NCBI GenBank assembly: GCA_964468245.1
Contig: CAYXTU010000001.1
Coordinates: 1-41,190, forward strand
DNA from: an uncultured Candidatus Peribacteria bacterium
Lineage (GTDB): Bacteria; Patescibacteriota; Gracilibacteria; Absconditabacterales; Absconditicoccaceae
DNA length: 41,190 bases
Direction: 5' to 3'
Part shown: piece after piece, positions 1 through 41,190 of the stretch
Numbering within the stretch: the stretch's first letter is position 1
Layout of the letters: every line of letters starts with the position of its first letter
Made by a program: the position numbers and the translations under genes
Notes under the pieces: model-generated
Told to the model about the DNA's origin: nothing
Database searches by the model: none
Seen by the model: the letters and a program-made list of their open reading frames with translations, nothing else

Positions 1-278
1 TCTTTTCCTAAAAATGATATGTCTTCTTTTTTTTCTAAAACTAATGGTTCCATTGTTCTTATTTCTCTTATAGATTTCTTGGGGTCATCGATTATATTTG
101 TCTTTGTTTTATAGTTTTCTTTACATTCTTTTATTTTCATAAGTTTATTTGCTTTATCCACGATTGAGTTATCTAATGTGGAAAGTATATCATCTATTGT
201 TTTATTAGCAAAATCATGTTCCTGTCAGGAATTTAGATGTTCTTGCGATTCGTTGCTGAAAGATAATGAGTCTGTCAT
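1..278 (-). CDS. hypothetical protein, N-terminal part (gene continues past the left edge)
   Basis: ATG at 278..276, open to position 1 with one in-frame TGA read as Gly (MTDSLSFSNESQEHLNSGQEHDFANKTIDDIL...). No motif recognised. Confidence 0.4.
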
Positions 279-368
279 ATAATAAGTATATTCGGAATCT
301 TGAAAAAATCAAATTTTAGCTTTTCTTATTTTAACTTTCCGCCCACCCTTTTCTCTTTTCAAATGTAT

Positions 369-462
369 AAAAAAAAGACCCTCACAGGTCCTATGCTCTG
401 CTCCGGACACGCTAACGCTCTCGCACAACCTGGATCACATTGTGCGAAGTATGGGAAGGTGT
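369..462 (-). ncRNA. GC-rich structured island, candidate small RNA of unidentified class
   Basis: About 90 nt of much higher GC than the surroundings, in a non-coding gap between truD and the next minus-strand gene. Has an 8-bp hairpin tcgcacaa/ttgtgcga (421-447). On the minus strand it ends in gacc-loop-ggtc followed by a T-run (369-376). Shares a motif with the island at 5227-5457. Confidence 0.3.
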
Positions 463-645
463 AAAATAAGGCAAATTTAATTGGAACTGATATTTGTTCG
501 ATTAACGTTGAATATGTATCGAATCAGACTTTAATTTCCAGAATATATTTTTTTTATGATTTTTTGAAATTATAATTTATTTTGTGAGAAATCCTCTCCT
601 CTATTTTTTATATATTATCTAGTAAAATCCTTTTTTTCCTCTCTA

Positions 646-1755
646 TTAGTATGATATATCAATTCCTACCGTTTTTTGGAGCTGTTCTATGATGATGCTG
701 GCGTATGATCATGATGGTAGTGTGAAATTGAGGAGGATATCATCTTGCTGGAAGTGGATGTGTGCGTTTTGTGGAAATACCCAAAGTGGTCTTCTGATGC
801 CGAATATTTTATATTCCTTGCAGAGCTTGAAACTTTTGTCGGTGATTGCGTTTTTTGTGAGTAAGCCAGCTTCTTTGTTTCCTGCTTCGGTATCTTTGGG
901 TGCTAATAGGAGGTTATATCCTGGTACTGGTCAGGTAATATACATTGTTTCTGGATTGAAAGGAAGTTCTCCGTTGGTTCTGTTTGGATAACGAAAGAAG
1001 TTGTCGTTTTTTTTGCTGTCGTCGAAGAGCTTGATGGTGTTTGTTTTGGACTGGTATATCCCAAACTTTTGTTTGTCGTGATTGGTGATGTCGGTGATAA
1101 TATCGCCATCTAGTGGGAGTAATCATTTTTTGATTCTTGAACTTATATATTCGTTGAATATTTTGCTGGCGTATGCTTGTATTTTGAAGACTAGGTCCTT
1201 TTTATTTTGCATCTTTAATCTTCACTGAAGTATGTCGCTCCCCTGTTTTGGGTTAATTCCGCTGATTCCAAATCTCTGGTTTCCAAATAAATTGGGAAAT
1301 CATTTTTTGCATAAGGTCTGAATTTTGTTGTTCGCGGTTTCTTTTTCTTTGACGCTTAGCTTTTTGTTTGCTCTTAGCTTGATATAAAAACTATTTTTGA
1401 TAGGTGTCGTCATGCCTATAGGCGTAGTGTGTCGTCCTGTTTTGAGAACTGTCGCTACTTCTCCTATGCTTTCCAAAAATGCTTTTTCTCATCAGATTTT
1501 TTTGAGAGCACTTTTGTAGATACAGATTCGTTGTCTTGTTATTGCTTTTTTGTCTTTGAGTCCTGCAATTCACAATGCTAATCTCGGAAGGTTGCATGAG
1601 GCGCATAGGTGATTGACTACGTCCATAGTATTGAGATTTCTTTTTTCAAAGAATACAAAAAATACATCACCTGTTTTAGACAAGGTAAATGGCAACTCCT
1701 CTGTCACGATAAAGTCTTGGGATTTTTGTTTGAAAGAAAATAATTGATCGTCCAT
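646..1755 (-). CDS. truD: tRNA pseudouridine synthase TruD
   Basis: One frame is open from ATG 1755 to TAA 648..646 once about 8 in-frame TGA are read as Gly (translated block by block). N-terminus reads FKQKSQDFIVTEELPF. Catalytic motif reads LAL-G-IAGLKDKKAITRQ, with that Gly encoded by TGA at 1570-1572. Confidence 0.85.
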
Positions 1756-2031
1756 AGAGTGATTTATGGTAAAATTTTATTTATTCTTCTTTATTGTTTT
1801 TTCATGTGTCTTTATCTGAAGATATGCTTGCTTGTATGTTTTTGTAGAGATTGTCGAGTTCTTCTTTTGTGGTAAGTGTCGCTCATGTTTCTTTGGACTC
1901 TTGCATGTTTGTAGTAAAAAAGTAAATATTTGTAATATTGCTAATATTTGCAAAAAAACGTGTTTTGAGTATACTTAAATAGTAAAAAGTATCAAGTAGA
2001 AAGTGCTTTATTTTGCTTTTGTAGTGATAGT

Positions 2032-3972
2032 ATGCAGTTAGCTAATGTCAAAATCTCAAATCTCTTGAGTTTTCCCTATCAACCTGATTTTTCTAAGGTC
2101 GAAGGAGTGACTTTTTATAATAGAGAACATATGGATGTGCATATTTTGATTGGGCCAAATGGCGCTGGTAAAAGCTGATTTCTTTCTCTTATTAAGCAGT
2201 TTTTTACTATTGGGCTTATGGGTGATTATGTTTATGATAAACATTATATATCTTCGCTTTCACAAAACGATCTTACAAAAACTATCGTACATTTTCCTCA
2301 TCAGCTTACATCACTTCATCCTCATTTTTCTACTCCTACCTTACCTTCTCATTTGTCTGTACAACTTATTTTAACTGCTCATGATTATGATAATCTCCAA
2401 TATATTGTCAAACATCGTGATATTATCAATATGATTATCAAAAAATATAGTACGCTTGATATTGTATATCCTTATTTTTCTCATGAAGATATTTATAATT
2501 TTCCAAGTTTGTTGACTCTAGATTCTAGGTTTGATTTTTTGACTAATCAGGTAATTATTGATGAAAAAAATCTTTCATCTCAACAGCAGTTTGTTGTGTT
2601 GTATTTGAAAACTCTTGAACTCGTACAGATATGTATTGATATTTACAATGAGTTTGAAAGAAGTGGGAAAGCATTGCCACTTGTTCCTTTAAAAAATAGT
2701 ATCGCATTTATTGGTATGAATAGAACGCTTACTCATGTACCTCAATCGTTGGATCCACATACTTGGAATACGTACATTGGGAGTAAAGCTGTGCAAAATC
2801 ATTCTCAACATGTTGGATATTATCTCTGTATAAAAAAAATCCGAAATATTATTTCTGATCATTTTAGTTTGAAAATGACAAAAAAAAATATTGCAAATTA
2901 TCCTGAGAGATTGGCCGCTTCTGAATTTTATACTAGTTTGGTATATATTATCAAAAAATATATTAACAAAACACTTGTAATTAATTATATCGATGGTTTT
3001 TTGACTTTGGTTTTGGTTGATTATTTTGGAAACGAGATTGCATTTGCCGAGTTAAGTGATGGCGAGCAATCCTTACTTTCTATGATTTTTACGATATATG
3101 GATATGACCTCAAGGAATGACTTGCTTTCGTTGATGAGCCAGAAATTCATTTTCATCCACAGATGCAGAGAAGTTTTGCCAAAATGATAGAAAAAATTAA
3201 TCAGAATATAGAAACACAATTTATCGTGTCTACCTACTCTCCTCTTTTTATCAACGAATCGAATATCAAAAACGTATATAGATTTGCTAAAATAAATGGA
3301 AGTACTATAATCAAAACACCTTTGTTTTCTTTGTCTGCTGATGAGTCTACATTGGTACATTTATTGAAGTTTGAAAACTTGTCTAAGATATTTTTTGTCA
3401 ACAAAATTATTATGGTAGAAGGAGAAACTGATGCATATTTTTTTGATTTTTATCTCAAATATCTTCATACCTTGCCAGAACGAAAAGATAAAGTGACTGA
3501 TTATGAAATTATCAATATCAATGGAAAATGAAGTTATAAAGTGCGAAGTAAGTTTCTTTCTAGATTTGGTTTGCAATCATTTTTTGTTGGAGATTGGGAT
3601 AATGTCGTAGACTATGGGTTTATGACACAGGATGATCTTGTATATTATTATAAACAAGCTAAAATCCATGCAAATAAACTCAAAGCAATTCCTAGGTCTC
3701 ATAGTCGTTATAATAAACTGGTGGATACTATAAAAAATCTTTTCCCCAAACAATATAGATATCTGATTGCTAAGATACAAGATTTGTACCCAAAACATGT
3801 ATTTATTCTCAAAAAGTGAGATATAGAAACCTATCTTGGTATGAAAGAAAAATGACTTGAAGATACGATCAAATTTTGTCATCATCAATTTGCTCGTCGA
3901 AATCAAGACAAAGCATTTGCTAGTGCTAGACAAGAGTTTTGAGAAATATTTGCGGTAATTTTTGGTAAATAG
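2032..3972 (+). CDS. OLD-family / PARIS-like fusion: ABC-type ATPase plus TOPRIM nuclease (646 aa)
   Basis: Pieces 2032.., 2218..3120, 3163..3531 and 3541..3819 share one frame and are joined by TGA only; true stop is TAG 3970-3972. Motifs: Walker A ILIGPNGAGKS-G, signature-like LSDGEQS, Walker B LAFVDEPEIHFHP, TOPRIM Glu IIMVEGETDAYFF, DxD FFVGDWDN, then ILKK-G-DIETYLG. Confidence 0.8.
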
Positions 3973-4038
3973 CTGATGTATTTTGCATATAAAAAAACTT
4001 CTCTCATGTGTTTTGTGGAGAAGTTTTTTTTGCTATGT

Positions 4039-5118
4039 TTACATAGTATATGCTAATGCGGGTTGTATATATTGCGTGTATATGAACATAAATCATCAGA
4101 TACCAACAATCAAAAATAGAATGAATACTATCATAAAAATCCGATTTTTTCTTTTTTCTGATTGGATCTTTGCGTCAATATCATAGAGCTTTTTGTTGAG
4201 TGATTTTTCTTTGTTGTCTTCATTGATAGTGATCATGTTTTCTAACTTTTGTTCTATATTGCTTAGTTTGTACTGAAGGTTTGCTATAAATTCATTTTTT
4301 TCTTGGATGATCGTGTCTTTTATTTGTTCTTTTTCTGCGATACTTTTGTGAAGTAATGCTATTTTTCTAAATTTGTTTTCTACTTCTTGGAGTCTCTGTT
4401 GGAGTATTTGGATTGCTTTGTTTTTTTCTGCTATGATAGTATCTTTGTTTTGGTTGCTTTGGTGTTGCAATGTTAGTGCTTTGATTCTCTGTTCTGCTTC
4501 ATTGAGTTTTTGTTGTAAGATATAGATAGATTTGTTTTTTTCGTCTATAGATTTATTTTTTTGTTCGATGATGCTATCTTTTTCTTTGAATACGAGCAAA
4601 AATTTGCTGATATTTTCGTTCATCACTTTGGCTTGTTGTTTATGAAGTGATGCTTCTTGCTGATTTGTTTGTTGTTCATATTCTTGTTTTTTTTGTAGTG
4701 CTTCTTCATATATTTGCTGTGCAGTTTGTTGTGCTACTATTGGTTGTTCTTTTGTTTTGTCTTGTGCTGTGGGTGTTTGCATTCTTTCATAAAATGAACT
4801 TATTTCTTTTTCTATCTGATCTATTTTTTCTATTTCTAATGTTGTTTGTGATGTTCCTATCTCTTTTTTTAATCCATCAATATCGTTTTTGATATCATAC
4901 ATGATCATGTGTATTTCCTCTTGTTTTTCTTTGATCTCGGAGATTGTTTCTATGGTATTTATTCTTTCTAAAAGTGGTTTTTTCATGTTATGAAGATCTT
5001 TTACAAAATTTGCTCTATCTATCATCTTTTTGGCAAAATAGATAATGAACGCAAAAATTGGGAATATGCATATTCCTATGATGATATATATCTGATAATT
5101 GATAAGTGTTTGTACCAT
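4039..5118 (-). CDS. coiled-coil membrane protein with TM segments at both ends
   Basis: ORF 4096..5118 reads through two TGA to TAA 4041..4039. N-terminal TM is YIIIGICIFPIFAFIIYF, C-terminal TM is IFMIVFILFLIVGI. The middle is Q/E/K-rich heptad-like sequence with an internal repeat DTII.EKN..I..LQ..L. Confidence 0.6.
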
Positions 5119-5226
5119 ATATACAGCTTTTATATACGGATAAAAAGATATTAGTAAAAATAGTATATTTATATTCTAGCAAAAGTCAATACAATTTTTG
5201 TATGCTATTATCACATAGAATTTTTT

Positions 5227-5457
5227 AAAAAAGACGCTTCGCTGGGCTTACTTTTGACATGACTTCCCGCAGCTTCATGCGGGACAGGCGCCAGTAAGCA
5301 AAAACTCTAGCCAGATGCAAACCCAACAAACTGTCGTTTCACTATAAATGATTGTTTATCTCACCTCACTGTCGCACACATTCGTATGACTCATTTCGGC
5401 TCGAATAGATTGATTGCTTCGAGTATGGGGAGAGTCTTGTCATGCATCTTGCGGGGG
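5227..5457 (-). ncRNA. GC-rich structured island, candidate ncRNA of unidentified class (~230 nt)
   Basis: Non-coding gap between the MFS gene and the coiled-coil gene with strongly elevated GC. Hairpins: cccgca/tgcggg (5265-5282) and ctcgaa/ttcgag (5400-5423). The minus-strand reading ends in a T-run (5227-5232). No convincing ORF in any frame. Confidence 0.35.
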
Positions 5458-5494
5458 TAAAATAGTGTTTTTAAATATTTATATAAAAGTTCTG

Positions 5495-6676
5495 CTAGTT
5501 TATTTTTTTTGGGAGGTCGGGAGCATCGAATCTTTTGATGAAAAAGGGGAGTAGAAGAAGAATTATTCCAAAGAAGAAAAAGCTTATTTTGATTCCTAAT
5601 TTTTTGTTGAGATAATCTGCTGCTATCATAATGAGAAATAAGACAATATTGGTCACAATACCATATGATACTGATCCATATTCTTTTCTATGATCTTCTC
5701 AGATATGGAAGAAATACCTTCATTCCAAAAGATTGACGGCGATACCAAAAAATATTCCAATAAAAAATCAGAAAAATTTTAAGGTAATAAAGTAATCGTA
5801 TTTGTTTATTATGTGTGGGAAATATATCGTTGAAAGTCAAAAAATAATGGTAAATATTATTGCTATAAGTCTTCTTCTCCTTTTGAAGAATGCAGAAATA
5901 ATGTTTCCAAAAATAGCTCAACCAAATGATATCACAATTACAATGATGGATGCTTTTGGTGTTCTTTGGAAAATATCCATTCCCATTTCTAGCATTTTTT
6001 GTCAAATAGCAGTCGAGATTGCTCGCAGTGTTGCGATAGGAATCAAAAGTCGGATATATTTTTTTGTGATACTGATAATGTTTGGTATGATTTTTTTGAT
6101 GGTTTCTTTGAGTGGCTTAGTTTCAAAATGTTGATCATAATTCATGAGCATTGTGAGCATGCTTGATAGAACAAGAAGTCATATAATAGCTTGGAAACCG
6201 TTTGTTCATCGTTTGGCAAAGATACTAAATCATAGATAACTTCATAACAATATTCCTACCAAAATTGCAATATTTATTATCCCATTTATTTTTGCTTCTC
6301 CATTGTTTGATTTTTGTATTTCACAACTGAGAATGATGGATTTGGTGACTAATCGCAGACTATAGGCAAATCCTATTCAACTTACTAAGAGGACAAATAC
6401 TCGAAATGGGTAGTATCCAAGAGCATTTCCTATAGCTAAACACAGTATTGCTGTCAGGCTTGAAAAAATAATGATGTTTTTTTTGCGAAATGCATACGCA
6501 AGTGATGATCAAATAAAGTAAGCAAACATCCCTCACAAACTTAGATATCATGCTATTTCCTCTAGACTAATATGTACTTCTTTGAGATAGGATCGGAGAA
6601 AAAACTTGAGCGTAGAAATAAATACACTTCGAAGAAATGTTATGGCTACAAAGAGAATCATATTTTTGTGTTTCAT
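5495..6676 (-). CDS. MFS-type transporter (393 aa)
   Basis: Minus frame from ATG 6676 to TAG 5497..5495 has no TAA/TAG (checked triplet by triplet) and many TGA. Product is hydrophobic throughout (…VISFGGAIFGNIISAFF…, …FFGFFIGIFFGIAVNLLEG…) with a basic loop G.SLAYAFRKKN resembling MFS motif A. Confidence 0.6.
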
Positions 6677-6690
6677 AAATATTTATAATT

Positions 6691-6741
6691 GATAAATGCT
6701 ACCCGATAAAATGATAAAATGATAAAACGATGAAATGATGA
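6691..6741. repeat. GATAAAATGATAAA-type short tandem repeats
   Basis: Sequence is gataaatgctacccgataaaatgataaaatgataaaacgatgaaatgatgag. Same family as 16107-16160, 21952-22110 and 41133-41190. Sits 15 nt upstream of the MFS start codon. Confidence 0.8.
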
Positions 6742-6754
6742 GTTGCTAAGTAGT

Positions 6755-9253
6755 TTAGTTGTCTATTTTTATCGTCTGGTCTCGGATATCCATGCTTTGA
6801 ATTTGTTGGCTATGAGTGATAGTATAAAATTTCATTGCTCTTTGTTTGACAAAATCTTCCAACATGTTTGCTACTTTGCCTACCGTATCCTCATCGAGGT
6901 TGTTGATTGTTTCGTCGAGGAAAAGGATGGGTGAATTGATATATGATGAAATAGCTAGCATCCATACGAGTTTCAATATTATCCTTTGTCATCAGCTCAA
7001 ACTTTTTGTGTCTCTTTCTCCTTTTTGATCGAGTATTTTTGCTTCTAATTCTACTTTTTCACCTTCGTTTTTGAGTTGTAAGCTAATCTGATAGTCGACT
7101 ATTTGCGCAAGATAATTGTTTATGATGTCGTTGATGGTCGGTAGATGGTCTTGGACGACTAGCAAGAGTAGTTCTTTGGAGAAAATAGTGTAGAGGTTTC
7201 CTATTATTTTTTCTTGTTCTTCTAATTTTTGTCTTTGGAGCTGATGTCACTTGAATTCCTCTATGAGCATATCGATATCGTGATGTATTTGTTTCATTGT
7301 TTCATGATTTTTTTCCAAATTTGTTGTAGTAGCGATGTCTATTTTTTCTTTTTCTAGTTGTATTGTTTTTTGTTCTTGTTGTTTTTCTGTTATGATTTTT
7401 GCATAATCGCTCAATTGTTTTTCTATAGATTCCTGTTGAGTAATCGCTTTTTGTATTTGTGCTTTTCGTTCTTCTCTTTGTTTTGTTTCTTGTTCTGATT
7501 CATGTATTTTTTTGTCTAACTGTTTTGCTTCTTTGTCGAGACTGCTATATTGTGTGTAGATTGTTTCAATAGTTTTGTAATCTATTTCATTTAAAAATAT
7601 TTTAATGTTTTCTATTGAGTTTTCCGCTTCTTTTTGCTGTTTTTCTAGGTTTTCTTGATCATTGTTTTTTGATGGTATTTGTAGCGCTTGCAGTGTTTGT
7701 AATTCTTCTTGTAGTTTTTTTATTGTTGTTTGGATGTGTATTTGTTGTTGTTGGAATGATTTTTTTTGTATTTCAAGTTGATCAAATGTTTTCTTGTTTA
7801 TTACTTTGATAAATGGGCATTGAGCATCTATTTTTTGGCAGGCAAAGCTTGCTTGCTCGTTGATATTGTTTTCTAGTTCATTGATATTTTTTTCAATATT
7901 TTTTTCCTGATTTTTTTGTTCTTGGATTTTTTCTTCGAGATATTTTTTTTGGGTTGTTATTTTTTCTGCTTCGTTTTTTATTTTTAGTTGTTGGTTTTGG
8001 ATTTGTAGTTGGATATTTTTGATTTCTTCGGCTCACTTTTTGCCATTATGAATAAGTTCTTGTACAAATAAATAACTGTTTGTAACTGTAATATCTGATT
8101 CTTTCTCAAAAATTATTTCACTTCAATGTTGTTGTATATATGCCCGTATATTTGCTCTTGGGATTTTTTTTTCATAGGCAGATTGCTGAGTAATTATATC
8201 TTGTTTTTGTAATTTTAATGTCTCTATGTGTTTTTCATCGATGCTCTCTATTTTTTTTTGTAGTATGGAAATGCTTTCTTTGAGCTCTTTTTCTGATGAT
8301 TGAAGCTGTATATATTTGTCTTGGTGGTGTGTAATATCTTTTTGGATAGTCTCAAGCTGATGGAGTATCTTTTGTTTTTGTGATTTTTTGTTTTGGATGT
8401 GTTCGTGGAGTTGTTGTTCTCGGTCAGCAGGAAAATCGTCGAGAGAAAAATCAGAAATTTGTATTTTGTCTTGTATGAGTTTTCGTTGATCAAAAAAATC
8501 TTCATATTTGCTCGTTGCTAGGGTAGTATTGAGTAATGTTTTTGTTGTTTCAAATGTAGAAAGATAGTTTTGGATTCCTGTTTTGAGCTTTTCATCGTAT
8601 CTAGAAATGTCTGTTGTTGCTTTGATTTTGTATCGAATTTCTCTCTTTTTGTCTGCCAATACCTCTTTGGCTTCATCTATTCCCATGAGATTGAAGACGT
8701 TTTTGAGGATCAATAGTCTGTCTACGGGAGTAAGTTCAAAAATATTGTCAGAATCTTGCATGAGAAAAATGGTGTTCATAATTACTTCTCTCGGTGGCAA
8801 AATGGTTTGTAGTGTTTGCTGGAGGTCAGTTTCGTTTTTGAAACTAATTTCTTCTCGATGAATGTTGTTGTGTTGGTGCAACATTGCTTCGATATCTTTG
8901 TCGTTTTGTAGCGGAGTCTCTTCATTCAAAAATCATATGTCACCTGTTATTTTGTAGAGTTTGGAATCACAGGAATCTTTGGATTTCCCTTTTTTTATGT
9001 TTCTGATAATGAGATAGGTCTCTTGGTTTACCTCAAAAATTACCTTTATGAAGCCTTCTTTGGACTTGGTATTGAGAATATTTCTTGCGCTATATTTGTA
9101 TAATCCGTAGATTGGTCCATCAAAAAACAAAAAGCTTTTTCCTGATCCGATAGGTGCTTTGATGAGTATTTTTCCGGTTGTGAAAAAAACGCTCAGGAGT
9201 TTGTCCTGAAATGGTCAGATATTTTTGTAAGAAATGGCGATGAGATTGAGCAA
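6755..9253 (-). CDS. SbcC/Rad50-like SMC-family ATPase (832 aa)
   Basis: Frame walked in full from 9253 to TAA 6757..6755; only TGA interruptions. N-terminal Walker A KAPIGSGKSFLFFDG. About 550 aa of K/E/Q coiled coil with FACQKIDAQCPF near the middle. Signature LS-G-G-QRI with both Gly as TGA at 6989-6994. Walker B/D-loop ILFLDETINNLD. Start is taken as TTG 9253 (uncertain). Confidence 0.8.
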
Positions 9254-9434
9254 GCTGCTTTGTTATGTCCTAAATATGTGCTTTGATGATAAAAATATCT
9301 CCTAAAAAAACAACCACTTATTTGATTCCCAATATGTTTTTTTGTTTTTGTCAATCTCTCTTGCGGTAATACGTGCTATTTTTTTTGTTTTTTATCTTTT
9401 GTGGATATACTTATAGTATATTTATTATCTTTTT

Positions 9435-10232
9435 TTGTATCGTATGTATTCTTCGTCTCATCATTTTTTGAAAGAAACCAAGACCTTTGCAATTTTCTTT
9501 GTTTCTGTATTTGTAGCAATTTTGCTGTTTACTAATTTCAATTTGTTTGCAGCCAATTTTCTTGCTCTTTTTGCTGATGAAATCCATCCCGTAGCGCCAT
9601 TGGTTGCTCAAGACGGTTCTATCTCTACGATTGTAGATGTAGCACAAAAAAATGATATAGAAATCCAATGATTGCTTAAATCGTATGAAAATGCTACGGA
9701 CGCTACTTCACTTACTCCTTCACTTGAAGAAACATTGCAATCGCATTTGATGGGATATGATTTTTCTTTTTCTACGGTTCCTCCTGTTGATAGAATAATT
9801 ATTCCTTCGTTGTGACTTGATGTGCCTATTGTGACCAATGAAAATATGGCTCCTGTAGATTTTGCAAAAGCTGATTTTGATAAGCAACTCGAAGAGTGAA
9901 TAGTAAAATATCCTACAACACCTGCTCCATGAGAAGAAGGTAATACTTTGCTTTTTGGTCATACGAGCTATGTGGTATGGAAAACAAATCCATACGGAAC
10001 TATTTTCAAAGATCTTCCTAAACTCAAAGATAGCACATTGATACAGATATTACGAAAAGGAAATCTCTATGAATATAAGGTTATCGATCTTTTTATTGTC
10101 AATCCAAAACAAGTAAATGCTCAATATATGACCTATCAAAATGCTGGTGGTAGCTATATTACTTTGATGTGATGTTATCCACTAGGTACAGATAATAAGA
10201 GAATTATGGTGGTAGCGAAACTAATAGACTAA
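9435..10232 (+). CDS. sortase-family transpeptidase
   Basis: N-terminal TM FAIFFVSVFVAILLF, His motif NTLLFGHTSY, catalytic-Cys motif YITLM-G-CYPLGTDNKR. Pieces are joined across 4 TGA; stop TAA 10230-10232. Confidence 0.7.
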
Positions 10233-10417
10233 AAATTAGTGAAAAGTGAAAAACTAACAACTAACAGTGATGGTAATGTCTTGTTATGAACTATTGTAAT
10301 TTGGTGGGAAAAGCGTATATATAGTGGTAGTTATTATTATGCTTTTTATCACACCGACATTTCGTCTCTGTATAAAGCTTTGCAAAAAGGCTTTTTTTTA
10401 TTGCTTATATCTACTCA

Positions 10418-12229
10418 ATGGCTATCAGAAATATTGCTATTATTGCCCATGTCGATCATGGAAAAACCAGTCTTGTCGATAAGTTGCTTACGCAGTCGGG
10501 GACTATGAAAATGGCAGAAGATCAGAATCTTATTATGGATAGTAATGATCAGGAAAGAGAAAGAGGAATCACCATCTATTCCAAAAATACTTCCGTCAAT
10601 TACAAAGGTGATGTTATCAATATTATAGACACTCCGTGACATGCGGACTTTGGAAGTGAAGTGGAAAGGGTATTGAAAATGGTCGATAGCGTGTTATTGC
10701 TCGTTGATGCCTACGAATGACCTATGCCACAGACTAAATTTGTTTTGAAAAAATCTCTAGAACTTGGACTCAAACCGATTGTCGTGATCAACAAAATAGA
10801 CAAAGAAACTGCAAGGCCAACCTGGGTAATCAATCAGTTGTTTGATTTGTTTTTTTCGCTTGGTGCAACTGATGATCAAGCAGATTTTCCTATTATTTAC
10901 TGTAGCGCGAAAGGGGGATATGCGTTTGATGATATGAAGGATTTTGAAGAAGCAAAAGAACATGGAGATATCTTTCCGATTTTTGATTTGATAGAAAAAT
11001 ATGTCCAACCAGCAGCAGATTATTCTGATAAACCTTTTCGTATGCAGGTTGTTAACCTCGGATATGATGATTTCATCGGAAGACTTGGTATTGGAAGAGT
11101 ATATGAATGAACAGCAAAACCATGACAAGAAGTAGTGATTTTTGATAATGAAGGAGTCAAAAGAAAAGGAAAAATTACCAAAATATTTACGACGCTTGGA
11201 ATCTCTAGAGTAGAGACACAGCAGGCGCAATGCGGTGATATCGTGACTATTGCTGGTATCCCAAATATCTATGTAGGAGAAACCGTTGGTGTAGAATGAT
11301 GCGAAGCGTTTGCACCGATCAAGGTCGATGCACCGACATTGACGATGGATTTTTTGGTCAATGATTCGCCATTTGCTGGCAAAGAATGAAAGCTCGTAAC
11401 GTCAAAAAATATCCAAGAAAGATTGCATAAAGAACTCCAAACAAATGTCTGATTGGAAATTAATTTTGAAAAATGAGGAAATAGATTCGCGGTTTCTGGT
11501 AGAGGAGAACTCCACTTGTCCGTGCTTATCGAAACAATGAGAAGAGAGTGATTTGAGTTGCAAGTGTCTGCGCCACAAGTAATTTTCAAAGAAGAGAATG
11601 GTCACAAAACTGAGCCGATAGAACAAGTTATCATCAATGTCGATGAAAAACTTTCGGGAACGATTATCGATATGATCGCGAGAAAAAAATGACAAATGGT
11701 AAATATGTTTACGGTAAATGGAACGTCTACACTAGAATTTGAAGTGCCGACAAGAGGATTGCTCTGATTTAGATGACAGTTTGTCTTGGTGACGAAGGGG
11801 GAGTGAATTATCTACAGTTCGTTTTCTCATTACGCACCGTATAAGGGTGATATTCCCAAGAGAACAACTGGTTCTATGATTAGTCAAGAAAATGGAAAAT
11901 GTATGAAATATAGTATCCGAAAGTTGCAAGAAAGAGGGAAAATTTTCATTCTTCCGCAAGCTGCGATGTACGAATGAATGATTGTCTGAGAGTCTGCAAA
12001 GCCAGGTGATATGACGGTTAATTTGACTAAGAATAAACAACAGACCAATGTCAGAGAAAGTGGAAATGATGAGTCAATGCGATTGGAACCTATCATTCCG
12101 TTGACACTAGAAGACTCGTTGGCATATATTAGTACTGACGAATATGTAGAAATTACTCCAAAAAATATCAGACTCAGAAAAGTATTTCTTACGGATTCTG
12201 AGAGGAAGAAGAATTGAGTGAAAAAATAG
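10418..12229 (+). CDS. typA: translational GTPase TypA/BipA (603 aa)
   Basis: Motifs: [27 protein letters not shown] (TGA 10637-10639), NKIDK. I translated the whole central part (…[20 protein letters not shown]…). I count 16 in-frame TGA. Ends …KKNGVKK then TAG 12227-12229. Confidence 0.95.
12146..12229 (+). repeat. direct repeat, left copy (functional last 28 codons of typA)
   Basis: 79/84 nt identical to 13341-13424. All 5 differences are synonymous (ATT/ATC, ACG/ACT, AAA/AAG twice, TAG/TAA). Confidence 0.9.
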
Positions 12230-13340
12230 AAGACTACGTCTGTAATTACACCTACGGTCGTAATTTTTCTGTTGATTTTTTTGCAAAATTACTTCTTTTC
12301 TTTATACTTTATATTGTCTGTCGGGTTCGTCCCATTTTGCCGGACCAGTCTGATCTGGCACAGACATCAAAACGCTTCGCAATTTCTGCGGAGTTTTTTG
12401 ATTATAGCGAAAGTATATTTTTATTATTGAGTGAAAGTAGTGATTTCATTTGTGTTATTGCTGTTTGATTGAGTATTTGAAGTCTTTCTGATTGGGGTGT
12501 TTTCATTTTGATAAATTGTGCATTCATACTTTCTATATTTGCTAAAATAATTAATTGTTCAATAGTTGCTCCATCTCTTATATTTCATTTTCCATTTTTA
12601 TTTTCATCTCTTCGTTGTTTTGCTGTTTTGCCAAAAAGTGCTTTGTTGAGTATATCTGCCTCATCGGCGTAGATTACATTAATTTCTGTTGGTGAAAGCT
12701 CTTTTGGAATCAAATATTCTTTGATTGAATCTGTATGTATCTTGTAATTTACTTTTGTCAAAAATCTTTTTACATTCCAATCTAATGAGTTTGTTTCTTC
12801 TTGTTTGAGTCTTTGAAACTCTTTGATAAAATATAACCTAAACTCTACTGATATTCGATTGGCAAATTCTAATGCAATATCTTTGTGAGCAAATGTTCCT
12901 CATCCATATTTTCATGATTTACTGATAATGCCTATAGCTCCAGTCTTTTCTATCCATCTTTGGGGAGATAGAACAAAAGAATTGAAGCCTGCTTCGTTTT
13001 TAAACTGGTCGAATTCGACCAGTTTAAAAGTTGGATTATATAGTTGTTCCCAAAGACCTAAAAATGCTATAGTTTCTTTGTTTCTAAGCCAATTTTTTAC
13101 AACATCAGCTGGTAATAAGGGGTTTTTGTATTTGGCTATATCGGTTAGACTAATATAGTCAGCATCACTATTTTGAATGACTTTGATTTGTGTTCATTTC
13201 ACTTCTAAGATCAGAGATTCTGGCATTTTTTCTTGTTCAAGAAATAAAACTTCATATATGTGAAGTATAATTATTTCTTTCTGTATATCAAGATAATTTT
13301 TGACAAACGCTTTTTATTCTTTATAGAACTATCTTTTGTT
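12230..13340. mobile_element. ~1.1-kb single-gene insertion (KilA-N cassette) bounded by duplicated typA 3' ends
   Basis: Lies between the two 84-bp typA-end copies. Contains only the reverse-oriented KilA-N gene plus a structured GC-richer tail (12335-12400). No recombinase gene. Confidence 0.55.
12402..13226 (-). CDS. KilA-N domain-containing protein (274 aa)
   Basis: ATG 13226 to TAA 12404..12402, frame checked triplet by triplet, 4 in-frame TGA. Sequence ISLTDIAKYKN…VVKNWLRNKETIAFLGLWEQLYNPTFK.VEFDQFKNEAGFNSFVLSPQRWIEKTGAIGIISKSGKYGGGTFAHKDIALEFANRISVEFRLYFIKEFQRLK matches, from memory, the widespread phage-associated KilA-N family. Confidence 0.75.
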
Positions 13341-13424
13341 GTAGAAATCACTCCAAAAAATATCAGACTCAGAAAAGTATTTCTTACTGATTCTGAGAGG
13401 AAGAAGAATTGAGTGAAGAAGTAA
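13341..13424 (+). pseudogene. orphaned copy of the typA 3' end (28 codons incl. stop), probably the ancestral end
   Basis: Encodes the same peptide [27 protein letters not shown] as 12146-12229 and is followed directly by a strong terminator. No typA sequence lies upstream of 13341. Confidence 0.8.
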
Positions 13425-13447
13425 AAAAAGCCCGAAAGGGCTTTTTT
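13423..13447. terminator. bidirectional rho-independent terminator
   Basis: aaaaaa-agccc-gaaa-gggct-tttttt: perfect stem flanked by an A-run and a T-run, between convergent typA (relic) and the 59-aa ORF. Confidence 0.8.
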
Positions 13448-13527
13448 GTGTTAGTGATAATGTCAGAGTCTCGCAAGACGTCCGAAGGATTTCATTGTAG
13501 GCTCTGTTGTAGGTTTGTATATGATGA

Positions 13528-13707
13528 TTACAATAGTCCATTTTTAATAAGATCCAGATTTATTTCTTTCATTAGGTCTTCTTGCTTATCTCTTATAAAT
13601 TTTGAAATTTCATCTGAATGTTTTTTGTTGTTTTCAATGATTTCAATGTTTTTTGGATCGCTGAAAAACTCTGAGACTGATTGAGGTGTTGTTTTCTTTT
13701 CCATCAT
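13528..13707 (-). CDS. small hypothetical protein (59 aa)
   Basis: ATG ATG at 13707, TAA 13530..13528. MMEKKTTPQSVSEFFSDPKNIEIIENNKKHSDEISKFIRDKQEDLMKEINLDLIKNGLL. Starts 25 nt after the third proS-end relic. Confidence 0.45.
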   Translation of the reverse strand: MMEKKTTPQSVSEFFSDPKNIEIIENNKKHSDEISKFIRDKQEDLMKEINLDLIKNGLL

Positions 13708-13732
13708 GTATGGGGGTATATAATAAAATCTT

Positions 13733-13771
13733 TTAGTAACGTAGAAATAATATTTTTTTGCTTAAATTACC
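13733..13771 (-). pseudogene. third, most decayed relic of the proS 3' end
   Basis: Minus strand reads GGT AAT TTA AGC AAA AAA ATA TTA TTT CTA CGT TAC TAA (…SKKILFLRY*). Compare the real proS end …STKRVLFARSY*. It is followed by the same gttactaaaag… downstream sequence and overlaps the GNAT stop codon. Confidence 0.55.
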
Positions 13772-14208
13772 TTTAATTTGTATAAGTACATTAGGTTGTT
13801 TTTATTTTCCTTTCCGTACGGTTCTTTTATTTTTTTTGTTAGTTTAAATCATAATTTTTTGTGGAGATTGTTTGATTCTATGTATTCTGGTCATACTAGG
13901 GCATGAATATCTTTTTTTATTTTTTTGGCTTCATGTATGACTTTTTGATATAACATTTTTCAAATATGTTGTCCTCTATACCTTGGATCTACAACTATAT
14001 CCGTTACATATATCGTATCGTTTTTCCCAATAAAACTAACTATTGCACCGATTAGTTTGGTTTGATCTTTTGCAACAAAAACGAATCAATAATTAATAAA
14101 TGCTGAGTTTTCATATACATTTCCTACATATTTTTCGTTTCGAATTTTTTTTTCAAGGTCTATGATAGCAAAATTGTCTTGTATCTTGGCTTTGCTTATA
14201 GTAATCAT
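13762..14208 (-). CDS. GNAT-family N-acetyltransferase (148 aa)
   Basis: Frame checked; 4 in-frame TGA. Acetyl-CoA motif A reads IVVDPRYRGQHI-G-KMLYQKVIHEAKK. C-terminal part reads LHKKL-G-FKL. Confidence 0.7.
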
Positions 14209-14233
14209 AGAATGTATTGAATAATTAAAACTT

Positions 14234-14283
14234 TTAGTAACTTCTTACAAATAAGACTCTTCTTTCGCTTTGTCTACCAGTAA
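14234..14283 (-). pseudogene. second relic of the proS 3' end
   Basis: Minus strand reads …ACT GGT AGA CAA AGC GAA AGA AGA GTC TTA TTT GTA AGA AGT TAC TAA (TGRQSERRVLFVRSY*). The ~25 nt after its stop match those after the real proS stop. The GNAT ATG follows 25 nt later. Confidence 0.75.
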
Positions 14284-14296
14284 TAATTTAAAAAAT

Positions 14297-14548
14297 TTAA
14301 TGTTGGAAGTCTTTTGGTCTAAATTTATTTAATTCTGCTCGATCTATTTTTCCTCTTTCTAAAATAGCTTCTTTAGCTTCTTCTTTGAGTTCTCTTCGCT
14401 CTTCTCTTTTTTCTTCTGAGCTATAATTAACACAATGAAATTTGGGTATTGTTTTTCCAGAAAGAATATCTTCTACTTCTTGTGCTGCATCTCTATATGT
14501 TTTTGTTGTTTTGTTTTGTATTCCTTCTTCAAAATCTAACTCTTCCAT
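14297..14548 (-). CDS. small acidic hypothetical protein (83 aa)
   Basis: ATG 14548, TAA 14299..14297, no TGA. MEELDFEEGIQNKTTKTYRDAAQEVEDILSGKTIPKFHCVNYSSEEKREERRELKEEAKEAILERGKIDRAELNKFRPKDFQH. Starts 28 nt after the proS stop. Confidence 0.5.
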   Translation of the reverse strand: MEELDFEEGIQNKTTKTYRDAAQEVEDILSGKTIPKFHCVNYSSEEKREERRELKEEAKEAILERGKIDRAELNKFRPKDFQH

Positions 14549-14576
14549 GGTATATATAGTAAATAATTAAAAATTT

Positions 14577-16106
<1,530 letters not shown>

Positions 16107-16160
16107 AATAAACGATGAAATGATAAATGCTCACTGCGTTCACGATAAAATGATAAATAT
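16107..16160. repeat. GATAAAATGATAAATG-type repeats abutting the proS start codon
   Basis: ataaacgatgaaatgataaatgctcactgcgttcacgataaaatgataaatatg, immediately 5' of the proS ATG (16106..16104) in the gene's orientation. Confidence 0.8.
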
Positions 16161-16230
16161 GTTATTGCAGTATATGAGTTTTTTTATCGAAAAGGGCTGG
16201 ATTATCAAGAGTATTAAACTTAGTTTTTTA

Positions 16231-16298
16231 TCCTCACCCCCTTCCCCCTCTCCTTCAGAGAGGGGTTGCTCCTTCTCTGAAGGAGAAGGTTGGGATGA
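16231..16298. repeat. GC-rich long hairpin element
   Basis: Perfect 13-bp inverted repeat tctccttcagaga (16249-16261) / tctctgaaggaga (16274-16286) inside a C/G-rich stretch, in an otherwise AT-rich intergenic region. Confidence 0.7.
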
Positions 16299-16374
16299 GA
16301 AAAATTACTATAAAATAAAAAAAACTCCCCGCAGTTGCGAAGAGCTTTTGTAATGAAAATTAGTTATGGTTATA

Positions 16375-16698
16375 TTATTTTTTTCTTCTAAGGAAGAATC
16401 CTGTAACGAACAACATACCAAGTACGATTAAGAGCATTCCTCCAATCATATTGCGAAGTGTATAGAGACCGAATATCAAAAGAATAATACCGATGATAGT
16501 GAAGATTTTTTCTTCTGTACTTGCTACTTCTCGTCGATTTCCTATTTTGCTTCCGATTTCTTTACCTTCTTTGGCAACTACTTTTGCTTCTTTTTCTACG
16601 TCTTTTGCAAATGACTTAGCTTTCATTTCTACTGTGCTTACTGTTTTTTTGATAGTAGCTTTTTTTGCTGTTTTTTTTGCTGGCATGAGTATATACAA
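16375..16698 (-). CDS. small lysine-rich membrane protein (107 aa)
   Basis: Uninterrupted ORF with a true TAA stop. Basic/acidic N-terminal half and two C-terminal TM segments (IFTIIGIILLIFGLY, GGMLLIVLGMLFVTGFF). Confidence 0.55.
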   Translation of the reverse strand: MYILMPAKKTAKKATIKKTVSTVEMKAKSFAKDVEKEAKVVAKEGKEIGSKIGNRREVASTEEKIFTIIGIILLIFGLYTLRNMIGGMLLIVLGMLFVTGFFLRRKK

Positions 16699-16757
16699 GT
16701 AAAATTATAAAAGGTTAATTTTGTTATAGAGAAAGTTTTGTGGTTTGCAACTGTTTT

Positions 16758-17744
16758 TTATTCTAATGTTTTTGGTAAAGTAAAAGAAAATCTTGTTCAT
16801 TTTCCATCGGTTCATGATGTGTGTGTTATCTTGCCACCTACTTTGTCGATATATGTTTTGCACAATTTTAATCATAATCCCGTCCCTTTTGTTCACTCGT
16901 TTCCTTGAGTTGTGTATCCTGTTTCAAAAACATCTACTCATTCAGGTATTCCTTTTCCATTGTCTTCTATATAAAAAGTAATATTTTCTGGTGTTTCTTT
17001 TTCTATTCAGATAATTATTTTTCCTCAAAGTTTGCTAAACTTGATTGCGTTGCTTATCAGATTTTCAATAACTGATGTATATATATCTTGGTAGGAGTGT
17101 ATTTTTTTGTCTAATGGAATACTATTTTCTATAGTTATATTATTTTTTTGAATACTATATTCTTTTTCTTCTAGTATCTTTTGGGTTGTTTGGTATATAG
17201 AGTATTGTGATGTTTTGTATATGTCTTCTGCGTTGAATACGCTCTCTTGTATCTGGTTTTTGGCTTCCGATATACAAGTAATACTTGTTTCCAAGATATG
17301 TTTTTTGAATTCTTTGGTGTATGTTTTTTCATCCATAGCAAAGAGTATATTTCCTGTTGTTGCTTTTATTTTGTGAATGATGTCAGCTATTTTTTTGTAT
17401 GCTAAAGGTAGAGTTTGTATCTCTTTTCCAAATATATCGCAATATTGTTTTAATTTTTGAGATGCTTTTATTGCTGGTTCCAAAAGTTCCTCTATGTCTT
17501 TGATATCATATTTGTCTATTGTGGGTATTTGTGTTTTGAGTCCTGCAATACTTCACAACATGTCCAATAAAGATTTATCAATATCTCTTTTGATTTTGGG
17601 AAAATTTTCCTGGGTAAATTCAGTATAGGGTAGGTTTGAAAGTGCCTCATGAATAGCTAGTTTTCTAGCATCTTCTATTGATTGTTGTGATGTACTGTCG
17701 GTTTCTGGGTTTGGGATACTGTTGTTTGTTTTTTCGTTTTTCAT
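16758..17744 (-). CDS. soluble histidine-kinase-like protein (328 aa), no adjacent response regulator
   Basis: Pieces 17553..17744 and 17025..17483 plus the downstream part are in one frame (checked). HATPase motifs: N box VIENLISNAIKFS, G1 YIEDNGKGIP, G2 GTKGTGLGLKLC, then GKGTRFSFTLPKTLE followed by TAA 16760..16758. No N-terminal TM segment. H-box not confidently placed. Confidence 0.7.
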
Positions 17745-17814
17745 TTTTCATGAAGTATATGTATCATATAAACGATATAATTATACTCATATACTCTGTA
17801 AATAGCAAATTTAT

Positions 17815-20800
17815 TTACAATCTGATTTGCATTTTTGCAAGTGGCTGTTTGACGGCCATTTTGTTTTTTGATCTAATGAAAAGACCAAGAGAGATTATTC
17901 TTCTCACTATTTCTGTTTCTTCAAGTAACTGTTTGTCGATATATTTTTGTGAGTAGAGGGGAAGGTGTTCTAGGTGAATAGAATTTCCTTCTACTTTTCA
18001 TTTTGTAGTAAACTTTTGCAGTTCTAAATAAATATGTTCGCTGACAAATGGTGCGAATGGTGCACATATTTTCATATAGCTTTGTAGTACTTCAAACAAG
18101 GTGTTAAACGCTGATTGTTTATCTTTGTTCATACCTGATGCTCGGAATCTTCTTCTTGATCTTCTGATAAATCGATTATTTAATTTTTCTATAAATCCAA
18201 GTACGAGTTTTGCGCTTGTATCGAGGAAGTATTTATTCAATTCTTGTTCGACTTGAATACCCAAGCTGTGAAGTTCTGCGAGTATTCGTTTGTCCAATTC
18301 GTTGTCTATACTGTAGGTAGGAAGCTTAATTGCTTCGAGTTTGTCGAGTGTGGCTGGTGTGGTGTAGAGTGTCGGTCGTAGTTGTTTGAAATTTACATCG
18401 TGGGAAATAATCAGCATATTTTGTCCTGTTCATTTTTTGATTAATTTCTTGTATACACCTATGGTGTCCATGCTTTCGCCTGATCGTAATTTTTTATCTG
18501 TTTTGATTTTTATTTTTTTGCCTCTATATTCTTTCATGATATTTGCGACTGCTTCTGCCGTCTGGACTGTTCTCAATGCAGGGCTTGCATAAATGATATC
18601 TGGATTGATTCTCAAAACATTTTCGATGAATTTTGGATCTTTCATCGCTTGGATTCCTTCTTCTGCTAATGGGTGATCAACTAGTTGTCCATTGGCTTTT
18701 GCGTGTCTCATAAAATACAATGTTGTGTTGTCCGTAGTCCATTTGTCTACGTTCGCATAGGTCTCGAAAAATTTGTATCCATTCATGATTGAAGCCGTGA
18801 AGTCTTTGTATATTTGTTCTACTCATTTCTCTGAAAATCTTACTCCTTCTGCTTTTACTCATGGCGAAGAGAGGAGGTAGAGTCTGTACGCGTCCGTTCC
18901 ATATTTTGAAAATAAATATTCTGGATCTGGATAATTCTTCAATTTTTTTGACATTTTCTTTCCGTCTTCCGCAAGGACGAGACCATTGATAATGACGTTG
19001 TTGAATGAGTTTTGTTTCATGATAGCATTGCCTACTACATGCATTCCTCTAAATCGACCTCTGGTTTGATCCAATCATTCCATAATGAAATCTGCAGGGT
19101 AAATTAATTTAGAATTCAAAATTCAGAATTCAGAATTTTCTTTTCCTGTATATCCTGCCTGTCAAAATGGCATAGAGCCTGATTCAAATCGACAATCCAT
19201 AACTTCTGGGATTCTACGATATTCTTTATTTCATTTTTTGAATCGATAGGTATCTACGTATGGTTTGTGAAGATCCATTTCCCTGTTTCTGTCGTTGTCT
19301 CGGTAGCGAATAGTTATCTGTCCGTTTTTTGGAGAATAATCATATTTTTTTGTCAGATAATCAAAATCTTTGAATGTTTTTTGTATCAAAATAACGGAGT
19401 CTTTGTGTGTTATGGTGACGATTGTTTTTGTTGCAAATTTTTCGTTCACTTCGAGTGTATATGCTTTGCATCTAGCAATTACTTCATCTATAGATTCTCA
19501 TTCGTTTGAAAGTTTTGTATTTGTTGGTCTGTTTATGGTAAGATTAGCTGTCCAGATTTTGTCTTGAAGCTCAGGTATGATAATGTCTGTCGTTCTGAAG
19601 TCTACATAAAGTCTTTCATTGATTTGGAAGAGATTCTGTTTCGAAGTATCCTGGATATAGGATTGGATTTCTTTTTTGTTTCGAAGGTCCTGATATATTT
19701 TTTGGATGTCTTGATATTTTTTTTGAATATCTGCAATGCTGTCGGGAAATTTCTTTTCCAAAAAAGGAAGCACAGTTTGGAGTGATCTTTCTAGCGGTGT
19801 GATAATAATCACTCGATCATCTTTTTTGAGAGAAGCAAGATATTTACTTACTATTTTCGCTTGTTTCAAACCGTTTTTATTAAGCTGTGTTTTGCTGAAA
19901 CTATCGTGCATATGTGTTTCATTGTATACCGTTTCTCCGTGTCTGATGATAACATTTTTGGTTAAGTTTTGTGACCCGGTTCTTGTTCATTGATAGATTT
20001 CTTCTAGTGTTCCTGCTACGATAATGTCTTCTGGTTTTTTTGTATTTTCCCAGATAGGTAGTGGAGATCATCGATATCTATTTCTTGCAAGATTCCAATC
20101 TGGTGCAGATTTTAGTACATCAGTAAATCTTTTTTTGACCGTTTCTGGTATAAATCATATTTTCTCTGCGTTGGGTACGGTTATTTTTGTGAGTTCTTGC
20201 TCTTTGATAAACCAGCTTGTAAGCGCTTTGGAAATCAATGGTGTATCACATCTTCGGCAGTGTGGATAGGAGTGTTCGTATGATCTTTGTCCGATAAGTT
20301 TTCCTTCGTCTTTGAGTCTTTGGATGATGTCTTTGTTGGCGTCGTAGACTCTCGTACCTTTTCGTTCTGGCACCTCGTCGGTGAATTCACCGTAGTCGTT
20401 TACTGGCAAGAAAAGCCAGTTTTTGCTGTCGTCTCTTGGCAAAAATTGTGCCACGGCATTGTAATCTTCCATACCAAACGCTGGTGCAATGTGGACGATA
20501 CCTGTTCCATCTTCGGTGCTGACAAATTCTCCTGCTATGATTTTGAAAAATTGTTCTTTGTATTTTTTATCGATTTTACTGTTGTTGATATATTGGAACA
20601 GTGGCTCGTATTTTAGTCCAACCAGCCCTTCTCCTTGTATAGTTTTGATGAGAATATATTCGTCAGGATTTCTATAATATTGTTTCAAAAGATTTTCTGC
20701 TATGACAAAATATTCCTTCATTGTTGGATCGTAGACTACGCTGTAACGAATATGATTTCCTATAGCAAGAAACATATTGCTTGGTAATGTCCATGGTGTG

Positions 20801-21951
20801 GTGGTTCGCGCTAATGCACTTACTTTTGCGTTTGGATCTGTATGTTCATATATCTTCTTTTGGTAGAGATAGAGATCATAAAATTGACTCATAATCTCCA
20901 TATCATCATCGACGATGGTATTTTCTATTTTCACAGCAAATCCCAATGCATTGTCTGATGGTATGATTTCTGCTCGTACCATTTGTGGTAATTTTTCTGG
21001 CTCCATGAGTTTTGGTTCTCCTTCTATCTCTATTTCAAACATATTGAGATTAAATAATCCTCCACGTAATATTTGTTTTACGCTTCCTAATGCTTTTATT
21101 GTTTTTACTTCAACTCCCAATTCTTCTGAAATTTCTTTTTTGACTGTTCATTCAAGCGTGTCTCCTTTTTCTACCTTGCCTCCTGGACAAAGATATTTTT
21201 GAGCTTTGACACTATAATTCATAAAAATCCTTCCATCACGTTTTATGATGCAATCTACGATTTCTACGAATCCGTCTGGAGTCATTTCGTATTGATCGAA
21301 ATTGAAGTTCCATTGATTGTTTATTCTATCTCGAAGAAGTGGAAACTTTATCGTAATCGCTGGATCTTGTCTGTCTTTGTATCCATCGTTGACCTCTGCA
21401 TTGGAAAGTGATGTTGCGCAGCTTGGACACATCCACTGAATATTAAATCACTTGTAGACTAAGTTCTGATTGTACATATTTTGAATTATTCGTATTACAG
21501 ATTCCATAAAATCTAGGTTCATCGTATAATATGCATGATCCATATCTGCCCATCTTCCAATTCGATCTCCGAATGTTCTTCGTTCATCACTAGTATTACT
21601 TACATATTTTCTACATTCTTCTACGAAATTTTCTATACCGATTTTGTTTTCTATATCTTTTTTACCATCGATTCAGAGTTTTTGCTCTACGGCTTTTTCT
21701 ACCGGCAAACCGTGACAATCTCGTCATCGGTCTCTATTTACCTTGTATCATTTCATTGTTTTGTATCTGAGGATAGTATCTTTCATCGATCCAACTAATC
21801 CATGTCCAAAATGAGGTGTCCCTGAAGCAAATGGAGGACCGTCATAGGTGACAGATTGAAATTTTTCTGAACGTTGTTCGAGGGATTTCTCGAAAATTTT
21901 ATTTTCCTTCCAATATGCGTTGAGATCTTGGATGAATTCTTTTTGAGACAT
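17815..21951 (-). CDS. ileS: isoleucyl-tRNA synthetase with three in-frame domain insertions (1378 aa)
   Basis: Eight track ORFs (21748..21951 through 17998..18417) are all in the same frame. Every gap was translated and contains only TGA (about 17 in total). Motifs: GTPHFGHGL (HIGH), RTTTPWTLPSN, YPHCRRCDTPL, DCRFESGSMPF, GLDQTRGRF, KMSKKLKNYPDP. True stop is TAA 17817..17815. Confidence 0.9.
18310..18738 (-). other. second, SixA-like histidine-phosphatase domain inserted in the IleRS anticodon-binding region (~140 aa)
   Basis: Lies between …FFETYANVDKW and IDNELDKRILAEL…. TLYFMRHAKANGQ, …LAEEGIQAM…, YASPALRTVQTAE, MLIISHDVN. Confidence 0.6.
19279..19956 (-). other. histidine-phosphatase (PGM/cofactor-dependent mutase fold) domain inserted in IleRS (~225 aa)
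   Basis: Lies between …PIWENTKKPEDIIVAGTLEEIYQ… and MDLHKPYVDTYRF…. NVIIRHGETVYNE (RHG catalytic His), …LNKNGLKQAKIVSKYL…, …IIITPLERSLQT…, and a second His in TIVTITHKDSVILI. Confidence 0.65.
20845..21336 (-). other. Nudix-like domain inserted in the IleRS editing-domain entry (~160 aa)
   Basis: Lies between …DPAITIKFPLL and …ARTTTPWTLPSN. PGGKVEKGDTLE-G-TVKKEISEELGVEV aligns position for position with the MutT Nudix box GGKIEMGETPEQAVVRELQEEVGI, with E to D and R to K substitutions. Confidence 0.65.
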
Positions 21952-22190
21952 GATAAAACGACTAAACGATAAAAGCTCACTATGTTCGCGATAAAATGAT
22001 AAATGCTGCGCGATAAATGCTCACTATGTTCGCGATAAAATGATAAATGCTGCGCGATAAAATGATAAATGCTGCGCGATAAAATGATAAATACCCTTTG
22101 GGCGATAAAATGATGTTTTTTATCGATTTATCTTTTTATCATCCGCGAAAGCGGATTTTTATCATTTGGGTTTCGTAGTTGAATAGTGAA
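21952..22190. repeat. array of ~22-bp tandem repeats (GATAAAATGATAAATGCTGCGC and variants) plus inverted copies, abutting the ileS start codon
   Basis: About 7 head-to-tail units from 21952 to about 22110 (three of them identical). These are followed by ttatcgatttatctttttatcatccgcgaaagcggatttttatcatt, which contains reverse-oriented units and an atccgc-gaaa-gcggat hairpin. Confidence 0.85.
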
Positions 22191-22324
22191 TATAGTAAAT
22201 CAGGCTGTGCTTTCAAGTCGAAGGATGTTATTTTTTTGAAAATCCTGTTGTATTTTTTGTCTATTTGGTTAGATAATGGTTATTAATAAAAATAAAATTA
22301 ACTTTACCTAAAACATCAAAATTT

Positions 22325-23233
22325 ATGAAAAACAAACACATTGATGAGCAATATGGTGATCTCGTAAGAGAAATTCTTGCTGCTCCCAAAAAAGAAAACA
22401 GGACAGGAAGTCCTACCTATGCTATTGCATGCTGGGATATTAGGCACGATATGGCTGATGGGTTCCCTTTATTAACAACAAAAAAAATGGGAATGAAAAC
22501 CATCGCTGCAGAGCTTGAATGTTTTATCAAAGGACTTCACACCAAAAAAGACTTTCATGAAAGAAATTGTCATATTTGGGATGAATGGTGTAATCCACAA
22601 AAAGTCCCCTATGGTAATGATGAGGAAACAAAAAAGAAAATGATGGAAGAAGATGAACTTGGACGTATTTATGGTGTACAATGGAGAGATTGGAAAAAAT
22701 ATGTAAAAGATGATGCAAGTGGTTTGTATAAACAGGAATCGATAGATCAACTTAAAAAAGCTATCGACATTTTGAAAAATGATCCATTCGGATCTCCTGG
22801 CAGAAGAAACATCGTAAGTGCTTGGAATCCAGCTGAACTTGATCAAATGGCTTTACCACCTTGCCATTTCGTTTTTCAATTAATCGTTACTTTAAATCAT
22901 CAAGGACAAAAAGTTCTTAATCTAAAATGGGATCAAAGATCTGTTGATACTATGCTCGGCTTGCCGTATAATATTCCAAGTTATGCGTTATTGCTTTTGC
23001 TTATAGCTAAAGAAGTGGATATGATTCCTGGTATCCTTATGGGTACTCTTGGTGATGTTCATATCTATGAAAATCATACTGCTAATGCGAAAGATCAAAT
23101 CTCTCGTGAACCGTACAAACTTCCTACCCTTGAAATTACTAATTTTACTTCAATCTGGGATTGGAAATACACTGATTTTGAACTTATTGGATATGAATCA
23201 CATCCGAAGGTTGAATACGAAATTGCTGTTTAG
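22325..23233 (+). CDS. thyA: thymidylate synthase ThyA (302 aa)
   Basis: Single uninterrupted ORF. Motifs: RTGSPTY…, GFPLLTTKK, IYGVQWR, NIVSAWNP…LPPCHFVFQL (catalytic Cys), DQRSVDTMLGLPYNI, GDVHIYENH. Contains no TGA codon. Confidence 0.95.
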   Translation: MKNKHIDEQYGDLVREILAAPKKENRTGSPTYAIACWDIRHDMADGFPLLTTKKMGMKTIAAELECFIKGLHTKKDFHERNCHIWDEWCNPQKVPYGNDEETKKKMMEEDELGRIYGVQWRDWKKYVKDDASGLYKQESIDQLKKAIDILKNDPFGSPGRRNIVSAWNPAELDQMALPPCHFVFQLIVTLNHQGQKVLNLKWDQRSVDTMLGLPYNIPSYALLLLLIAKEVDMIPGILMGTLGDVHIYENHTANAKDQISREPYKLPTLEITNFTSIWDWKYTDFELIGYESHPKVEYEIAV

Positions 23234-23350
23234 CATAAAGCTCAAAGCTAAAAACAAATAATAAATCTCTGAGTTGTTTAACTTGGGGATTTTTTTAAAT
23301 TGCATTTTCTTGCTAAAAAGCTAGATATACGTTATGTTACAGATTTAAGA

Positions 23351-23415
23351 GTTACAGGTTAAAAAGTTGCAGGTTTTGAAAGTTGTACGTTAACCTTCAA
23401 AACTTTTTAACCTTT
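23351..23415. terminator. long AT-rich inverted repeat between thyA and ackA
   Basis: aggttaaaaagtt (23356-23368) pairs perfectly with aactttttaacct (23401-23413). It is embedded in a 130-bp tract of related words (gttacag/gttaaaa/ttttaac). Terminator function is inferred only. Confidence 0.4.
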
Positions 23416-23470
23416 TAACGTTCTAAACCTTTTACCATTCAAAACATTTTAACGTTTTAAACTTATTCTT

Positions 23471-24625
<1,155 letters not shown>

Positions 24626-24904
24626 TGAAAAGTGAAAAATGCAATATTTAATCCAACTAAAATGCTTAATGCTTAATGTTGAATGCTTAATGAAAGACTT
24701 GTCTACTTATAAACTATCGTAATATTACAATAGTTCATACAATACAAAATCCTACATTCAAAATTCAAAATTCAACATTCAAAATTATTTTTTTGTCTTG
24801 GTATGGACTATAGCTATTTAGTTGGTTTCCGTACTTGAAATGTGGAGTAGATTTAGTATAAGCTTGATGCATATTTGTCTTTTAATTTTTTATTATATAT
24901 CGTT

Positions 24905-25510
24905 ATGGAACACACACAACAGCCACAAAAAAAACACTTTAGTGAAGAAGAAGCACTTGATAAGATGGAAGGTAAAATAGATGCTCTTATGGAAAAAGTT
25001 GTAAAAAAATCGTTTATACATAGATTTATCCAGTGGTTTTTTGGTAATGCTTTTGTCAAAAAGGTACTTAATCACTCATGGGTAAATGAAACGGAACATA
25101 AGCTTCAGCCGTATCTCAAAACTATTTTTATGGTTGTTGGGTGGATATCTATTATTACGGGAATCGTGGGGATTTTTTCTTTTTTGGTCGCATTGACTAG
25201 TGTCGGGTTTATGTTTACTATGGGTATTGGACTATGATTTCGTGTATTAATTGCTGTATTGTTGGCGATTGTTTTTGCGTTGATTTCTCTCTTTATGGGT
25301 ATAGGTATGCTTAGATACAAAAAACGAGTTCCTTCGTTTGCTATCTTGTGATTTGCTGTATCTGCTGTATCGTTTCTCATTGGTCTTATCCCTGTATGAT
25401 TGTATTCATTTAGTTCGTATGGTAGTTTTTGATCATGAATATTTAATCTCTTGGTAACTGCAGTATTGCTCGTTCTTATCATTAAAAATGAACGTTTGTT
25501 TACTAAATAA
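24905..25510 (+). CDS. polytopic membrane protein (201 aa)
   Basis: Starts ATG 24905 (MEHTQQPQKK…). Four hydrophobic segments after residue 70. Rejoined across 4 TGA; stop TAA 25508-25510. Confidence 0.5.
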
Positions 25511-25549
25511 CTAGTAGACGCTTAGATAAAAATATTTATTTTTTAAAAT

Positions 25550-26209
25550 ATGTATATGAAAAAATATTTATTGGCTGTTGTACTGTTCTCTGTTGTTTTG
25601 GTGTGATGTGCAAAGATGAGTTTGCAAGATATAGATGTTGCAGCAATTGGTGATTTGACTACTTTGCAGGTAGTGGTTACTCAAGTGACTGAGGAACTTA
25701 ATGCAGGGACTGTTGCTCTTGAAGATGCTCAGCAACTTGTAGATCAGCTTCAGCAAAAATATGTTGACCTTACAGACAATGATGAAGTTGCTTTGGAAAA
25801 TCAGTTTGAGTATTTAGATACTCTCTTGGGTACCTCTTTTACTTTGCCACTTTGGGCAAAAAAAATGGGGATGACCTATCCTAAAGGTATGCAGTTGGAT
25901 AAGGCGCTCTCTACATGAAATACATCGTCTACTATTTTGGTATATCGTGGTACATATGATATAGCACTTCAACAAGCTGCAATTATTGCAAAAAAAGCTA
26001 AACTCTCTATAAGCAAAGATTTCGCTCAGGCACAAGCATTGGCCAAGATTGGTAATGTGGAGTATATTTCTTGACTTGATATAGGTGGATTAATTAAGTG
26101 AGTTATTTATGTAAACCATGAATTACTTGATGTCTCTGCCAAAAACTTCTTGTCGGTAGGTGTTGATCAAAATGGTGTATTGACTATAGAAACAACAAAA
26201 TATAACTAA
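25550..26209 (+). CDS. lipoprotein (219 aa)
   Basis: Signal peptide MYMKKYLLAVVLFSVVLV-G-C, with the lipobox Gly encoded by TGA 25604-25606. Rejoined across TGA; stop TAA 26207-26209. Confidence 0.6.
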
Positions 26210-26266
26210 CAGTTAATAACTAACAACTAACAATGTTGGTATCCTTTTTATATAATTAGTAGTGTC

Positions 26267-27370
26267 GTGATGAAGGTGAAATATGTAGTAGGGATGTTTG
26301 TCGCGTTTGTGGCGATGATGAGTGTGAGTATGGCTCAGGAATATATTTTGTTTTATGGAAATGGATGTCCGCATTGTGCAAATGTAGAGAAATATATCAA
26401 AGATAATAATCTTAGCAAAACATTTGATCTTGAGCAAAAAGAGGTTTTTTTCAACAAAAAAAATCTGAATGAATTCAATGGATATCTCGAGAAACACAGT
26501 TTGACGTATGACAAAATCGGCGTTCCCTTTCTTGTCATTACCAGCGGTGATGATTGTAATTATATCAACGGTGACAAAAATATTGTAAATTATTTTTCTG
26601 GTAAATTGGCGCAAATTACTGCTGCTGCCTGTGAAGATACGGCGTTAACATGAACGACACAAGTTGTAGAAAAGAGTCTGAAACAAAGACTTTCGTTTTT
26701 TCTTATTATGCTCCCAGCTGCAATTTCTGATAGTATAAATCCTTGTGCATTCGCTGTAATGTTGCTTCTGCTTACTACAATACTTAGTAGGCACAAGAGT
26801 AGAAAAAAAACATTGTTAGCATGAGCATTATTTTCTCTCGCAGTATTTCTCAGTTATTTGGCTATGGGTATCTGACTATTTTCAGCGCTAGCTACGGCAT
26901 CAAATACCTTTGTATTGAAACTTGTTGTGTGAATTTTGTGACTACTTGTCTGACTTGCCAACCTCAAAGATTTCTTCCGATATGGAAAATGATTCGTAAT
27001 GGAAGTGCCGTTTAGTCGAAGACCAAAGATGCAACAAATCATAGATAGAGTCTCGTCTCCATGGTGAGCGTTTGTTGTCGGTATCATTGTCAGCTTATTC
27101 CTGCTTCCGTGTTCGTCTGGTCCATATTTCACTATCTTATGATATCTCAGCTCGCAGACAAAAGATATTACTACGCGATGATATCTCTACCTTATTATCT
27201 ATAATCTGATCTTTGTTTTGCCTATGTTTGCTATTTCTATTCTCGTAGGATTTGGCTATGCAAGTGTCGACAAACTCGCGAAGATAAAACATCAAAATAC
27301 CAAACTGATTCATTTGATTGTAGGACTTCTTATGTTAGGACTTTGAATTTACGTATTGGCTACTATATAA
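26267..27370 (+). CDS. thioredoxin/glutaredoxin-like domain fused to a CcdA/DsbD-type thiol-disulfide transporter
   Basis: N-terminal signal plus YILFYGNGCPHCANVEKY (CxxC). Then TM core with AISDSINPCAFAVMLLLL and LFLLPCSSGPYFT, the two conserved membrane cysteines of DsbD-like proteins. About 10 in-frame TGA; stop TAA 27368-27370. Confidence 0.7.
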
Positions 27371-27468
27371 TAGGACAAATATTGACAAATAGCCCTGCTT
27401 TAGCAGGGCTGACAAAAATAGCTGTACTTTAGTATAGAACTCGGTGGTGGAAGCTGCTGAGTTTTTTT

Positions 27469-27497
27469 GTAAAAAAAAACTCCACGAAGGTGGAGTT
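27469..27497 (-). terminator. rho-independent terminator of gatB
   Basis: Minus strand reads ctccac-cttc-gtggag followed by a 10-nt T-run, 12 nt after the gatB stop codon. Confidence 0.75.
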
Positions 27498-27507
27498 GGA
27501 TTGTTTT

Positions 27508-28995
27508 TTATCCCAACAACTTTTCAAAAATTTCTTGTGCGGTTTTTGGATTGGTCTTACCTCATGTTTTCTTCATTAATTGTCCGATAAAGAATCAGAT
27601 TGTTGTAGTTTTTCCGTCTTTGTACTGTTGGACTATTGTAGGATTTTCTTTGAGGATTTGCTTCGCGATAAGCTCTATTTCGTTGCTATCGATAGCTGGT
27701 GCATCGAATCATTTTTCTTTGATAATTTCTGATGGATTTTTTCCTGTAGACAGCATCTCTTGCATGACTACTTTGAGTTGATTTTCTATAAGATTTCCTG
27801 CTTGAGCATTGGTTAAAAATTCAATGAATGTGTCTTGATTGAAGGGGAGTTCGTTGATGGTTTTGAAGTGTTCATTGAGTCGCGCTGCTATAGGTCAAGA
27901 GATTCGTTTGGCTATGAGCTTAGTATCAAATCCTCCTTCGTTTCCTTTTAAATCCTCCGTCCCTGTCGGGACACATCCTTTAGCAAAGGAGGACAAAACT
28001 GTCATAAAGTAATTAAGTATGTCTTTATCGCTAATTAAAGCGTTGATGTATTCTTTGTTGAAGCCGTAATCTTGGCTAAATTGTTTGATGATTTCGTGAG
28101 GGATAATTATGGTTTGTTCGTCTAATCGTTTAAATGTTTCATCAGTCAAATGTAATGGAGGAAGATCGGGTTCTGGAAAATATCTGTAGTCGAGGGCATC
28201 CTCTTTGGATCTCATCAGATAAGATTCTCCTTTGGTGTCATCTCGTCCTCTGGTTTGTTGTTCAAACGTTTCACCTGCTGCATATAATGCTTCTTGTCTG
28301 GCTTTTTCGTGTTCAATCGCTCTTTTGATCATACCAAATGAATTGATGTTTTTGATTTCTGCTCTTGTGCCGTAAGGATCGTTTTCTGAGTTTCTGAGTG
28401 AGATGTTTACGTCGACTCTCATCTGTCCTTTTTCTAAATCTGCGTCTGCTATGTCGTTGAATCTAACTATTCTTTGGAGTTCTTTCAAAAATTCTACTAC
28501 TTCTTCTACGCTTCTAAAGTCTGGTAGTGTCACTATTTCTACGAGTGGTGTTCCTGCACGATTGAAGTCGAGAAGTGCTTCTCCTCAGGCGTGAATCATC
28601 TTGCCCGTATCGCATTCCATGTGTGCATCTTGGATGTGGACTGTTTTTTCTGTTGTATAATTATCAAGAAAAAAATTTACTTTTCCTTCCGTATTTGTCG
28701 GATGATAGAGCTGAGTAATCTGGTATCCCATAGGCAAATCTGGGTAGAAATATGATTTTCTATCGAAGCTAGAGATCTCATTTATTTTACAGTTCAATGC
28801 TTTTCCGAGTAATAATGCTTTGTCCAAAACTTCCTGACTCAAGGTCGGAAGCGCTCCTGGTTGTCCTGTACAGACGGGACAAATATGTGTGTTTGGCAAA
28901 AGTGCATCGAAATTTTGTTCATTTGGACACTGGCAAAACATCTTATTTACTGATTTTAGTTTTATATGAATCTCGAGACCGATGGTGAGTAACAT
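27508..28995 (-). CDS. gatB: Asp/Glu-tRNA amidotransferase subunit B (495 aa)
   Basis: Motifs: MLLTIGLEIHIKL, KMFCQCPN, ICPVCTGQPGALP, SFDRKSYFYPDLPMGYQITQ, LDFNRAGTPLVEIV, MRVDVNISL, EIKNINSF. C-terminal YqeY-like part reads …GFFIGQLMKKT-G-GK.NP. All pieces share one frame and are joined by TGA; stop TAA 27510..27508. Start at ATG 28995 is uncertain (alternative TTG 29010). Confidence 0.9.
27927..27993. repeat. GC-rich palindromic element translated inside gatB
   Basis: caaatcctccttcgtttcc…aaaggagga: 8-bp terminal inverted repeat tcctcctt/aaggagga, with first 19 nt 18/19 identical to 39728-39746. Encodes …FAKGCVPTGTEDLKGNEGGFD… in gatB (antisense orientation of the element). Confidence 0.65.
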
Positions 28996-29132
28996 GACTT
29001 TTATAAACAATTAAATACAGAATTAAGCAGAAAGTTTCAAGCATAAAGCATAAAGCTGTTTCTTAGACTATATTGCAGCTTTGAGCTTTTGGCTTTAAGC
29101 TTCTTATAGTTATTTGGCTTTTGTTTTCAATA

Positions 29133-32100
29133 CTATGGGTTGAGGAGTGTTTTGAGGAGAGGATTAATAATGTTTCTTGTTGTTGGTCCAAGATATCCTG
29201 CTCAGGTGTCGTCTTTGTCTGTTATAATGCTGTTGTTGAGTTGAAATTGGAAGAGTGCAGCTATCGTTGCGGAGGTGTTTATGCCGTTGATTGTTCCGGT
29301 AAAATATTTTTGTGATTTGAGAAAGTACTGGAGATATTTTACTCCAATGTCGCTATCTCCCGCTGTGTATCCTGCACTGAATTGATAATTTTTATTTAGG
29401 TTTTGTAAGAATTGTATTTCTGCGCTTGTTGTTTGTGTCGTTGTGCTTGTTGTTTTTTTTGCTGGTACAAATACTTTTGTTCCTCGAAGAGAGGTGAAAT
29501 TGAGATAAGAACTTTTTGTTATAGCTTTGTCGGATCTCATCATCATAAGCATTACATATCCTCTAAGTTCTCGATTGAATGGTTTGTCTTTTTTGGTAAT
29601 GATTTGTTTTTCAAATAGTGCATCCAAATGTTTTTGGTATCGATTTTGTCCTCCGTTGTAGGTGTCTCCTCGTAATGCTCTAGAAAGTGTTGTCCCAAAT
29701 ATTGCTCTATTTACTTGTCCGTTGGGATTAAATTTGTCTGCTGGTGTTCCATTGGTTTTGAGTCCCATAAGTCCAAGCTGACATGCTTTGATTGCATAGG
29801 ATTGAAATTCTTGTGTTTCATTTTGCATATCCGAAAATACACATTTTCTTGTGGTATTTGGTGTCTGTCCCAAAATATTTATTGCGTATTCTGACATCAT
29901 TTTGGATAGGTGAGATCTGATTAATATTCCTGTCATATTTGCATAATTGATGTCAGTAACAGTAGTTATTTTAGCATTGTATCCATAGAAATATGCGTCA
30001 GTGAGTTCTTTGTTGAACGGTGATGAAAATGTTTTTCGTGTTCCTGTGTTGGTCGCTATTATGGTTCCTGTAGCAATTATTCCTGTACTTGCTTCTATTT
30101 TTGTCGGATCTTTGCAGAGTCCATCATTAGGATTTCATGAATAATCACCATCTACACATACATCAGTTCCACATGATTTTGCTAGGTTTCCTCATTGACA
30201 AGAGACACCAGATTTTTTTGCATATAGACCATTTGTACATACTAATTGACTATCTGTACAGGTAGAAATCATACTTCATCCTCCTCAACCTCCTCAACCT
30301 CCACCACCTGATGGTGCAGAATAATTTATGGTAAAGCTTGGGATGGTTAGTCGTGATGAGCTATTTCCTGCGACGTCAGTAACTTGGACTTTGCAGGTAG
30401 AATAGGTCGCATTTGCTAAGGTGAAGGTCGTTGTGTTTCTTCACGAAATAGCAGTTGTTAGTGATCCATTTCCACAAGATCATGAATAGCTTACCGTTCC
30501 TGCTTCGTCTCCCGTAAAACTAAACGTCGCTGTACTATTTGAAACGCTTGGTGCAGATCATGTAAGTATTGGTGCTGTGGTATCTCGTATAAATTGCATT
30601 GTCCCTGTTGTTGTGTTGTTGGCATTGTCTTTGACGAGTACTTGTACTATATATGTTCATTCTGTGCTAGCGCTTGCTGTGGGATCTTGTAGGGTTGCTG
30701 TGGTAAATGTTATAGTTCCTGGTCCAGATACTTTGGATCGTGTGTATCACGAAATCCCTGAAACATCTCCATTTACGGTGATGTCTATTCCTGTTGTAGC
30801 ATTTACTCTTTTGTCTGCTGGCATAGTAACTATTGGCGCTGTCTTATCTATTTTGTACATTTGTACTCATGTTTTTACATTACCTGCTTTGTCTTGTACG
30901 CAAGCGTATATGTATCACGTTCCATCAGCTGTCAATACTGGGACTGTTGTCGATCATCCGTTGCAATATTCATCAAATTGAACATCGGTTCTATAGAGTA
31001 CTCCCGTAGATCGAATGCCGGCAAGCGTGTCTCATGATGTTGTGGTTCCTGTGGCATTATAATTTCTTCGATTGGTATTTGTATCGGTAAAAGTGATTGT
31101 CGGTTTGGTTGAATCAACGATAAAGTCTGTTGTTTGTACATATGGACTTGTCAATCATCACTTGTCTTGGTATTTTATACCAAGTCTTATAGTGCTTGAA
31201 TTTGTACTTGTGCTTGGTGTTCGTAAATAAGAAAAGGCTCCATCTCCTAATGTTGCGATAGTAGTAAAACTTCCTCATGTAGATCGTTCTAATATTTTCG
31301 CAGAAAGATTATTATCTCATCATCATGTTCGTGTAACCCAATATCCACTTCATCATTTTAAAAATTCTCATCATGTAGGATAAATAAATGTTGGACTTGT
31401 TGGTGGTGTGCTATCTATTTTAAATTGGTTTCCTGTAAATATTGCTGTATTGCCTGCAAGATCAGTTGCAATTATTCTGATTTGTGCTGATGAGGTGTCT
31501 ATGGAATTTACTGTTCGTGATAAGTTTCAGTTGTTGTTTGTTCATGTTGTTATGATCGAGGTATATGATCATCCCAAAAATCCGTTATTGGAAAATTCTA
31601 TCCTGATGGGTGTCAGTCAAAAATTTATTTCTGTTCATGTGTTTCGTGTAATGTTGTATGTGTTTGCTGTTTGCCAATAATTTGTGATTGTTGGACTCGT
31701 GATGCTTATTCCAGCTGGTGCGGTCTTGTCGATAATAAATATTGCTCCTGTAGAGTTTCCAGCTTTGTCAGTCACGATAAATGTTTTTATTCCGTCTGTA
31801 CTTATTGGCGTTCATGATGTATATGCTGTACCATTTATTGTCGCTCCAGAAATATTGGTATCATTAAAGGTAATTGTTTGATTGCTATTGTAGTAGATTC
31901 ATGAAAGTACGCCTGTTCGTGTTGGCATAGTTTTGTCTATGGTGAAGGTAGCTCATGTAGTGTTACCTGCAAGATCGGTTATGATACATATATATGTTCC
32001 TTCTGTAGAAAATATTGTCCCACTACTAAATGGACTTCCGTTTATTGTTGCTCATGATATATTCGTATCGGTAAATGTTATAGTGATGTTTCATGATATA

Positions 32101-33551
32101 TATGTTCATGATGTTGTTCATGCCCATGTTGGTTGTGTTTTGTCTATAGTGAAGGTAGTTCATGTAACATTTCCCGCTTTGTCCTGTATGATAAGTGTAT
32201 ATATTCCATCTGTAGTAATAGCTGTTCCGCTTGTATATGCTGTTCCGTTGAGTGTTGCTCATGAGTAATGTGTTTCTGTAATGCTTGGTGTTATGTTTCC
32301 ACTATAATACGTGCCGCTGATAATGTTATTTATTGTTGGTTGCGTTTTGTCTATCGTAAATATTGCTCCTGTAGCATTACCCGCAAGATCAGTAACTATG
32401 AGTATATGGGTTCCTTCGTTTGCTATAGTGTCTCAGCTTGAAATACTTGTGCCATCTATTGTTGCATTATCGCTGAAAGTAATCGTTACATTACCAGAAT
32501 AATGTGTTCATGATAGTACTCCTGTAAAGGTAGGTGCGGTTTTGTCGATAGTGAATGTCACTGCGGTTGTATTGTTTGCAAGATCAGTAACAATAAGTTC
32601 GTAGGTTGTTTCACCAGTTATTTGTGTACCGGGAATATATTCCGCTCCGTTGAGTGTCGCTCAGGAAAAATTTGTTTCATTAATTGCTGGAGTGATATTT
32701 CCACTAAAATAATTTCCACTACTAATATTGTTTACCGCTGGTGGTATCGTATCTATAGTAAATATTGCTCCTGTAATATTTCCTGCTCCATCAATTACGA
32801 TCAAGGTATATATTCCGTCTGTACTCAGAGTATCTCAACTATTTATTGGTGTTCCATTTATTGTTCCTGTGTCGCTGAAGGTGAGGGTTACGTTACCAGA
32901 ATAATATGCTCATGATAGTACTCCTGCAAAGGTAGGTGTGGTTTTGTCGATAATAAATATTGCTCCGGTAGTATTACCTACAGTATCTACAACAATGAAT
33001 TCATAGCTTCATTCAGTGGAAATCACCTCTCAGCTTGTGTAAGCCGCGCCATTTAGCGTTGCTCAAGAAAGATTTGTATCATCAAAGGTAATTGCTATGT
33101 CTCCAGAATATATCGTTCATGAAGTCACTCCGTTGAATGTTGGTATTGTTATATCGAGTAGTGTAGTCGCGGTAATTTCTCAGGTAATAAGATTTAGTCA
33201 TGAGTCGAAAATACTTCATGATAATATAATTGCTCATTCACTTAGTGATGATGCGTTGAAATTTATCGTGATAGTTGTTTCATTTTCTCCTGTACTTGTA
33301 TGTGTTTGAGAAATTGTATTTACACTTGTATCGATAAGCTCCATTACGACTATATCACCAGAATCAAGTGTCCCACTAAATTGCATGGTTACATCGTAAT
33401 TTGCGACATTAGCAATGTTTATGTTTGCTCCAGTGATAGAATTTCCTATGGAATCTACCGTTGCTCACACGATATTTTTTACTAGAAATGTCGTCGAGAT
33501 ACATACCACAAAAAAAAGTGTACCAAAGATTCTTTTCTTTTGATGGAGCAT
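29133..33551 (-). CDS. giant repeat-rich cell-surface protein with C-terminal peptidoglycan-binding domain (1472 aa)
   Basis: Frame from ATG 33551 to TAG 29135..29133 walked triplet by triplet: no TAA/TAG and roughly 50 in-frame TGA. Signal/TM segment MLHQKKRIFGTLFFVVCISTTFLV. At least 8 tandem ~70-aa units of type SG.YYSGN.T.TF.D…ING…S.G.Y.LIVTD.AGN.TGA.FTIDKT.P. An 11-Gly linker. Cys-rich segment. C-terminal GDSDIGVKYLQYFLKSQKYFTGTINGINTSATIAALFQFQ (PG_binding_1-like). Confidence 0.85.
31390..33160 (-). repeat. tandem ~210-nt coding repeats (Ig-like modules) within the surface protein gene
   Basis: Recurring …AGN(T/A)TGA(I/T)FTIDKT(A/Q/T)P(T)… boundaries, seen 8-9 times in my translation. 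Boundaries are approximate. Confidence 0.6.
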
Positions 33552-33702
33552 GGTTGTTTTTTTGTTTCAAAATAAAATTTCTCTATATATAGTAATATCT
33601 TTTCTGAAAACAATTTTTCTTTTGGACTCGAGGACTACGAAACTCTTGTATTTATCTTTTTTATTTGATAATATATTGATTTTTCTCTGCTTTTGTGTAT
33701 AT

Positions 33703-34074
33703 ATGGGTAAACAAAAAATAAAAAAAATGAAAAAGAAAAAAAAATTTTTTATATCTCTGTATGATTTTGCAGAGGTATTTAAACAACCAGGCATCATAAT
33801 CGTTTGTGTTGTGTCGTTATTTATTTTTATAAATCTAGTTTATTTCAAATTTTTTCCCACATACAAAACAGATTTGCTTTTGTATGCCAGTGTTCTCCTT
33901 TTTGTCTATATTTCTAACGTCTTTTTGTTTTATGTCTCTTTTTCATCTTATTTGTACTATAGAACTAGAGGCATTCGTTATAGCTATCGCATAATTAAGT
34001 ATGTTTTGCTGTCATGTTTGTTTTATCTGATAGCAATTATTATAATTGTGTTTGTATATTTTTATACGAAATAA
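33703..34074 (+). CDS. small membrane protein (123 aa)
   Basis: ATG 33703 (MGKQKIKKMKKKKKFF…) followed by three hydrophobic segments. Uninterrupted to TAA. The longer 33550 start overlaps the surface-gene start and looks non-coding. Confidence 0.4.
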   Translation: MGKQKIKKMKKKKKFFISLYDFAEVFKQPGIIIVCVVSLFIFINLVYFKFFPTYKTDLLLYASVLLFVYISNVFLFYVSFSSYLYYRTRGIRYSYRIIKYVLLSCLFYLIAIIIIVFVYFYTK

Positions 34075-34206
34075 TTATTTGTCCTTCATTGTGTATGTAT
34101 ATTACATCATAGTGGAGGGCTTTTTTTTATCCGAGCTTGATATTTGCTAGCAAAGGAATACGATGAATTATATCAGAAATATTTATTTGTTATAAAAGAA
34201 ATTCTT

Positions 34207-35604
34207 ATGTTATTTAGTGAATGTTGATTGAAAACCTGACTTTTGAGGTCATTGGAAAGTATTGGATATGTTGAAGTAACTCCTATCCAGCAACAGGTGA
34301 TGAAACTTGCCCTGAGTGGAAAAAATATCGTTGGACAATCTCAGACGTGAACTGGTAAAACAGCCGCGTTTCTTTTGCCTATTCTCAATAAAATTGATAC
34401 CAACAAAAAGACATTGCAGGCTTTGATTCTTGCTCCTACGAGAGAACTTGTTGTCCAGATTGGTGAAGAAATTAGAAATCTAACGAAATTTTATGGGGTG
34501 AGTTTTGCTTGTCTTTATGGTTGAGCAAGTCCACTTATTCAAAAAAATATTCTCAAAAAAAATCCGGCGATAGTAATTGCTACACCTGGTAGATTAATGG
34601 ATTTTATGAATCAAAAGGTGATCGATGTGAGTGTGTCAGAATATTTTATTTTGGACGAAGTAGACAGAATGTTGGATATGTGATTTGTCCGTGATATTGA
34701 AAGAATATGGAATCAACTTAGACATGTGAAACAGACGTTGACGTTTTCTGCTACTATGAATGATGAGATGAAGGCTATTATCAAAAAACATATTGCTAGT
34801 TATGAATTTATCAAAATAGGTGAGTGAGTGACAGTCGACAAAATCAATCATGCATATATGGCGGTCGAACATGAGCAAAAATTATTCAACGTAATCAAAC
34901 TGATCAAGGATCATCCCAAAGATAAGGTACTTATTTTTACGCATACCAAAAAAAATACCAAAACTATCCAACAGATATTAGTCTGAGACAAATTCAATGC
35001 AGGACTCCTCAATGGTGATATGGCTCAATGAAAAAGACAATCTACGCTCAATGATTTTAAACTAGGAAAAACACAAATACTTGTGACGACTGATGTCGCT
35101 GCGAGAGGACTTAATATGGAAAATGTCTGACTTGTGATCAATTTTGATGTACCGCTAGATCCCAAAAGTTATATTCATAGAATTGGAAGAACAGGAAGGG
35201 CTGGAGCAACAGGAAAGGCAATTATGTTGGTTTCTCCATTGGAAATTCCATTGTTTAAAGAGATAGAAAAAACTCACAAAATCAGAATACAACAATCACA
35301 ACATATTGCACAGCATGATACTGTATGAGCGTATGGTAATCTTCGTCTAAATAGATCTACTGACAAAAAATGATGAGGTAGACCACAAGCACCAAAGCGT
35401 CAAAGTTTTACCAAAACATATAATAAACTTTGTCCTACTGATGAACAAAAAGCAATGAGGGGTCAAAATAATTATCGTAGCAATCCCAATCATAAACAGC
35501 ATGAGCGTAGACCATCAAGACCAGCTGGTCCGTCTATAGCAGGAGATCGTAAACCGTTTTCTGGTGGTAGATTTAGAGGTGCGGGAAAACCGAGACACAG
35601 ATAG
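34207..35604 (+). CDS. DEAD-box RNA helicase with basic C-terminal tail (465 aa)
   Basis: Motifs: TPIQQQ (Q motif), GQSQT-G-TGKT (motif I), [20 protein letters not shown] (DEVD), [30 protein letters not shown]-rich tail. Stop TAG 35602-35604. Confidence 0.9.
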
Positions 35605-35683
35605 AGATTAGTGAAAAGTGAAAAGTGTTGGAATTTCCTAGAATGGACTATAGTTGAATTTAGAATTTAGAAAATCACTTCAT

Positions 35684-35779
35684 TACGTCATTCCCGACCT
35701 GATCGGAAATTCAACCTGCCTGCCGCAGACAAGTTGGCTATGTAGCAATATGAATTCCCGCTTTCGCGGGAATGACGTA
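35684..35779. repeat. GC-rich palindromic intergenic element
   Basis: Terminal 13-nt arms tacgtcattcccg (35684-35696) and cgggaatgacgta (35767-35779) pair. There is an inner ttcccgc-tttc-gcgggaa hairpin. The TTCCCGC…GCGGGAA word recurs at 5263-5283 and 14640-14656, with a weaker ATCCGC…GCGGAT version at about 22150. Confidence 0.7.
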
Positions 35780-35840
35780 TCCATAATAAAACAAAAAAAA
35801 CTCTACAATTTCTTGTGGAGCTTTTTTATTATGCAGGAAT

Positions 35841-37409
35841 TTATTGCTTCATTATCTTACCTAAATCTACTATGTTGAATTTTTCTAGTTGATCCGTAAA
35901 TCACTTATCATGACTAACCATAATTATTGCTCATTCATACTTGTTTATTGCTTGTGCGATAACAGGAAGATGACGGAAGTTTATGTGGTTGGTTGGTTCG
36001 TCAAGGATGAGGAGATGTGGCTTTTGAAGAACAAATCTTGCATAGCAGAGGAGTCCTTTTTGTCCTTCTGAAAGTGAACCTACGGTGTTTTGTAATAAAC
36101 TTTTGGTAAGAAGAAATTGTGCTGCTACACGATAAATATCTTGATCGCTTGCTTCTTCAGCTATCTCTTCCAAAGTATCTCGAACGGTTTTGTTCATATC
36201 TAACGCATCAAAATCCTGGCTATAATATCCTACTTTTACTTTGTTGTGAATCATCGCTATATCTTCTTCTGGATGCGTAGTGTCTGGTTCTTTGATCATA
36301 CCGTCTTTGGTTTTGTCTTTGAGCATAGCATTGTATTCTTTCATAATTTCTTCTTTGTGTCGATGGATCATCATGAGTCTTTTGAGTAATGTAGACTTCC
36401 CGATTCCATTTGGTCATACAAACATATATCTTTCATGCTTTTTGATGACGAGTGGTAATTTGTAATTTACTACTTCGTGATTTTGATTCATTAGTCCTAC
36501 TTTGTTGATTGTCACAATAGGTCATACATAGTTTTCAAATGGAATAGTAAAAGCTGTGATGGTTTTATCGTCTTTTCTTACTTCTACTTTGTTTTCTTCT
36601 GCTTCTTCTACTTCGTCTCTCATTTTGCTTGCTAATTTACGCATTTTTCATCACTTATTTGCAAAGAAATTTATTTTTTCTTTGGCGTCAGCTATTTTTT
36701 TCTCGGCTCTAGCGTTGGCCATTTGATCTTTTTCTATTTGTGCGTTGATCTGTTCCACTACATCATAGTAATCTCATCGATATTGTTCTACTTTGCAGGT
36801 TTGTTTGTTGAGATACAAGACACCATCAGTAAATAAGTTCAAAAAATCTGCATCATGACTAATAACTACAACTGTTTTGTCGTACGACATCAAAAAAGTA
36901 ATGAGGTCTCCGATACCTACCTCATCCAAATTGTTTGTTGGTTCGTCGAGGAGAAGAATATCGGGATGTTGTATTAGAGCGTATGCGAGGAGTAGTCTCG
37001 CTTGTTGTCATCCAGAAAATTCTTTTATAGGTTTGTTCATCGGTGCATTAAAGTTTACTGCTTTGAGGACTTCGTCTATTTTTCTATCTATCTGATAATC
37101 CTTTTCTACAAACGCTGTTTCAAAAAATTCTTTGATAGAAAGATTAAGCTGATCTCTAGGTATGACCTGTCTTGCTACAGCGATAGAATTTCCTTGGACA
37201 ATACTTATTTTTCCTGATTGTGGAGTCAATTCTCCCAAAATTAGTTTGAATATCGTCGTTTTCCCGGATCCATTTTGTCCCATGATAGTAATCTTGGTAT
37301 TTTCACGAAGCGAAAAATCACTCTCTACGAGAATAGGATGTTTGCCGTCGTTGTATGCGAAAGAAACTGCATCGAAGCGGAGTATTACGGGATTTTGATT
37401 TCAAGCCAT
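35841..37409 (-). CDS. ABC-F family ATPase (two NBDs, 522 aa)
   Basis: NBD1: MGQNGSGKTT, FS-G-GQQARL, ILLLDEPTNNLD. NBD2: -G-PNGIGKSTLL, LSEGQKG, LLILDEPTNHIN. No TM domain. One frame from ATG 37409 to TAA 35843..35841, joined across TGA. Confidence 0.85.
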
Positions 37410-37540
37410 TACGGTGATATGATGTGGGTAAAATACAAGAAATGACTATAAGAAAGTGATTTCTGTATTCAAGAATTTTTTCCCTACTATTTTACTTCCA
37501 TTTCCTTACTCTATTTTGACTTTATTATCTTCAACTTTTT

Positions 37541-38137
37541 ATGCTTATTCGCTCTGCTACGTTTGTCAAAAGTGCTTCAAAACTCAGTGAATGTCCTCAG
37601 TCAGATTTTCCTGAATTTGCAATGATTGGAAGATCAAATGTTGGGAAGTCGTCGTTGATCAATATGTTGGCTAATAATAGTAAGCTGTCAAAAGTTTCCG
37701 TCACTCCTGGGAAAACTAAGCTGATAGGATATTTTTTGATGAATCAAAACTGGTATCTTGTGGATTTGCCTGGATATGGATACGCTCAGATAAGTAAGAA
37801 AGAAAGAGATCGTTGGTTGGCAACTACTCAGGAATATTTTGCTGGAAGGGAACAGTTGAAAATGGTGTTTGTTCTTGTAGATGGTAGTATTCCACCACAG
37901 ACTATTGATTTTGATTTTATCTATAGTTTGGATCAGTATGGTATTCCCTTTTCTGTAATTATGACCAAAATAGACAAAGCAACGCAAAAAGAATTTAGTC
38001 TTCATTCTCGTTTGTTTATCAAAAAACTTGAAAGCTTTGTTTCTATTATGCCAAAGATATTCCCTGTTTCTAATGTTACCAAGAGAGGGAAGGAGAAATT
38101 GCTGGAGTATATTGAAACGTTAATGGTCGAAAAATAG
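37541..38137 (+). CDS. engB: ribosome-biogenesis GTPase EngB/YsxC/YihA
   Basis: Motifs: EFAMIGRSNVGKSSLIN (G1), TPGKT (G2), VDLPGYGY (G3), MTKIDK (G4). Uninterrupted, no TGA. Confidence 0.9.
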   Translation: MLIRSATFVKSASKLSECPQSDFPEFAMIGRSNVGKSSLINMLANNSKLSKVSVTPGKTKLIGYFLMNQNWYLVDLPGYGYAQISKKERDRWLATTQEYFAGREQLKMVFVLVDGSIPPQTIDFDFIYSLDQYGIPFSVIMTKIDKATQKEFSLHSRLFIKKLESFVSIMPKIFPVSNVTKRGKEKLLEYIETLMVEK

Positions 38138-38256
38138 ACGAAATGTTGCCGAAAAATAGACAAAAAATAGACTCATGATGGTTTTAAAAATAGCTATCTT
38201 TGGTCAATTATTTGTCAGTCCGGTGTGCCGGACTATTTGTCCTTTGTTTAAATGTA

Positions 38257-40032
38257 ATGTTGTATCTCAAAGTCACTAATCTTGCTAAATCTTTTACGTC
38301 CAAGGTCCTGGTTGATCATGTAGATTTCACTATTTCTAGATGACAAAAAATTGCCTTAGTGGCAAAGAATGGTGCAGGGAAGTCTACTTTACTCAAGGTT
38401 ATTATGAAAGAGATAGATCTGAGTGATTGAGCGATTGAGTGGAGAGAGTGAATCCGTATCTGATATCTTTCGCAGGACACTCGTTTGGATGAGCAGAAAA
38501 CTGTTCGTGAATTTCTTTTTGATTTTGATACCACGCAGTTTTGGGAGCAGGACGTTGAATTGAATATTGCTATCAATAAGTTGCGTATAACGTCGTATTT
38601 GGATCAGAATATTTGATCTTTGTCGTGATGAGAAAAAAAACGTGTAGCATTGACCAAGACCTTGATGGGTAATCCAGAAATGTTAATTCTTGATGAACCG
38701 ACCAATCATTTGGATTTGGATATGATAGAATGGCTTGAACGATATCTCAAAGATCACCGCATTACTTTGCTCATGGTGACGCATGATAGATATTTTTTGG
38801 AAAGGATTTGTACGCATATATTTGAACTTCATAGAGGTAAAATTGTTGTATTCCCTGGAAATTATTCGTACTATTTGGAGAGTAAAGCTATCCGTGAAGA
38901 AAACGAAAAAATCGAAGTCCATAAGCTCAAACAACTCTATAGAAAAGAATTGAGTTGGATCAAAAAATCACCTAGTGGAAGACAGACGAAGTCCAATTCT
39001 AGGGCGAGTAGGTTTGATGAGATCAATGATCGTTATGAGGTTTTGAAGGATACAGTGTTTGATGAAACTGCAAAGCTTACCTTGTCTGTCCAGTCAAGAC
39101 AGTTATGAGGAAAAATTCTCAAACTCAAACATATTCAAAAACTATTTTGAGAGAAAAAAATTCTGAATGATTTTTCGCATGAATTTAGACACAACGAACG
39201 TATCGGTATTATCGGAAAAAATGGAGTAGGGAAGTCTACGTTTGTACGTATGCTTATCGGTGAAGAACCGATAGATTCGTGAACAGTACAAACAGGCGAG
39301 ACTGTTGTTTTTGGGCATTATCAGCAAAAAGAAATTCATTTTCCTAGTGACAAAAGAGTCTCTGATATTGTGCATGATCGTAAACTGCTTGAACAATTTC
39401 TTTTTCCACCAAGTCAGCAACATGTCTTTGCAGAAAATTTAAGCGGAGGAGAGAAGAGGAGACTACATATGCTAACTATTTTGCAAACGCGTCCAAATTT
39501 TTTGATTCTCGATGAGCCGACCAATGATTTAGATCTTGTTACCGTCGGGGTACTCGAAGATTTTTTGATGACCTACAAGGGCTGTTTGATTGTGATTTCT
39601 CATGATAGATTTTTTATGGACAAGATTACTGATCACTTGTTTATTTTTGAAGGTGATGGAGTAGTGAAGGATTTTTGGGGAACGTATAACGAGTATAAAC
39701 TCGCAGTTGAAAGTTGAAAGTCGCAAACAAATCCCCCTTCGTTTCCCCTCTCGGCTTCCGAGGACTTCGCTTCGCTCGCTTTATCAAGGGGGTCATCAGT
39801 TGTGGATGTTGAAGGCAAGCAAAAACTATCATATATGGAAAAGCGTGAATTGGATCAGTTGAGTAAAGATATTGTGTTGTTGGAAAAAGAAAGGGATGAA
39901 ATCAATCGTATTTTTGATCAGCCAGATGTGTCGTATGATGATGTGAAGGCTTTATCGGAGGCATTGTGAATTATCTTGCGTCAGCTTGAACAAAAGGAGT
40001 ATAGATGGTTTGAATTGAGTTCGAGAGAATAG
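38257..40032 (+). CDS. ABC-F family ATPase, Uup-like with C-terminal coiled coil (591 aa)
   Basis: NBD1: VAKNGAGKSTLL, LS-G-G-EKKR, LILDEPTNHLD. NBD2: IGKNGVGKSTF, LSGGEKRR, LILDEPTNDLD. C-terminal part reads …KRELDQLSKDIVLLEKERDEI…. One frame from ATG 38257 to TAG 40030-40032. Confidence 0.88.
39728..39792. repeat. GC-rich palindromic element translated inside the ABC-F gene
   Basis: caaatcccccttcgtttcc…caaggggg: terminal inverted repeat ccccctt/aaggggg. Same 5' 19-mer as the gatB element but in the opposite orientation relative to the host gene. Encodes …TNPPSFPLSASEDFASLALSRGSS… between NBD2 and the C-terminal coil. Confidence 0.65.
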
Positions 40033-40112
40033 TTTTTGTCTTATGTAGGGTTTTGTAATTTGAAGGAATGGTCTTTGTCTGTCCCTGGCCCTAAAGAACC
40101 AGGTTGCACAAT

Positions 40113-40142
40113 AAAAAAAACTCTGCCTAAGCAGAGTTTTTT
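40113..40142. terminator. bidirectional rho-independent terminator
   Basis: A-run, then ctctgc-ctaa-gcagag, then T-run, between convergent ABC-F and csp genes. Confidence 0.8.
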
Positions 40143-40159
40143 GCACCATAGTAATGAAA

Positions 40160-40381
40160 TTAAGCAGCCATATTCATATCTGCATCTATTTTTCTTACGT
40201 TGATTGCGTTGATTCCTTTTTGTCCTTCTTCTGTTTCATATTCAACAGTGTCGTTTTCTGTGATAGTAGTACCATCTACTAATCCAGATATATGTACGAA
40301 TACATCTTTACTTCCGTCAGCAGGAGTGATAAAACCGAACCCTTTAGTTGTGTTGAAAAACTTTACGATACCAGTAGCCAT
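40160..40381 (-). CDS. cold-shock domain protein (73 aa)
   Basis: MATGIVKFFNTTKGFGFITP (RNP1 KGFGFI) and DVFVHIS (RNP2). True TAA stop. Confidence 0.92.
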   Translation of the reverse strand: MATGIVKFFNTTKGFGFITPADGSKDVFVHISGLVDGTTITENDTVEYETEEGQKGINAINVRKIDADMNMAA

Positions 40382-40573
40382 TGTAATTTAGAAAAAAATA
40401 ATAAAATTTGAGTAAAATAACTCAAGTAGAGTTATACACATAATCTATCAATAAGCAAGGGAATCTTTGTATATAATTTTTGCGTGATATTGGTCAGAAA
40501 AATATGTTTTGTCTATTGATTTCTGGGAGGGGATTCTCTACATATATGCCGTTTATTTCTGTTTTGTGTCTCT

Positions 40574-41128
40574 ATGTCCAAAAAAAAATGAATATCGCTG
40601 ATGTTTATCGACACGGAAACTACCTGACTTTCGACGACGGATCAAATTCTACAATTTGCTGCCATATATGGTCATTTTGATGGGAAAGATTTTCATGAAG
40701 AAACAAGAATCAATCAATATATCAATATCACTACAAAAATTAATTTTTTTGCTCAAAGAGTACATGGAATCAGCAAAAATATGTTGGAACCGTATGAATA
40801 TATGGATGCGTATATAGATCATTTTCTTGCTTATGTAGATACATCTGACTATATCGTTGGACATAATATTTCGTTTGATATCAGGATGTTGAGACAAGAT
40901 TGTGAAAGGATTTGAATACTTCGTGACTGGGATAGTTGTAAGACGTTTTGTACGATGAAAGATATCGGACATATTGAAGATCTCCCCAAGAAAAGACCAA
41001 AATTGTGACTTTTGTACGAATATTTATTTGAAAAAGATTTTGCTAACGCGCATGATGCGATGGCAGATATTGAGGCTACGAAGGATTGTTTTTTGGAGCT
41101 GGCGAGGAGAGGACATATAAAAATTTAG
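40574..41128 (+). CDS. DEDDh 3'-5' exonuclease (DNA polymerase III epsilon-like, 184 aa)
   Basis: MSKKK-G-ISLMFIDTETTG (ExoI), YIVGHNISFD (ExoII), FANAHDAMADIEAT (ExoIII, H-x4-D). The frame differs from track ORF 40480..40680. Stop TAG 41126-41128. Confidence 0.85.
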
Positions 41129-41132
41129 AGAA

Positions 41133-41190
41133 AAATGATAAAATGATAAAAGCTACGCGATAAAATGATAAAAGCTACGCGATAAAATGA
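41133..41190. repeat. GATAAAATGATAAAAGCTACGC tandem repeats (run continues past the right edge)
   Basis: At least two perfect 22-bp units plus partial units. Same family as 21952-22110. Confidence 0.85.

Follow-up and report, generated by a model that had tools for sequence, protein, structure and literature searches.

How did a single KilA-N gene come to lie between two copies of the 3′ end of typA, and why do the two copies differ at synonymous sites only? The window analysed is a stretch of 41,190 nucleotides (contig CAYXTU010000001.1) that originates from an Absconditabacterales genome of the SR1 type. Genetic code 25 (TGA = Gly) was applied throughout, and typA contains in-frame TGA codons (e.g. 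DTP-G-HAD). The predicted protein is 84–94% identical to TypA of Absconditabacterales. The original prediction, made from the letters of this DNA, held that the insert had brought a typA end from another genome, in the manner of attP-bearing integrative elements. Features of the locus are collected in the table.

Table. Features of the typA–proS region (positions are those of the window).
Feature	Position	Strand	Remarks
typA, translational GTPase BipA/TypA	10418–12229	+	603 aa by code-25 translation; host gene with duplicated 3′ end
Proximal, functional typA tail copy	12145–12231	+	last 28 codons, stop, 2 nt
Hairpin directly 3′ of the typA stop	12225–12273	+	cassette-linked: present in L082, L130 and L131, not in empty-site relatives
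Possible small-RNA gene or structured 3′ element	12281–12400	+	promoter-like TTGCAA-16-TATACT, ~85-nt branched structure, terminator
KilA-N domain gene	12402–13226	−	274 aa; Pfam PF04383, PADLOC PDC-S22, PHROG 2657 (“transcriptional regulator”)
Perfect 32-nt palindrome	12998–13029		in the KilA-N ORF; encodes FKLVEFDQFK
KilA-N promoter-like site	13264–13291	−	TTGATA-16-TATACT
Distal, relic typA tail copy	13340–13426	+	in frame, stop kept
Original typA intrinsic terminator	13424–13447	+	bidirectional hairpin; directly after typA in empty-site relatives
Remaining low-GC variable islet	13528–14548	−	the four features that follow
59-aa ORF	13528–13707	−	islet
GNAT acetyltransferase	13762–14208	−	islet
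proS-tail relic	14212–14279	−	copy of the last ~15 proS codons and stop
83-aa ORF	14297–14548	−	islet, flanked by the proS-tail relic
proS, prolyl-tRNA synthetase	14577–16106	−	conserved right border of the islet

When the window was aligned to itself by BLAST, the typA tail emerged as the strongest dispersed (non-tandem) direct repeat of the 41 kb (E = 7e-32), with 5 mismatches over 87 nt. The 28 terminal codons of typA (12146–12229) recur at 13341–13424 and were compared codon by codon under code 25. All five differences fall at third positions and are synonymous (ATT/ATC, ACG/ACT, AAA/AAG twice, and the stop codon TAG/TAA), and both 84-base copies encode the same 27 residues, as had been proposed. 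Synonymous changes make up 20% of all single-base changes that this stretch can undergo and 32% of its transitions. The chance of drawing five synonymous differences out of five is ∼0.004–0.02, even if mutations are split between a constrained and a free copy. The typA homology of the distal copy begins abruptly at position 13340; the distal copy is therefore not a piece of a longer typA paralogue, an alternative raised alongside the original prediction and now ruled out. No conserved ORF runs into the distal copy. A small ORF ending there was considered, since the upstream frame is open in both the window and the related locus L082, and was rejected because the two peptides are unrelated and that of L082 has no start codon.

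Between the copies lie the expected reverse-oriented KilA-N gene and a structured spacer (12225–12405), whose folding far exceeds that of shuffled sequence (z = −6.2). The ∼85-nt branched structure of the small-RNA-like element contains TGTCTGT...ACAGACA. The hairpin and T-run anticipated after the proximal copy correspond to a terminator-like segment (12374–12394, then the T-run) that is bidirectional and common to this element and KilA-N. L130 and L131 share the element at 99% identity; L082 lacks it. ARAGORN detected no remnant of a tRNA or tmRNA in the spacer, and Rfam gave only sub-threshold chance matches to RNA families. A 125-bp structured segment (12262–12386) was also considered as a repeated element (MITE), and no second copy was found in the window or in ∼130 loci. 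Further copies of the 1.1-kb insert were not found in the window, and neither intI nor a repeated attC-like unit, as would mark an integron cassette, is present there. The first gene of the islet is organized as a self-contained accessory cassette, with its own promoter, bidirectional terminator and small-RNA-like element.

The KilA-N protein scores 61.1 bits against Pfam PF04383 (cutoff 23.8), residues 14–142 matching profile positions 7–106 of 107. It also matches the PADLOC profile PDC-S22 over its full length (E = 1.6e-123; residues 4–269 on positions 4–270 of 281). Some of its homologues are located within type I restriction-modification (R-M) operons, and in all three respects it resembles known PDC-S22/KilA-N proteins. 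Judged by these sequence matches, the gene is a candidate anti-phage defence gene. Note that we found no experimental report of phage protection by PDC-S22, which a single paper in the literature searched names, as an annotation. An AF2 model shows an N-terminal KilA-N fold followed by long helices, with DdrC as the top PDB match, and structural matches in BFVD are phage KilA-N proteins. Neither a nuclease nor a recombinase was detected in any part of the protein, including its C-terminal half, using Pfam, NCBIfam, PHROGs and the predicted structure. Some distant homologues (L048 and L022) are located in repeat-separated arrays. The 32-nt palindrome is kept across the whole KilA-N family (PDC-S22), on a pan-phylum scale, and covaries through coupled amino-acid changes. 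Gene fragments ending at the palindrome are not a general pattern, being found only at L019 among 80 loci.

The search for an unoccupied site that had been suggested as a check was successful. In ∼40 related Absconditabacterales contigs, the typA stop is followed by a terminator, variable small genes and proS. In these relatives the terminator, AAAAAAGCCCGGAAGGGCTTTTTT, lies 0–25 nt past the typA stop and no KilA-N gene is present, so that the cassette is an insertion relative to the empty site. The terminator that follows the distal copy in the window is the same element as the one directly after typA in the empty-site relatives. The suggestion that it is native, and that together with the distal copy it represents the native typA end, is supported. 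typA and proS are convergent core genes that bound a small variable islet of low GC content (0.26–0.33 versus 0.37–0.43 in typA and proS), and the gene content of this islet varies in almost every relative. ORF listing, profile searches and structure prediction agree with the original observation that the insert carries no recombinase. No integrase, excisionase or other recombinase was found in the insert, whose sole ORF is KilA-N, or in the islet, which encodes the GNAT acetyltransferase and small unknowns.

With no dedicated insertion enzyme encoded, host homologous recombination is the most likely agent. The explanation that we consider best, and hold with moderate confidence, is homology-driven entry of the cassette at the typA 3′ end without any element-encoded recombinase. 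Recombination on homology at the end of typA would have brought the cassette into the low-GC variable islet. The likeliest route would be a presumed circular DNA carrying a typA end together with the cassette, which would integrate by a single crossover. Equivalently, a one-ended break may have been repaired by copying from a template that held the typA end and the cassette. By either route typA would remain whole, having gained a new end, and its former 84-bp end would come to lie beyond the insert along with the terminator. Later homologous exchange would have followed. The relic may have remained coding-like through continued recombination with functional typA ends. One source would be the proximal copy, which lies 1.2 kb away and could act by gene conversion; another would be insert-free strains, whose homologous typA end and terminator would permit allelic exchange.

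Campbell-type integration, for example of a suicide plasmid, offers the closest precedent. In E. coli, a circle carrying part of a locus integrates by a single crossover and leaves 109–950 bp of that locus duplicated on both sides of the insert (PMC3240628). Likewise, at typA a direct duplication of the homologous segment flanks the insert and ends exactly at its boundaries. In both cases host recombination suffices, and the gene stays intact when the fragment includes its 3′ end. Unlike these precedents, the event at typA was a natural one in an uncultured CPR bacterium, involved 84 bp of homology and a circular donor that is presumed. Its product has also persisted over speciation-level divergence, with the repeats in concerted evolution.

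Comparisons with other cassette-bearing loci bear on the age of the arrangement. The same junction between KilA-N promoter and typA tail is found in at least three diverged lineages (L082, L131–L133 and the window), which shows that the arrangement of typA, cassette and relic is old and common to several lineages. The two tail copies of the window are mutual nearest relatives, and in each genome the distal copy resembles the local proximal copy more than any other. The copies in the window differ at 5 nt, compared with 13–19 nt between distal copies of different genomes, and in L131 the final 30 nt of both copies are identical. Concerted evolution or subsequent allelic exchange, rather than divergence between donor and recipient at the time of insertion, therefore accounts for the five differences. 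Accordingly, the original reading of the synonymous-only divergence stands insofar as both copies carry a coding signature, and fails insofar as it traced the differences to a foreign donor. Of the differences between the distal copies of the window and L131, 12 are synonymous and 3 non-synonymous (pS 0.70, pN 0.045), a pattern that matches comparisons between functional copies. In three lineages the relic has kept its reading frame, its length, its stop codon and the amino acids that it encodes.

The cassette core (12280–13257) is 96–99% identical to those of L130 and L131, against 84% identity for typA. At synonymous sites KilA-N has diverged less (pS 0.18) than typA (pS 0.53), which shows that the core moves among lineages independently of typA. 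The distribution of the cassette is patchy among equally distant relatives. In their typA identities to the window (84–88%) the relatives form a star, and typA is a recombination mosaic, which leaves lineage relationships, including any monophyly of the cassette-bearing lineages, uncertain. The sole hint of a circular donor or excision product came from three Logan contigs of 1.18–1.25 kb; in at least one of them (L131) the two ends overlap by 30 nt inside the tail. Such contigs fit a repeat-collapsed assembly loop as well as they fit a circle.

Independent events elsewhere show the same anatomy. L087 carries an alpha/beta-hydrolase-like gene and a typA fragment that lacks the last 10 codons, and L118 carries a 189-aa gene and a decayed typA fragment. 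In the window itself, the 83-aa ORF and the proS-tail relic have the same anatomy as the typA-tail insert. At L010, a fragment of EF-G lies beyond a KilA-N homologue and shows 5 synonymous and 0 non-synonymous differences. Relative to the typA stop, the fragment limits are −85 to −7 in the window and L082 (where homology extends through the stop), −104 to −37 in L087 and −73 to −9 in L118. The varied boundaries with the cargo of L087 and L118, together with the proS-tail relic, speak against a site-specific mechanism and for recombination that was homology-driven or illegitimate. The relics of L118 and the proS tail show normal decay.

Several observations complicate homology-driven insertion. 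Neither a circular intermediate nor an excision junction has been observed. L130, where the cassette adjoins typA with no distal copy, and L001 both carry the cassette without a relic, so the relic may be later than the arrival of the cassette. Pure gene conversion would lead one to expect non-synonymous differences in the relic of the window, where there are none (p about 0.01); to account for this, allelic exchange must be added as a further step, or the relic must be under selection. Under the single-crossover model, the missing codons of the L087 fragment call for a second event.

Absence of the relic from L130 and L001 also suits an unlikely alternative, in which the cassette already lay beside typA and DNA from an insert-free relative replaced the right flank, making the relic the foreign part. 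The donor segment would start by chance in the typA tail and extend across the terminator and the islet genes in the direction of proS. Homology would anchor it at its proS end, and an illegitimate joint would attach its other end just upstream of the KilA-N promoter. Indeed, homology of the window to L130 and L001 stops at ∼13305, ∼15 nt upstream of that promoter and ∼35 nt before the relic, and the genes to the right of the relic differ among the window, L082 and L001. One-sided homology with an illegitimate joint is moreover an established route in transformable bacteria (PMC3240628). The known experimental outcome of that route is insertion plus deletion without duplication; true homology-facilitated illegitimate recombination yields a deletion instead (PMC3240628). 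Flank replacement would also need a donor segment to begin in the terminal ∼100 nt of typA three times independently (window/L082, L087 and L118) and a fourth time in the tail of proS, and relic and terminator resemble the local native end. Selection on the relic, which we regard as improbable, would instead explain why its frame, length, stop and protein sequence are conserved and why the differences in the window are synonymous only. The insertion would then be reversible and recombinase-free, excising through the 84-bp repeats and re-entering by homologous recombination, while typA periodically used the distal or a hybrid end and both copies came under coding selection. The patchy distribution, the recently exchanged core and the 1.2-kb contigs with overlapping ends are consistent with this, whereas the lack of any excision product and the ordinary decay of the other relics speak against it, and concerted evolution alone explains most of the signal.

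Very unlikely, in our judgement, is the remnant or satellite of an integrase-type element whose attP carried the typA end and which was mobilized in trans or has lost its integrase. Like phages and islands that enter tRNA, tmRNA and some protein genes, the insert has attL/attR-like direct repeats containing the gene end, a reconstituted target and empty sites in relatives, and KilA-N genes are typical cargo of such elements. Unlike them, it consists of one 1.1-kb gene, has no recombinase in itself or in the islet, shares no core or inverted-repeat arm structure, and has boundaries that vary between independent typA-tail events. The same anatomy recurs at proS with another small ORF, and the arrangement is old and shared. 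Of the attP-like integration first proposed, insertion relative to an empty site is thus retained, and recent site-specific mobility is not, given a junction common to several lineages and varying typA-tail boundaries. Spread in the manner of a homing endonuclease, with KilA-N cutting insert-free typA tails and the cassette copied in with a recoded, cleavage-resistant end, is highly improbable. The order of gene, inserted ORF and partial C-terminal copy does match mitochondrial atp6 and cob of the fungus Endoconidiophora resinifera, where endonuclease ORFs lie between the duplications (PMC6279837), and direct repeats are commoner beside KilA-N homologues (12 of 54) than at shifted control positions (6 of 99). 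In contrast to the fungal case, the genome is bacterial, the relic is coding-like and no LAGLIDADG, GIY-YIG, HNH or other nuclease domain was found, the top structural match being a DNA-binding protein. The anatomy also occurs with cargo other than KilA-N, and no gene-end duplication accompanies the many homologues that are located in cassette arrays or type I R-M operons. Finally, a chimeric assembly of cassette-bearing and empty-site strains is barely credible. Mixed-strain metagenome assemblies do break at the tail repeat, as the 1.2-kb Logan contigs illustrate, but the promoter–tail junction recurs in independent assemblies from different studies (L082/L083, L131–L133 and the window), and no shared k-mer could misjoin the KilA-N promoter and typA tail.

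A further reading, distinctly improbable when its two parts are taken jointly, is that a mobile cassette with no recombinase uses the typA-tail repeat as its “att site” and that the palindrome is a cis-acting nucleic-acid element. Recombination across the 84-bp repeats would release a 1.2-kb unit (tail, small-RNA-like element, KilA-N/PDC-S22 gene and promoter), which would pass as DNA from one competent CPR cell to another and enter any relative anew at typA by host homologous recombination, each cycle renewing both tail copies with functional sequence. The palindrome would be an RNA hairpin or recombination site needed for regulation or spread of the family.

Homology-driven insertion at typA would represent a route by which streamlined CPR bacteria gain a single accessory gene beside an essential gene without mobile-element machinery. 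The end of the essential gene arrives with the insert, and the old end remains as a relic. The empty sites and several independent parallels support such single-gene gain. Synonymous-only divergence between repeats need not date an insertion or identify its donor; this signal is not diagnostic because it also arises when repeats evolve in concert and exchange sequence with functional alleles. The locus likewise calls for caution in inferring att sites from duplicated gene ends. PDC-S22 is a very widely transferred candidate defence family, and its covarying intragenic palindrome is previously unreported and directly testable.

The window is translated with genetic code 25, in which TGA is read as Gly; table 11 breaks typA and most of the long genes. 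The nearest proteins are annotated as Candidatus Absconditabacterales. The functional typA tail and the copy beyond the KilA-N gene form a direct repeat of 87 nt with five mismatches, which ranks first among dispersed direct repeats across the 41 kb (E=7e-32). Compared codon by codon, each of the five falls at a third position and is synonymous, the TAG/TAA stop included, as the original prediction had held. Because just 20% of the possible single-base changes in the typA tail are synonymous (32% of transitions), a pseudogene drifting freely would be unlikely to show such a pattern (p about 0.004-0.02). The rest of the described layout was also recovered: a reverse-oriented KilA-N gene and a structured spacer (folding z=-6.2) separate the copies, and the distal copy adjoins a strong bidirectional terminator of native appearance.

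Coordinates of features in the window and in comparison loci
Feature	Position	Strand	Remarks
typA	10418-12229		interrupted by TGA under table 11; TGA is Gly under table 25
typA tail, proximal copy	12145-12231		
Candidate small-RNA gene	12281-12400	+	between typA and KilA-N
Terminator	12374-12394		within insert
KilA-N gene	12402-13226	-	Pfam, 61 bits
Palindrome	12998-13029		inside KilA-N
KilA-N promoter-like site	13291-13264		
typA tail, distal copy	13340-13426		
Bidirectional terminator	13424-13447		
proS tail copies	14212-14279, 14554-14622		
83-aa ORF	14297-14548		
ATTTATCATTTTATCGCG(C/A)AGC arrays	16104-16158, 21949-22114, 41137-41190, 6687-6719		window
fusA copies, L010	3811-3858, 6088-6135		JAHJSK010000062.1
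KilA-N fragments and gene, L019	5001-6147		CAWHBO010000003.1
Repeat-separated KilA-N arrays	L048 3638-5988; L022 whole contig; L025, L040, L055		

The empty site was found in 42 metagenome loci and several further typA relatives, all without KilA-N between typA and proS. There the typA stop is followed by 0-25 nt, the same terminator (AAAAAAGCCCGGAAGGGCTTTTTT), one to four small genes on the minus strand that vary between loci, and proS. The window's distal copy, its terminator and the next bases align with the native typA ends of these relatives, and GC is 0.26-0.33 throughout 12230-14576, as against 0.37-0.43 in typA and proS. Because of this layout, alignment and low GC, the KilA-N unit is taken as an insertion into a variable islet between the two core genes, with the distal copy and terminator as the probable original typA end. 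A tandem motif, ATTTATCATTTTATCGCG(C/A)AGC, occurs in 2-6 repeats immediately before proS, ileS and a further two genes on the minus strand, and may be a common promoter or regulator-binding array.

The same arrangement, with an identical junction of promoter and typA tail, is present in other assemblies (L082, L083 and L131-133). Relative to the window, L082 and L083 are 94% identical in typA protein and 82% in KilA-N; in L131-133, KilA-N is 99% identical as protein and just 93% as nucleotide sequence. Frame, length, stop codon and peptide of the distal copy are preserved in all three lineages having one. Between the window and L131, distal copies differ at 12 synonymous and 3 non-synonymous sites (pS 0.70, pN 0.045), a divergence indistinguishable from that between functional typA tails. 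The nearest sequence to each distal copy is the proximal one from the same genome, and in L131 the final 30 nt are the same in both. Taken as a whole, these observations bear the signature of concerted evolution, and therefore the window's five differences do not gauge donor-recipient divergence at insertion. The claim that synonymous divergence marks a typA end from another genome is thus not sustained.

At a further locus, L130, typA is accompanied by the spacer and KilA-N, and the distal copy is missing. Its typA is 84% identical to the window's in nucleotides (pS 0.53), whereas 12280-13257, where the KilA-N CDS and the sRNA-like element lie, is 96-99% identical (pS 0.18), and identity drops back to about 85% in the flanks. 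On this contrast, lineages have recently exchanged the cassette core through homologous replacement. Comparison with L082 and L130 shows typA, too, to be a mosaic formed by recombination between lineages, its identity to L082 ranging from 73% to 97% in 100-150-nt windows, and several database TypA proteins have identical N-terminal halves and different C-terminal halves.

Gene-end fragments recur elsewhere. Two more relatives carry typA-tail fragments about 0.7-1.1 kb downstream of typA, with boundaries unlike the window's: one lies beyond an alpha/beta-hydrolase-like gene (L087; 5 synonymous and 2 non-synonymous differences), the other beyond a 189-aa gene without assigned function (L118; a 2-nt indel). 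In the window, the proS tail (its final ~15 codons with the stop and ~20 nt) is duplicated on the far side of an 83-aa ORF; identity between the copies is 81-89%, they differ at 2 synonymous and 5 non-synonymous sites, and the duplicate is a second, decaying gene-end relic in the islet. In a Patescibacteria MAG (L010), 48 nt of the resident fusA (EF-G, RSLTQGRGTFTMEFDH) recur downstream of a KilA-N homologue flanked by repeated hairpins (TTTCCGGTGGTCGGACCACCGGAAAGCTT), with 5-6 synonymous and no non-synonymous differences. Flanking direct repeats were found at 12/54 testable KilA-N loci and at 6/99 shifted control positions.

When a circular molecule integrates by a single crossover, experiments show that the homologous anchor is duplicated directly around the insert, while true homology-facilitated illegitimate recombination yields deletion instead (PMC3240628). 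An origin by single crossover with circular DNA, or by one-ended break repair that copies a foreign template to equivalent effect, explains why typA is intact, why the relic adjoins the native terminator, why boundaries vary among independent events and why there is no recombinase. Such events would cluster at gene ends because a duplication would have to be short and 3'-terminal to be stable and spare the essential gene. The data show the empty site, the common junction, concerted evolution and cassette exchange, whereas we infer the circular donor and the precise way in which the cassette first entered. The main rival is that right-flank replacement beside a resident cassette brought the relic in later; it is backed by L130 and by L001 (typA, a DEAD-box helicase, then KilA-N), both having the cassette without a distal copy. 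Specific tests count against three other readings: an attP/integrase element, a homing endonuclease and an assembly artefact. Of the original attP-like reading, the insertion and the lack of a recombinase stand, and the integrase-type element is disfavoured. In anatomy, the closest natural analogue comes from fungal mitochondria, where the C-termini of atp6 and cob are duplicated with endonuclease ORFs in between (PMC6279837).

Between typA and KilA-N, 12281-12398 resembles a small-RNA gene: a promoter-like TTGCAA-16-TATACT precedes a branched structure of ~85 nt, and the intrinsic terminator is common with KilA-N. L130 and L131 carry this region at 99% identity, exceeding the conservation of neighbouring CDS; it is missing from L082, where the terminator alone remains. 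Converging on a possible toxic or defence gene, the candidate recalls type I toxin-antitoxin pairs.

The 274-aa KilA-N protein matches the candidate defence gene PADLOC PDC-S22 over its full length (E=1.6e-123) and also matches PHROG 2657. Its more than 8000 homologues (about 60-70% identity) are spread over nearly all bacterial phyla and some archaea, a distribution that indicates rampant horizontal transfer. Some lie in type I R-M operons adjoining HsdM, RhuM and HsdR. An AlphaFold model (pLDDT 80) predicts a KilA-N fold followed by long helices, with the DNA-binding protein DdrC as closest PDB match; neither model nor structural matches revealed a nuclease or recombinase fold. Several distant homologues also occur in single-gene arrays with 90-260-bp direct repeats between genes, for example repeat-AntA-repeat-KilA-N-repeat in a Saccharibacteria MAG and five repeat copies in a Gracilibacteria contig; these layouts are cassette-array-like.

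Within KilA-N lies a perfect 32-nt palindrome, TTTTAAACTGGTCGAA/TTCGACCAGTTTAAAA, encoding FKLVEFDQFK. It is present at the homologous position in 80/82 homologues examined (L001-L082), from nearly all phyla. Under a model of 16 pairs, pairing holds in 89% of cells, and double-sided changes number 75 against 21±3 in shuffles (none of 500 reaching 75); sliding the register collapses the pairing. The two arms covary: amino acids change in coupled fashion (L..Q, P..G, Q..L, K..F/N..I) via reverse-complement codon pairs (CTG..CAG, CCC..GGG, CAG..CTG, AAT..ATT, CGT..ACG), and the sense strand carries 46 G·T wobbles versus 16 A·C mismatches. Searches found neither an Rfam family covering it nor a paper that describes it. 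Possible explanations are a hairpin in the mRNA, a cruciform or recombination site in the DNA, and quasi-palindrome correction. In a Parcubacteria MAG (L019), two N-terminal fragments of other alleles precede a full KilA-N gene, the first (aa 1-72) stopping exactly at its own palindrome, TTATGGCGAA/TTCGCCATAA, the sole such case in 80 loci. The layout described in the original prediction is confirmed, and its interpretation, partly supported, is revised to a homology-driven, recombinase-free insertion of a single gene that left a gene-end relic, the CPR lineage concerned being rich in recombination; the KilA-N cargo family holds a more surprising lead than the insertion itself.

What the first reader, a model, noticed from the sequence alone, without database searches (positions are those of the whole stretch)
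17815..21951. IleRS carries three in-frame foreign enzyme domains: one Nudix-like and two histidine-phosphatase folds
The ileS frame is continuous for 4137 nt (only TGA interruptions) and gives 1378 aa, which from memory is roughly 300 aa longer than typical IleRS. The excess maps to three discrete insertions between conserved IleRS blocks. (a) 20845-21336, between …ITIKFPLL and …TTTPWTLPSN, has a near-canonical Nudix box GGKVEKGDTLEGTVKKEISEELGV. (b) 19279-19956, just before DLHKPYVD…DCRFESGSMPF, has RHGET…/…ITHKD motifs of the phosphoglycerate-mutase-like histidine phosphatase superfamily. (c) 18310-18738, in the anticodon-binding domain, has MRHAKA / SPALRTVQTAE / ISHD, which is SixA-like. 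aaRSs make Ap4A and related dinucleotides, and Nudix and HP enzymes hydrolyse nucleotide pyrophosphates and phosphates. A synthetase with built-in nucleotide-hydrolysing modules would therefore be functionally provocative. Alternatively, these are domesticated in-frame insertions, consistent with the insertion-prone character of this genome.
Basis: partly seen in the sequence, partly recalled or inferred. Interest (0 to 1): 0.8.

Follow-up and report, generated by a model that had tools for sequence, protein, structure and literature searches.

The report
IleRS with three inserted hydrolase domains
This gene encodes one long isoleucyl-tRNA synthetase carrying three extra, well-conserved enzyme domains (one MutT-like Nudix, two histidine phosphatases) in surface loops; relatives across ultra-small CPR bacteria show the same design, I found no paper describing it, and its purpose is unknown.

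Summary
Window 17815-21951 (minus strand) is one 1378-codon ileS gene. Its only in-frame "stops" are 17 TGA codons (Gly here), and CGA encodes Trp.

HMM and structure evidence identify a type-2 IleRS with intact catalytic and editing motifs. It is interrupted at three loops:
- a MutT-like Nudix domain (aa 206-378);
- a PspA/PhoE-like histidine phosphatase, HPb (aa 655-891);
- a minimal, cap-less histidine phosphatase, HPc (aa 1072-1214).

Catalytic residues of the Nudix domain and HPb are invariant in 117 Absconditabacterales (SR1) homologs. All three inserts are under purifying selection (dN/dS 0.08-0.13).

The design is not a one-off. An HP domain at the same site b occurs in IleRS of Saccharibacteria, Parcubacteria, Peregrinibacteria and others, but patchily. 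Other variants carry GNAT or P-loop kinase inserts.

SR1 IleRS also lacks the C-terminal tRNA-binding domain (DUF5915). Every complete protein that lacks it has HPc, and some lineages keep HPc after losing its catalytic residues.

Most likely these are active nucleotide and phosphoester hydrolases tethered to a working synthetase, with HPc partly structural. The substrates are unknown. My literature searches found no description of this architecture.

The parts
17815..21951 (-). ileS coding sequence: 1378 codons plus TAA stop, with 17 in-frame TGA (Gly) and 22 CGA (Trp) codons
21337..21951 (-). IleRS N-terminal Rossmann half (aa 1-205), with the HxGH motif (HFGH) at 21799-21813 and the CPSC zinc-site cysteines at 21418-21429
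20818..21336 (-). Insert a (aa 206-378): MutT-like Nudix domain. Nudix box aa 258-280 (21112-21180) reads G-x5-D-x7-K-E-I-x-E-E-x-G-V
19990..20817 (-). CP1 editing domain and central catalytic part (aa 379-654). Thr-rich editing peptide WTTTPWTLPSN at 20776-20808, GTGIVHIAPAFGMEDY at 20461-20508, HCWRC at 20248-20262
19279..19989 (-). Insert b (aa 655-891): histidine phosphatase (branch 1) with R670 H671 N677 R722 E819 H849 and an extra helical segment of about 55 aa in the cap region
18739..19278 (-). Second Rossmann half, KMSKK loop (18943-18957) and stem-contact fold (aa 892-1071)
18310..18738 (-). Insert c (aa 1072-1214): minimal, cap-less histidine phosphatase with R1082 H1083 R1127 H1184
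17818..18309 (-). Anticodon-binding helical domain (aa 1215-1378). The protein ends 6 aa after the Pfam Anticodon_1 match, with no C-terminal DUF5915 domain
21967..22096 (.). Tandem 22/44-bp repeats just upstream of the ileS start codon; possibly regulatory, function unknown

Best explanation
**Shown.** The gene encodes one polypeptide that is a complete type-2 IleRS. The HxGH and KMSK motifs, the zinc-site cysteines and the CP1 editing residues are all intact. Three autonomous enzyme folds are spliced into surface loops:
- a MutT-type Nudix pyrophosphohydrolase, just before the Thr-rich editing peptide;
- a PspA/PhoE-type histidine phosphatase (HPb), between the RYWG and DxWFESG strands;
- a minimal histidine phosphatase (HPc), at the junction between the stem-contact fold and the anticodon domain.

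**Inferred, likely.** The Nudix domain and HPb are catalytically active, and in this organism HPc is too.

**Inferred, tentative.**
- They work as tethered nucleotide and phosphoester hydrolases. By analogy with the Nudix+HP enzyme MutT1 of mycobacteria, the Nudix domain would cleave (damaged) NTPs or dinucleoside polyphosphates, and the HP domains would remove remaining phosphates.
- They are accessory to aminoacylation, not required for it.
- HPc has additionally taken a structural, probably tRNA-holding, role that allowed SR1 IleRS to lose the C-terminal tRNA-binding domain.
For: **Architecture and identity.** IleRS motifs are invariant in 117 homologs.

**Catalytic residues.**
- Nudix E273, E276 and E277 are 117/117. 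HPb R670, H671, N677, R722, E819 and H849 are 117/117. The four HPc residues are 105-107/117.
- They are also conserved in non-SR1 carriers: site b R 42/43, H 43/43, R 42/43, E 39/43, H 42/43; site c R 10/10, H 10/10, R 9/10, H 10/10.

**Selection.** dN/dS against a relative that is 85% identical: Nudix 0.13, HPb 0.10, HPc 0.075, core 0.04-0.09.

**Folds.**
- The Nudix model has pLDDT 90.3. Foldseek hits are MutT 4dyw (TM 0.71, rmsd 1.6 A), BdRppH and NUDT15.
- The HP regions have pLDDT 80-95. Foldseek hits are PhoE, PspA and Rv2419c (TM 0.72-0.76).
- The Nudix box aligns position by position with E. coli MutT 'FPGGKIEMGETPEQAVVRELQEEVGI' (sequence recalled from memory).

**Accessory nature.** Site-b HP presence needs at least 22 gains or losses on a 122-sequence tree. 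Close relatives with and without it coexist, for example in Moranbacteria. A natural Nudix-less variant (P0037) is nested inside the three-insert clade.

**Precedent.** Mycobacterial MutT1 pairs a Nudix domain with an RHG histidine-phosphatase domain (PMC11784022).

**Structural role of HPc.**
- Every complete IleRS that lacks DUF5915 carries HPc.
- HPc is kept after loss of its catalytic residues in P0024, P0036, P0037 and P0121.
- C-terminal domains are otherwise needed for tRNA charging and N34 recognition (PMC11685878).
Against: - No substrate or activity data exist.
- No sub-family model reaches its cut-off: TIGR00586 mutT 29.4 vs 97.9, TIGR00249 sixA 42 vs 74.5, NF045917 PspA 52.5 vs 350. 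Specificity is therefore open.
- The best HP matches are metabolic or broad phosphatases, not nucleotide-specific enzymes.
- The spatial relation of the insert active sites to the synthetic and editing sites could not be examined. The full-length model was poor (pTM 0.40) and no coordinates are returned.
- A related genome also has a stand-alone HP gene, so the inserts are not the only HP copies.
- Whether the organism has a second, ordinary ileS was not testable.
- dS is near saturation (1.0-1.5), so the dN/dS values are rough.
Confidence: 0.6

Rival explanations
1. The inserts act on macromolecules rather than free nucleotides. They would repair or unblock tRNA ends (for example removing 3'-terminal phosphate or pyrophosphate, or 5' triphosphate) or dephosphorylate proteins (SixA- or PGAM5-like), as an in-cis tRNA-repair or anti-toxin function.
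For: - The Nudix insert ends about 10 aa before the Thr-rich peptide of the editing pocket, where the tRNA 3' end docks.
- Structural neighbours of the Nudix insert include the RNA pyrophosphohydrolase BdRppH.
- Insert c resembles SixA-type phosphohistidine phosphatases in size and gives weak hits to them.
- One relative (P0138) combines HP with a P-loop AAA_18/AAA_33 kinase-like domain, a kinase-plus-phosphatase pairing reminiscent of RNA end-healing enzymes.
- The patchy distribution is typical of accessory or defence functions.
Against: - No direct evidence, and no known HP-family tRNA-end phosphatase (from my own knowledge).
- The SixA and RppH family models do not reach their cut-offs.
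- The Nudix box is closest to MutT/NUDT15-type NTPases.
Confidence: 0.15
2. The inserts are essentially structural (pseudo-enzyme scaffolds). They would enlarge the tRNA-binding or protein-interaction surface of IleRS, with catalysis irrelevant.
For: - HPc has lost its catalytic residues but is retained in several lineages, and in P0121 both HP domains are degenerate yet kept.
- SR1 IleRS lacks the C-terminal tRNA-binding domain, so a replacement surface is needed.
Against: - Nudix and HPb catalytic residues are invariant in 117/117 SR1 homologs.
- HPb catalytic residues are about 90-100% conserved in distant CPR carriers, over sequence identities down to about 35%.
- That pattern is not expected for a mere scaffold.
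Confidence: 0.12
3. The inserts are built-in detoxification modules against natural IleRS inhibitors (aminoacyl-adenylate mimics and related nucleoside antibiotics). This would be analogous to GNAT and HIT enzymes that inactivate processed microcin C-type compounds.
For: - The families inserted into CPR IleRS (GNAT, P-loop kinase, Nudix, HP) are small-molecule-modifying enzymes.
- NCBIfam already recognises an IleRS with a GNAT domain (NF040702).
- The patchy distribution looks accessory.
- Cultivated CPR bacteria grow as epibionts on Actinobacteria (abstract of PMC10633639, listed). That Actinobacteria produce such antibiotics is from my own knowledge.
Against: Purely circumstantial. No HP-type resistance enzyme is known to me, and no inhibitor-related genes were seen nearby.
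Confidence: 0.08
4. Artefact: the long frame is a mis-assembly or read-through of separate genes, or the inserts are removed or expressed separately (intein-like or split products).
For: None beyond the unusual length and the many TGA codons.
Against: - IleRS segments and inserts interleave, so the synthetase fold needs the whole chain.
- The same architecture appears in more than 120 clusters from independent assemblies.
- The alignment to L082 is gapless over 1378 codons.
- TGA and CGA fall on conserved Gly and Trp positions.
- No intein or other mobile-element family was detected.
Confidence: 0.02

Closest known systems
Type-2 (eukaryote-like) isoleucyl-tRNA synthetase, e.g. Priestia megaterium IleRS2 (PDB 8c8u/8c8v), T. 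thermophilus 1ile, yeast IleRS
   Same: - The core sequence and fold match: TIGR00392 scores above its cut-off, with strong partial similarity to MupA/MupB type-2 enzymes and Foldseek top hits to these structures.
- The HxGH, KMSK, zinc-site and CP1 editing motifs are present.
   Different: - It carries about 550 aa of inserted enzyme domains at three loops.
- It lacks the C-terminal tRNA-binding domain (DUF5915 / junction plus N34-recognition domains).
NCBIfam NF040702 'isoleucine--tRNA ligase, N-acetyltransferase domain-containing' (ileS_w_GNAT)
   Same: - It is an IleRS with an unrelated enzyme domain inserted in frame.
- GNAT-bearing relatives that also carry HP domains were seen here (P0175, P0262).
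   Different: - The inserted family differs: GNAT rather than Nudix and HP.
- The window protein scores 290.9 bits against the cut-off of 1999, so it is not a member.
Mycobacterial MutT1 (N-terminal Nudix domain plus C-terminal RHG histidine-phosphatase domain)
   Same: - It combines a MutT-like Nudix domain and a branch-1 histidine-phosphatase domain in one polypeptide.
- Both act in nucleotide-pool control (PMC11784022).
   Different: - MutT1 is a simple two-domain tandem protein, not embedded in a synthetase.
- MutT1 did not appear among the best PDB profile matches listed.
- Its activities have been measured, whereas these domains are untested.
Stand-alone MutT/NudG/NUDT15/RppH Nudix hydrolases, and PspA/PhoE/CobC/SixA histidine phosphatases
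   Same: The folds and catalytic motifs match.
   Different: - None of the curated sub-family models reaches its cut-off.
- HPb has an extra helical segment of about 55 aa.
- HPc lacks the cap sub-domain that full-size site-c inserts of other CPR IleRS retain.

Membership tests
Isoleucyl-tRNA synthetase (class Ia, TIGR00392) | Curated equivalog model scores above its cut-off | tested here: met
   772.7 bits against 621.4, in 4 stretches interrupted by the inserts
Isoleucyl-tRNA synthetase (class Ia, TIGR00392) | HIGH and KMSKS signature motifs | tested here: met
   HFGH at aa 47-50 and KMSKK at aa 999-1003. H47, H50, K999, M1000 and K1002 are conserved in the 117 homologs.
Isoleucyl-tRNA synthetase (class Ia, TIGR00392) | CP1 editing site (Thr-rich peptide, GTGxVHxAP, conserved Asp) | tested here: met
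   WTTTPWTLPSN and GTGIVHIAPAFGMEDY are present. T383-P386, H487 and D496 are invariant.
Isoleucyl-tRNA synthetase (class Ia, TIGR00392) | C-terminal tRNA-binding domains, needed for tRNA transfer and N34 recognition in studied IleRS | tested here: not met
   The protein ends 6 aa after Anticodon_1. No DUF5915 is found in it or in the 120 SR1 homologs, though it is present in other CPR IleRS. The requirement is stated in PMC11685878.
Isoleucyl-tRNA synthetase (class Ia, TIGR00392) | Isoleucylation of tRNA(Ile) | not testable with these tools
   Needs biochemistry
Nudix hydrolase superfamily (PF00293) | Nudix box GX5EX7REUXEEXGU | tested here: met
   aa 258-280 read G-x5-D-x7-K-E-I-x-E-E-x-G-V. 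The family consensus has E and R at the two variant positions. E273, E276 and E277 are 117/117.
Nudix hydrolase superfamily (PF00293) | Pfam model above its gathering score, and Nudix alpha/beta/alpha fold | tested here: met
   32.9 bits against 21.1. The model has pLDDT 90.3, and Foldseek hits MutT 4dyw at TM 0.71.
MutT 8-oxo-dGTP diphosphatase (TIGR00586) | Equivalog model above its cut-off | tested here: not met
   29.4 bits against 97.9. MutT-like, but not a demonstrable MutT ortholog.
Histidine phosphatase superfamily, branch 1 (PF00300) | RHG motif, second Arg, Glu and second His, with the Pfam model above its gathering score | tested here: met
   - Insert b: 57.7 bits, with R670 H671 R722 E819 H849.
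- Insert c: 34.2 bits, with R1082 H1083 R1127 H1184. The acid residue was not mapped.
- The gathering score is 21.7.
SixA phosphohistidine phosphatase (TIGR00249) | Equivalog model above its cut-off | tested here: not met
   42 bits against 74.5 for aa 1078-1196. PDB SixA hits are weaker than the PspA and PhoE hits.
Phosphoserine phosphatase PspA (NF045917) | Equivalog model above its cut-off | tested here: not met
   52.5 bits against 350, although 4ij5 is the best solved relative of insert b
Intein / mobile in-frame element | Intein splicing or homing-endonuclease domains at the insert | tested here: not met
   No such Pfam family was found in the whole protein or in the isolated inserts

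The most novel reading that the evidence does not exclude
CPR IleRS would be a multi-enzyme hub. Built-in MutT-like and histidine-phosphatase modules would act on the synthetase's own nucleotide side-products or on tRNA ends. In Absconditabacterales, the cap-less phosphatase at the catalytic/anticodon junction would have taken over the tRNA (N34) recognition job of the lost C-terminal domains. A metabolic enzyme fold would thus be recruited as a tRNA identity reader in an organism with a rewritten genetic code.
Probability: 0.15. Interest if true: 0.85.

Novelty: new variant of a known kind. Interest (0 to 1): 0.66.

Why it matters
**For synthetase evolution.** Aminoacyl-tRNA synthetases are known hosts of inserted editing and accessory domains. 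An essential synthetase carrying three catalytically intact, unrelated hydrolases is unusual, and none of my eight literature searches found it described.

**Breadth.** The work here shows it is the extreme form of a CPR-wide habit. Histidine phosphatase, Nudix, GNAT and kinase domains drop into the same three IleRS loops and are gained or lost many times. This gives a natural experiment on domain insertion and on the coupling of translation to nucleotide metabolism in organisms with minimal genomes.

**tRNA recognition.** The SR1 enzyme lacks the C-terminal domains that studied IleRS need for tRNA charging and for telling tRNA(Ile) from tRNA(Met). How this lineage, which also reassigns UGA and CGA, reads tRNA(Ile) identity is therefore open and testable.

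**Experimental access.** Saccharibacteria carry the site-b phosphatase, and the few cultivated Patescibacteria are mostly Saccharibacteria (abstract of PMC10633639). The biology may therefore be experimentally reachable.

Tried and rejected
- **Full-length structure for domain orientation.** The model of P0037 (1189 aa, 34-sequence alignment) was poor in the IleRS core (pLDDT 60, pTM 0.40). No coordinates are returned, so distances between active sites could not be measured.
- **Window sequence for structure prediction.** I used the 81%-identical P0003 segment instead.
- **Genome-contig scan.** It missed SR1 genomes. It was capped at 600 rows, and TGA-rich genes may score poorly (my guess). 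Their taxonomy therefore rests on source names. The scan did give named CPR genomes with site-b HP.
- **Second ileS copy.** A test for a second ileS in the same genome was not possible.
- **Cluster look-up for taxonomy.** Only 1 of the 10 clusters queried carried a name.
- **Literature.** Eight searches (and within a paper) found no description of Nudix or HP inserts in IleRS. A 'Nudix' hit in a Plasmodium IleRS paper was only a reference-list item.
- **Rejected: inteins or separate genes.** No such domains were found and the core segments interleave with the inserts.
- **Rejected: recent foreign acquisition.** The recoded codons occur inside the inserts, dN/dS is low and site b is shared across CPR.
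- **Rejected: a generally insertion-prone genome.** The neighbouring genes ProRS, BipA, AckA and ThyA have ordinary sizes.
- **Rejected: link to the downstream HATPase_c gene.** It is absent at that position in L082.
- **Rfam and tRNA scans.** They found nothing in the window.


Full report
**1.

Translating window 21951->17815 (minus strand) gives 1378 sense codons ending in TAA. All 17 internal stops are TGA. The 22 CGA codons sit where IleRS has conserved tryptophans (GWDCHGLP, RYWGSP, HCWRC, DCWFESGS, NNWFIRRSRRRFW). The gene is therefore read with UGA=Gly and CGA=Trp. That is the code proposed for Absconditabacteria (SR1) by Shulgina and Eddy (PMC8629427).

With that translation, the family matches are as follows.
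- Pfam tRNA-synt_1: 2e-115.
- Pfam Anticodon_1: 5e-26.
- Pfam His_Phos_1: 1e-21, in three stretches.
- Pfam NUDIX: 1.2e-6, above its gathering score.
- NCBIfam TIGR00392 (ileS): 772.7 bits against a cut-off of 621.4, broken into four stretches.

Scanned alone, insert a hits NUDIX (7.4e-8), insert b hits His_Phos_1 (1.6e-15) and insert c hits His_Phos_1 (2.7e-8).

**2. Anatomy**

Alignment with insert-free relatives shows three loops that are normally about 9, 27 and 15 residues long. Here they hold about 173, 237 and 143 residues.
- Site a (aa 206-378) lies between the '..TIKF' strand and the Thr-rich editing peptide WTTTPWTLP.
- Site b (aa 655-891) lies between RYWGSPLPIW and DLHKPYVD...DCWFESGSMP.
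- Site c (aa 1072-1214) lies between the stem-contact fold (..FFETYANVDKW) and the first helix of the anticodon-binding domain (NELDKWILAEL). It is at the domain junction rather than inside the domain.

The host enzyme looks fully functional. HxGH, KMSK, the four zinc-site cysteines, the TTTP editing peptide, GTGxVHxAP and the editing Asp are invariant or nearly so in 117 full-length homologs.

**3. Identity of the inserts**

*Insert a* has a Nudix box, G258-x5-D-x7-K-E-I-x-E-E-x-G-V. The family consensus has E and R at the two variant positions, and E273, E276 and E277 are 117/117.
- A profile of the insert finds MutT (5x1x, 5.6e-12), a MutT/Nudix protein (4dyw), the CTP pyrophosphohydrolase NudG (2rrk) and RppH.
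- An AlphaFold model of the 81%-identical P0003 segment has pLDDT 90.3 and pTM 0.83.
- Foldseek places it with NUDT15, BdRppH and MutT (4dyw: TM 0.71, rmsd 1.6 A).

*Insert b* has every catalytic residue of branch-1 histidine phosphatases (R670, H671, N677, R722, E819, H849), each 117/117.
- Its best solved relatives are the PspA phosphoserine phosphatase 4ij5 (7e-17), PhoE and CobC.
- In the P0037 model this region has pLDDT of about 90 and matches PhoE, PspA and Rv2419c at TM 0.72-0.76.
- It has an extra helical segment of about 55 aa in the cap region compared with other CPR versions.

*Insert c* is a small HP core, with R1082, H1083, R1127 and H1184 conserved in 105-107 of 117 homologs.
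- It lacks the cap that full-size site-c inserts of other CPR IleRS keep.
- It matches PspA, PhoE, Alr0221 and SixA.

None of the curated sub-family models (mutT, sixA, PspA, CobC) reaches its cut-off. Substrate specificity therefore cannot be read from homology.

**4. Conservation and selection**

At least 120 protein clusters of 1345-1421 aa, 83-48% identical to the window protein, share the architecture. Those with source names are Absconditabacterales, Absconditicoccaceae or SR1. Against the gene of a relative (L082, GCA_964614475.1; 85% identical, gapless over 1378 codons) the dN/dS values are as follows.
- Nudix: 0.13.
- HPb: 0.10.
- HPc: 0.075.
- Core segments: 0.04-0.09.

dS is 1.0-1.5, so these values are rough. 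The inserts contain the lineage's recoded codons, including a TGA inside the Nudix box and CGA Trp codons. They are long-resident sequence, not recent foreign DNA.

**5. It is the extreme form of a CPR-wide pattern**

I searched 1.84 billion representative proteins with P0029 and then ran local profile searches. Among 112 nearly full-length non-SR1 relatives:
- 61 have no insert;
- 39 have an HP domain at site b only;
- 6 have one at site c only;
- 3 have b+c;
- 1 each has a+c, a only, and a+b.

Catalytic residues are conserved in these carriers: site b R 42/43, H 43/43, R 42/43, E 39/43, H 42/43; site c R 10/10, H 10/10, R 9/10, H 10/10; Nudix 3/3 at each of the six box positions checked.

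Named carriers of site-b HP include Moranbacteria, Parcubacteria and 'Patescibacteria group'. Among species-representative genomes, they include Saccharibacteria, Paceibacteria, Nomurabacteria, Wolfebacteria, Peregrinibacteria and Peribacteria, the last two with two tandem HP domains. Falkowbacteria and all the non-CPR genomes I examined have none.

Other variants carry GNAT domains (P0175, P0262) or a P-loop AAA_18/AAA_33 kinase-like domain (P0138). NCBIfam already has a model for an IleRS with a GNAT domain (NF040702).

On a rough neighbour-joining tree of 791 core columns, site b needs at least 22 state changes, site a 4 and site c 5. P0037 is clean of the Nudix insert ('ITIKFKITSKTMEQTYILAWTTTPW') yet nests inside the three-insert clade, so it represents a secondary loss. 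The inserts are therefore accessory to aminoacylation and are turned over frequently.

**6. A second oddity: no C-terminal domain**

The SR1 protein stops 6 residues after Anticodon_1. None of the 120 SR1 homologs has DUF5915, whereas the 120 Moranbacteria-type relatives (bar one apparent fragment, P0338) and the four GTDB CPR proteins scanned do. The next gene downstream is unrelated: a HATPase_c protein here, and a small membrane protein in L082.

Published work states that C-terminally truncated IleRS activates Ile but cannot transfer it to tRNA. It also states that these domains read N34 to separate tRNA(Ile) from tRNA(Met) (PMC11685878).

Every complete protein without DUF5915 (the window protein, P0121, P0122, P0123, P0126) has the site-c insert. 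Site-c inserts also occur together with DUF5915 (P0137, P0142, P0143). In P0024, P0036, P0037 and P0121 the HPc catalytic residues are gone (KDKD, CNGD, RHRS, HESS), yet the domain is kept. This argues that HPc has a structural role. Compensation for the lost tRNA-binding domain is a reasonable but untested guess.

**7. Mechanism**

*Shown:* the gene encodes one polypeptide, an intact IleRS, with three folded hydrolase domains whose active sites are conserved.

*Inferred:* the Nudix domain and HPb are active enzymes.

*Best guess:* they hydrolyse nucleotides or phosphoesters while tethered to IleRS. The closest precedent for the pairing is mycobacterial MutT1, which has a Nudix N-domain and an RHG histidine-phosphatase C-domain and acts in nucleotide-pool control (PMC11784022).

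Rival explanations are action on tRNA ends or phosphoproteins, a purely structural role, in-cis detoxification of IleRS inhibitors, or an artefact. The artefact is effectively excluded.

**8. Novelty**

Eight literature searches found nothing describing Nudix or histidine-phosphatase inserts in IleRS. The sequences are public and annotated only as 'class I tRNA ligase family protein' or 'isoleucine--tRNA ligase'. Domain insertion in synthetases is a known theme (PMC13114784), so I rate this a new variant of a known kind. It has real interest for synthetase evolution, CPR biology and tRNA identity.

Noticed in passing
whole window; e.g. ileS 17815-21951 and ProRS 14577-16106: CGA encodes Trp, falling on conserved Trp positions of IleRS and ProRS. 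It is used more often than TGG (75 vs 43 per 10,000 codons in 25 called ORFs), CGG is rare (3.5), and TGA=Gly runs at 194 per 10,000. This CGA usage is higher than the <37 per 10,000 reported for Absconditabacteria in PMC8629427, suggesting an advanced stage of the reassignment.
   Followed up: partly
window 17815-17835 (end of ileS) and 17745-17814 (intergenic): The IleRS ends 6 aa after the anticodon-binding domain. It lacks the C-terminal DUF5915/tRNA N34-recognition domain that other CPR IleRS have and that published work calls necessary for tRNA charging. No split C-terminal gene follows.
   Followed up: partly
window 21967-22096, plus one copy at 41156-41177: A tandem array (period 22/44 bp, unit CGCGATAAAATGATAAATGCTG, 4 copies) lies immediately upstream of the ileS start, and a further copy sits near the window end. 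None is expected by chance. No Rfam family matches. It may be a regulatory repeat.
   Followed up: partly
L001 152-3721 (protein P0037, Logan SRR22387758): A natural relative of this IleRS keeps HPb and a catalytically degenerate HPc but lacks the Nudix insert cleanly, with only a 12-aa linker. It nests within the three-insert clade.
   Followed up: yes
L082 12518-13135 versus window 12402-14208: In the closest genome a stand-alone 205-aa histidine phosphatase gene sits between ProRS and BipA. In the window that slot holds a GNAT acetyltransferase (13762-14208) and a KilA-N protein (12402-13226) instead. The stand-alone HP is only about 31-33% identical, over about 67 aa, to the inserted HP domains.
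   Followed up: partly
window 16758-17744 (minus strand): A 328-aa protein with only a HATPase_c (histidine-kinase-type ATPase) domain lies 70 bp downstream of ileS. It is absent at this position in L082, so a link to the SixA-like insert is unlikely.
   Followed up: partly
proteins P0175, P0262, P0138, P0122; loci L016, L043, L072: Other CPR IleRS carry GNAT domains, a P-loop AAA_18/AAA_33 kinase-like domain, two tandem HP domains at site b, or grow to 1740-1859 aa. The same loops act as insertion hot spots for several enzyme families.
   Followed up: partly
window 29133-33797 (minus strand): A 1554-aa ORF has many repeated units of about 55 aa rich in Thr, Gly and Asn ('FTIDKT.PT...SG..YSGN'), a poly-Gly run and an N-terminal hydrophobic segment. 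It is probably a large surface protein.
   Followed up: no

What the first reader, a model, noticed from the sequence alone, without database searches (positions are those of the whole stretch)
27927..27993. A GC-rich palindromic element family is translated in-frame inside essential genes, in both orientations (copy in gatB)
In a genome of about one-third GC, gatB contains a 67-nt GC-rich block, caaatcctccttcgtttcc…aaaggagga, with 8-bp terminal inverted repeats. Its first 19 nt are 18/19 identical to a block in the Uup-like ABC-F gene (39728-39792). The element is antisense in gatB and sense in the ABC-F gene. In gatB it encodes …KGCVPTGTEDLKGNEGGFD…. The antisense strand of the ABC-F copy would encode …RGNEGGFV…, confirming common origin. 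This mirrors Rickettsia palindromic elements (RPEs), which insert in-frame into protein genes, but here in a CPR lineage with a recoded stop codon.
Basis: partly seen in the sequence, partly recalled or inferred. Interest (0 to 1): 0.7.

Follow-up and report, generated by a model that had tools for sequence, protein, structure and literature searches.

The report
Tiny hairpin repeats written into proteins
The GC-rich block in gatB is one copy of a dispersed family of very short hairpin-forming DNA repeats that sit in-frame, in either orientation, inside many housekeeping genes of Absconditabacteria, and related elements also turn up in unrelated bacteria and phages, so tiny repeats add extra loops to essential proteins.

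Summary
The 67-nt block in gatB (27927-27993) and the 65-nt block in the ABC-F gene (39728-39792) share a 19-mer that no shuffle of the window reproduces. Both are in frame, antisense in gatB and sense in ABC-F, in a TGA=Gly genome.

They belong to a real family. I found 41 non-redundant copies in low-GC Absconditabacteria/Gracilibacteria-like contigs. At least 14 unrelated host genes carry one, including GatB, ABC-F, ComEC, UvrC and TrmD, and four reading frames are used. Some copies are intergenic inverted doublets.

The basic unit is 43 nt: head CAAATCCNCC, a variable middle, hairpin CCNCCTT-TATC-AAGGNGG, and tail nYTTyAGT. The window copies are expanded forms carrying extra internal hairpin modules.

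GatB orthologues show empty, short and long alleles interleaved on the tree. Solved GatB structures have a gap at the site. Models put both inserts in low-confidence loops or linkers.

The same architecture occurs 103 times on 79 viral contigs of 43-72% GC, in frame in Mu-like portal and terminase genes. One clean filled/empty pair there differs by 44 nt.

No transposase, no target duplication and no Rfam family were found. The element behaves like RPEs, but is much smaller, modular and not CPR-specific. How it moves is unknown.

The parts
27927..27993 (+). gatB copy of the repeat (composite long form, 67 nt). It is antisense to gatB and encodes SSFAKGCVPTGTEDLKGNEGGF.
27927..27945 (+). A-type head of the gatB copy, CAAATCCTCCTTCGTTTCC.
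   Evidence: (nhmmer model positions 1-19)
27950..27993 (+). Second, nested unit in the gatB copy. It has head AAATCCTCC (27950-27958), internal hairpin GTCCCTGTCGGGAC (27959-27972) and terminal hairpin TCCTTTAGCAAAGGAGGA (27976-27993). The same layout is seen in L025:5-50, L026:6865-6912, L058:6752 and L081:1167.
27508..28995 (-). gatB CDS (495 aa, code 25, 5 in-frame TGA). The insert falls between the GatB_N and GatB_Yqey Pfam matches, in the helical region.
39728..39800 (+). ABC-F copy of the repeat: 65-nt long form plus the 8-nt tail TCATCAGT. It is sense to the gene and encodes TNPPSFPLSASEDFASLALSRG.
39749..39765 (+). Internal hairpin module TCTCGGCTTCCGAGGAC of the ABC-F copy. The same 65-nt form is about 91% identical over 70 nt in a ComEC gene of another genome (L005). 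It also occurs in L091, and as the peptide KANEVKSSEAGKGNEG in GatB P0051.
38257..40032 (+). Uup-like ABC-F CDS (591 aa, 12 in-frame TGA). The insert lies in the linker between the second ABC domain and the C-terminal coiled coil.

Best explanation
The block in gatB and the block in the ABC-F gene are two copies of a dispersed, non-coding-by-origin repeat family.

Anatomy. The basic unit in Absconditabacteria is 43 nt. It has a sharp 5' head CAAATCCNCC, a short variable middle (TTCGTTT), a 7-bp GC-rich hairpin CCNCCTT-TATC-AAGGNGG, and an 8-nt tail nYTTyAGT. Longer forms such as the two in this window carry extra small GC hairpin modules inserted next to or into the hairpin loop.

Likely mechanism. 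The units were spread, now or in the past, by a process supplied in trans that recognises the hairpin and its head. The closest analogues are the single-strand hairpin-based systems behind REP/REPIN and IS200/IS605 derivatives. Alternatively the ends may act as microhomology arms for recombination. No duplication of the target results.

Why they persist in genes. Five of the six frames of the unit are open, and they encode Gly/Pro/Lys-rich peptides (LDKGGNEGGF, PLIKGETKGDL, NPPSFPPLSRG). Insertions that keep the frame and land in exposed loops or linkers of proteins are therefore tolerated, and they are then inherited, remodelled or slowly degraded.

Shown: that a family exists, its anatomy, its in-frame positions in many genes, presence/absence at orthologous sites, and loop location.

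Inferred: that the copies moved, that they are translated, and the hairpin-directed mechanism.
For: Family and chance:
- The 19-mer occurs 2 times in the window against 0 in shuffles.
- I collected 41 non-redundant copies that share a hairpin not required by the search pattern.

Same element in unrelated genes:
- The window ABC-F copy is 91% identical over 70 nt to a copy in ComEC of L005, with no flank similarity.
- 29 copies lie deep inside ORFs of at least 250 aa. They fall into at least 14 host families and use four frames.

Boundaries:
- There is no conservation left of CAAATCC.
- G at +7 and T at +8 are each present in 35 of 39 copies, and nothing is conserved beyond.

Hairpin kept by paired changes:
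- 92% of cells are paired. C-G changes to U-A at one pair and U-A to C-G at another. The covariation score is 0.225 against a shuffled mean of 0.151 (0 of 500 shuffles reach it).
- Two copies on L113 differ only by the triple C,C,G versus T,T,A.

Presence/absence:
- GatB alleles are empty, short or long, and these states are interleaved on an NJ tree.
- The net difference is +30 nt for gatB L154/L155 and for TrmD L138/L025.
- A clean +44-nt filled/empty pair exists in related phage contigs.

Tolerated positions:
- PDB GatB proteins have a gap at the site.
- The GatB model has pLDDT below 50 at the insert tip, between two helices.
- The ABC-F model has pLDDT below 50 over residues 492-520.

Decay:
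- Many GatB lineages keep a degenerate peptide of the same length, such as HCKEWNDEAILW.
Against: - No enzyme was found. Genes next to intergenic doublets are ordinary housekeeping genes.
- There is no target duplication of 3 nt or more.
- Single units have no terminal inverted repeat.
- Orientation relative to GC skew is only weakly biased, 27 of 40, and those copies are not independent.
- The conserved unit is 43 nt, but the net gain at both CPR sites with an empty allele is 30 nt. The ends are therefore not cleanly defined there.
- All CPR copies were ascertained through the 19-mer, so copy density and sequence conservation are biased.
- No within-population polymorphism was examined, so recent movement is not shown.
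- Copies at orthologous sites could be old and vertically inherited.
Confidence: 0.78

Rival explanations
1. The hairpins are functional cis-elements kept by selection, for example RNA or DNA structures that bind a conserved protein, stop antisense or read-through transcription, or stabilise mRNA. Their spread reflects recruitment rather than selfish mobility.
For: - Compensatory changes keep the stem.
- The head CAAATCCCCC and the C5/G5 stem are kept from genomes of 32% GC to contigs of 72% GC.
- Doublets sit in short spacers inside operons, for example between the oxidoreductase alpha and beta genes in L027 and between two co-directional genes in L011.
- Several copies are followed by T runs, as in L015, L024 and L026a.
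- The 3' part of the element is somewhat better conserved than its flanks among orthologues, 0.71-0.96 against 0.51-0.85.
Against: - Many close GatB orthologues lack the element entirely, and others carry decayed versions without the hairpin.
- Copies lie in either orientation and in four frames inside unrelated genes.
- The ABC-F copy folds no better than shuffles, z = -0.3.
- No Rfam family matches.
- A function would not by itself explain identical 65-nt forms in unrelated genes.
Confidence: 0.15
2. The GC-rich units are foreign DNA that Absconditabacteria, which take up DNA and live on other bacteria, acquired from hosts or phages. Copies then homogenise by gene conversion between resident copies rather than by transposition.
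For: - The element composition (48-60% GC) is foreign to a 34% GC genome.
- The same head, spacer TTCGTTT and hairpin occur in a 67% GC bacterial contig, L048.
- Relatives are common on viral contigs.
- At a given orthologous site, short and various long forms replace one another.
- ComEC itself is a host gene for the element.
Against: - The CPR-type 19-mer was absent from viral contigs.
- There were no significant matches in plasmid or phage records.
- Gene conversion needs a first insertion at each of at least 14 sites, which this model does not explain.
- The direction of any transfer is unknown.
Confidence: 0.1
3. The similarity is a protein-level feature. Under this reading a short Gly-rich linker peptide is favoured in these proteins and has arisen by convergence or by duplication of a coding segment.
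For: The encoded peptides are loop-friendly and lie in linkers.
Against: - The same DNA is read in four different frames and on both strands, giving unrelated peptides.
- It also occurs between genes.
- Nucleotide identity extends over synonymous positions.
Confidence: 0.02

Closest known systems
Rickettsia palindromic elements (RPEs)
   Same: Both are dispersed palindromic repeats in a small AT-rich genome. Both are inserted in frame into unrelated housekeeping genes at positions compatible with the protein fold, and neither has an associated transposase (review PMC10969869).
   Different: RPEs are about 100-150 bp and fall into about ten Rickettsia families. These units are 43 nt (expanded forms 48-67 nt). 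They are built from a head, one hairpin and a tail, grow by nested hairpin modules, and have relatives outside the lineage, including phages. Sequence similarity to RPEs was not tested because no RPE sequences were on hand.
REP / REPIN elements with RAYT (Y1) transposases
   Same: Both are short GC-rich imperfect palindromes with a conserved 5' head. Both occur as single units and as inverted doublets (L011, L027, L035, L048), and neither makes a target duplication (PMC3116915 for REPINs).
   Different: REPs are by definition extragenic, carry a GTAG or CGTC head (own knowledge), and co-occur with a RAYT gene. Here most copies are inside genes, the head is CAAATCC, and no RAYT was seen in the DNA held.
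Cyanobacterial small dispersed repeats (SDR; Elhai et al. 2008, Genome Res 18:1484)
   Same: From my own knowledge of that paper: these are repeats far below 100 nt, often hairpin-forming, that insert into one another (nesting) and into conserved sequence without target duplication, by an unknown mechanism.
   Different: They are a different lineage with different sequences. The paper is not in the held library, so no direct comparison was made.
GC clusters of yeast mitochondrial genomes and the 'byp' elements of Magnusiomyces
   Same: From my own knowledge: these are GC-rich palindromic mobile clusters in a very AT-rich genome, and some lie inside protein-coding genes.
   Different: They occur in an organelle of eukaryotes, and byps are skipped by the ribosome. 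Here every copy is an open multiple of three, so ordinary translation is the simpler reading.
MITEs and IS200/IS605-derived palindrome-associated elements
   Same: Both are non-autonomous and structured. The subterminal hairpin sits a few bases from each end, as at IS200/IS605 ends (own knowledge).
   Different: Single units have no terminal inverted repeats, there is no target duplication, they are several-fold smaller than typical MITEs, and no parent insertion sequence was found.

Membership tests
Rickettsia palindromic elements | Dispersed palindromic repeat inserted in frame in unrelated protein genes | tested here: met
   At least 14 host gene families, four frames and both orientations.
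Rickettsia palindromic elements | Length about 100-150 bp and membership of one of the RPE sequence families of Rickettsia | tested here: not met
   The unit is 43 nt and long forms are 48-67 nt. The lineage is Absconditabacteria. Sequence comparison with RPEs was not possible.
REP / REPIN | Short imperfect palindrome with a conserved 5' head, occurring singly and as inverted doublets | tested here: met
   Head CAAATCC, a 7-bp stem, and doublets in L011, L027, L035, L085, L112 and L048.
REP / REPIN | Extragenic location | tested here: not met
   29 of 41 copies lie deep inside ORFs of at least 250 aa.
REP / REPIN | Associated RAYT (Y1 transposase) gene in the genome, often flanked by the repeats | not testable with these tools
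   No whole genome was available. Neighbours of seven doublets look like housekeeping genes by inspection of their sequences, without a Pfam scan.
MITE | Terminal inverted repeats | tested here: inconclusive
   Single CPR units end in CAAATCC and AGT, so they have no TIR. However, doublets, and 30 of 103 viral copies, have a GGGGGAT stretch within 35 nt downstream of the CAAATCCCCC-headed unit, read as the inverted copy of the head.
MITE | Target site duplication | tested here: not met
   No direct repeat of 3 nt or more at the junctions beyond permutation expectation. None is seen in the L216/L188 pair.
IS200/IS605-type palindrome-associated elements | Subterminal hairpins, no TIR, no TSD, insertion next to a fixed short target | tested here: inconclusive
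   The architecture is compatible: CAAA lies 13 nt 5' of the hairpin and the element ends 8 nt 3' of it. But there is only one hairpin per unit, and the phage empty site lacks CAAA.
IS200/IS605-type palindrome-associated elements | Cognate Y1 TnpA in the same genome | not testable with these tools
   No complete genome or profile scan of all ORFs was possible.
Known structured RNA family (Rfam) | Match to a curated covariance model | tested here: not met
   No match at gathering score in the window or in 12 viral loci carrying relatives.

The most novel reading that the evidence does not exclude
The window copies are the CPR branch of an unrecognised, cross-phylum superfamily of hairpin elements about 45 nt long. 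The superfamily has head CAAATCCCCC, stem C5TT(T)/(A)AAG5, and often a symmetric GGGGGATTTG arm.

These elements would move by an as yet unknown hairpin-directed enzyme of cells or phages. They would routinely write 10-23-residue Gly/Pro-rich loops into essential proteins, from GatB and UvrC of Absconditabacteria to the portal and terminase of Mu-like phages. That would make them among the smallest mobile DNAs known, and a general source of protein loop insertions.
Probability: 0.3. Interest if true: 0.8.

Novelty: new variant of a known kind. Interest (0 to 1): 0.62.

Why it matters
Absconditabacteria have minimal genomes in which nearly every gene is needed. Even so, their core translation, repair and DNA-uptake proteins carry repeat-derived inserts.

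This has three consequences:
- Very small repeats can reshape essential proteins without a visible transposase.
- The inserts mark loops and linkers that tolerate insertion, to judge from the two proteins modelled.
- Annotation and phylogenomic pipelines should expect non-homologous GC-rich inserts in marker genes of this group.

The wider occurrence of the same architecture in high-GC bacteria and in phage packaging genes raises the question of which enzyme moves elements this small. The conserved head and stem give a concrete handle for phylogenetic profiling and biochemistry to answer it.

Tried and rejected
- tRNA and tmRNA scan and Rfam on the window found nothing. Rfam on viral relatives also found nothing.
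- A tRNA 3'-end or att-site reading of the 19-mer was considered. I dropped it because the T-loop context does not fit and there are no tRNA genes.
- A DNA uptake sequence was considered and rejected on density: two copies in 41 kb (inference).
- Plasmid and phage records gave only insignificant hairpin matches. The viral scan for the 19-mer found nothing. Host identification of viral loci L159 and L160 by blastn found no match.
- Literature searches for Absconditabacteria or Gracilibacteria repeats, and for the head sequence itself, found no description. Elhai 2008 is not held.
I used orthologues P0004 and P0121 instead.
- The metagenome scan lost many rows to an unrelated gut gene because I left one position of the pattern as N.
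- Strand bias relative to GC skew and a TSD search were inconclusive or negative.
- An nhmmer profile found no further decayed copies in the window.
- The GC-rich palindrome at 16226-16295 has no relative in the held loci.

Full report
**What is in the window**

The window is about 34% GC and reads as long genes only if TGA is a sense codon.
- gatB is 27508-28995 on the minus strand. It is 495 aa, has 5 in-frame TGA codons, and matches Pfam GatB_N and GatB_Yqey.
- A Uup-like ABC-F gene is 38257-40032 on the plus strand. It is 591 aa, has 12 in-frame TGA codons, and matches two ABC domains, ABC_tran_Xtn and ABC_tran_CTD.
- At one TGA position checked (RISGPIAA), orthologues carry Gly, which fits code 25.
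- The closest GatB proteins that carry a source name are labelled Absconditabacterales or candidate division SR1.

- Its first 19 nt recur at 39728 with one C/T difference. No other match exists in the window even with three mismatches, and none appears in 100 shuffles.
- Both copies lie on the + strand of the window, so the element is antisense in gatB and sense in ABC-F.
- The peptides are as stated.
- The gatB copy folds clearly better than shuffles (z about -3 on either strand). The ABC-F copy does not.
- GC content is 48% for the gatB copy and 58% for the ABC-F copy.

**It is a family**

A scan of one genome per species for the 19-mer returned 28 loci. About a dozen are low-GC Gracilibacteria- or 'Peribacteria'-labelled MAGs. 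In all of those the 19-mer is followed by the same hairpin, which the search did not require: CAAATCCYCCTTCGTTTCCYCCTTTATCAAGGRGG. The other hits, in unrelated taxa, lack the hairpin and look like chance.

A metagenome scan added about 30 further copies in contigs of 31-41% GC. After removing duplicates there are 41 copies.

An information profile of the flanks shows:
- a sharp left edge at CAAATCC;
- a right edge 8 nt beyond the hairpin, consensus nYTTyAGT, with G at +7 and T at +8 each in 35 of 39 copies.

The basic unit is therefore 43 nt.

Units found as bystanders in the same loci were not selected by the 19-mer. They share the head and the terminal hairpin but have other middles, typically a small GC hairpin (L025:5-50, L026:6865, L058:6752, L081:1167).

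**The window copies are expanded forms**

- The ABC-F copy has a 30-nt module with its own hairpin in place of the inner 5' arm.
- The gatB copy is an A-type head followed by a complete second unit.
- Other long forms carry 18-, 21- or 27-nt modules in the hairpin loop.

**The hairpin is maintained**

Across distinct short forms, 92% of stem cells pair. Two stem positions change on both sides (C-G to U-A, and U-A to C-G). The covariation score exceeds all 500 shuffles.

Two copies 540 nt apart on L113 differ only at the three mutually pairing positions, C,C,G versus T,T,A. With few subfamilies this is suggestive rather than proof.

**Where the copies sit**

- 29 copies lie well inside ORFs of at least 250 aa.
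- They fall into at least 14 unrelated host families, including GatB, ABC-F, ComEC, TrmD, a glycosyltransferase-like protein and a cell-wall-binding protein. A UvrC gene carries two related units.
- By site, about ten are antisense and five sense.
- Four reading frames are used, giving LDKGGNEGGF, PLIKGETKGDL, NPPSFPPLSRG and KSPFVSPFIKG.
- The 65-nt form in the window ABC-F gene is 91% identical over 70 nt to a copy in a ComEC gene of another genome, with no similarity in the flanks. The same form occurs in a third gene (L091) and, by its peptide, in the GatB of another lineage (P0051).
- Other copies are intergenic, often as tail-to-tail inverted doublets with a second unit type. These sit between ordinary housekeeping genes, with no transposase nearby.

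**Lineage-specific insertion in tolerated places**

Among 120 GatB orthologues, many have nothing at the site (YF..KE|FDPK). Others have a 9-11-residue insert, others 20 or more, and others a degenerate peptide of the same length.

On a neighbour-joining tree the empty and filled states are interleaved, with filled and empty alleles as sisters. This implies repeated gain, loss or replacement.

Aquifex and Thermotoga GatB structures align with a gap across the insert. An AlphaFold model of orthologue P0004, which carries a 21-residue form at the same site, puts the insert at the tip between helices 326-342 and 355-377. That tip contains the only stretch of the model with pLDDT below 50.

In ABC-F the element lies in the hypervariable linker before the C-terminal coiled coil.
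- A 98%-identical orthologue has the same element.
- An 85% orthologue has the short form NPPSILPLSRG.
- Most others have unrelated K/E-rich sequence.
- The model of P0121 has pLDDT below 50 over residues 492-520, which covers the insert.

**Junctions**

At DNA level, filled minus empty is +30 nt for gatB (L154 against L155) and for TrmD (L138 against L025). This is less than the 43-nt conserved unit.

The empty alleles already have CAAA-like and T-rich sequence at the junction. The unit's ends may therefore be target determinants or short homology arms. I could not settle this.

No target duplication of 3 nt or more is present. Orientation relative to GC skew is only weakly biased.

**Beyond the CPR**

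One metagenome hit, L048 (67% GC, next to TetR and RtcB genes), carries a head-to-head doublet with the same head, the same spacer TTCGTTT and a similar hairpin, in an intergenic region.

A scan of viral contigs for the hairpin alone gave two hits that also had CAAATCCCCC a few bases upstream, which the pattern did not require.

The general pattern CAAATCCCCC-N3-9-CCCCCTT-N3-5-AAGGGGG then matched 103 times on 79 viral contigs of 43-72% GC. From 24 fixed bases, my own rough estimate of the chance expectation is well below one.

- Thirty of these have a GGGGGAT stretch within 35 nt downstream, which I read as a symmetric outer arm making a two-tier palindrome.
- Several lie in frame in Mu-like portal proteins, in the linker between the two terminase domains, and in GemA. 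Homologues lack the segment.
- Two closely related contigs give a clean filled/empty pair differing by 44 nt, just upstream of a small gene.
- No Rfam family matches.
- The CPR-type 19-mer itself is absent from viral contigs, and plasmid and phage records gave nothing significant.

**Interpretation**

The best-supported reading is a family of non-autonomous, hairpin-based repeats that have spread to many sites. They persist inside genes where the frame is kept and the protein tolerates a flexible loop. After that they are inherited, expanded by nested modules, or slowly degraded.

This is how Rickettsia palindromic elements behave (PMC10969869). The elements here differ in four ways:
- they are several-fold smaller;
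- they are modular;
- they have REPIN-like doublets;
- they have relatives in other phyla and in phages.

I found no description of them. The closest precedent I know for elements this small and nested is the cyanobacterial SDR family, which I could not read here.

The enzyme, the exact junction chemistry and actual translation remain unshown. A functional role for the hairpin is not excluded and is compatible with mobility.

Noticed in passing
window 16226-16295: A 60% GC palindrome (CTCCTTCAGAGA...TCTCTGAAGGAG, preceded by CACCCCCTTCCCCC). It lies between a small membrane-protein ORF and the start of proS (16106, minus strand). It is not related in sequence to the gatB/ABC-F family, and no relatives were found in the held loci.
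   Followed up: partly
window 6690-6726, 16091-16157, 21956-22109, 41115-41190: AT-rich 22-nt tandem units (GATAAAATGATAAATGCTGCGC and variants) recur at four places between the long ORFs. The largest array has about five units.
   Followed up: no
window 31446-33094, inside ORF 29136-33839 (-): Diverged repeats with a period of about 207 nt (60-80% identity) lie inside a 1568-aa ORF, suggesting a protein of tandem domains.
   Followed up: no
window 12145-12231 and 13340-13426: An 87-nt direct repeat, 94% identical, with copies 1195 nt apart.
   Followed up: no
window 17818-22023 (-); L029:18507-21458; L032:15650-16020: The 1402-aa isoleucyl-tRNA synthetase-like ORF has orthologues whose precomputed Pfam hits place a His_Phos_1 domain inside tRNA-synt_1. 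In one case there is also a NUDIX domain.
   Followed up: no
window 373-450, 5233-5318, 12314-12369, 35689-35742: Other GC-rich islands (56-62% GC over 50 nt) with no tRNA, tmRNA or Rfam match. Their nature was not determined.
   Followed up: no
L005 (three copies), L013, L016, L069, L075/L103, L122: A second GC-rich palindromic repeat family, GGATTCCGGCCGCAA...GCCGGAATGA(G/C)GT, read as GFRPQ..PEG. It occurs in frame in ComEC and also between genes in related genomes. It is absent from the window.
   Followed up: partly
L048:4260-4370: A 67% GC bacterial contig carries a head-to-head doublet of the same element, including the CPR-type spacer TTCGTTT. It sits between a TetR-like gene and a small convergent ORF.
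   Followed up: partly
L161-L237 (79 IMG/VR loci); L216:3410-3457 against L188:about 376: The general form CAAATCCCCC-N3-9-CCCCCTT-N3-5-AAGGGGG occurs 103 times on viral contigs of 43-72% GC. It is in frame in Mu-like portal, terminase and GemA genes, and L234 has a tandem array. One filled/empty pair shows a 44-nt net insertion.
   Followed up: partly
L155:4066-5037: An rve-type integrase gene lies close to an empty-site gatB allele. No link to the repeats is evident.
   Followed up: no
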